Of a stretch of DNA of 64,000 bases, positions 1 to 64,000 are shown piece after piece; positions within the stretch are counted from its first letter, which is position 1, and each line of letters opens with the position of its first letter. The position numbers and the translations under genes are program-made. Source of the stretch: Eledone cirrhosa (Eukaryota); contig CAXHJY010001211.1 in NCBI GenBank assembly GCA_964016885.1, forward strand, positions 16,640 through 80,639. The letters run 5' to 3'. The notes beneath the pieces are model-generated. The model was not told the origin of the DNA. It saw only the letters and a list, made by a program, of their open reading frames with translations, and ran no database searches.

Positions 1-2474
1 AAAACAACTTAAATAAAATTGATGTTTGTTGAGATATTTTCAAAATAGTTATGAGTTCATATTTAGAATCTGTTAGAACGGTAAAAATGATTGGAAGTAG
101 TGGTATGATAGATTACATTTCCACTGCTATTTCTATCTTTAATTTTCAGGTAGTTTAGTTATTTTTACCCTTATTTGTTTAATTTATTTGTTTATTCGCT
201 AATTCAATCTATTTCAACTGACGCTGAGAGCTAAACACTTCTGTTAAGATATTGATCTGCTGTTAATTATTGAATTCTTGGATATAGCTTATTAACTTTG
301 TGATATTTAGCTCTAGCCAAGATCTATGAACAAAGGTAAACTAGAGGTGACCATGTCAAGTTTTGTATATCAAAGTTTCCTTCTGTATTTATGAATGCGG
401 TACGATGTGAAGGGGATTTAGCTGTTGTTTCTAGTAGTTGGATCAATGGTGTTGATGCAATGATGAAGAAATCTTTAAGTGTTTGTGGTGAGTTACAAGT
501 GGAAAAGAACTTGTAGAATCATATTTGTATCGAGAAAAATAATGAACATTTAATTTTTAAAATCCTTATATTACTGTTGAAGGATTAAACGATTATCTAG
601 TTTAGAGACTCCGTCACCGGATGATTTCAAATAGGAATGTGTGGGAAATTTAACACCGCGGTCAACTTTGCCTTTTATATTTTCGGGATCGATAAAATAC
701 AAGCTCTAAGTAGGGACCCCTAAAATCTGATGGGAGTCGTAGGTGCAGCTTGGTAACATACAGCGTGTCTTTGGCCTTTTTAACATGGCGGAGCCTCCCC
801 CCCCCCCCCAGCAAGAACACACCTGATTTCTTTGCTAAAGAAAGTGAGGTAGTGACAGAGCGGAAGTGAGAAAGAAATATAGAGGAAGAATCTAACCCAC
901 TACTGGACTCGTACTGTTTTTATCCATCTCGAAAAGCTGGAAGGAAAAGTTGACTTGGGGAGTTTTTGATTCAGAGCTAAGAGCTGGATCATATACCGCA
1001 AAGCATGTTATCCGACGTTCTAACGTCTCTATTATGACCTTGTGTCAATGTCACAACTGAACATTGTTTTAAAATCTGTAATTGAAACCATGTTTAGTTC
1101 AGTGGAGTTTGATATACATAAAGCAGTGAGCTCAGAAGAATGTTTAATCAACTGAAATGTTCCTCCACGGTGAGAAGAAGAATCCATTGACGTGAATAAC
1201 AGGAGAGGTAAGGGTGAACACTGAAATTTAAGTTGATTAAATATTAAACCATCTAGTGGCTTATGAGCCTGGCTTTGGTAAGTACGGTGGCAACGCTTGA
1301 AATGTTTCAGTCTTAAACCTCCTCAGCGACGTTAGGTTGAATTTGAGAAAATATAGTTTCTTTTCGCTAAAATTATACCCGGATTAAACAATTCAAAATG
1401 ATGACTGGGGACATTTTTCCAGTGATACCTTCTGTGTGAAGAGAATGCAGGTATGTTTGTACCAACATATTTAATATGAGTTCCATATAGTCTTGTAGGG
1501 ACATATCAACCAATAAATAGAAACAGAATCTAATTCATTTCTGATAAAGCAGACTAAAGGTATTCCTCCTCTTCAACCCATGCCAATATTTTCCAGACAT
1601 GTATCTAGCAATATTTGATTAGATTTCAAGACAATAGCTTTGAATTCATAGTAATTTGGCTGCTATTTCTAACATGTTTAGTAATCACAACACCTATAGT
1701 TGAACTCAACTTTTCTATTTATTATTATATTGTTGTTTAACCATGAGTCATCGCTGAGTGAACAGGCCTATGATCGGGTTCCCACCAAGACGATTCCGAC
1801 GTTTTTATCTACATGGTATAGATACAACCGCACTATTCAATGTATTAACTTTTTAAAGGCAATACTTGGCTTTGGCATGAGATACATTTGGCTGCTATTT
1901 CTAACAGGTCTACTGAGGGCGTTGTTGTCACCTTCTTCGATGGAGTGACTTTTCACTTGTTACACAATGAAGGAAAATGTGGAAATGTCATGTTTAAATG
2001 AAGTAAATAACAAAAGAAACAGGTTAGGTGGGAACACAACATCCTGGAGGGTTAAATAATGTTTAGCATAAAAGGTGGGGGTAGGATGTGTATAGTTGGA
2101 GGATGCGTATAGTTGGAGGATGGGAGAACTATTATGATGCTAAATATATAAATGAAAAAAGAATGAAGAAAAAAATAAAATGGCGACGATTTGAAGCCTG
2201 CTGCTTGGTGCAAAGAAAGAAACTAAGAATGGGTGGTGAAAATACCATAAATATTGCATCAAGAACTTTATTAAAACATTAACAATTTGATAATGTGTTA
2301 GCCACTGATGTATTTTAAATGAGCTTGCCTTTCTTTTCCTTATTTTAAACAGTTCTTTGTATACATGTTGCTGTCTAATTCTATAACAAAGACTGTATTC
2401 AAATTTATTTTAGTGAAATAACTTTTACTGTTTTTTTTTTAATGAATTTACAATACACACAAACTCAAAGTAAA

Positions 2475-2665
2475 TATGTGTTTATGTATGTATGGATGTA
2501 TGGATGGATGTGTGGATGTATGGATCGATGTGTGTGGATGGATGGATGGATGTGTGTGTCTGTATGGTTGTATGGATGTGTGTATGAATGGACGGATGCG
2601 TTTGTGTATGTGTGAGTGTATGTATGCATGTATGTATGTATGTATATGTGTATGTATGTATGTAT
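2475..2665. repeat. Degenerate (TGTA/TGGA)n microsatellite
   Basis: Direct inspection. Confidence 0.9.
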
Positions 2666-2749
2666 GCCAAAGGGAGGCAAGTCAACGGCCATCCATAAGG
2701 TTTTCTTTTTTTCTTTTCTTTTTTTTGTGGAGCGAGGGACTCCTATCAT

Positions 2750-2897
2750 TAAGACACCTCTCTAGGAGAAGGTCACTCTGATATGACACCTCTCTAGAAG
2801 GTCACTCTGGTATAAGACACCTCTCTAGAAGGTCACTCTGGTATAAGACACCTCTCTAGAAGGTCACTCTGGTATAAGACACCTTTCTAGGAGAAGG
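2750..2897 (+). repeat. 31-bp tandem repeat, ~4.5 copies
   Basis: Unit TAAGACACCTCTCTAGAAGGTCACTCTGGTA, resembling TCTAGGAGAAGGAAAACTCTGATATAACACC at ~3679 and ~13953. Confidence 0.85.
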
Positions 2898-2959
2898 GTG
2901 ATGCTCATGCTTAAGTATCAAGCGATGGCAATACTCGAAATCTAGTTGCAGCCATCATC

Positions 2960-2971
2960 TATATATCTATG

Positions 2972-3007
<36 letters not shown>

Positions 3008-3197
3008 TGTATGTATGTATGTATGTATGTATGTATGTGTATGTATGTATGTATGTATGTATATATATGTATGTATGTATGTATATATATGTATGTATGT
3101 ATGTATATATATGTATGTATGTATGTATATATATGTATGTATGTATATGTATGTATGTATATATATATATACATACATATATATGTATGTATGTATG

Positions 3198-3228
<31 letters not shown>

Positions 3229-3241
3229 ATATATATGTATG

Positions 3242-3272
<31 letters not shown>

Positions 3273-3448
3273 ATATATATATATGTATGTATATATATAT
3301 ATATGTATGTATATATATATATATGTATGTATATATATATATATGTATGTATATATATATATATGTATGTATGTATGTATATATATATATATATATGTAT
3401 GTATATATATATATATATGTATGTATATATATATATATGTATGTATAT

Positions 3449-3489
<41 letters not shown>

Positions 3490-3638
3490 TATATATGTAT
3501 GTATATATATATATGTATGTATATATATATATATATGTATGTATATATATATATATATGTATGTATATATATATATATATGTATGTATATATATATATGT
3601 ATGTATATATATATATATATATGTATGTATATATATAT
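2960..3638. repeat. (TA)n/(TATG)n compound microsatellite
   Basis: Direct inspection. Confidence 0.97.
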
Positions 3639-3639
3639 G

Positions 3640-4050
3640 CCGGGAGAGATGACCCCTTAGCCTTTGTCAAGGCAGAATTCTAGGAGAAGGAAAACTCTGA
3701 TATAACACCTGCAACCCTGATGGTATCCAATGATGTTGACTTGTTCTTCTTTTTGGTAAATATCATCTTGGTTAAGAGAGTGGGACTGGCTTTGTGCAGT
3801 GCCTTTACTCACTATAAAAGCTTCACGGCACAGGCATTGCTTTATATCTGGAGATCTCTCTGCACTTGTCGTCACATGATACCATTTGCCCAGCACTATG
3901 TGTCAATAATTGTCACAAGTGTAGTGTCTGTACCAGAGTTTTCAAGTCGCTGGCTGGACTAAAAAGTCACACACGTTCAGCGCATCTGTAGGGGTTCTCC
4001 TACATGGATATAAAGTAGTGGCCGTACTCGAAAACGAATTGGCAGCCACC
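3640..4050 (+). repeat. ~410-bp interspersed repeat segment, duplicate of 13914-14326
   Basis: High identity by eye to 13914-14326. Contains TCTAGGAGAAGGAAAACTCTG, which I recognise as resembling RTE-type 5' UTR sequence (family assignment is tentative). Confidence 0.8.
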
Positions 4051-5187
<1,137 letters not shown>

Positions 5188-5190
<3 letters not shown>

Positions 5191-6040
5191 ACAGTATTTT
5201 CCGTTGTGTTGTAATATAAATATTACACACAGTAGATTATCAGCTCACGTAGAGTTTGCTCGACGGTTCCAGTTGTAGTTCCAAAAGTAATCCGGAGAAA
5301 AATAGAAAGATTTGAATGGATACAGTTTAGTTGAAAGGAATTTATTGACACGTGTTTCTATAACAGTTACATAACCTAAAACAGCTATCTACAAACTTTT
5401 AGTTATGCAGACATTCAATATTTCAATGTTATTATTTACTGTCATTTCATCAGAATAATATTACTGAGGACCTATTTAGTTTTTATAGAGAATATTAGGA
5501 GGGAGGGGTGAAGTTGTTAGAAGAATAGTTGAAGGAGTGGTTTTTCGATAGCAGTGAGAATTCTTGGTGGCAGTGAGTAATTAGATTCCCATCTGTTGTT
5601 TTGACATTTTTTATGGAATATATTATTGGTTATTTTTCTAAATCTATAGAAGGATTAGAGATAGTAAAGATATGCGTGGTTGGTTTTGTGTTTGCACTTA
5701 ACATTCAGACTTAAATTTTTCTTTCAAGTGTACGTATTCTTTCACCCACGCATTCACACAAATATATTTGCACACCTCTACAAAATACATATACTCACAA
5801 TTCACATATTCATACTTACATATATATACACATGCATACACATATATATACACACATGTATTCATGTACATACATACGCGCTCATGTGTATACATTTTCA
5901 TACTCAACTTATCTTTATATATACACACGTATAGACACACACATATATACATACATACTCTAGTCCATGTGTACACACATACGCATACATACACATCCAC
6001 ATACACATACATACATACACATATATATATATATATACAT

Positions 6041-6111
<71 letters not shown>

Positions 6112-6318
6112 CCCACACACACACATATACACATACACACATATATATATATATATATATAAGCACTTTAATACATGAATACACTTACATCTAACTATAC
6201 ACATCAAACATATATATATATTTACTTATTTATATACATTTTCACATATATATACATACTTATGGACGTTTTTAGACACATTCATTATCGCATATTTGTA
6301 CCTATTCTCATCAGCATA
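5188..6318 (-). repeat. 3' pseudo-LTR of PLE copy 1
   Basis: Near-identical direct repeat of 8803-9919 and inverted repeat of 12594-13588. Contains an internal CA/TA microsatellite. Confidence 0.88.
5342..5458 (-). ncRNA. Hammerhead ribozyme copy (3' pLTR of copy 1)
   Basis: Reverse complement of 13432-13548, on the element's sense strand. Confidence 0.75.
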
Positions 6319-6430
6319 TCTTTTCATTATTAGTATGGTAATTTAAGGTTATTAATATATGTTGAGAAGAGATTGTTTTTATATTTTTCTAACTAGATTA
6401 AGGTTTATATAGTTGGGGGATGTCCCTCTT

Positions 6431-8752
6431 TTATGTAATATTCGGCTTGTAGTGGGAAAAAAGGGTTTTAGTTCTGTGACGGCAGAATAATGTTCGTTCA
6501 ATTCTGTTATTCAGCAGTTTCTTCTTGTGTGTGATTATGTAATAAATCTCAAGATTACACAATTTGCAGAAATTTTGGCTCCTGGAAAAGCTTTGGGTTT
6601 TAGCTAATTTTTCCCATTTTAGGGTAAACTTTTGATTGCTATCCCTGAGCGTCCAAGCTTTTTCTGCTAAAGTTGTTACATTTCTTTGGCTCTGGTGTTT
6701 TATTGAGTAAGAATGCCTATACAATCGAGATTTAAACGATGTTGCCGTTGATCCCACGTAATACTACTCGTTGCCTCCGGATTTAATGGTACACTTATAA
6801 ATAATATTTTTTTCCAGGCAGTTATTGCCGAGGGGGCAGTTGTCAGGATAGGTGCAGTTACAGTTGTGTACGTTGGGTTTTCTCTGGAGTAGTATTGCGG
6901 ACGAACTTAGGTGTGGTTTATTTATGTTCTGTAGTGTATTGTCTACTGTTTTTTGGGGGTTCTTTGTACTTAAGTTCTTAGTGTTTTCGTTTAACCTTCT
7001 AGTATTGATCTTTTTTATGTGTTGTTCAAGGTTTAACGCTGTAGAGTATGACAGTCTTATAGTGGTAGGGTTTAGGATTTTGTGGTATTTGTGTGATGTG
7101 GGAAAATGTCTTTTAATTATTTTAAAGAAGAGTACTGGTAAATTTGTACTAATGGAGCTATTGTATTCGGGGTTATACCATAAGTACTCTTTGCATCGCT
7201 TTCTATTAGTTTTGTTTGTTGGTTTACTGGTGTGCATACTATGGTAGTAAGTGTGGTTTGGTGTTGTGTTATTATATCTACCTATGTGGGATTTATTTTG
7301 GGTGTTTTGATTGTTCCCATCTATGTACTCTATTTTGTTGAGGTAGCCTGCTTTACTAAGGGCGTTATCGTAGTACTCGGCGTGTTCCTTAAATACTTGT
7401 ATGTTAGAAGATAGACCCGAGATTCTAAGGGAAATATTTTTAGGGATAGATTTAATTATAGAGATGGGGTGGTTAGACCCAACATTTACGTATTTGAGAT
7501 TTTCATTCAATTTATGAAACGGTTTAATCAAACCAGAGTTTAAATTGAGTGTGACATCCAGGAAGTTAACTACTTTAAGGTTGTATTCATATGTTATAGT
7601 TAGTCCTATTTCGAGTAGTAGTTTTCTTATATCTTTGCGTAGTTTTTCTAGTTTTTGGTTATTAAGGTTTTTAGCTAGGAGGAGAACATCGTCGCGGTAT
7701 ATTCCGCCGTGGAGATTGCTGAATTTTTCCTGGAGTCTAAAGGCGATAAATAACCCCACAATATCAGTTATTTCCGCCGAATCGTTAGAGCCCATTGTTA
7801 TGTCAAAGTTAGAGGGTCTATCTTTACGTACCCAATAACTGTTCTCAAATTTGACTATAGTTTTCCTAGCTTCTAATATAATCTTAATTTCATCGTTTGT
7901 AAGGTCAGAGTTATCCTTAGCAAACTTAATGGCTCTATTCAAAGTTTCAGGTGATATCGATGAGTAATATTCATCGATATCAAACTGGATAAACTTAGAT
8001 TTATTCTTATTGCTAATGCTATTAAACCATCTTATTGCTTCTTGGGTCTTCCCCCAGAGTTTAATGTTAACCTTAGCCTTAATTTGGGGGATGATTCTAT
8101 CTAAGATATATTTGCTTATTTTACCTATATCTGATTTAGAGGGGCAGATTAATCTTATTTTAGGGTCATTATCAAAGTTTACCTTGTGGTCCTTAAGATT
8201 GAAGGTGGGTACCGCCGGTAAGAGTGGTCCTGTCCTATCTTCGATTCCGAGATTTTTCACTATTTCGCATGCCTCATCATTGATGTGCTTAAGGGTTACT
8301 TCACTCGTTTTTCTATATTTTTTATGTAATTCTTTTCGAATGAAGTTGTTGTATGTAGTGCAATCCATAGTGTACAGGTTTGATGTTTTGTCCGCTTTTA
8401 CTACAATTCCTTTGGTGTTTTTAAGGTCGTCCAGTAGTTTTTTTATATCTTTCTGTAATTTGCTGTTGGTGTTGCGTCCTTTGAATTTAATTTTAAGGAT
8501 TAAGTTCATAAGGTCCTGCTCAAATGCATCTAATAGTGGGTTGGTGGGTGGGTTTTTACAAGTCCTAAAACCGAATTTGTTGTTTACACCACTTTCTAAT
8601 GTTGAGTTCATACGGCTTCTATCATAGTGGAGCGTTTTCCACCTGACACGTCGAATGAATTCATTAGTTTTTTGAATCATGCTCAATAAATATTCCTTTC
8701 TACCTTGGGTTGGTATGTTTTTGAGTGACATATCCAGGTAGTGTTTTTCCAT
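6431..8752 (-). pseudogene. PLE reverse transcriptase-GIY-YIG endonuclease, with one premature stop
   Basis: RT motifs KADKTSN, IQFDIDEYYSSI, ITMGSNDSAEI, YRDD and NFLDVTL; linker CNCTYPDNCPLGNNC; GIY-YIG IIYKC...YYVGST...SFKSRLYRH; distal CKLC and CRH. In-frame TAG at 6764-6766 where copy 2 has TGG. Reading through gives 773 aa. Confidence 0.93.
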
Positions 8753-8802
8753 TGTTGTGGTTGCGTTTGCTGTGTGGGTTGCTCGACTTTACAGGAGGTA
8801 AA

Positions 8803-9653
8803 TATACAGTATTTTCCGTTGTGTTGTAATATAAATATTACACACAGTAGATTATCAGCTCACGTAGAGTTTGCTCGACGGTTCCAGTTGTAGTTCCAAA
8901 AGTAATCCGGAGAAAAATAGAAAGATTTGAATGGATACAGTTTAGTTGAAAGGAATTTATTGACACGTGTTTCTATAACAGTTACATAACCTAAAACAGC
9001 TATCTACAAACTTTTAGTTATGCAGACATTCAATATTTCAATGTTATTATTTACTGTCATTTCATCAGAATAATATTACTGAGGACCTATTTAGTTTTTA
9101 TAGAGAATATTAGGAGGGAGGGGTGAAGTTGTTAGAAGAATAGTTGAAGGAGTGGTTTTTCGATAGCAGTGAGAATTCTTGGTGGCAGTGAGTAATTAGA
9201 TTCCCATCTGTTGTTTTGACATTTTTTATGGAATATATTATTGGTTATTTTTCTAAATCTATAGAAGGATTAGAGATAGTAAAGATATGCGTGGTTGGTT
9301 TTGTGTTTGCACTTAACATTCAGACTTAACTTTTTCTTTCAAGTGTACGTATTCTTTCACCCACGCATTCACACAAATATATTTGCACACCTCTACAAAA
9401 TACATATACTCACAATTCACATATTCATACTTACATATATATACACATGCATACACATATATATACACACATGTATTCATGTACATACATACGCGCTCAT
9501 GTGTATACATTTTCATACTCAACTTATCTTTATATATACACACGTATAGACACACACATATATACATACATACTCTAGTCCATGTGTACACACATACGCA
9601 TACATACACATACACATACATACATACACATATATATATATATATATATACAT

Positions 9654-9714
<61 letters not shown>

Positions 9715-9919
9715 CCCACACACACACATATACACATACACACATATATATATATATATATAAGCACTTTAATACATGAATACACTTACATCTAACTATA
9801 CACATCAAACATATATATATATTTACTTATTTATATACATTTTCACATATATATACATACTTATGGACGTTTTTAGACACATTCATTATCGCATATTTGT
9901 ACCTATTCTCATCAGCATA
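8803..9919 (-). repeat. 5' pseudo-LTR of PLE copy 1
   Basis: Direct repeat of 5188-6318, differing by a few substitutions and microsatellite length. Confidence 0.88.
8957..9073 (-). ncRNA. Hammerhead ribozyme copy (5' pLTR of copy 1)
   Basis: Reverse complement of 13432-13548, on the element's sense strand. Confidence 0.75.
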
Positions 9920-10158
9920 GGTTATGTAACTGTTATAGAAACACGTGTCAATAAATTCCTTTCAACTAAACTGTATCCATTCAAATCTTTCTATTTTTCT
10001 CCGGATTACTTTTGGAACTACAACTGGAACCGTCGAGCAAACTCTACGTGAGCTGATAATCTACTGTGTGTAATATTTATATTACAACACAACGGAAAAT
10101 ACTGTATATTTACCTCCTGTAAAGTCGAGCAACCCACACAGCAAACGCAACCACAACA

Positions 10159-12481
10159 ATGGAAAAACACTACCTGGATATGTCACTCAAAAACATACCA
10201 ACCCAAGGTAGAAAGGAATATTTATTGAGCATGATTCAAAAAACTAATGAATTCATTCGACGTGTCAGGTGGAAAACGCTCCACTATGATAGAAGCCGTA
10301 TGAACTCAACATTAGAAAGTGGTGTAAACAACAAATTCGGTTTTAGGACTTGTAAAAACCCACCCACCAACCCACTATTAGATGCATTTGAGCAGGACCT
10401 TATGAACTTAATCCTTAAAATTAAATTCAAAGGACGCAACACCAACAGCAAATTACAGAAAGATATAAAAAAACTACTGGACGACCTTAAAAACACCAAA
10501 GGAATTGTAGTAAAAGCGGACAAAACATCAAACCTGTACACTATGGATTGCACTACATACAACAACTTCATTCGAAAAGAATTACATAAAAAATATAGAA
10601 AAACGAGTGAAGTAACCCTTAAGCACATCAATGATGAGGCATGCGAAATAGTGAAAAATCTCGGAATCGAAGATAGGACAGGACCACTCTTACCGGCGGT
10701 ACCCACCTTCAATCTTAAGGACCACAAGGTAAACTTTGATAATGACCCTAAAATAAGATTAATCTGCCCCTCTAAATCAGATATAGGTAAAATAAGCAAA
10801 TATATCTTAGATAGAATCATCCCCCAAATTAAGGCTAAGGTTAACATTAAACTCTGGGGGAAGACCCAAGAAGCAATAAGATGGTTTAATAGCATTAGCA
10901 ATAAGAATAAATCTAAGTTTATCCAGTTTGATATCGATGAATATTACTCATCGATATCACCTGAAACTTTGAATAGAGCCATTAAGTTTGCTAAGGATAA
11001 CTCTGACCTTACAAACGATGAAATTAAGATTATATTAGAAGCTAGGAAAACTATAGTCAAATTTGAGAACAGTTATTGGGTACGTAAAGATAGACCCTCT
11101 AACTTTGACATAACAATGGGCTCTAACGATTCGGCGGAAATAACTGATATTGTGGGGTTATTTATCGCCTTTAGACTCCAGGAAAAATTCAGCAATCTCC
11201 ACGGCGGAATATACCGCGACGATGTTCTCCTCCTAGCTAAAAACCTTAATAACCAAAAACTAGAAAAACTACGCAAAGATATAAGAAAACTACTACTCGA
11301 AATAGGACTAACTATAACATATGAATACAACCTTAAAGTAGTTAACTTCCTGGATGTCACACTCAATTTAAACTCTGGTTTGATTAAACCGTTTCATAAA
11401 TTGAATGAAAATCTCAAATACGTAAATGTTGGGTCTAACCACCCCATCTCTATAATTAAATCTATCCCTAAAAATATTTCCCTTAGAATCTCGGGTCTAT
11501 CTTCTAACATACAAGTATTTAAGGAACACGCCGAGTACTACGATAACGCCCTTAGTAAAGCAGGCTACCTCAACAAAATAGAGTACATAGATGGGAACAA
11601 TCAAAACACCCAAAATAAATCCCACATAGGTAGATATAATAACACAACACCAAACCACACTTACTACCATAGTATGCACACCAGTAAACCAACAAACAAA
11701 ACTAATAGAAAGCGATGCAAAGAGTACTTATGGTATAACCCCGAATACAATAGCTCCATTAGTACAAATTTACCAGTACTCTTCTTTAAAATAATTAAAA
11801 GACATTTTCCCACATCACACAAATACCACAAAATCCTAAACCCTACCACTATAAGACTGTCATACTCTACAGCGTTAAACCTTGAACAACACATAAAAAA
11901 GATCAATACTAGAAGGTTAAACGAAAACACTAAGAACTTAAGTACAAAGAACCCCCAAAAAACAGTAGACAATACACTACAGAACATAAATAAACCACAC
12001 CTAAGTTCGTCCGCAATACTACTCCAGAGAAAACCCAACGTACACAACTGTAACTGCACCTATCCTGACAACTGCCCCCTCGGCAATAACTGCCTGGAAA
12101 AAAAATATTATTTATAAGTGTACCATTAAATCCGGAGGCAACGAGTGGTATTACGTGGGATCAACGGCAACATCGTTTAAATCTCGATTGTATAGGCATT
12201 CTTACTCAATAAAACACCAGAGCCAAAGAAATGTAACAACTTTAGCAGAAAAAGCTTGGACGCTCAGGGATAGCAATCAAAAGTTTACCCTAAAATGGGA
12301 AAAATTAGCTAAAACCCAAAGCTTTTCCAGGAGCCAAAATTTCTGCAAATTGTGTAATCTTGAGATTTATTACATAATCACACACAAGAAGAAACTGCTG
12401 AATAACAGAATTGAACGAACATTATTCTGCCGTCACAGAACTAAAACCCTTTTTTCCCACTACAAGCCGAATATTACATAA
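10159..12481 (+). pseudogene. PLE reverse transcriptase-GIY-YIG endonuclease, with one +1 frameshift
   Basis: Translation matches copy 1 up to NNCLEK. The A-run at 12098-12105 has 8 A versus 7 in copy 1, shifting the frame just before the GIY-YIG motif. The downstream frame (EWYYVGSTAT...) is intact. Confidence 0.93.
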
Positions 12482-12798
12482 AAGAGGGACATCCCCCAAC
12501 TATATAAACCTTAATCTAGTTAGAAAAATATAAAAACAATCTCTTCTCAACATATATTAATAACCTTAAATTACCATACTAATAATGAAAAGATATGCTG
12601 ATGAGAATAGGTACAAATATGCGATAATGAATGTGTCTAAAAACGTCCATAAGTATGTATATATATGTGAAAATGTATATAAATAAGTAAATATATATAT
12701 ATGTTTGATGTGTATAGTTAGATGTAAGTGTATTCATGTATTAAAGTGCTTATATATATATATATATATGTGTGTATGTATATATGTGTGTGTGTGGG

Positions 12799-12847
<49 letters not shown>

Positions 12848-13431
12848 ATGTATATATATATATATATATGTGTATGTATGTATGTGTATGTGGATGTGTA
12901 TGTATGCGTATGTGTGTACACATGGACTAGAGTATGTATGTATATATGTGTGTGTCTATACGTGTGTATATATAAAGATAAGTTGAGTATGAAAATGTAT
13001 ACACATGAGCGCGTATGTATGTACATGAATACATGTGTGCATATATATGTGTATGCATGTGTATATATATGTAAGTATGAATATGTGAATTGTGAGTATA
13101 TGTATTTTGTAGAGGTGTGCAAATATATTTGTGTGAATGCGTGGGTGAAAGAATACGTACACTTGAAAGAAAAATTTAAGTCTGAATGTTAAGTGCAAAC
13201 ACAAAACCAACCACGCATATCTTTACTATCTCTAATCCTTCTATAGATTTAGAAAAATAACCAATAATATATTCCATAAAAAATGTCAAAACAACAGATG
13301 GGAATCTAATTACTCACTGCCACCAAGAATTCTCACTGCTATCGAAAAACCACTCCTTCAACTATTCTTCTAACAACTTCACCCCTCCCTCCTAATATTC
13401 TCTATAAAAACTAAATAGGTCCTCAGTAATA

Positions 13432-13548
13432 TTATTCTGATGAAATGACAGTAAATAATAACATTGAAATATTGAATGTCTGCATAACTAAAAGTTTGTA
13501 GATAGCTGTTTTAGGTTATGTAACTGTTATAGAAACACGTGTCAATAA
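13432..13548 (+). ncRNA. Minimal type I hammerhead ribozyme with expanded stem II (PLE pLTR)
   Basis: TTATT-CTGATGA-A-ATGACAGT...ACTGTTAT-A-GAAA-C-ACGT-G-TC-AATAA: 5-bp stem I, both core boxes, 1-bp stem III with palindromic ACGT loop, GUC cleavage triplet (cut after 13543). Confidence 0.75.
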
Positions 13549-13613
13549 ATTCCTTTCAACTAAACTGTATCCATTCAAATCTTTCTATATATATATGTAT
13601 GTATGTATATATG

Positions 13614-13652
<39 letters not shown>

Positions 13653-13713
13653 GTATGTATATATATATATATATATACATATATTTATATATATATATAT
13701 ATATACATATATT

Positions 13714-14326
13714 TCTGTCAGGTCACCAGTTGGTGCTACTGGTAACATGTATCCCAGTACAACCTGTCCCATGGTCGGGTCGTTGGCGACTAAACTGGCA
13801 ACCCCACCAAGGTTTCTTGGTGAGGAGGGTGACTTTGGACATCCTGCAGGACTAAAAACAAAACCTGTCAAAGGGCAAAGGAGCTCTTAAGAGTCAATGG
13901 CCATCCAAAATCACCGGGAGAGATGACCCCTTAGCCTTTGTCAAGGCATAATTCTAGGAGAAGGAAAACTCTGATATAACACCTGCAACCCTGATGGTAT
14001 CCAATGATGTTGACTTGTTCTTCTTTTTGGTAAATATCATCTTGGTTAAGAGAGTGGGACTGGCTTTGTGCAGTGCCTTTGCTCACTATAAAAGCTTCAC
14101 GGCACAGGCATTGCTTTATATCTGGAGATCTCTCTACACTTGTCGTCACATGGTACCATGGGCCCAGCACTATGTGTCAATAATTGTCACAGGTGTGGAG
14201 TGTTTGTACCAGAGTTTTCAAGTCGCTGGCTGGACTAAAAAGTCACACTCGTTCAGCACATTGGTAGGGGTTCTCCTACATGGATATAAAGTAGTGGCCG
14301 TACTCGAAAACGAGTTGGCAGCCACC
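13714..14326 (+). mobile_element. Interspersed repeat, longer copy (possible RTE-related non-autonomous element)
   Basis: The 5' part (13714-13908) has a diverged inverted homolog at ~18082-18270. The 3' part is duplicated at 3640-4050. Flanked by TA/TATG tracts. Confidence 0.6.
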
Positions 14327-14328
14327 AT

Positions 14329-14362
<34 letters not shown>

Positions 14363-14363
14363 G

Positions 14364-14402
<39 letters not shown>

Positions 14403-14414
14403 GTATGTATATAT

Positions 14415-14448
<34 letters not shown>

Positions 14449-14784
14449 GTATGTATATATATATGTATGTATGTATATATATATATATGTATGTATGTAT
14501 GTATGTATACACGAGTGTGTGTTCTGGTTTTATAATTTTATATATTTTCACCAATAGAGAGCCAGATTCTAATATAGACGGGACTGTTTCATTTGAATTT
14601 AGATCACATCAACTAGGTAAATATATATGTATGGGTATGTGTGCAAGTATAGATATATATGTGTAGATCTACACGTGCATGCTTGTGAATTTACACGTGT
14701 AAATGCATATATTTGTGAAAGCAATATATGCATTCTTTTATTCTAATATTAAAATATAAAATATGTAATAGTTTACTAAAGTAG

Positions 14785-15000
14785 TAAGAAACACTCAAGA
14801 GAGCTGGGCAGCAGTAAGTCTTTAGAGAAGAAACTCTCAGGACAGCTGGACAGCAGAAGGTCTTCAGTGAAGTAACTCTCAGGTGAGTTGGGCTGCAGGA
14901 GGTCTTTACAGAAGAAACTCTCAAGAGAGCTGGACAGCAGGAAGTCTTTAGAGAGGAAACTCTCAGGAAAGCTGGACAGTAGGTCTTCAGAAAAGAAACC
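14785..15000 (+). repeat. 42-bp tandem repeat, ~5 diverged copies
   Basis: Unit ~AAACTCTCAGGACAGCTGGACAGCAGAAGGTCTTCAGAGAAG; AACTCTC recurs at 14832, 14874 and 14916. Confidence 0.85.
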
Positions 15001-15054
15001 CCGCACAAGCCAGTGTTTCAGGGCGGGCGGTGTCATACCCGGTGACTGGTACAC

Positions 15055-15760
15055 GCGTTAATTGCTACAAGGGAAACGGTGACTCTTTAGAAAGGAACAA
15101 CTATAGAGAAATAACACCAATAGACCAAGTGATGAAAGTGGCGGAAAGCTATTTGGGGAAAGTAAAGTTAGAGAAGATAGAGTTTGGTTTTGTGTCTGGG
15201 AGAATTACTACAGATTCCTTCTTATCCAAGAATAAACCGCTATAGTTAGTTTCTGTTGATCTAGAAAAAGCCTTTGACAGACTACTTTGGTCTAAGGAAA
15301 CTAGGAGTAGAAGAGTGACTTGTGAGATCAGTGCAAGCTATGTACAGAGCAGTGAGCATAAGAAATGAGTTTGAGAAATTTAAGGTACAGTTAGGCGTTC
15401 ACCATGTCTGAGCTCACTTCTGTTCATCAGAGTTCTCTGGGCCCTAACAAATGTGTTTAAGGTTAATTTTCTATAGGAACGCCTGTACACTGATAATGTG
15501 GTCGTCATAGATGGAACCATTGAAGAACTAGATATTAAGTTCCGACTGCTAAAACAGGATTTGGAATCAGAGTAAACCTAACCAAAACTAAAGCGTTATT
15601 TAGTAGGAAAGAAGATAGAGCACTGATTCCTTCATAGAAGTGACCCTATTCTATAGGAAGAAAAAAAGCACAAACTCTATGTACACAATATAAATATTGG
15701 GTACACAAGAGATCCAGTGGAGTAACAGGTAGACGAACAGGCAAGGAGGACTTTGTATAT
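15055..15760 (+). mobile_element. Decayed non-LTR retrotransposon RT fragment (RTE-like)
   Basis: Broken RT motifs NYREIT..DQVMKVAE, FGFVSGRITTD, VDLEKAFD and LYTDN, with frameshifts and stops. Confidence 0.75.
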
Positions 15761-16283
15761 AGACGTTCCGGGTTAATATTAGCGACAAGCTGAACGAGGA
15801 GATCAGTAAGTCTCATACACACACAAGACACTACCTCGGTAAATTTATCTGAGAGTTTATTTTACTGTCTCGGTGCTTTGTGCAGGGATTTCTAAACGTT
15901 TCACTATCAAGGACCCTTTATATTTAAGTCAGTTAATTTAAAGAAGGGCGACATCGGTGTTTGACGGAATCGGAGGATCAATAGCTTAATGAGCGATAAT
16001 TTAAGTCAACATTCGATGGTGTGAAACGTTTATACATTCTTCCTCCAGAGTAAACACAATGCTAAGAAAGTGCGACACCATGAATAAAATGACCAGGTGT
16101 ATGTGGGCATAGTGCATAGCCACTACAACGATAAATACAAACAGGTAGGAGACTATATATATCCGTATGTGGTTGACGGCTTCGAGAAAAGAGTACTCAA
16201 TACCGATGTAAGGTTCTTGTCTGATGACCCTGTGATAAATATGTGACACTCCAGAGAAATAAGACTCGCTATTTAGCCTTAAT

Positions 16284-16320
<37 letters not shown>

Positions 16321-16398
16321 ACGAAGGAAGTGGGGGTAAGGAACCAGGTGGACCATAACGCACCAGAGTACTCAATACTTTGGGTAGTAGAGTGGGTA

Positions 16399-16510
16399 AT
16401 AGGAAAAGTTCAGGATCCCGACGGCAGAGCTCAAGCCGTTTCGACGGCTAGTCCAGAAATAGTCATCGAAACGGCTTGAGCTCTGCCGTCGGGTCCTGAA
16501 CTTTTCCTAT
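16399..16510. repeat. Near-perfect fold-back inverted repeat (46/45-bp arms, 21-bp loop)
   Basis: ATAGGAAAAGTTCAGGATCCCGACGGCAGAGCTCAAGCCGTTTCGA versus its reverse complement at 16466-16510, with one indel. Confidence 0.92.
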
Positions 16511-16849
16511 ATATATATATGAAAAGATGGTTAAAATGTTTAGTTTACAACAGTTTCTGAAAAGTGTGATTGTATGGTACATGAAAGCAAGTGACTTGTG
16601 CTATTAAGGTAGCATGACAAATACTTTGTGTGTGTGTAAAGGAAAACTAGCGTTTAATCGGTTCTTCCAAACTAATATACTTGACAGTAATAATGGCAAT
16701 CAAAACATGACCTTGAACTTGACATTATAAATATATATATTGACCTTGAACTTGACATTATAAATATCTATATTAAACACATAGCGTATTCTTTGACTGG
16801 CTTCAGTCATTGGACTGCACCCTTTGTGGCATATAGATACGGTCCTTTT

Positions 16850-17128
16850 CCTTCTGAGTTCAAATCTGAGGTTAGTTATGCCTTTCATATTTACAGAATC
16901 AATAAGATAAAGTACCAGTAACGCACTGGGGTCGATTTAATTTACTTAGCCCTGCCACAAGATTGTTGGCCATGTGACTAAATTAGAAACCATTATTTTA
17001 CATTTATGGTCTGAGTTCAAATCTCGCCGAGGTTAACTTTGCCTTTCATCCTTACGGGGTCGATAAAATAAAGCACCAGTAATACACTGGGATAATTGCT
17101 GGCCTTGTGCCAAAAGTAGAAACAATTA
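16850..17128 (+). mobile_element. Two adjacent partial tRNA-derived SINE copies
   Basis: B-box-like GAGTTCAAATC followed by the conserved body TTTGCCTTTCATCCTTACGGGGTCGATAAAATAAAG(T/C)ACCAGT, which recurs across the window. Confidence 0.75.
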
Positions 17129-17426
17129 TTTTACATACATTTGTATTAATGTAAAAATCGTTATTCGCTAATTTATCAGTACAAGACAAAACCGGTTCAG
17201 TACAAGACAAAACCGGTTCAGTACAAGACAAAGTTCGGTTCAGTAATCATTGATACTGTTTTACATTTTGAGTTCAAATCCCACCAAGGTAGGTTTGTTG
17301 TGTTGTTTCGTTACTTCAGAATTATTAAAATGAATAAAAGTAATATATTCTGTTTATGAATTTGTACAATACCTGCATGGACGGCAAATTGAAAGTCGTT
17401 GGAACGTCGGATAGAATTCTCTACGC

Positions 17427-17637
17427 CAGGCATGTCAAACGGAGGGACCACATGGGTCACATATGTGTTGTCTGAGGGCCACACACCACATCTAATTGCG
17501 CACATTACAACTAATCTTTTAAATATTTCATATTACAAAGATAAAACATGCTCGCGCTGTAAAAACCTTTGTGCGGACCACAGGTGCGTTTGTAAAGGGC
17601 CGCATCCGGCCCGCTGATAGCATGTTTGACATGCCTG
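17427..17637. mobile_element. hAT (Charlie/Buster-type) MITE, 211 bp
   Basis: Perfect 14-bp TIRs CAGGCATGTCAAAC/GTTTGACATGCCTG; 8-bp TSD CTCTACGC/CTATACGC (7/8 match, central TA); subterminal GGGCCGCATCCGGCCCGC. Confidence 0.9.
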
Positions 17638-18081
17638 CTATACGCTATATGTACTGGCAATCTGCCCTCCCTGAGTCCAAATCCCGCCATGGTGATGCCC
17701 CTCGACTCTAACAGGAGTTACGGGGTCCATACATATAATGGCTGCAACTCGATTTCGAGTAATGCCATCGCTTGATACTTAAACATGAGCATCACAAACG
17801 TGGCGTTTTAGTCCAGCTAGGGACTTGCTTATGGCCAGCAATACCATGCATCACAATAAATTTTACATATCAAGAGATGCCTGTGCTTGAAGCTTTTTTA
17901 AGTGAGGAAAGGCTTTGCACGGGGCCAATCCCACTCTCTGAACAGCGAATGTATTTACTTAAAAAGAAGAACTGGTCTGCATCATTGGATACAAATGAAG
18001 TCACGGGTTTTATATCAGTGACCTTCTTGTAGATGTCTTAATAACGTCTAGAAGTGTCTCACTTTGCAAAAAACTACTTTC

Positions 18082-18270
18082 TTGGATGGCCCTTGACTCT
18101 TGAGTTTCTCCGCCCTTTGACAGGTTTGTTTTTCATCCAGCAGGGTGTTCAAAATCACCCTCCTCACCAAGCAAGCTTAGCGGGGTTGCCGGTTTAGTCG
18201 CCGACAATCCTACCATGCACAGGTTGTACTGGGTTTCATGTTACCAATAGCGCTGAAGAGCGACCTGACA
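18082..18270 (-). mobile_element. Diverged inverted fragment of the 13714-13908 repeat family
   Basis: Reverse complement aligns by eye (TGTCAGGTC..., GGCGACTAAAC.GGCAACCCC, CTTGGTGAGGAGGGTGA, CCTGTCAAAGGGC). Confidence 0.75.
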
Positions 18271-19469
18271 TAAATACACAAATACTATCAACATGACGGA
18301 GAATCTTTACAGTATCAGGTTTATTATCCACACACAGCTGCGTACTTATGAAGTTCACTTCGGCATTATGTAGTTTCGGGTTCAATCCCACTGTGCACCA
18401 CTTTGTATTCTCTCACAGCCCTGATACAAATGAAATTTAGGAGAAACCATTCCTTCTTGTGTTGTTGATTTAAATCATTGCCCTCTATGACATAACTTAG
18501 GTACCTTTAGCGGGGTTTATTGCAATCATTTAGGTTATGTCTCTGATCAGGAGATTTACTTACTCCTATTTGTCTCACAGGCCCCTAAAACTCATCGATG
18601 TTGTCCTCCTTACTCTGACACAGTCATTAAAGAATGCTTCTGAGTTCAGTTCTCACCAGAACCGACTTTTACCTTTCATAACTCCAACACGGTTAAATAT
18701 TAATGATGTGTCAGATCACTCCGCTCTGCTCATCTACCTTTACTAAAATTACTCTTCTGCCAAGAGAAATAATTATTTGATATTTTATGTTACATTTTTC
18801 TTCTAAGTTTATTTCTTTGTGCTTAGAACTGTTTGATCTGTGAAAGGGAGAGAGTGAGTGTTTGTATTCTGAAATACTATTATTTGATAATAGGCCTCTT
18901 TTCTGGCGACAATAGTATTTGATTATTTTAGCTTGCTCATTTCCTGAAGATCACATGACTTCTGCCCTCCATGTTTAATGAGCAACCCCCACCTTCCGGG
19001 ATTGACCAACTTTTCTTTCTGTTTCACTTTCCCCCTTTTTTTTTTCGTATTTCAACGGAAACATCCGACGTAGTCTGCAATTAAACCCTCAGTTGTTCGC
19101 TCTGTTATTTGGCAATTAAAACACAATCTGAGGCGAGATGATTAATAATGGACTCTAATAGAAAAATTATCCTCTGTGTATAAAAGTAGCAATTAACTCA
19201 TTCTACTCTAAAATATTTCATTTCGTTGTAATTGGTCAGATTTTAATATATTTCAATAGCATTTTCAATGAGATATTATTATTCTTCGATCTTTTTCCGT
19301 GTTAACGATCGTTACATAATACAACAACACACAACATCCCCCACACACCCACACAACATGGGAGTGTCATATTGAGCGCTGTATTATGTTTGTTGATATC
19401 CAATAATTTTAACCATTTTTTTATAAATATTTTTTTGTAGTTCATTTTTTACTAGGTTTATTAGTCACA

Positions 19470-19510
19470 TTCTCTCCCCTTTTCTCTCTCTCTCTTTTCT
19501 CTCTCTCTCT

Positions 19511-19549
<39 letters not shown>

Positions 19550-19582
19550 TTTTTCTCTCTCTCTCTTTCTCTCTCTCTCTCA
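19470..19582. repeat. (CT)n microsatellite
   Basis: Direct inspection. Confidence 0.95.
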
Positions 19583-19654
19583 TGATTTCCCTTCTTTTCC
19601 TCGTCAGTTCTTTCTCACTATTTTCTCTGTTTTACCCACTCTCTATTTCAGTCT

Positions 19655-19950
19655 CAATAGTTACCATTCATAGATTGATGTCCTTCCATAACTTTTCTAT
19701 TTACGTCTATAGTTACCACTCATACATTGAGGTCCTTCCATACCTTTTCTATTTATGTCTATAGTTACCACTCATACATTGATGTCCTTCCATACCTTGT
19801 CTATTAATATCATAGATTGATGTCCTTCCATACCTATTCTATTTATGTCTATAGTTACTTTTCATAGATTGATGTCCTTCCATAACTTTTCTATTAATGT
19901 CTATAGTTACCACTCATACATTGATGTCCTTCCGTACCTTGTCTATTAAA
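19655..19950 (+). repeat. ~52-bp imperfect tandem repeat, ~6 copies
   Basis: Recurrent CATA(G/C)ATTGATGTCCTTCCATA...TCTAT...GTCTATAGTTACCACT. Confidence 0.8.
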
Positions 19951-20545
19951 TTAGTCTATATAGTCTCTATACGGTACTGCTCTGATATAGTTGTTTCAGA
20001 AATAGTTTGTTTTGTCATATCTACTTGGTTAACTCTGTCATTCGTGAATTTTGTAAAAAGGTTTGGAAACTAGGAAATTTGTCGAAGTCCTTCAGAGTTA
20101 CTCTACCTAGTCATTTGACTTTCTAGAAATAGCATCTAAATCTCCATGAAATCACACTAGCAGAAAAACCGCCCTTCGGGTGGTTTTCTGCTAGCATGTG
20201 TAGTGTGTATATTGATATTATACGCAAGTATATATACATGTAGATATGATACATCAAATAACATCGTAATTGACAATATACACAGAAATTGAACGAAGAC
20301 TGCGTTACACTGTCTTATGTAATCAGTAACGTAATCCATGATACATTAAAAAAAGACGATATTATATATAAACTGAATTAGGAGAAAATTAGTTACGGAA
20401 ATATATGAATTAATATATTAAGCAATCGCTAACCGGAAGTGTTGACATTTGAACATTTAAAAGAAGTGAATCTTAAAATAAGCAACTAAATTATTTATAT
20501 TTAATCAAGAATAACGAAATTTAGTAGATAAATTATGTAATACTT

Positions 20546-20974
20546 GACCTGAAAAATGCGCAAGCTCAAAAGAGCCACAGAATGTTAAAATAAACCTTCA
20601 AAAGTGTGGGACTAGAGTTGTTGCTCAAAAATATTGTAATCATTATCTATCGTACACTCTGTGGCATCCTTTTATAAAAAAAGAAACTCATAACGAACTC
20701 AAGACGACTCGATAATTATTTAAGCTAATGTTCAATATCTCATATTAGATGTTTAGTAAAGATTAATACGAAATGCACTTAAACCAAATTCTATATTATA
20801 AATTCACTTAAATAATTATCGTGTCGTCTTGAGTTTCTTTTTTTATAAAAGGATGCCATAGAGTGTACGATAGATAATTATTACAATATTTTTGAGCAAC
20901 AACTCTAGTCCCACACTTTTGAAAGTTTATTATAACATTCTGTGGCTCTTTTGTGCTTGCGCATTTTTCAGGTC
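20546..20974. repeat. Long inverted repeat / fold-back (arms 20546-20724 and 20807-20974), possible MITE
   Basis: GACCTGAAAAATGCGCAAGC...GATAATTATTTAAG is mirrored by CTTAAATAATTATC...GCTTGCGCATTTTTCAGGTC. The left arm has an 11-bp insertion. Confidence 0.88.
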
Positions 20975-22194
20975 TAGTTTAATATCTTTTTAAGGCAACG
21001 CTTGTAATAACTCTAGTTAAACATGATATATATTAATAATAAATTGTTGTAATGTAATTAGATTATATAATTATTTTATAAATGATCTTATAAATATTAT
21101 TGTAAGATGTATAAAACTATTTTCAGACTTTTAATATAAACAACTACAAAAAACAATCAATATTAAATAAATATATTTTTTATAATAATTGTTATAGTTG
21201 AATTAATAAAAATTAAATATTACATACAAATAGTCTAACATAATAATAATAAAATAATCTAACATAAAACGAACAATAATATGGACAAATATACAAGTAA
21301 ATATGATAAACCAATATTATAAGCATGTTATAACGAACTGAAAAAAAAATAGTTAATATAAATTTTAAAAAATCATAACTTACCAAAACTAGAAAAATAT
21401 TTTGATGATAAACGACGAAATACAGGAGGAAGATTCGAAAGCGAAACGATAAATAAACGTGAAAACAAAGTGACGGATGCTTTTGAGCAACAATTACTCT
21501 CATTGGTTGATTAGCCAATAAGACGATGAAATTAGCCAATAAGACGATACATTACAAAACATGTTTGGGAGGGATCACCATGGCCAGCGACACCCCTTGA
21601 ATATTTTATTCACAAGCTACGCATATATGTCAGAACACGCAGACTTAAAACATTCTGTTGTTAGTCACTGCGTGTCTAACAGATTCATTCATTTTTTATT
21701 CAAAGTAATCCAACTTATTTTACAAACGAGATAAAGAAATATATTCTGGATGCCATCCCGCACTCCTTACTTTATTATAGTTTAGATTGCAGTATCTTAC
21801 TAGAAACTGGACACACTCCGTAATGAATATTATTGTTCTGCCAATGTTCATTTTGTAACAAATGATACTATACATTAAGAAAAAACTATTGTAAAACCTG
21901 ACAACAGATTCAAACGACCTTTGGGCTATTTTTGTCCAAAACTTTCTAGAATTCCTTTCCTTCACTTGTGTTTCCCGCAGTCGTTAACTTGCAACCTTTT
22001 AAGATCTCATCAGTCTTGGAGGGACAGAGAACACCCTGGACGCAACTTCTTCAGATTAAACCAATAAAAAATAAAACATTTTTAGAAAATGAAAAACTTA
22101 CACATCTCACAATAAATTCATATTCTGTCGTAGGTTAACTGAAAACTGCTTTTACCGAATGGCATCTAATTACAATAAAAAAAAATCGTGCGAA

Positions 22195-22570
22195 TACAAT
22201 CAGCCGAAATTGGGTTCCTCTGAAGGGTCTTTGGAGTAATGCTACTCAATAGAGTGTGTAGCTCAGAGATGAGAGAGTCACTCCAGATAGAGCTGTTACT
22301 TCTCAGAATTGAGAGATCACAGCTCCGATACTATGGACATGTGGTTAGAATGTCTTTTGAATGAGTCGCTGGACACATTTTACGGGGAAAATCAACTGGC
22401 AGGAGACCCAGGGGTAGACCCCGAGCAAGATGGTTGGATAAAATCCATGATCGCAGCTGGATCAGTTGAAGACGGTTGCGTCAGATAGGATCCGATGGAG
22501 GGAGTGTTTGAGGACTCTGTCTCCATGACCCTTCCAAAATTAAGTGGGCAACAAAGAAGAAAACTTGAAT
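22195..22570 (+). mobile_element. 3' end fragment of an RTE-like LINE
   Basis: Encodes AEIGFL*RV... and GRPRARWLD; homologous to the reverse complement of ~47200-47520. Confidence 0.75.
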
Positions 22571-22587
22571 TATCAAGCATTATTACT

Positions 22588-22770
22588 GATGGCAGTATCG
22601 GTAGAGGGTCGGACGCCATGCTTTCCAGCATAGTTACGTCCCTTTACGATCTGAGTTCAAATCCCGCCGAGGTTGACTTTGCCTTTCATCCTTACGGGGT
22701 CGATAAAATAAAGTACCAGTAATGCACTGGGTAATTGCTGGCCTTGTGACTGAAATAGAAACAATTATTA
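22588..22770 (+). mobile_element. tRNA-derived SINE
   Basis: A-box-like TGGCAGTATCGGTAGAG, B-box GAGTTCAAATCCCGCC, conserved body and (ATT)n tail. Confidence 0.82.
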
Positions 22771-23039
22771 TTGAGAACTGGGCAAGACGAAGTCTTCGGT
22801 GATGTCAATATGAACAATAGTCTATAAGTTAGTTGTTGTATAGTTGTGACTAAATAAGAGTTGGGCAGTTAAATACATTGACCATGGTGGGAGTAAGAAG
22901 AGGTATCTGAGTATTCGGCTTTTGAAAGCTTCTCTTCTGGAAACATTCTTTCGAGTGTTTATAACTGAGTATAAGATTCTATTGAATGTGTGAATTTTGT
23001 AATCAGAGGTGATGAAAGTTCTTCACCACTTTACACATC

Positions 23040-24160
23040 GTCTCTGTTACTACATACTGGTGAGAGCAGTAGATTGACAGAGTCGATAGAGCATCTGCTC
23101 TGTTACTACATACCAGTGAGAGCAGTGGATTGGCAGAGTCGATAGAGCATCTGCTCTGTTACTACATACCAGTGAGGGCAGTGGATTGGCAGAGTCGAGA
23201 GAGCATCTGCTCTGTTACTACATACCAGTGAGGGCAGTGGATTGGCAGAGTCGAGAGAGCGTCTTCTCTGTTACTACATACCAGTGAGAGCAGTGGATTG
23301 GCAGAGTCGATAGAGCGTCTGCTCTGTTACTACATACCAGTGAGGGCAGTGGATTGGCAGAGTCGATAGAGCGTCTGCTCTGTTACTACATACCAGTGAG
23401 AGCAGTGGATTGGCAGAGTCGATAGAGCATCTGCTCTGTTACTACATACCAGTGAGAGCAGTGGATTGGCAGAGTCGATAGAGCGTCTGCTCTGTTACTA
23501 CATACCAGTGAGGGCAGTGGATTGGCAGAGTCGATAGAGCGTCTGCTCTGTTACTACATACCAGTGAGGGCAGTGGATTGGCAGAGTTGATAGAGCATCT
23601 GCTCTGTTACTACATACCAGTGAGAGCAGTGGATTGGCAGAGTCGAGAGAGCGTCTTCTCTGTTACTACATACCAGTGAGGGCAGTGGATTGGCAGAGTC
23701 GATAGAGCGTCTGCTCTGTTACTACATACCAGTGAGGGCAGTGGATTGGCAGAGTCGATAGAGCGTCTGCTCTGTTACTACATACCAGTGAGGGCAGTGG
23801 ATTGGCAGAGTTGATAGAGCATCTGCTCTGTTACTACATACCAGTGAGAGCAGTGGATTGGCAGAGTCGAGAGAGCGTCTTCTCTGTTACTACATACCAG
23901 TGAGGGCAGTGGATTGGCAGAGTCGATAGAGCGTCTGCTCTGTTACTACATACCAGTGAGAGCAGTGGATTGGCAGAGTCGATTGAGCATCTGCTCTGTT
24001 ACTACATACCAGTGAGGGCAGTGGATTGGCAGAGTCGAGAGAGCGTCTGCTCTGTTACTACATACCAGTGAGAGCAGTGGGTTGGCAGAGTCGATAGAGC
24101 GTCTGCTCTGTTACTACATACCAGTGAGAGCAGTGGGTTGGCAGAGTCGATAGAGCGTCT
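23040..24160 (+). repeat. 56-bp minisatellite, ~20 copies, containing a SINE 5' head
   Basis: Unit CTGCTCTGTTACTACATACCAGTGAGAGCAGTGGATTGGCAGAGTCGATAGAGCGT. Confidence 0.95.
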
Positions 24161-24470
24161 AATCAATACTTTCTGGGTTCAAATTCTGCCGGGGTCAACT
24201 TCACATTTCAGCCTTTCGAGATCAATAAAGTACAGGTTAAGTCCTGCAGTCAATATTATAAACTATACCCCACAATGGTGGTGGGTTGGCAGTATCGGTA
24301 GAGCGTCGGACTATGTGCTTTGTGGCATAGAGTTACGGTCCTTTACATGCTGAGTTCAAATCCTGCAGAGATTACTTTTGTCTTTCATCCTTACGGGGTC
24401 GATAAAAAATAAAGCACCAGTGATACCCCTCCCCCCAAATTGTTGGCCTTGTCCCTAAATCAGCAACCAA
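24128..24470 (+). mobile_element. Two adjacent SINE copies (~24128-24250 degenerate; ~24277-24470 near full length)
   Basis: A-box and B-box-like motifs plus the conserved CTTTCATCCTTACGGGGTCGATAAA body. Confidence 0.78.
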
Positions 24471-25164
24471 AATCATAAACTTCCCCCTTTCCACGTTACT
24501 GGTCTTGTGCCTAAATTTGAAACACATACCACATACCAGTTCCCTCAGACACAGAATATGATGTTTAATTCCGACCAGCCATGATCAAGCAAAGCTACAA
24601 TCACATTTATTCCAGTGGTAAACATCATATTTGCAGACATAATGTATCCAGGACTACATTATCCAATATCCTATTAGTTTTTCAAGGCGAAAGGGTGTAG
24701 TTTGAGGGATATTTTGCAGTTATTTCTAGCTGCTTGGGCTACCACATAGAAGGTTCCTCCTTGGTTTATATACAGATGAATATTGGCAGGTAGGTGACAT
24801 TTTCCAAGGTGAGTAAAACTGAATTTATTTGTATGAGGAAAGTATTAAATTAAAACGAGTTGTTCCATGTCATTTGTTTATCCCCGTGGAGTTAATAAAA
24901 GAGGTTAACTTTAAATAAAGAATTTAAAACAGGAGATATTGAACAGTAAAACGTTTGAAATATTCCAAGATATTGTCTGAGGTGGTTTGAGTGTGTATCA
25001 AAACATAACAGACAGGTGGGATCCCCTCTTATTAAAACAGGTTAATTGAAAGGTGTAAATAAAGTGGAGGGGATTAAGATTAGAATCGACCCCATATCAA
25101 GATTAGAATCGACCCCATATCAAGGACTCGGCACTAATTAGGGTTTATTTTCTCCAGCCGCAAC

Positions 25165-25450
25165 TTGGTGCAGTCTGCGACTAACCCAGGTTCTGCTGCA
25201 CGTCGGGTTGAGGAGACCAAACTTCTCAAAAATTGGTCGCTCTCCGACAGGTTTGTGGTCGTGCCCTTGACAGTAGATTCTTCTGGTCTTCTCGGCCCTA
25301 GGGCTACCTCCCTACTCACCACCATAGGCACTAAGCTGACGAGCCGCAGGTGTGAGCTCCGCGAGTTGGAATGGCTTTTCCAGCGCGTCTCCCTTGCCAT
25401 CCTCCGGGGAAACACCTTCTCCATCCTGTCCGCCTGGAAACACCTTCTCC
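25165..25450 (+). mobile_element. C-terminal fragment of a CRE-like non-LTR element (restriction-like endonuclease region)
   Basis: FVVVPLTVDSSGLLGPRA...EWLFQRVSLAILRGN resembles the CRE C-terminal signature; similar to 49900-50125. Confidence 0.75.
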
Positions 25451-25559
25451 ATCCTGTCCGTCGGCGCTGTAGGGAGGGCATCAATATGATTGACTGACTT
25501 GTCATTTTATCAGTCAGATGTTTTTAGACTGATTTTCTGTTATTAAATTCTTTGACATT

Positions 25560-28500
25560 AGGGATAACTACAACACTGTCTCTGTGGTAGAACTGGAGAG
25601 AGAAGGGTTTACTACAACAATGTCCCTGTGTTGTTAGTGAGAGAAGGGTTTACTACCACACTGTCCCTGTTGTAGAACTAGGGAGAGAGGGTTTACTACA
25701 ACACTTTCCCTGTGTTATTAGGGCGAGAAGGGTTTACTACAACACTGTCCCTGTGGTAGAACTGGGGTGAGAAGGGTTTACTACAACACTGTCCCTGTGG
25801 TAGTAGGGAGAGAAGGGTTTACTACAACACTGTCCCTGTGGTAGTAGGGAGAGAAGGGTTTACTACAACACTGTCCCTGCGGTATTGGGGAGAGAAGGGT
25901 TTACTACAACACTGTCCCTGTGGTATTGGGGGAAGAAGGGTTTACTACAACACTGTCCCTGTGGTATTGGGGAGAGAAAGGTTTACTACAACACTGTTCC
26001 TATTGTAGAACTGGGGAGAGAAATGTTTACTACAACACTGTTCCTGTGGTATTGGGGAGAGAAGGGTTTACTACAACACTGTCCACGTAGTATTCGGGAG
26101 AGAAGGGTTTACTACAACACTGTCCACGTAGTATTGGGGAGAGAAGGGTTTACTACAACACTGTCCCTGTGGTATTGGGGAGAGATGGGTTTATTACACA
26201 CTGACACTGTGGTAGAACTGGGAAGAGAAAGTTTTACTACAACACTGTCCCTGTAGTAATGGGGAGAGAAGGGTTTACTACAACACTGTCTTGTGGTAGA
26301 ACTGGGGAGAGAAGGGTTTACCACCACACAGTACTTGTGTTATTGGGGAGAGAAGGGTTTACTACAACATTGTCCTTGTAGTATTGGGGATAGAAGGATT
26401 TACTACAACACTATCCCTGTGTTATTGGGGAGAGAAGGGTTTACTACAACACTGTCCCTATGGTAGAACTGGGGAGAGAAGGGTTTACTACAACACTGTC
26501 CCTGTGGTAGTGGGGAGAGAAGGCTTTACTACAACACTGTCCCTGTATTATTGGGGAGAGAAGGTTTTACTAGAACACCGTCCCTGTGTTATTGGGGAGA
26601 GAAGGGTTTACTACAACACTGTCCCTGTGGTATTGGGGAGAGAAGGGTTTACTACAACACTGTCCCTGTGGTATTGGGGAGAGAAGGGTTTACTACAACA
26701 CTGTCCCTGTGGTATTGGGGAGAGAGGGGTTTACTACAACACTGTCGCCCTGGTAGAACTGGGAAGAGAATGGTTTACTACAACACTGTTCCTGTGGTAG
26801 AACTGGGAAGAGAAAGGTTTGCTACAACACTGTCCCTGTGAGAGAACTGGGGAGAGAAGGGTTTACCACCACACAGTCCCTGTGTTAATGGGGAGAGAAG
26901 GGTTTAGTACAACATTGTTCTTGTAGTATTGGGGAGAGAAGGATTTACTACAACATTGTTTGTGGTAGAACTGGGGAGAGAAGGGTTTACTACAACACTG
27001 TCCCTGTGGTATTAGGTAGAGGAGGGTTTACTACAACATTGTCCCTGTGGTAGAACTGGGGAGGGAAGGGATTACAACCACACAGTCCCTGTTTTATTGG
27101 GGAGAGAAGGGTTTACTACAACACTGTCCCTGTGGGAGAACTGGGGAGAGAAGGGTTTACCACCACGCAGTCCCTGTGTTAGTGGGGAGAGAAGGGTTTA
27201 CTACAACATTGTCCTTGTAGTATTGGGGAGAGAAGGATTTACTACAACATTGTTTGTGGTAGAACTGGGGAGAGAAGGGTTTACTACAACACTGTCCCTG
27301 TTTTATTGGGGAGAGAGGGGTTTACTACAACACTGTCCCTGTTTTATTGGGGAGATAAGGGTTTACTACAACAGTGTCCTTGTGGTATAATTTGGGATAG
27401 AAGTGTTTACTACAACACTGTCCCTATCGTAGAACTGGGGAGAGAAGGGTTTACCACAACACTGTCCCTGGGGTAAAACTGGCGAGAGAATGGTTTACCA
27501 CCATACTGTCCCTGTGTTATTGGGGAGAGAAGGGTTTACTACCACACTGTCCCTGTTGTAGAACTAGGGAGAGAGGGTTTACTAGAACACTTTCCCTGTG
27601 GTAGAACTGGGGTGAGAAGGGTTTACTACAACACTGTCCCTGTGGTAGAACTGGGGTGAGAAGGGTTTACTACAACACTGTCCCTGTGGTAGTGGGGAGA
27701 GAAGGCTTTACTACAACACTGTCCCTGTGGTAGTGGGGAGAGAAGGCTTTACTACAACACTGTCCCTGTGGTATTAGGGAGAGAAGGGTTTACTACAACA
27801 CTGTCCCTGTGGTATTAGGGAGAGGAGGGTTTACTACAACACTGTTCCTATGGTAGACTGGGGAGAGAAACGTTTACTACAACACTGTCCCTGTGGTATT
27901 GGGAGAGGAGGGTATACTACAACACTGTTCCTATGGTAGAACTGGGGAGAGAAAGGTTTACTAAAACACTGTCCCTGTGGTATTGGGGAGAGATGGGTTT
28001 ATTACACCCTGACCCTGTGGTAGAACTGGGAAGAGAAAGTTTTACTACAACACTGTCCCTGTGGTATTGGGAGAGAAGGGTTTACTACAACACCGTCCCT
28101 GTAGTAATGGGGTGAGAAGGATTTACTACAACACCGTCTTGTGGTAGAACTGGGGAGAGAAGGGTTTACCACCACACAGTACCTGTGTTATTGGGGAGAG
28201 AAGGGTTTACTACAACATTGTCCTTGTGGTATTGGGGAGAGAAGGATTTACTACAACACTATCCCTATGGTAGAACTGGGGAGAGAAGGGTTTACTATAA
28301 CACTGTCCCTGTATTAATGGGGAGAGAAGGTTTTACCAGAACACTGTCCCTGTGGTATTGGGGAGAAAAGGGTTTACCACCACACAGTCATTGTGTTAGT
28401 GGGGAGAGAAGGGTTTACTACAACATTGTCCTTGAAGTATTGGGGAGAGAAGGATTTACTACAACATTGTCCCTGTGTTAGTGGGGAGAGAAGGGTTTAC

Positions 28501-31500
28501 TACAACACTGTCCCTGTGGTATTAGTTAGAGGAGGGTTTACTACAACATTGTCCCTGTGGTAGAACTGGGGAGAGAAGGGTTTACCACCACACAGTCCCT
28601 GTGTTAATGGGGAGAGAAGAGTTTACTACAACACCGTCCCTGTGGTATTGGGGAGAGAAGGGTTTACTACAACACTGTCCCTGTGGTAGAACTGGGGAGA
28701 GAAGGGTTTACTACAACACGGTCCCTGTGGTATTGGGTAGAGGAGGGTTTACTACAACACTGTCCCTGTGGTATTGGGTAGAGGAGTGTTTACTACAACA
28801 CCGTCCCTGTTTTATTGGGGAGAGAGGGGTTTACTACAACACTGTCCCTGTTTTATTAGGGAGTGAAGGGTTTACTACAACAGTGTCCTTGTGGTATAAT
28901 TTGGGATAGAAGTGTTTACTACAACACTGTCCCTATCGTAGAACTGGGGAGAGAATGGTTTACCACAACACTGTACCTGGGGTAAAACTGGGGAGAGAAG
29001 GGTTTACCACCATACTGTCCCTGTGTTATTGGGGAGAGAAGGGTTTACTACAACACTGTCCCTGTGGTAGAACTGGGGAGAGAAGGGTTTACTACAACAC
29101 TGTCCCTGTGGTATTGGGTAGAGGAGGGTTTACTACAACACTGTCCCTGTTTTATTGGGGAGAGAGGGGTTTACTACAACACTGCCCCTGTTTTATTGGG
29201 GAGTGAAGGGTTTACTACAACACTGTCCCTATCGTAGAACTGGGGAGAGAAGGGTTTACCACAACACTGTACCTGGGGTAAAACTGGGGAGAGAAGGGTT
29301 TACCACCATATTGTCCCTGTGTTATTGGGGAGAGAAGGGTTTACTACAACACGGTCCCTGTGGTATTGGGGAGAGAAAGGTTTACTACAACACTGTCTCT
29401 GTGGTATTGGGGAGATAAGGGTTTACTACAACACTCCCTGTGGTATTGGGGAGAGAAGTGTGTACTACAACATTGTTCCTGTGTTGTTAGTCAGAGAAGG
29501 GTTTACCACCACACTGTCCCTGTTGTAGAACTAGGGAGAGAGGGTTTACTACAACACTTTCCTTGTGTTATTAGGGCGAGAAGGGTTTACTTCAACACTG
29601 TTCCTGTGGTAGAACTGGGGAGAGAAGGGTTTACCACCACACAGTACCTGTGTTATTGGGGAGAGAAGGGTTTACTATAACATTGTTCTTGTGGTATTGG
29701 GGATAGAAGGATTTACTACAACACTATCCCTGTGTTATTGGGGAGAGAAAGGTTTACTACAACACTGTCCCTATGGTAGAACTGGGGAGAGAAGGGTTTA
29801 CTAGAACACTGTCCCTGTATTATTGGGGAGAGAAGGTTTTACTAGAACACTGTCCCTGTGTTATTGGGGAGAGATGGGTTTACTACAACACTGTCCCTGT
29901 GGTATTGGGGAGAGAAGGGTTTACTACAACACTGTCCCTGTGGTATTGGGGAGAGAAGGGTTTACTACAACACTGTCGCCCTGGTAGAACTGGGAAGAGA
30001 ATGGTTTACTTCAACACTGTCCCTGTGAGAGAACTTGGGAGAGAAGGGTTTACCACCACACAATCCCTGTGTTAGTGGGGAGAGAAGGGTTTACTACAAC
30101 ATTGTCCTTGTAGTATTGGGGAGAGAAGGATTTACTACAACATTGTTTGCGGTAGAACTTGGGAAAGAAGGGTTTACTACAACACTGTCCCTGTTTTATT
30201 GGGGAAATAAGGGTTTACTACAACAGTGTCCTTGTGGTATAATTTGGGATAGAAGTGTTTACTACAACACTGTCCCAATCGTAGAACTGGGGAGAGAAGG
30301 GTTTACCACAACACTGACCCTGAGTAAAACTTGGGAGAGAAGGGTTTACCACCATACTGTCCTTGTTATTGGGGAGAGAAGGGTTTATTACAACACTGTC
30401 CCTGTATTATTGGGTAGAGAAGGTTTTACTAGAACACTGTCCCTGTGTTATTGGGGAGAGAAGGGTTTATTACAACACTGTCCCTCTGGTATTGGGGACA
30501 GAAGGGTTTACTACAACACTGTCCCTGTGGTATTGGGCAGATAGGGGTTTACTACAACACTGTCGTCCTGGTAGAACTGGGAAGAGAATGGTTTACTACA
30601 ACATTGTCCCTGTGGTAGAACTGGGAAGGAAAGGTTTACTACAACACTGTCCCTGTATTATTGGGGAGCGAATGTTTTACTAGAACACTGTCCCTGTGTT
30701 ATTGGGGAGAGAAGGGTTTACTACAACACTGTCTCTGTGGTATTGGGGAGATAAGGGTTTACTACAACACTCCCTGTGGTATTGGAGAGAGAAGGGTTTA
30801 CTACAACGCTGTCTCTGTGGTATTGGGGAGATAAGGGTTTACTACAACACTGTCCCTGTGGTATTGGAGAGAGAGGGTTTACTACAACACTGTTCCTGTG
30901 TTGTTATTGAGAGAAGGGTTTACTACCACACTGTCCCTGTTTTAGAACTAGGGAGAGAGGGTTTACTACAACACTTTCCCTGTATTATTAGGGCGAGAAG
31001 GGTTTACTTCAACACTGTTCCTGTGGTAGAACTGGGGAGAGAAGGGTTTACTACAACACTGTCCCTATCGTAGAACTGGGGAGAGAAGCGTTTACTACAA
31101 CACTGTCCCTATCGTAGAACTGGGGAGAGAAGGGTTTACCACAACACTGTCCCTGGGGTAAAACTGGCGAGAGAAGGGTTTACCACCATACTGTCCCTGT
31201 GTTATTGGGGAGAGAAGCGTTTACTACCACACTGTCCCTGTTGTAGAACTAGGGAGAGAGGGTTTACTAGAACACTTTCCCTGTGTTATTAGGGCGAGAA
31301 GGGTTTACTACAACACTGTCCCTGTGGTAGAACTGGGGTGAGAAGGGTTTACTACAACACTGTCCCTGTGGTAGTGGGGAGAGAAGGCTTTACTACAACA
31401 CTGTCCCTGTGGTAGTGGGGAGAGAAGGGTTTACTACAACACTGTCCCTATGGTAGAACTGGGGAGAGAAGGGTTTACTACAACACTGTCCCTGTGGTAG

Positions 31501-34500
31501 TGGGGAGAGAAGGCTTTACTACAACACTGTCCCTGTATTATTGGGGAGAGAAGGTTTTACTAGAACACCGTCCCTGTGTTATTGGGGAGAGAAGGGTTTA
31601 CTACAACACTGTCCCTGTGGTATTGGGGAGAGAAGGGTTTACTACAACACTGTCCCTGTGGTATTGGGGAGAGAAGGGTTTACTACAACACTGTCCCTGT
31701 GGTATTGGGGAGAGAGGGGTTTACTACAACACTGTCGCCCTGGTAGAACTGGGAAGAGAATGGTTTACTACAACACTGTTCCTGTGGTAGAACTGGGAAG
31801 AGAAAGGTTTGCTACAACACTGTCCCTGTGAGAGAACTGGGGAGAGAAGGGTTTACCACCACACAGTCCCTGTGTTAATGGGGAGAGAAGGGTTTAGTAC
31901 AACATTGTTCTTGTAGTATTGGGGAGAGAAGGATTTACTACAACATTGTTTGTGGTAGAACTGGGGAGAGAAGGGTTTACTACAACACTGTCCCTGTGGT
32001 ATTAGGTAGAGGAGGGTTTACTACAACATTGTCCCTGTGGTAGAACTGGGGAGGGAAGGGATTACAACCACACAGTCCCTGTTTTATTGGGGAGAGAAGG
32101 GTTTACTACAACACTGTCCCTGTGGGAGAACTGGGGAGAGAAGGGTTTACCACCACGCAGTCCCTGTGTTAGTGGGGAGAGAAGGGTTTACTACAACATT
32201 GTCCTTGTAGTATTGGGGAGAGAAGGATTTACTACAACATTGTTTGTGGTAGAACTGGGGAGAGAAGGGTTTACTACAACACTGTCCCTGTTTTATTGGG
32301 GAGAGAGGGGTTTACTACAACACTGTCCCTGTTTTATTGGGGAGATAAGGGTTTACTACAACAGTGTCCTTGTGGTATAATTTGGGATAGAAGTGTTTAC
32401 TACAACACTGTCCCTATCGTAGAACTGGGGAGAGAAGGGTTTACCACAACACTGTCCCTGGGGTAAAACTGGCGAGAGAATGGTTTACCACCATACTGTC
32501 CCTGTGTTATTGGGGAGAGAAGGGTTTACTACCACACTGTCCCTGTTGTAGAACTAGGGAGAGAGGGTTTACTAGAACACTTTCCCTGTGGTAGAACTGG
32601 GGTGAGAAGGGTTTACTACAACACTGTCCCTGTGGTAGAACTGGGGTGAGAAGGGTTTACTACAACACTGTCCCTGTGGTAGTGGGGAGAGAAGGCTTTA
32701 CTACAACACTGTCCCTGTGGTAGTGGGGAGAGAAGGCTTTACTACAACACTGTCCCTGTGGTATTAGGGAGAGAAGGGTTTACTACAACACTGTCCCTGT
32801 GGTATTAGGGAGAGGAGGGTTTACTACAACACTGTTCCTATGGTAGACTGGGGAGAGAAACGTTTACTACAACACTGTCCCTGTGGTATTGGGAGAGGAG
32901 GGTATACTACAACACTGTTCCTATGGTAGAACTGGGGAGAGAAAGGTTTACTAAAACACTGTCCCTGTGGTATTGGGGAGAGATGGGTTTATTACACCCT
33001 GACCCTGTGGTAGAACTGGGAAGAGAAAGTTTTACTACAACACTGTCCCTGTGGTATTGGGAGAGAAGGGTTTACTACAACACCGTCCCTGTAGTAATGG
33101 GGTGAGAAGGATTTACTACAACACCGTCTTGTGGTAGAACTGGGGAGAGAAGGGTTTACCACCACACAGTACCTGTGTTATTGGGGAGAGAAGGGTTTAC
33201 TACAACATTGTCCTTGTGGTATTGGGGAGAGAAGGATTTACTACAACACTATCCCTATGGTAGAACTGGGGAGAGAAGGGTTTACTATAACACTGTCCCT
33301 GTATTAATGGGGAGAGAAGGTTTTACCAGAACACTGTCCCTGTGGTATTGGGGAGAAAAGGGTTTACCACCACACAGTCATTGTGTTAGTGGGGAGAGAA
33401 GGGTTTACTACAACATTGTCCTTGAAGTATTGGGGAGAGAAGGATTTACTACAACATTGTCCCTGTGTTAGTGGGGAGAGAAGGGTTTACTACAACACTG
33501 TCCCTGTGGTATTAGTTAGAGGAGGGTTTACTACAACATTGTCCCTGTGGTAGAACTGGGGAGAGAAGGGTTTACCACCACACAGTCCCTGTGTTAATGG
33601 GGAGAGAAGAGTTTACTACAACACCGTCCCTGTGGTATTGGGGAGAGAAGGGTTTACTACAACACTGTCCCTGTGGTAGAACTGGGGAGAGAAGGGTTTA
33701 CTACAACACGGTCCCTGTGGTATTGGGTAGAGGAGGGTTTACTACAACACTGTCCCTGTGGTATTGGGTAGAGGAGTGTTTACTACAACACCGTCCCTGT
33801 TTTATTGGGGAGAGAGGGGTTTACTACAACACTGTCCCTGTTTTATTAGGGAGTGAAGGGTTTACTACAACAGTGTCCTTGTGGTATAATTTGGGATAGA
33901 AGTGTTTACTACAACACTGTCCCTATCGTAGAACTGGGGAGAGAATGGTTTACCACAACACTGTACCTGGGGTAAAACTGGGGAGAGAAGGGTTTACCAC
34001 CATACTGTCCCTGTGTTATTGGGGAGAGAAGGGTTTACTACAACACTGTCCCTGTGGTAGAACTGGGGAGAGAAGGGTTTACTACAACACTGTCCCTGTG
34101 GTATTGGGTAGAGGAGGGTTTACTACAACACTGTCCCTGTTTTATTGGGGAGAGAGGGGTTTACTACAACACTGCCCCTGTTTTATTGGGGAGTGAAGGG
34201 TTTACTACAACACTGTCCCTATCGTAGAACTGGGGAGAGAAGGGTTTACCACAACACTGTACCTGGGGTAAAACTGGGGAGAGAAGGGTTTACCACCATA
34301 TTGTCCCTGTGTTATTGGGGAGAGAAGGGTTTACTACAACACGGTCCCTGTGGTATTGGGGAGAGAAAGGTTTACTACAACACTGTCTCTGTGGTATTGG
34401 GGAGATAAGGGTTTACTACAACACTCCCTGTGGTATTGGGGAGAGAAGTGTGTACTACAACATTGTTCCTGTGTTGTTAGTCAGAGAAGGGTTTACCACC

Positions 34501-37500
34501 ACACTGTCCCTGTTGTAGAACTAGGGAGAGAGGGTTTACTACAACACTTTCCTTGTGTTATTAGGGCGAGAAGGGTTTACTTCAACACTGTTCCTGTGGT
34601 AGAACTGGGGAGAGAAGGGTTTACCACCACACAGTACCTGTGTTATTGGGGAGAGAAGGGTTTACTATAACATTGTTCTTGTGGTATTGGGGATAGAAGG
34701 ATTTACTACAACACTATCCCTGTGTTATTGGGGAGAGAAAGGTTTACTACAACACTGTCCCTATGGTAGAACTGGGGAGAGAAGGGTTTACTAGAACACT
34801 GTCCCTGTATTATTGGGGAGAGAAGGTTTTACTAGAACACTGTCCCTGTGTTATTGGGGAGAGATGGGTTTACTACAACACTGTCCCTGTGGTATTGGGG
34901 AGAGAAGGGTTTACTACAACACTGTCCCTGTGGTATTGGGGAGAGAAGGGTTTACTACAACACTGTCGCCCTGGTAGAACTGGGAAGAGAATGGTTTACT
35001 TCAACACTGTCCCTGTGAGAGAACTTGGGAGAGAAGGGTTTACCACCACACAATCCCTGTGTTAGTGGGGAGAGAAGGGTTTACTACAACATTGTCCTTG
35101 TAGTATTGGGGAGAGAAGGATTTACTACAACATTGTTTGTGGTAGAACTTGGGAAAGAAGGGTTTACTACAACACTGTCCCTGTTTTATTGGGGAAATAA
35201 GGGTTTACTACAACAGTGTCCTTGTGGTATAATTTGGGATAGAAGTGTTTACTACAACACTGTCCCAATCGTAGAACTGGGGAGAGAAGGGTTTACCACA
35301 ACACTGACCCTGAGTAAAACTTGGGAGAGAAGGGTTTACCACCATACTGTCCGTGTTATTGGGGAGAGAAGGGTTTATTACAACACTGTCCCTGTATTAT
35401 TGGGTAGAGAAGGTTTTACTAGAACACTGTCCCTGTGTTATTGGGGAGAGAAGGGTTTATTACAACACTGTCCCTCTGGTATTGGGGACAGAAGGGTTTA
35501 CTACAACACTGTCCCTGTGGTATTGGGCAGATAGGGGTTTACTACAACACTGTCGTCCTGGTAGAACTGGGAAGAGAATGGTTTACTACAACATTGTCCC
35601 TGTGGTAGAACTGGGAAGGAAAGGTTTACTACAACACTGTCCCTGTATTATTGGGGAGCGAATGTTTTACTAGAACACTGTCCCTGTGTTATTGGGGAGA
35701 GAAGGGTTTACTACAACACTGTCTCTGTGGTATTGGGGAGATAAGGGTTTACTACAACACTCCCTGTGGTATTGGAGAGAGAAGGGTTTACTACAACGCT
35801 GTCTCTGTGGTATTGGGGAGATAAGGGTTTACTACAACACTGTCCCTGTGGTATTGGAGAGAGAGGGTTTACTACAACACTGTTCCTGTGTTGTTATTGA
35901 GAGAAGGGTTTACTACCACACTGTCCCTGTTTTAGAACTAGGGAGAGAGGGTTTACTACAACACTTTCCCTGTATTATTAGGGCGAGAAGGGTTTACTTC
36001 AACACTGTTCCTGTGGTAGAACTGGGGAGAGAAGGGTTTACTACAACACTGTCCCTATCGTAGAACTGGGGAGAGAAGCGTTTACTACAACACTGTCCCT
36101 ATCGTAGAACTGGGGAGAGAAGGGTTTACCACAACACTGTCCCTGGGGTAAAACTGGCGAGAGAAGGGTTTACCACCATACTGTCCCTGTGTTATTGGGG
36201 AGAGAAGCGTTTACTACCACACTGTCCCTGTTGTAGAACTAGGGAGAGAGGGTTTACTAGAACACTTTCCCTGTGTTATTAGGGCGAGAAGGGTTTACTA
36301 CAACACTGTCCCTGTGGTAGAACTGGGGTGAGAAGGGTTTACTACAACACTGTCCCTGTGGTAGTGGGGAGAGAAGGCTTTACTACAACACTGTCCCTGT
36401 GGTAGTGGGGAGAGAAGGCTTTACTACAACACTGTCCCTGTGGTATTAGGGAGAGAAGGGTTTACTACAACACTGTCCCTGTGGTATTGGGAGAGGAGGG
36501 TTTACTACAACACTGTTCCTATGGTAGACTGGGGATAGAAACGTTTACTACAACACTGTCCCTGTGGTATTGGGAGAGGAGGGTATACTACAACACTGTT
36601 CCTATGGTAGAACTGGGGAGAGAAAGGTTTACTACAACACTGTCCCTGTGGTATTGGGAGAAAAGGGTTTATTACAACATTGTCCTTGTTTTATTGGGGA
36701 GAGAACGGTTTACTACAACACTGTCCACGTAGTATTGGGGAGAGAAGGGTTTACTAAAACACTGTCCCTGTGGTATTGTGGAGAGATGAGTTTATTACAC
36801 CCTGACCCTGTGGTAGAACTGGGAAGAGAAAGTTTTACTACAACACTGTCCCTGTGGTATTGGGAGAGAAGGGTTTACTACAACACCGTCCCTGTAGTAA
36901 TGGGGAGAGAAGGGTTTACTACAACACTGTTTTGTGGTAGAACTGGGGAGAGAAGGGTTTACCACCACACAGTACCTGTGTTATTGGGGAGAGAAGGGTT
37001 TACTACAACATTGTCCTTGTGGTATTGTGGAGAGAAGGATTTAATACAACACTATCCCTATGGTAGAACTGGGAGGAGAAGGGTTTACTATAACACTGTC
37101 CCTGTATTAATGGGGAGAGAAGGTTTTACCAGAACACTGTCCCTGTGGTATTGGGGAGAAAAGGGTTTACCACCACACAGTCCCTGTGTTAGTGGGGAGA
37201 GAAGGGTTTACTACAACATTGTCCTTGAAGTATTGGGGAGAGAAGGATTTACTACAACATTGTCCCTGTGTTAGTGGGGAGAGAAGGGTTTACTACAACA
37301 CTGTCCCTGTGGTATTAGTTAGAGGAGGGTTTACTACAACATTGTCCCTGTGGTAGAACTGGCGAGAGAAGGGTTTACTACCACACAGTCCCTGTGTTAA
37401 TGGGGAGAGAAGGGTTTACTACAACACCGTCCCTGTGGTATTGGGGAGAGAAGGGTTTACTACAACACTGTCCCTATCGTAGAACTGGGGAGAGAAGGGT

Positions 37501-40500
37501 TTACCACCACACAGTCCCTGTGTTAATGGGGAGAGAAGGGTTTACTACAACACTGTCCCTGTGGTAGAACTGGGGAGAGAAGGGTTTACTACAACACGGT
37601 CCCTGTGGTATTGGGTAGAGGAGGGTTTACTACAACACTGTCCCTGTGGTATTGGGTAGAGGAAGGTTTACTACAACACCGTCCCTGTTTTATTGGGGAG
37701 AGAGGGGTTTACTACAACACTGTCCCTGTTTTATTAGGGAGTGAAGGGTTTACTACAACAGTGTCCTTGTGGTATAATTTGGGATAGAAGTGTTTACTAC
37801 AACACTGTCCCTATCGTAGAACTGGGGAGAGAATGGTTTACCACAACACTGTACCTGGGGTAAAACTGGGGAGAGAAGGGTTTACCACCATACTGTCCCT
37901 GTGTTATTGGGGAGAGAAGGGTTTACTACAACACTGTCCCTGTGGAATTGGGTAGAGGAGGGTTTACTACAACACTGTCCCTGTTTTATTGGGGAGAGAG
38001 GGGTTTACTACAACACTGCCCCTGTTTTATTGGGGAGTGAAGGGTTTACTACAACACTGTCCCTATCGTAGAACTGGGGAGAGAAGGGTTTACCACAACA
38101 CTGTACCTGGGGTAAAACTGGGGAGAGAAGGGTTTACCACCATATTGTCCCTGTGTTATTGGGGAGAGAAGGGTTTACTACAACACGGTCCCTGTGGTAT
38201 TGGGGAGAGAAAGGTTTACTACAACACTGTCTCTGTGGTATTGGGGAGATAAGGGTTTACTACAACACTCCCTGTGGTAATGGGGAGAGAAGTGTGTACT
38301 ACAACATTGTTCCTGTGTTGTTAGTCAGAGAAGGGTTTACTACCACACTCTCCCTGTTGTAGAACTAGGGAGAGAGGGTTTACTACAACACTTTCCTTGT
38401 GTTATTAGGGCGAGAAGGGTTTACTTCAACACTGTTCCTGTGGTAGAACTGGGGAGAGAAGGGTTTACCACCACACAGTACCTGTGTTATTGGGGAGAGA
38501 AGGGTTTACTACAACATTGTCCTTGTGGTATTGTGGAGAGAAGGATTTAATACAACACTATCCCTATGGTAGAACTGGGAGGAGAAGGGTTTACTATAAC
38601 ACTGTCCCTGTATTAATGGGGAGAGAAGGTTTTACCAGAACACTGTCCCTGTGGTATTGGGGAGAAAAGGGTTTACCACCACACAGTCCCTGTGTTAGTG
38701 GGGAGAGAAGGGTTTACTACAACATTGTCCTTGAAGTATTGGGGAGAGAAGGATTTACTACAACATTGTCCCTGTGTTAGTGGGGAGAGAAGGGTTTACT
38801 ACAACACTGTCCCTGTGGTATTAGTTAGAGGAGGGTTTACTACAACATTGTCCCTGTGGTAGAACTGGCGAGAGAAGGGTTTACTACCACACAGTCCCTG
38901 TGTTAATGGGGAGAGAAGGGTTTACTACAACACCGTCCCTGTGGTATTGGGGAGAGAAGGGTTTACTACAACACTGTCCCTATCGTAGAACTGGGGAGAG
39001 AAGGGTTTACCACCACACAGTCCCTGTTTTAATGGGGAGAGAAGGGTTTACTACAACACTGTCCCTGTGGTAGAACTGGGGAGAGAAGGGTTTACTACAA
39101 CACGGTCCCTGTGGTATTGGGTAGAGGAGGGTTTACTACAACACTGTCCCTGTGGTATTGGGTAGAGGAAGGTTTACTACAACACCGTCCCTGTTTTATT
39201 GGGGAGAGAGGGGTTTACTACAACACTGTCCCTGTTTTATTAGGGAGTGAAGGGTTTACTACAACAGTGTCCTTGTGGTATAATTTGGGATAGAAGTGTT
39301 TACTACAACACTGTCCCTATCGTAGAACTGGGGAGAGAATGGTTTACCACAACACTGTACCTGGGGTAAAACTGGGGAGAGAAGGGTTTACCACCATACT
39401 GTCCCTGTGTTATTGGGGAGAGAAGGGTTTACTACAACACTGTCCCTGTGGTATTGGGTAGAGGAGGGTTTACTACAACACTGTCCCTGTTTTATTGGGG
39501 AGAGAGGGGTTTACTACAACACTGCCCCTGTTTTATTGGGGAGTGAAGGGTTTACTACAACACTGTCCCTATCGTAGAACTGGGGAGAGAAGGGTTTACC
39601 ACAACACTGTACCTGGGGTAAAACTGGGGAGAGAAGGGTTTACCACCATATTGTCCCTGTGTTATTGGGGAGAGAAGGGTTTACTACAACACGGTCCCTG
39701 TGGTATTGGGGAGAGAAAGGTTTACTACAACACTGTCTCTGTGGTATTGGGGAGATAAGGGTTTACTACAACACTCCCTGTGGTAATGGGGAGAGAAGTG
39801 TGTACTACAACATTGTTCCTGTGTTGTTAGTCAGAGAAGGGTTTACTACCACACTCTCCCTGTTGTAGAACTAGGGAGAGAGGGTTTACTACAACACTTT
39901 CCTTGTGTTATTAGGGCGAGAAGGGTTTACTTCAACACTGTTCCTGTGGTAGAACTGGGGAGAGAAGGGTTTACCACCACACAGTACCTGTGTTATTGGG
40001 GAGAGAAGGGTTTACTATAACATTGTCCTCGTGGTATTGGGGATAGAAGGATTTACTACAACACTATCCCTGTGTTATTGGGGAGAGAAAGGTTTACTAC
40101 AACACTGTCCCTGTATTATTGGGGAGAGAAGGTTTTACTAGAACACTGTCCCTGTGTTATTGGGGAGAGATGGGTTTACTACAACACTGTCCCTGTGGTA
40201 TTGGGGAGAGAAGGGTTTACTACAACACTGTCCCTGTGGTATTGGGGAGAGAAGGGTTTACTACAACACTGTCGCCCTGGTAGAACTGGGAAGAGAATGG
40301 TTTACTTCAACACTGTCCCTGTGAGAGAACTGGGGAGAGAAGGGTTTACCACCACACAATCCCTGTGTTAGTGGGGAGAGAAGGGTTTACTACAACATTG
40401 TCCTTGTAGTATTGGGGAGAGAAGGATTTACTACAACATTGTTTGTTGTAGAACTTGGGAGAGAAGGGTTTACTACAACACTGTCCCTGTTTTATTGGGG

Positions 40501-43500
40501 AGAGAGGGGTTTACTACAACACTGTCCCTATTTTGTTGGGGAAATAAGGGTTTACTACAACAGTGTCCTTGTGGTATAATTTGGGATAGAAGTGTTTACT
40601 ACAACACTGTCCCAATCGTAGAACTGGGGAGAGAAGGGTTTACCACAACACTGTCCCTGGGGTAAAACTTGGGAGAGAAGGGTTTACCACCATACTGTCC
40701 GTGTTATTTGGGAGAGAAGGGTTTACTACAACACTGTCCCTGTATTATTGGGTAGAGAAGGGTTTACTACAACACTGTCCCTCTGGTATTGGGGACAGAA
40801 GGGTTTACTACAACACTGTCCCTGTGGTATTGGGCAGATAAGGGTTTACTACAACACTGTCGTCCTGGTAGAACTGGGAAGAGAATGGTTTACTACAACA
40901 TTGTCCCTGTGGTAGAACTGGGAAGAGAAAGGTTTACTACAACACTGTCCCTGTATTATTGGTGAGCGAAGGTTTTACTAGAACACTGTCCCTGTGTTAT
41001 TGGGGAGAGAAGGGTTTACTACAACACTGTCTCTGTGGTATTGGGGAGATAAGGGTTTACTACAACACTCCCTGTGGTATTGGAGAGAGAGGGTTTACTA
41101 CAACACTGTTCCTGTGTTGTTATTGAGAGAAGGGTTTACTACCACACTGTCCCTGTTTTAGAACTAGGGAGAGAGGGTTTACTACAACACTTTCCCTGTA
41201 TTATTAGGGCGAGAAGGGTTTACTTCAACAGTGTCCTTGTGGTATAATTTGGGATAGAAGTGTTTACTACAACACTGTCCCTATCGTAGAACTGGGGAGA
41301 GAATGGTTTACCACAACACTGTACCTGGGGTAAAACTGGGGAGAGAAGGGTTTACCACCATACTGTCCCTGTGTTATTGGGGAGAGAAGGGTTTACTACA
41401 ACACTGTCCCTGTGGTATTGGGTAGAGGAGGGTTTACTACAACACTGTCCCTGTTTTATTGGGGAGAGAGGGGTTTACTACAACACTGCCCCTGTTTTAT
41501 TGGGGAGTGAAGGGTTTACTACAACACTGTCCCTATCGTAGAACTGGGGAGAGAAGGGTTTACCACAACACTGTACCTGGGGTAAAACTGGGGAGAGAAG
41601 GGTTTACCACCATATTGTCCCTGTGTTATTGGGGAGAGAAGGGTTTACTACAACACGGTCCCTGTGGTATTGGGGAGAGAAAGGTTTACTACAACACTGT
41701 CTCTGTGGTATTGGGGAGATAAGGGTTTACTACAACACTCCCTGTGGTAATGGGGAGAGAAGTGTGTACTACAACATTGTTCCTGTGTTGTTAGTCAGAG
41801 AAGGGTTTACTACCACACTCTCCCTGTTGTAGAACTAGGGAGAGAGGGTTTACTACAACACTTTCCTTGTGTTATTAGGGCGAGAAGGGTTTACTTCAAC
41901 ACTGTTCCTGTGGTAGAACTGGGGAGAGAAGGGTTTACCACCACACAGTACCTGTGTTATTGGGGAGAGAAGGGTTTACTATAACATTGTCCTCGTGGTA
42001 TTGGGGATAGAAGGATTTACTACAACACTATCCCTGTGTTATTGGGGAGAGAAAGGTTTACTACAACACTGTCCCTGTATTATTGGGGAGAGAAGGTTTT
42101 ACTAGAACACTGTCCCTGTGTTATTGGGGAGAGATGGGTTTACTACAACACTGTCCCTGTGGTATTGGGGAGAGAAGGGTTTACTACAACACTGTCCCTG
42201 TGGTATTGGGGAGAGAAGGGTTTACTACAACACTGTCGCCCTGGTAGAACTGGGAAGAGAATGGTTTACTTCAACACTGTCCCTGTGAGAGAACTGGGGA
42301 GAGAAGGGTTTACCACCACACAATCCCTGTGTTAGTGGGGAGAGAAGGGTTTACTACAACATTGTCCTTGTAGTATTGGGGAGAGAAGGATTTACTACAA
42401 CATTGTTCGTGGTAGAACTTGGGAGAGAAGGGTTTACTACAACACTGTCCCTGTTTTATTGGGGAGAGAGGGGTTTACTACAACACTGTCCCTATTTTGT
42501 TGGGGAAATAAGGGTTTACTACAACAGTGTCCTTGTGGTATAATTTGGGATAGAAGTGTTTACTACAACACTGTCCCAATCGTAGAACTGGGGAGAGAAG
42601 GGTTTACCACAACACTGTCCCTGGGGTAAAACTTGGGAGAGAAGGGTTTACCACCATACTGTCCGTGTTATTTGGGAGAGAAGGGTTTACTACAACACTG
42701 TCCCTGTATTATTGGGTAGAGAAGGGTTTACTACAACACTGTCCCTCTGGTATTGGGGACAGAAGGGTTTACTACAACACTGTCCCTGTGGTATTGGGCA
42801 GATAAGGGTTTACTACAACACTGTCGTCCTGGTAGAACTGGGAAGAGAATGGTTTACTACAACATTGTCCCTGTGGTAGAACTGGGAAGAGAAAGGTTTA
42901 CTACAACACTGTCCCTGTATTATTGGTGAGCGAAGGTTTTACTAGAACACTGTCCCTGTGTTATTGGGGAGAGAAGGGTTTACTACAACACTGTCTCTGT
43001 GGTATTGGGGAGATAAGGGTTTACTACAACACTCCCTGTGGTATTGGAGAGAGAGGGTTTACTACAACACTGTTCCTGTGTTGTTATTGAGAGAAGGGTT
43101 TACTACCACACTGTCCCTGTTTTAGAACTAGGGAGAGAGGGTTTACTACAACACTTTCCCTGTATTATTAGGGCGAGAAGGGTTTACTTCAACACTGTTC
43201 CTGTGGTAGAACTGGGGAGAGAAGGGTTTACCACCACACAGTACCTGTGTTATTGGGGAGAGAAGGGTTTTCTACAACATTGTCCTTGTGGTATTGGGGA
43301 TAGAAGGATTTACTACAACACTATCCCTGTGTTATTGGGGAGAGAAGGGTTTACTACAACACTGTCCCTATGGTAGAACTGGGGAGAGAAGCGTTTACTA
43401 GAACACTGTCCCTGTGGTATTGGGGAGAGAAGGGTTTACTAAAACACTGTCCCTGTGGTATTGGGGATAGAAGGGTTTACTACAACACTGTCCCTGTGGC

Positions 43501-46500
43501 AATGGGGAGAGAAGGGTTTACTACAACACTGTCCCTGTGGTATTGGGGAGAGAAGGGTTTACTACAACACTGTCCCTGTGGTATTGGGGAGATAGGGGTT
43601 TACTACAACACTGTCGCCCTGGTAGAACTGGGAAGAGAATGGTTTACTACAACACAGTCCCTGTGGTAGAACTGGAGAGAGAAGGGTTTACCACCACACA
43701 GTCCCTGTGTTAGTGGGGAGAGAAGGGTTTACTACAACATTGTCCCTGTGGTAGAACTGGGGAGAGAAGGGTTTACCACCACACAGTCCCTGTGTTAATG
43801 GGGAGAGAAGGGTTTACTACAACACCGTCCCTGTGGTATTGGGGAGAGAAGTGTTTACTACAACACTGTCCCTGTGGTAGAACTGGGGAGAGAAGGGTTT
43901 ACTACAACACTGTCCTTGTGGTATTGGCGAGAGAAGGGTTTATTACAACACTGTCCCTGTGGTATTGGGGAGCTAGGGGTTTACTACAACACTGTCCTTG
44001 TGGTAGAACTGGGAAGAGAATGGTTTACTACAACACAGTCCCTGTGGTAGAACTGGGAAGAGAATGGTTTACTACAACACAGTCCCTGTGGTAGAACTGG
44101 GAAGAGAAAGGTTTACTACAACACTGTCCCTGTGGGAGAACTGGGGTGAGAAGGGTTTACCACCACACAGTCCCTGTGTTAGTGGGGAGAGAAGGGTTTA
44201 CTACTACATTGTCCTTGAAGTATTGGGGAGAGAAGGATTTACTACGACATTGTCCCTGTGTTAGTGGGGAGAGAAGGGTTTACTACAACACTGTCCCTGT
44301 GGTATTAGTTAGAGGAGGGTTTACTACAACATTGTCCCTGTGGTAGAACTGGGGAGAGAAGGGTTTACCACCACACAGTCCCTGTGTTAATGGGGAGAGA
44401 AGGGTTTACTACAACACCGTCCCTATGGCATTGAGGAGAGAAGGGTTTACTACAACACTGTCCCTGTGGAAGAACTGGGGAGAGAAGAGTTTACTACAAC
44501 ACTGTCCCTGTGGTATTGTGTAGAGGAGGGTTTACTACAACACTGTCCCTGTTTTATTGGGGAGAGAGGGGTTTACTACCACACTGTCCCTATCGTAGAA
44601 CTGGGGAGAGAAGGGTTTACCACAACACTGTACCTGGGGTAAAACTGGGGAGAGGAGGGTTTACCACCATACTGTCCCTGTGTTATTGGGGAGAGAAGGG
44701 TTTACTACAACACGGTCCCTGTGGTATTGGGGAGAGAATGGTTTACTACAACACTGTCTCTGTGGTATTGGGGAGCTAAGGGTTTACTACAACACTCCCT
44801 GTGGTATTGGAGAGAGAAGTGTGTACTACAACACTGTTCCTGTGTTGCTAGTGAGAGAAGGGTTTACTACCACACTGTCCCTGTTGTAGAACTAGGGAGA
44901 GAGGGTTTACTACCACACTTTCCCTGTGTTATTAGGGCGAGAAGGGTTTACTTCAACACTTTTCCTGTGGTAGAACTGGGGAGAGAAGGGTTTACCACCA
45001 CACAGTACCTGTGTTATTGGGGAGAGAAGGGTTTACTACAACATTGTCCTTGTGGTATTGGGGATAGAAGGATTTACTACAACACTATCCCTGTGTTATT
45101 GGGGAGAGAAGGGTTTACAACACTGTCCCTGTATTATTGGGGAGAGAAGGTTTTACTAGAACACTGTCCCTGTGGTATTGGGGAGAGAAGGGTTTACTAC
45201 AACACTGTCGTCCTGGTAGAACTGGGAAGAGAATGCTTTACTACAACACCATCCCAGTGGTAGAACTGGGAAGAGAAAGGTATACTACAACACTGTCCCT
45301 GTGGGATAACTGGGGAGAGAAGAGTTTACTACAACACTGTCCCTGTGGGAGAACTGGGGAGAGAAGGGTTTACCACCACACAGTCCCTGTGTTAGTGGAG
45401 AGAGAAGGATTTACTACAACATTGTCCTTGTAGTATTGGGGAGAGAAGGATTTACTACAACATTGTCCCTGTGGTATTGGGGAGATAAGGGTTTACTACA
45501 ACACTGTCGCCCTGGTAGAACTGGGAAGAGAATGGTTTACTACAACACTGTCCCTGTGGTAGAACTGGGAAGAGAAAGGTTTACTACAACACTGTCCCTG
45601 TGGGAGAACTGGGGAGAGAAGGGTTTACTACAACACTGTCCCTGTGGGAGAACTGGGGAGAGAAGGGTTTACCACCACACAGTCCCTGTGTTAGTGGAGA
45701 GAGAAGGGTTTACTACAACATTGTCCTTGTAGTATTGGGGAGAGAAGGGTTTACTACAACACTGTCTTTGTGGTATTAGGTAGAGGAGGGTTTACTACAA
45801 CACTTCCCCTGTTTTATTGGGGAGAGAAGGGTTTACTTCAACACTGTTCCTGTGGTAGAACTGGGGAGAGAATGGTTTACTACAACACTGTTCCTGTAGT
45901 ATCGGGGAGAGAAAGGTTTACCACCACACTGTCCCTGTGTTATTGGGGAGAGAAGGGTTTACTACAACATTGTCCTTGTGGTATTGGGGAGAGAAGGGCT
46001 TACTACAACACTGTCCCTGTGCTATTGGGGAGAGCATGGTTTACTGCAACACTGTCCCTGTCGTATTAGGGAGAGAAAGGTTAACTACAACACTGTCCCT
46101 TAGCTATTGGGGAGAGCAGTGTTTACTACAACACTGTCCCTTTGTTATTGGGGAGAGTAGGGTTTACTACAACATTGTCCTTGTGGTATTGGGGAAAGAA
46201 GGGCTTACTACAACGCTGTCTTTATGGTAGAACTGGGGTGAGAAGTGTTTACAACAACACAGTCCCTGTGTTATTGGGGCTTGAAGGGTTTACTACAACA
46301 CTGTCCCTGTGGTATTGGGGAGAGGAGGGTTTACTACAACACTGTCCCTGTGGTATTGGGGAGAGGTGGGTTTACTACAACACTGTCCCTGTGGTATTGG
46401 GGAGAGAAGGGTTTACTACAACACTGTCCCTGTGGTATTGAGGAGAGAAGGGTTTACAACACTGTCCCTGTGGTATTGGGGAGAAAAGGGTTTACTACAA

Positions 46501-46890
46501 CACTGTCCCTTTGGTAGAACTGGGCTGAGAAGTGTTTACTACAACAATGTCCCTGTCGTATTGGGGAGAGAAGGGTTTACAACACTGTCCCTGGGGAGAG
46601 AAGGGTTTACTACAACACTGTCCCTGTGTTATTGGGGAGAGATGGCTTTACTACACCACGGTCCCTTTGGTTTTGGGGAGAGAAGGGTTTACAACAACAC
46701 TGTCCCTGTTTTATTGTGGAGAGAAGGGTTTACTACAACACCGACCCTGTGTTAGAAATGGGGAGAGAAGGGTTTACTACAACACTGTCCCTGTGTTATT
46801 GGGGAGAGAAGGTTTTACTACAACACTGTCCCTGTGGTATTGGGGAGAGATGGGTTTATTACACACTGACCCTGTGGTATTGGGGAGAGG
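25560..46890 (+). repeat. 21-kb satellite array, 41/44-bp monomers (~500 copies)
   Basis: Consensus GGGGAGAGAAGGGTTTACTACAACACTGTCCCTGTGG followed by TATT (41 bp) or TAGAACT (44 bp), all in one orientation. Confidence 0.98.
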
Positions 46891-47189
46891 TATTGTTACT
46901 GTAAGGGAACTATGGACCAAACTTTCATAGAAATAAAAACAGTTGCGGAATTAAAGAACTTGTAAATCTCAGAAAGATGTTTAAAATATGGTAATAGGTT
47001 AGTGTATTTTAGTAATAGGTTATAGTGTAGTTTAGTAATATGTACTGTAGTATGTTACTGTAGGTTAGTAATATGTTTAGTTTAGTAATGTGTTACTGTG
47101 GTTTAGTAATACGTTACTGTGTTACTGTAGTTTAGCAATAGTATAATAATATTACTGTAGTTTAGTAATATGATACCTTGTTAATATGT

Positions 47190-48600
47190 CATCCCTGATA
47201 GGGTAGTGGCGGCAGAGTCCTCAAACACTCCCTCCAGCAGGTCCTGTCAAACACAACCGTTTTCAGTTGACCTGGGTGGATCCCCAAACGAGACCTGTCT
47301 ATCTCATGAATGTTATCCAACCATCTTGCTTGGAGTCTTACCCTGGGTATCCTCAGCTATTCTGGGACATTCTAAACCACATGTCCACAGTATCAGAGCT
47401 GTGATCTCTCAATTCGGAGAAGTTACGGTTCCACCTGTAGTGACTCTCTGGTCTCTTAGCTACGCACCATGTTGTGTAACCTTAATCGAAAGACCCTGCA
47501 GAGGATCCCTATTTCGGCCACTTGTATTCGTGATCGTATTCTTTCGGTCATTACCCAAGATTCCTGACCATAAGCAAGGGTTGGCATGGATATCGAATTG
47601 AAGGTAGCAAATTTGGCTTTTACACCTACCGCCCTTCTGATTAATGAAGGCAGAAGCTGGCACATTACTGCACCATCTTCTGCAACTTTTGCACTTTATT
47701 CAGCCTCCTGCCTTACATTACTTGAGAATACGGCCTCGAGATATTTGAACTTCTCTGCTTGCTTCAGTGGAACTCCATTCACATGCAGTGTGTTCTGCGC
47801 AGGCTTCCTTGAGAGGACGAGTGTCTCAGCTTTCTCTGCTCTTATTATCATTCCAGCCATGCAGCACTCGGCATCAAACCTATCAAGTGCAAGTCAGAGA
47901 TCACCTTTTGTTGATTTAAGTAACACCCTGCTGTCTGCAAATTCCAGCCGACTGACTCTACACCAGCCAGTTGTGATACCACTGCCAACCTGGCCGTGTA
48001 TATCTATCCTATTCATGAAAATAATGAACAGGAAAGGTGACTGTATGTATTTTCGGCGGAGTCCGACTCCCACATTGAATGGTTTCGATTTAGAACCATT
48101 TATTCGAAAACAAATACTCGGGCATTCGTATAGAGACATAAGGGTAACAAGAAGTTGACCATCAATCCCGTACTCCTGTACAACTTATCACAGCAGGTCA
48201 TGAGGAATGCGGTCATATACCTTCTCAAGGTTAACAAAACAAGAATATACCTCTTGGCAATACTCCCACGATTTCTTGAAGACCTGCCATAGTGTGAATA
48301 TTTGGTCTGATGTGACTTGTTCATCAGTTGGACTTGACAATCTCCCTGTATCTCTTTGCCAGACACTTAGCATAGACTTTACCGGGGAGGTTTAACAGGG
48401 GGATCCCTCTGTAGTTGGAACATCTCTCTTGTCTCCCATTTTGAAAATTTGAATTATCACTCCCGATTGTCAGAGATCTAGGCTACCCGACACACACGAG
48501 TTAGTCAGAGAATACCTTCTTTATTTAAGGCTTTTAACACCTCGGGCCGGATTTTATTTTCCCCTACAGCCATGCTACATTTGAGCTCTTGAACTGCTCT
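47190..48600 (-). mobile_element. Decayed RTE-like LINE, RT domain to 3' end
   Basis: Broken motifs TSDQIFTL, CFVNLEKVYDRIP, SKPFNVGVGL, SPFLFIIFM, LEFADS and PTLAYGQESWVM..RIQVAEIG. Confidence 0.88.
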
Positions 48601-48759
48601 GATTTTTAACATGATTAAGAAATAATGTTTTAGCACTAGTGTTTCTATCGTGTTTCAGAAATATGGTCATATCGTTAGTGGTTTATTGTGATTTAGATAT
48701 GGGATCACAGAGTTAATGATTTTTACCGTTGATCAGAAATAGTTTTGCTGTTACTGCTT

Positions 48760-50130
48760 CTTGGCTGAGACGGTAGTTGAGGACCTTCGGCAAATCATCC
48801 CAGCTCTAAAACTCCTCAGACTTGAGATCAATCCATCCAAGTCGGAGATGACAAACGTCAGCTACGGAAAGATCGAATCCCACAACGCCGTACTCAGCGC
48901 CCACCCCGTCCTGTCCGGGGCCCAACTAACACCCAAAGACGCTGCATGCATTCTTGGCTCTCCAATTCTCCCGAAAGCCATAAGAAAATGCCTGGAGACC
49001 AAGCATGAAATTTGTCCCAAATGGCTGAAAGACTGCTTCTCATTGACGCTCAGCTGGCTCCCTTCTTCTTGAGGAACTGCTTCGCCCCCCCCCCCCTAAA
49101 CTTATGATCACACTGCTTGGTGCATCTTGTTGCACCCACGCAGATCTTCCGATGCTGTGCGGAACTCATCGGCAATGTCAGTTTCGACAGCGCAGGCTGA
49201 CAACAGATGAAGCTCCTAGCGAGGTTCGATGGCCTTAGCCTCCGATCAGTTTTGGATCTGGTTCTACCTGCCTTCCATTCCTCAATCTCCTCCAGTCGCG
49301 ATCTCGTCAGCGAAGTCCTCAGCAAGACGGCCGAACCTGACGTAACCCCCGAGCTTGAACAGGCTCTGGCCGACTGGACGGGTGAAGGCCGCTCTGTCTC
49401 CAGTATACAAATGTCCAACGCGACTGGGACGACATCAAATGTAAGTTTTCTTTCAGGCGGATCGAGTCTGGCTTGAACCAACACAGCCTCGCCCGCCTCC
49501 GCTCAACAGCGAATCAGCGGCTCAACTCGGGGCCCTCCTCATCAACCAGGACTTATCTTGATGACGAGTGCACTTGCATGAGGGTTCAACGCCTTAGCCT
49601 CCACGTGTCTGAGCCACATAAATGCCGTTGCGGGGCGGTCATTAACAATTTCGGCCTGCACTCACTGTCCTGCCGTCAGAGCGCGGGCCGGTTACCCCTA
49701 CATGCTGCTCTCAATTGAATATTGAGAAGGAGCCTGGACGCACCTGGCTTCCCATAACAACTGGATCTAGGGGGCCTTGACGGCGGGGACGGCATGTGCC
49801 CCGATGGAATCAACCTCTTCTTATTGGAACGAAGTTGATCGCTCATCAAGAACGCCACATGTTGTGACTCGTTCTCCACCTCTAGCTTAGTCACTTCAGC
49901 CACAAACCCCGGTACCACGGCCCACTATGCAAAAGAAAGGAAGATAAACAAATACCGGGAATTGTCCAGCCTCTTTGCACCGGTCGCCGTTGGGACCTGG
50001 GGCTTACTGGGACTCCGTACTGTCGAGCTCCTCCACAAAATCACAACGTCGGCGGCCTGTCTAAGGAAGGAGCCACGCGAGGTGGGGTGGCTGTTGCAGC
50101 TAGTGTCGCTGGCCATTTTCACGGGGCGCA
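48760..50130 (+). mobile_element. Decayed CRE-like non-LTR retrotransposon (end of RT, zinc knuckle, RLE)
   Basis: LRLEINPSKSE, ILGSPI, CRCGAVINNFGLHSLSC..AGR..H, PDG, FAPVAVGTWG and WLLQLVSLAI, with frameshifts. Confidence 0.82.
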
Positions 50131-50314
50131 ACCCAAGACCCAGAACCCAATGCCCCTCACCCTCCCCATTCTACTGTGACACTAGAGCCCTTGCCTTTCC
50201 CTTCCTTTTCTTTCTTCTCAATAATAAAAGTCAAAGAAATTCTGTGGTAATCTTCAGCGTTTTGTTTGGTACTGTCCAGTTTAGTCGAGACGTCACTGAT
50301 TGTATTTGACCTAA

Positions 50315-50820
50315 AATAGTTGGTGTCTGTATAGTCATACTGGGTCGTAGTTAGGATGTCTAATAGTTGGTGTCTGTATACTGTCATATTGGGTCGTAGT
50401 TAGGATGTCTAATAGTTGGTGTCTGTATACTGTCATACTGGGTCGGAGTTAGGATGTCTAATAGTTGGTGTCTGTATATTGTCATACTGGGTCGTAGTTA
50501 GGATGTCTAATAGTTGGTCTCTGTATACTGTCATACTGGGTTGTAGTTAGGATGTCTAATAGTTGGTCTCTGTATACTGTCATATTGGGTCGTAGTTAGG
50601 ATGTCTAATAGTTGGTGTCTGTATATTGTCATACTGGGTCGTAGTTAGGATGTCTAATAGTTGGTCTCTGTATACTGTCATACTGGGTCGTAGTTAGGAT
50701 GTCTAATAGTTGGTCTCTGTATACTGTCATACTGGGTCGTTGTTAGGATGTCTAATAGTTGATGTCTGTATATTGTCATACTGGGTCGTAGTTAGGATGT
50801 CTACGTTGATGTCTGTATTG
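50315..50820 (+). repeat. 49-bp minisatellite, ~10 copies
   Basis: Unit AATAGTTGGTGTCTGTATACTGTCATACTGGGTCGTAGTTAGGATGTCT. Confidence 0.95.
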
Positions 50821-50969
50821 TCACTGACAAAGAGATTCGTGGTGTCATCGTTTATATTGGGACTGAAAAACAACTTGTCGCAGCATTTTCATCGCTTTAC
50901 GGTCAAATGTTCATAGTATTAGTATAGTATTTTTTGCGGCCTTTTGGAAGACTTTAGAGCGTAGGAAAG

Positions 50970-51292
50970 AATCCTTCACGGTAAAGGGCCATAACTCTAT
51001 GCCTTAAAGCAGGGTGCCCAACGCTCCACCGATACTGCCAATCCATTGCCCCAATAATAATAATAATAATAATAGTTTCTACTTTAGGCACATGGCTAGC
51101 AATTTGAAGGGAAGGGGAAAGTCGATTACATCGACCCCACTGCATTACTGATACTTTATTTTATCGACCCCGTAAGGATGAAAGGCGAAGCTAATCTCGC
51201 CGGGATTTGAACACAGAACGTAATGGGCCATAACTCTATGTTGCAAAGTATGGTGTCTAGCGCTCTACCGATACTGCTAATCTACCGCCCTA
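50970..51292 (-). mobile_element. SINE on the minus strand (~51075-51292) plus a second SINE head (~50970-51052)
   Basis: Reverse complement of the SINE body (TTTATCGACCCCGTAAGGATGAAAGGC...GGATTTGAAC...CGCTCTACCGATACTGC), with (AAT)n tracts. Confidence 0.8.
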
Positions 51293-51329
51293 TAATAATA
51301 ATAATAATAATAATTTCTTCATTAGTCAC

Positions 51330-52215
51330 ACTGGACTCACATTAAAGAAACATTAAAAACGGTACATGACTATACAGTGTGGGGTTTTCTTTGTGTAAAG
51401 TAAAATTTATAAAAGCGACTAAGAAAATAAACATTTAAAACAAACATAACAACTTCCCCAAAGGTGAGGAGACTCTCCGGGTCACGCGTATAAAAATCTC
51501 ACAAAAGGCACGGTCACCCTTACCGCTATGGCAAAGTGCCCTCTTCCAGTCTTTCTACTCCAATCTATAGATGTGTGTTCAAGGCAGGCCTAGTCGGACC
51601 ATGCTCTCCTCTCTCACCCACCTTTCAAAAAACTGAAATCTAAAAAAGGTAATCAGGGCTTCAACAAAGAGGAAGATGGCTGTCTTCAACCCTTACAAAT
51701 GTGTCCACCACAGGACCTCTTTCGCCATGGCCACCAGGCAGATAAAAACTGCATGTCCTTCCCCTCTAAAGGAGGACGGTGGGGCGATCTTCACAATGGA
51801 CTCAGTTGATAGTCGGATTCGTCCTACACGTGTCAGCAGGTGCTCGACATAAACCCACAGGTCAGCAATATTCGGACACTGGACGAGTGCGTGCGGAAAG
51901 GTTTCATCGCCTTGTGCGTACCTCAGACAGGCCCGATTGACGGCACTTCCATGCCTGTAGAATTTATCCCAAACGAGCAAAGCTCCTCGGTAGCACTGCC
52001 AGGCCAGAGATTTCTGGAAGTTGTCCATGGGTCCTGGCCCGAAAGTTCTCCCGAAGAGTTTGGCTAGTTGATTTTCATCGACGCCCAGAATCTCCCCAAG
52101 GACGTCGTCGCTCTTTCCCTCCACTAACCCTATAGAACGCCAAGGTGGAGTTTATACCGATCGCAGTGACCGACTAGTTGAGGGCTGTGAGCGTCTGAAG
52201 ACATCCCAGTCTCCA
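51330..52215 (-). mobile_element. 3' fragment of an L1/Tx1-clade LINE (zf-RVT-like C-terminus plus 3' UTR)
   Basis: SLAWQCYRGAL...ACLRYAQGDETFPHALVQC is a degenerate CxxC..ET..H...C motif. Confidence 0.7.
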
Positions 52216-52437
52216 AACGCTTCCTTAATATAGATTTATAGAACAAAATAATTATTTGAAATCGAAATGAGGGTAAAATACTTTTTTAAAGTCTTCCCAA
52301 CCATCTTATATAATAGAGAAGTGGTGTCTTTAGTGTTTGGTAGAAATAGTAAAACTGGTTTGGTATTAGGATATTTGATATAGAGAGGACGGTCGAGTGG
52401 ATAAGTTTAGTTTCTAATATCAGGCCCCAGGCTGGGA

Positions 52438-52652
52438 GCGGCGGATTGACAGTAATCGGTAGAACATCGGATATCATGCTCCGCGGAATTGAGTTTGCTA
52501 TTTGCGTACTTAGTTAAAATCACGCCGAGGTTAGCTTTGACCTTCATTGATACGGGGTCGATAAAATAAAGTACCAGTAACGTACTGGGCTCGATTTAAT
52601 CGAATTTATCCTCCCCTCAAATTGTTGGCTTTGTACCTAAATCAGAAAGCAA
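52438..52652 (+). mobile_element. tRNA-derived SINE
   Basis: GCGGCGGATTGACAGTAATCGGTAGAAC head and GGGGTCGATAAAATAAAGTACCAGT body. Confidence 0.78.
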
Positions 52653-53489
52653 TATTAGGTACCAGGTTCGATCCTACTGCCTGATATCTTGTGCATGTGT
52701 ATTTTATCATAACTTGGGATCATACCATTACTTGTGAAGGAAATTGTGTAGACGGGAACTATTTGGAAGCCCGTGGGATGGACTATACCTCTAATTCAAA
52801 TCACCAACCTTGTCACACCGCGTCTTCTTAGAATTAACTAAGAGTACACGTGTCTGTGGAATTCTTAACCTCTTTAATTTCATAAACAGGCTGAGTTAGA
52901 GCATTTGATTAAATGCCCCATTTTTTCTTCCGGCTCAATTCGTTCTGAGTTTAAATCCTACCGAGGTGAAGTCTTGGCTCCCATCCTCCCGGAGACAATA
53001 AACGAAATATTAAGGACGGTGGATTGATGAATTAAAACAAAACTAAACGTTCTAAATTCAAATATGCCACCCATCGTCATCATTAAAGGGGTGACCCTAC
53101 TACTAGGAGTTGCAGCAAACAATATCAGCAGTTGAAAGATGCTAACATGGTTTCCTTGACGCCGACGATCGTCTTCTTTTTATTTTATTTTTAATTCCTG
53201 AAATCAATGGGATGACCCTTCTGCTGGGACTTGCAACATCACATCGCATCCTTTTTATAGTGTTGACACTTTAATGGTTTATTTTTTATTAATCTATTTC
53301 CTTCCTTCCTGTTCTGCTACTTTATTTATCAATACCCCCCCCCCCCCCCCCACACACACACACAAAATAAAGTTGACTTCTGTGGGATTTGAACTCAGAA
53401 CTCAGAGATCCGGAACCAAAACCACAAAATATTTTCTCCCCGCTCTATTGCCCCTCCTTTCATACCATATACACAGATACTCACAGGCA

Positions 53490-54040
53490 CACACACACAC
53501 AGACATATAAGCACACAGACATATAAGCACACAGACATATAAGCACACAGACATATAAGCACACAGACATATAAGCACACAGACATATAAGCACACAGAC
53601 ACATAAGCACACAGACACATAAGCACACAGACACATAAGCACACAGACACATAAGCACACAGACACATAAGCACACAGACACATAAGCACACAGACACAT
53701 AAGCACACAGACACATAAGCACACAGACACATAAGCACACAGACACATAAGCACACAGACACATAAGCACACAGACACATAAGCACACAGACACATAAGC
53801 ACACAGACACATAAGCACACAGACACATAAGCACACAGACACATAAGCACACAGACACATAAGCACACAGACACATAAGCACACAGACACATAAGCACAC
53901 AGACACATAAGCACACAGACACATAAGCACACAGACACATAAGCACACAGACACATAAGCACACAGACACATAAGCACACAGACACATAAGCACACAGAC
54001 ACATAAGCACACAGACACATAAGCACACAGACACACACAC
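53490..54040 (+). repeat. 16-bp minisatellite, ~33 copies
   Basis: Unit ACACAGACACATAAGC; the first six copies are the ACACAGACATATAAGC variant. Confidence 0.97.

Positions 54041-64000: not shown

What the first reader, a model, noticed from the sequence alone, without database searches (positions are those of the whole stretch)
5188..13588. Head-to-head full-ORF inverted pair of Penelope-like elements, joined by a 2-nt microhomology
Seen: 5302-8993 and 9918-13588 form a ~3.7-kb near-perfect inverted repeat. Both ORFs point outward and both 3' ends fuse to TA-rich microsatellite. The 5' ends meet at CAGCA-TA-GGTTATG (9918-9919), where TA is shared by both parents. Known: PLEs often carry tandem and inverted pLTRs. 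Inference: duplication of the entire ORF suggests one integration event in which both sides of a cut (TA)n target primed reverse transcription and the two cDNAs were joined at their 5' ends. Read-through transcription would give a multi-kb hairpin RNA, a possible siRNA/piRNA source or ADAR substrate.
Basis: partly seen in the sequence, partly recalled or inferred. Interest (0 to 1): 0.8.

Follow-up and report, generated by a model that had tools for sequence, protein, structure and literature searches.

The report
Two-armed Hydra-clade Penelope retrotransposon insertion
Two back-to-back, near-identical copies of a Penelope-like jumping gene sit here in a layout already described and common in this genome; their two fixed, never-matching end points and shared variants suggest both cut DNA ends likely copied the same RNA.

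Summary
The inverted pair is real (arms 99.2% alike, 2-nt TA overlap), but neither ORF is intact and the layout is not special. The element is a young Hydra-clade Penelope-like retrotransposon that targets (TA)n. Head-to-head insertion is the family norm: 38 of 60 loci taken in chromosome order have two arms, and 8 other loci carry the whole ORF in both arms. Head-to-head pairs with a one-sided tail are in print.

The survey adds a mechanistic constraint. In 57 of 57 resolved two-armed insertions one arm ends at monomer nt 77 and the other at nt 192. The two arms share a haplotype (0.25% apart versus 1.17% between insertions). Their lengths are independent, which argues against simple fold-back. 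Junction microhomology is enriched family-wide, though 2 nt at one junction is unremarkable. Best reading: both target ends prime at two fixed sites, likely on one RNA, and the cDNA 3' ends anneal.

No contig spanned this junction, no empty allele was found, and the hairpin RNA is untested. The scan has noted the same layout and double priming on other DNA before.

The parts
5188..9919 (-). Left (tailed) arm: monomer nt 2677-3594, one full unit, then nt 1-191 fused to TA/TATG repeat
9918..13588 (+). Right (tail-less) arm: one full unit nt 1-3594, then nt 1-77 fused to TA repeat
6431..8752 (-). Left RT-EN ORF, interrupted by TAG at 6764-6766 before the endonuclease core
10159..12481 (+). Right RT-EN ORF, frameshifted by one extra A in the run at 12098-12105
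8994..9917 (-). 924-bp spacer = 3' UTR part of the left arm's upstream partial unit (pseudo-LTR)
   Evidence: 8803-9919 matches 5188-6318 at 98.3%
9918..9919 (.). 5'-to-5' junction, TA shared by both arms
5188..5301 (-). One-sided tail, monomer nt 78-191 (about 115 nt), at the left outer end only
13437..13482 (+). Degenerate hammerhead-like motif (core, stem II, stem III, GUC present; stem I not paired); copies in the other two 3' UTRs
   Evidence: no Rfam hammerhead hit
4051..5187 (.). Left target: TA/TATG microsatellite
13589..13712 (.). Right target: TA/TATG microsatellite

Best explanation
This is a young two-armed insertion of a Hydra-clade Penelope-like retrotransposon, likely made in one event in which both cut ends of a (TA)n target primed reverse transcription at two different fixed sites, probably on the same tandem-repeat RNA. 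Shown: the layout, the two end points (nt 77 and nt 192), their strict pairing, the shared haplotype, independent arm lengths and enriched junction microhomology. Inferred: the endonuclease cuts both strands; one target end pairs with UAU at nt 75-77 and the other with UAUAU at nt 188-192; the two cDNAs run upstream and stop independently (the second would displace the first, PLE RTs lacking RNase H, recalled); their 3' ends anneal by a few bases and each would template the other's second strand. Two whole ORFs arise when both cDNAs happen to pass the start codon.
For: 57 of 57 two-armed insertions with both ends resolved pair one nt-77 end with one nt-192 end (51, 6; 2 further loci unresolved). 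From end positions alone on C1 0-175 Mb, 48 of 48 divergent neighbour pairs are mixed, against 1 convergent and 2 same-direction pairs (overlaps the fetched set). Arms within an insertion differ at 101 of 41,101 positions (0.25%) versus 1.17% between insertions; lineage-marking alleles agree in 152 of 171 cases within versus 1,387 of 11,268 between; 25 alleles occur in both arms of one insertion and in no other sampled one (47 loci). Reach is uncoupled: tail-less arm further in 16, tailed arm in 19, 1 tie of 36; Spearman 0.08. Overlap of 2 nt or more in 18 of 29 clean junctions versus 17.6% by chance. 4 of 36 pairs stop within 15 nt of the same template position versus 0.31 expected, as expected of a shared template end. 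Contigs of other runs show both end points fused to TA. In vitro, a Poseidon PLE cuts and extends both strands and initiates at two sites that bound the tail (PMC11167929).
Against: Sequence cannot tell one RNA molecule from two RNAs of the same source locus. Gene conversion between arms could also raise their identity. 19 of 171 marker sites disagree within insertions (most at an indel-prone run or at arm ends, judged by eye). 11 of 40 anchored junctions carry extra or unmatched letters and 6 of 29 clean ones are blunt. 22 of 60 ordered loci have one arm only. PMC11167929 found no homology between cut DNA and initiation site and no difference in start site between strands, whereas here both ends show TA microhomology and strict complementarity. 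No read or contig was seen crossing this junction.
Confidence: 0.62

Rival explanations
1. One event, both target ends primed, but on two separate RNA molecules from the same source locus held by an asymmetric protein dimer.
For: Fits haplotype sharing and independent lengths equally well; a dimer is predicted for the Poseidon protein (PMC11167929).
Against: Needs an extra rule to forbid like-ended pairs (0 of 57) and does not explain the excess of pairs that stop at the same template position (4 of 36 vs 0.31) unless these are shared pause sites.
Confidence: 0.2
2. Self-priming/fold-back (proposed in PMC3846280): one arm is copied from the other, and the palindrome centre is later trimmed by asymmetric microhomology-mediated deletion.
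For: Explains arm identity, junction microhomology and the 4 near-palindromic junctions.
Against: Without trimming the tail-less arm must nest inside the tailed arm; it reaches further in 16 of 36, by up to 5 kb. Insertions with zero arm differences (L037, L104, L106) are already asymmetric by 0.4-1.3 kb, so trimming would have to be immediate and large.
Confidence: 0.12
3. Two independent insertions into the same microsatellite, or a fold-back read/assembly artefact.
For: The contig is a short (80,639 bp) repeat-rich one; no contig in 4 public runs crossed the junction; no empty allele found.
Against: No TA tract lies between the arms; flanks differ on the two sides; the arms end at different fixed points and differ at two coding positions; the same grammar holds at dozens of loci on chromosome-scale contigs; independent insertions would give all orientations and end types (48 divergent vs 3 other) and unrelated haplotypes.
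Confidence: 0.06

Closest known systems
Hydra clade of C-terminal EN+ Penelope-like elements (Craig et al. 2021, PMC8557442)
   Same: Single RT-EN ORF; RWK, DKT, CxCX5C linker, no CCHH, CxxC and CxH near the EN end, (TA)n target; Penelope-13_HM is listed with an inverted 5'-truncated copy at its 5' end (File S1).
   Different: Unit is 3.6 kb (listed Hydra elements are generally under 3 kb) with a microsatellite-rich 3' UTR; the hammerhead lacks a paired stem I; no phylogeny against the published sequences was run.
Head-to-head PLE insertions with inverted pLTR and one-sided tail (Adineta vaga Pen2a, PMC3846280; PMC8557442 Fig. 2 legend)
   Same: Partial tandem plus inverted 5'-truncated copy at the 5' end; tail on one of the two arms.
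   Different: Tail is about 115 nt, not 30-40; the inverted copy here is a whole unit; most junctions are not palindromic, against the self-priming reading.
Poseidon of Anolis in vitro (Frangieh et al. 2024, PMC11167929)
   Same: Both strands cut and extended; two internal initiation sites that bound the tail.
   Different: Different clade; no target homology reported there; the parts read do not link the two sites to the two arms of one inverted insertion.
L1 twin priming (recalled, no call)
   Same: Both target strands prime on one RNA and give an inversion joined by microhomology.
   Different: In L1 the two pieces are largely non-overlapping and the second site is opportunistic; here both arms copy the same 3' region and both sites are fixed.

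Membership tests
Hydra-clade PLE | Single ORF, RT with C-terminal GIY-YIG-type EN | tested here: met
   773-aa ORF in intact copy L037 with YRDD at 352 and YVG at 665; aligned homologs share the layout. Pfam gave no hit, so the EN call rests on motifs.
Hydra-clade PLE | RWK motif, DKT in place of DKG, GxKF/Y not conserved | tested here: met
   RWK at 37, DKT at 121, no GxKF/Y
Hydra-clade PLE | CxCX5C linker; CCHH absent; CxxC and CxH near the conserved E and N | tested here: met
   CNCTYPDNC at 631, CKLC at 729, CRH at 757; no CX2-5CxxC
Hydra-clade PLE | Insertion into (TA)n | tested here: met
   Flanks printed; 1,564 and 1,114 exact end-plus-TA matches
Hydra-clade PLE | Canonical hammerhead ribozyme in the pLTR | tested here: inconclusive
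   Core, 4-bp stem II, 5-bp stem III and GUC present at 13437-13482 in the format of File S2, but stem I does not pair; no Rfam hammerhead at E<=5
Hydra-clade PLE | RT phylogeny groups with published Hydra elements | not tested
Naiad/Chlamys PLE | N-terminal EN, CxC motif, DKA | tested here: not met
   EN motifs are C-terminal and the motif is DKT
Canonical PLE inverted insertion unit | Partial tandem (pLTR), inverted copy at the 5' end, tail on one end only | tested here: met
Canonical PLE inverted insertion unit | One target-site duplication around the whole unit | not testable with these tools
   Both flanks are TA/TATG repeat and no empty allele is in the assembly

The most novel reading that the evidence does not exclude
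Penelope-like elements integrate by programmed double priming: one RNA molecule carries two fixed start sites, each cut target end takes one, the same RNA is copied twice, and the two cDNA 3' ends anneal and serve as each other's second-strand template. This single cycle would explain the inverted arms, the one-sided tail and second-strand synthesis, and would make arm-to-arm divergence an insertion clock like LTR pairs.
Probability: 0.45. Interest if true: 0.7.

Novelty: new member of a known kind. Interest (0 to 1): 0.38.

Why it matters
The locus itself is ordinary for its family. The family is useful: how PLEs form tandem and inverted structures is named as an open question in PMC8557442, and this one offers on the order of a thousand young copies with two well-separated end points (115 nt apart), lineage-marking variants and naturally intact ORFs. 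That makes the one-RNA versus two-RNA versus fold-back question directly testable by genome counting and by a two-template assay.

Tried and rejected
Uniqueness of the double-ORF pair: rejected (8 other loci). Nested-arm fold-back: rejected in its simple form. Flank similarity (3640-4233 vs 13914-14509, 93.8%) as a target duplication: rejected, it is a dispersed 0.6-kb repeat family. Empty allele or second haplotype in the assembly: none found with two flank probes. Pfam: no family for the window ORF pieces or, beyond 3 weak single hits, for 9 homologs. Rfam: only microRNA/snoRNA models on the TA-rich parts, all below gathering score. Literature: 5 searches found no paper stating strict pairing of the two start sites or same-template arms; the library lacks most subscription papers, and Evgen'ev and Arkhipova 2005 and Arkhipova 2006 were not seen.

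Full report
Observation. Self-alignment gives arms 5302-8993 and 9918-13588 at 99.19% over 3,693 columns. Taking window 9918-13511 as the 3,594-nt monomer, the right arm is nt 1-3594 then nt 1-77, and the left arm (minus strand, 9919 to 5188) is nt 2677-3594, a whole unit, then nt 1-191. The 924-bp spacer is therefore the left arm's pseudo-LTR. The TA at 9918-9919 belongs to both arms. Each ORF has one lesion: a TAG at 6764-6766 on the left and an extra A at 12098-12105 on the right; naturally intact copies encode 773 aa. These two lesions are the only arm differences outside the simple-repeat part of the 3' UTR (1 substitution in 3,169 positions), so the insertion is very young.

Identity. 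Pfam finds nothing. A homolog search gave 333 hits, the 120 listed being 31-44% identical and nearly all unnamed. An intact copy carries RWK, DKT, YRDD, CxCX5C, CxxC and CxH and lacks GxKF/Y and the CX2-5CxxC linker, the features given for the Hydra clade in PMC8557442 section 11. A hammerhead core with stems II and III lies at 13437-13482, but stem I does not pair and Rfam gave no hammerhead. No tree was built, so membership rests on motifs and target.

Family survey. The genome holds 2,772 exact matches to a terminal motif, 1,564 nt-77 ends and 1,114 nt-192 ends fused to TA and 190 matches to the ORF-start region; only the first 100 places of each are listed. I fetched the first 60 loci in chromosome order and 20 loci chosen as long copies (9 divergent ORF-start candidates, 10 further ORF-start hits, 1). 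With the window, 54 of 81 have two arms, all divergent; 38 of the 60 ordered loci do. Among the 84 loci formed by the first 100 ORF-start hits, of which I fetched about a third, 8 hold the whole ORF in both arms: L031, L032/L137, L034, L035, L037, L038, L039 and L144-145; L035, L037 and L039 have both ORFs intact. The window's pair is the long end of a common distribution.

The end rule. Of the 54 two-armed loci, 51 pair one nt-77 end with one nt-192 end; 3 were unresolved (two ran off the fetched stretch, one ends at nt 28). One search resolved one of these and added five insertions, all mixed: 57 of 57. From positions alone (C1 0-175 Mb, 100 plus 77 ends), neighbours within 15 kb were 48 divergent mixed pairs, no divergent like-ended pair, 1 convergent and 2 same-direction pairs (partly the same loci). 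Both end points sit on TAT or TATAT shared with the target, and contigs of other runs show both fused to TA.

Same template. For 47 two-armed loci (7 complex two-armed and 4 complex single loci left out; 7 of the 47 have no overlap; nt 2700-3200 masked), arms differ at 101 of 41,101 positions against 16,754 of 1,431,111 between insertions. Alleles seen in three or more insertions agree in 152 of 171 cases within and 1,387 of 11,268 between. In 23 of 25 loci with at least 400 nt of overlap no other arm is closer than the partner (5 with ties; 2 had closer arms). Older loci such as L031 have drifted apart by 1.2% with similar variant counts on both arms, so conversion is at least not complete. 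This shows a common source, not a single molecule.

Lengths and junctions. In the 36 simple two-armed ordered loci the tail-less arm reaches further upstream in 16, the tailed arm in 19, with 1 tie (Spearman 0.08), which contradicts a nested copy-back. Four of 36 stop within 15 nt of the same template position (0.31 expected, p 0.00015), which fits a shared template end, or fold-back for a minority. Of 54 junctions 40 passed the anchor check; 11 have extra or unmatched letters; of the 29 clean ones 18 overlap by 2 nt or more (mean 1.97 against 0.74 for random joins; 0 of 5,000 resamples reached it). One 2-nt overlap, as here, occurs in 17.6% of random joins.

Mechanism. The simplest account is that both target strands are cut, each 3' end primes at one of two fixed sites 115 nt apart on a tandem-repeat RNA, the cDNAs stop independently, and their 3' ends anneal and complete each other. 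One RNA copied twice explains why like-ended pairs are absent. This is inference (0.62); two RNAs from one locus (0.20), fold-back with later trimming (0.12) and independent insertion or artefact (0.06) remain. Against my reading: 22 of 60 ordered loci are single-armed, 6 clean junctions are blunt, and the in vitro Poseidon study saw no strand difference in start site and no target homology.

Locus-level limits. No second copy of the flanks exists in the assembly, the contig is 80,639 bp, no contig in four public runs crosses the junction, and no expression, small-RNA or editing data were usable. The hairpin-RNA idea is untested.

What is known. PMC3846280 (passages and Discussion read) calls head-to-head the most frequent arrangement, places the tail on one inverted pLTR and proposes self-priming on an antisense template. 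PMC8557442 (abstract, sections 6, 10, 11, 12, 15, passages, and the supplement part holding the Hydra sheet and hammerhead table) describes the same layout and lists its formation as unexplained. PMC11167929 (parts 1-2 of 4: main text and start of methods) shows two-strand cutting and two start sites bounding the tail. PMC8969392 and bioRxiv 10.64898/2026.07.22.740005 were seen as passages only; supplements other than the one named were not read. L1 twin priming and the lack of RNase H are recalled. Five searches found no statement of strict pairing or same-template arms, within a library that lacks the 2005 and 2006 PLE reviews. Earlier notes of this scan, in this and other genomes, report the same layout, strict long-short pairing and double priming; they are not independent evidence, but the idea is not new to the scan.

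Verdict. A real, young, ordinary member of a known insertion type. Its value lies in the family statistics, which favour programmed double priming over fold-back. Interest 0.38.

Noticed in passing
window 13713-14326 and 3640-4050: A dispersed 0.6-kb non-coding repeat with a (TATG)n tail; the 40 scored matches are 98-100% identical over its first 200 nt. One full and one 5'-truncated copy flank the insertion.
   Followed up: partly
L033 4502-5392; L036 4258-6080: Mini-elements made of tandem 306-322-nt units from the element's 5' region (nt 12-333 or 80-385), still head-to-head with one nt-77 and one nt-192 end; they look like concatemers of a small circle.
   Followed up: partly
monomer nt 3473-3480 (window 13390-13397): 7 of 44 tail-less arms that reach this point stop here, against 0 of 31 tailed arms (Fisher p 0.037, noticed after the fact); it lies about 40 nt upstream of the hammerhead-like core. 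Unexplained.
   Followed up: partly
L032/L137, L047, L049, L051, L146-L147: Several insertions have an ORF that ends at 611 aa (same last residues in L047, L049, L051), and both arms of L038 share a stop at 567 aa: defective lineages appear to be copied in trans.
   Followed up: no
G000:C2:283732758-283746501 (L144-L145): A 13.7-kb two-armed insertion, larger than the window's, with three ORF starts.
   Followed up: partly
window 12098-12105 and L034: The same extra A in this run occurs in one arm of L034: a slippage hot spot or a recurrent consensus error.
   Followed up: no
window 25560-46889: 21-kb satellite array with a 41/126-bp period and an apparent 4,990-bp higher-order duplication (identical ORF translations 4,990 bp apart).
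   Followed up: no
window 16399-16510: 112-bp palindrome (about 90% self-complementary) next to TA repeat.
   Followed up: no
P0011: A homolog named 'GATA zinc finger domain-containing protein 14-like' by its source shares the RT motifs of this family; the name looks like a misannotation.
   Followed up: no
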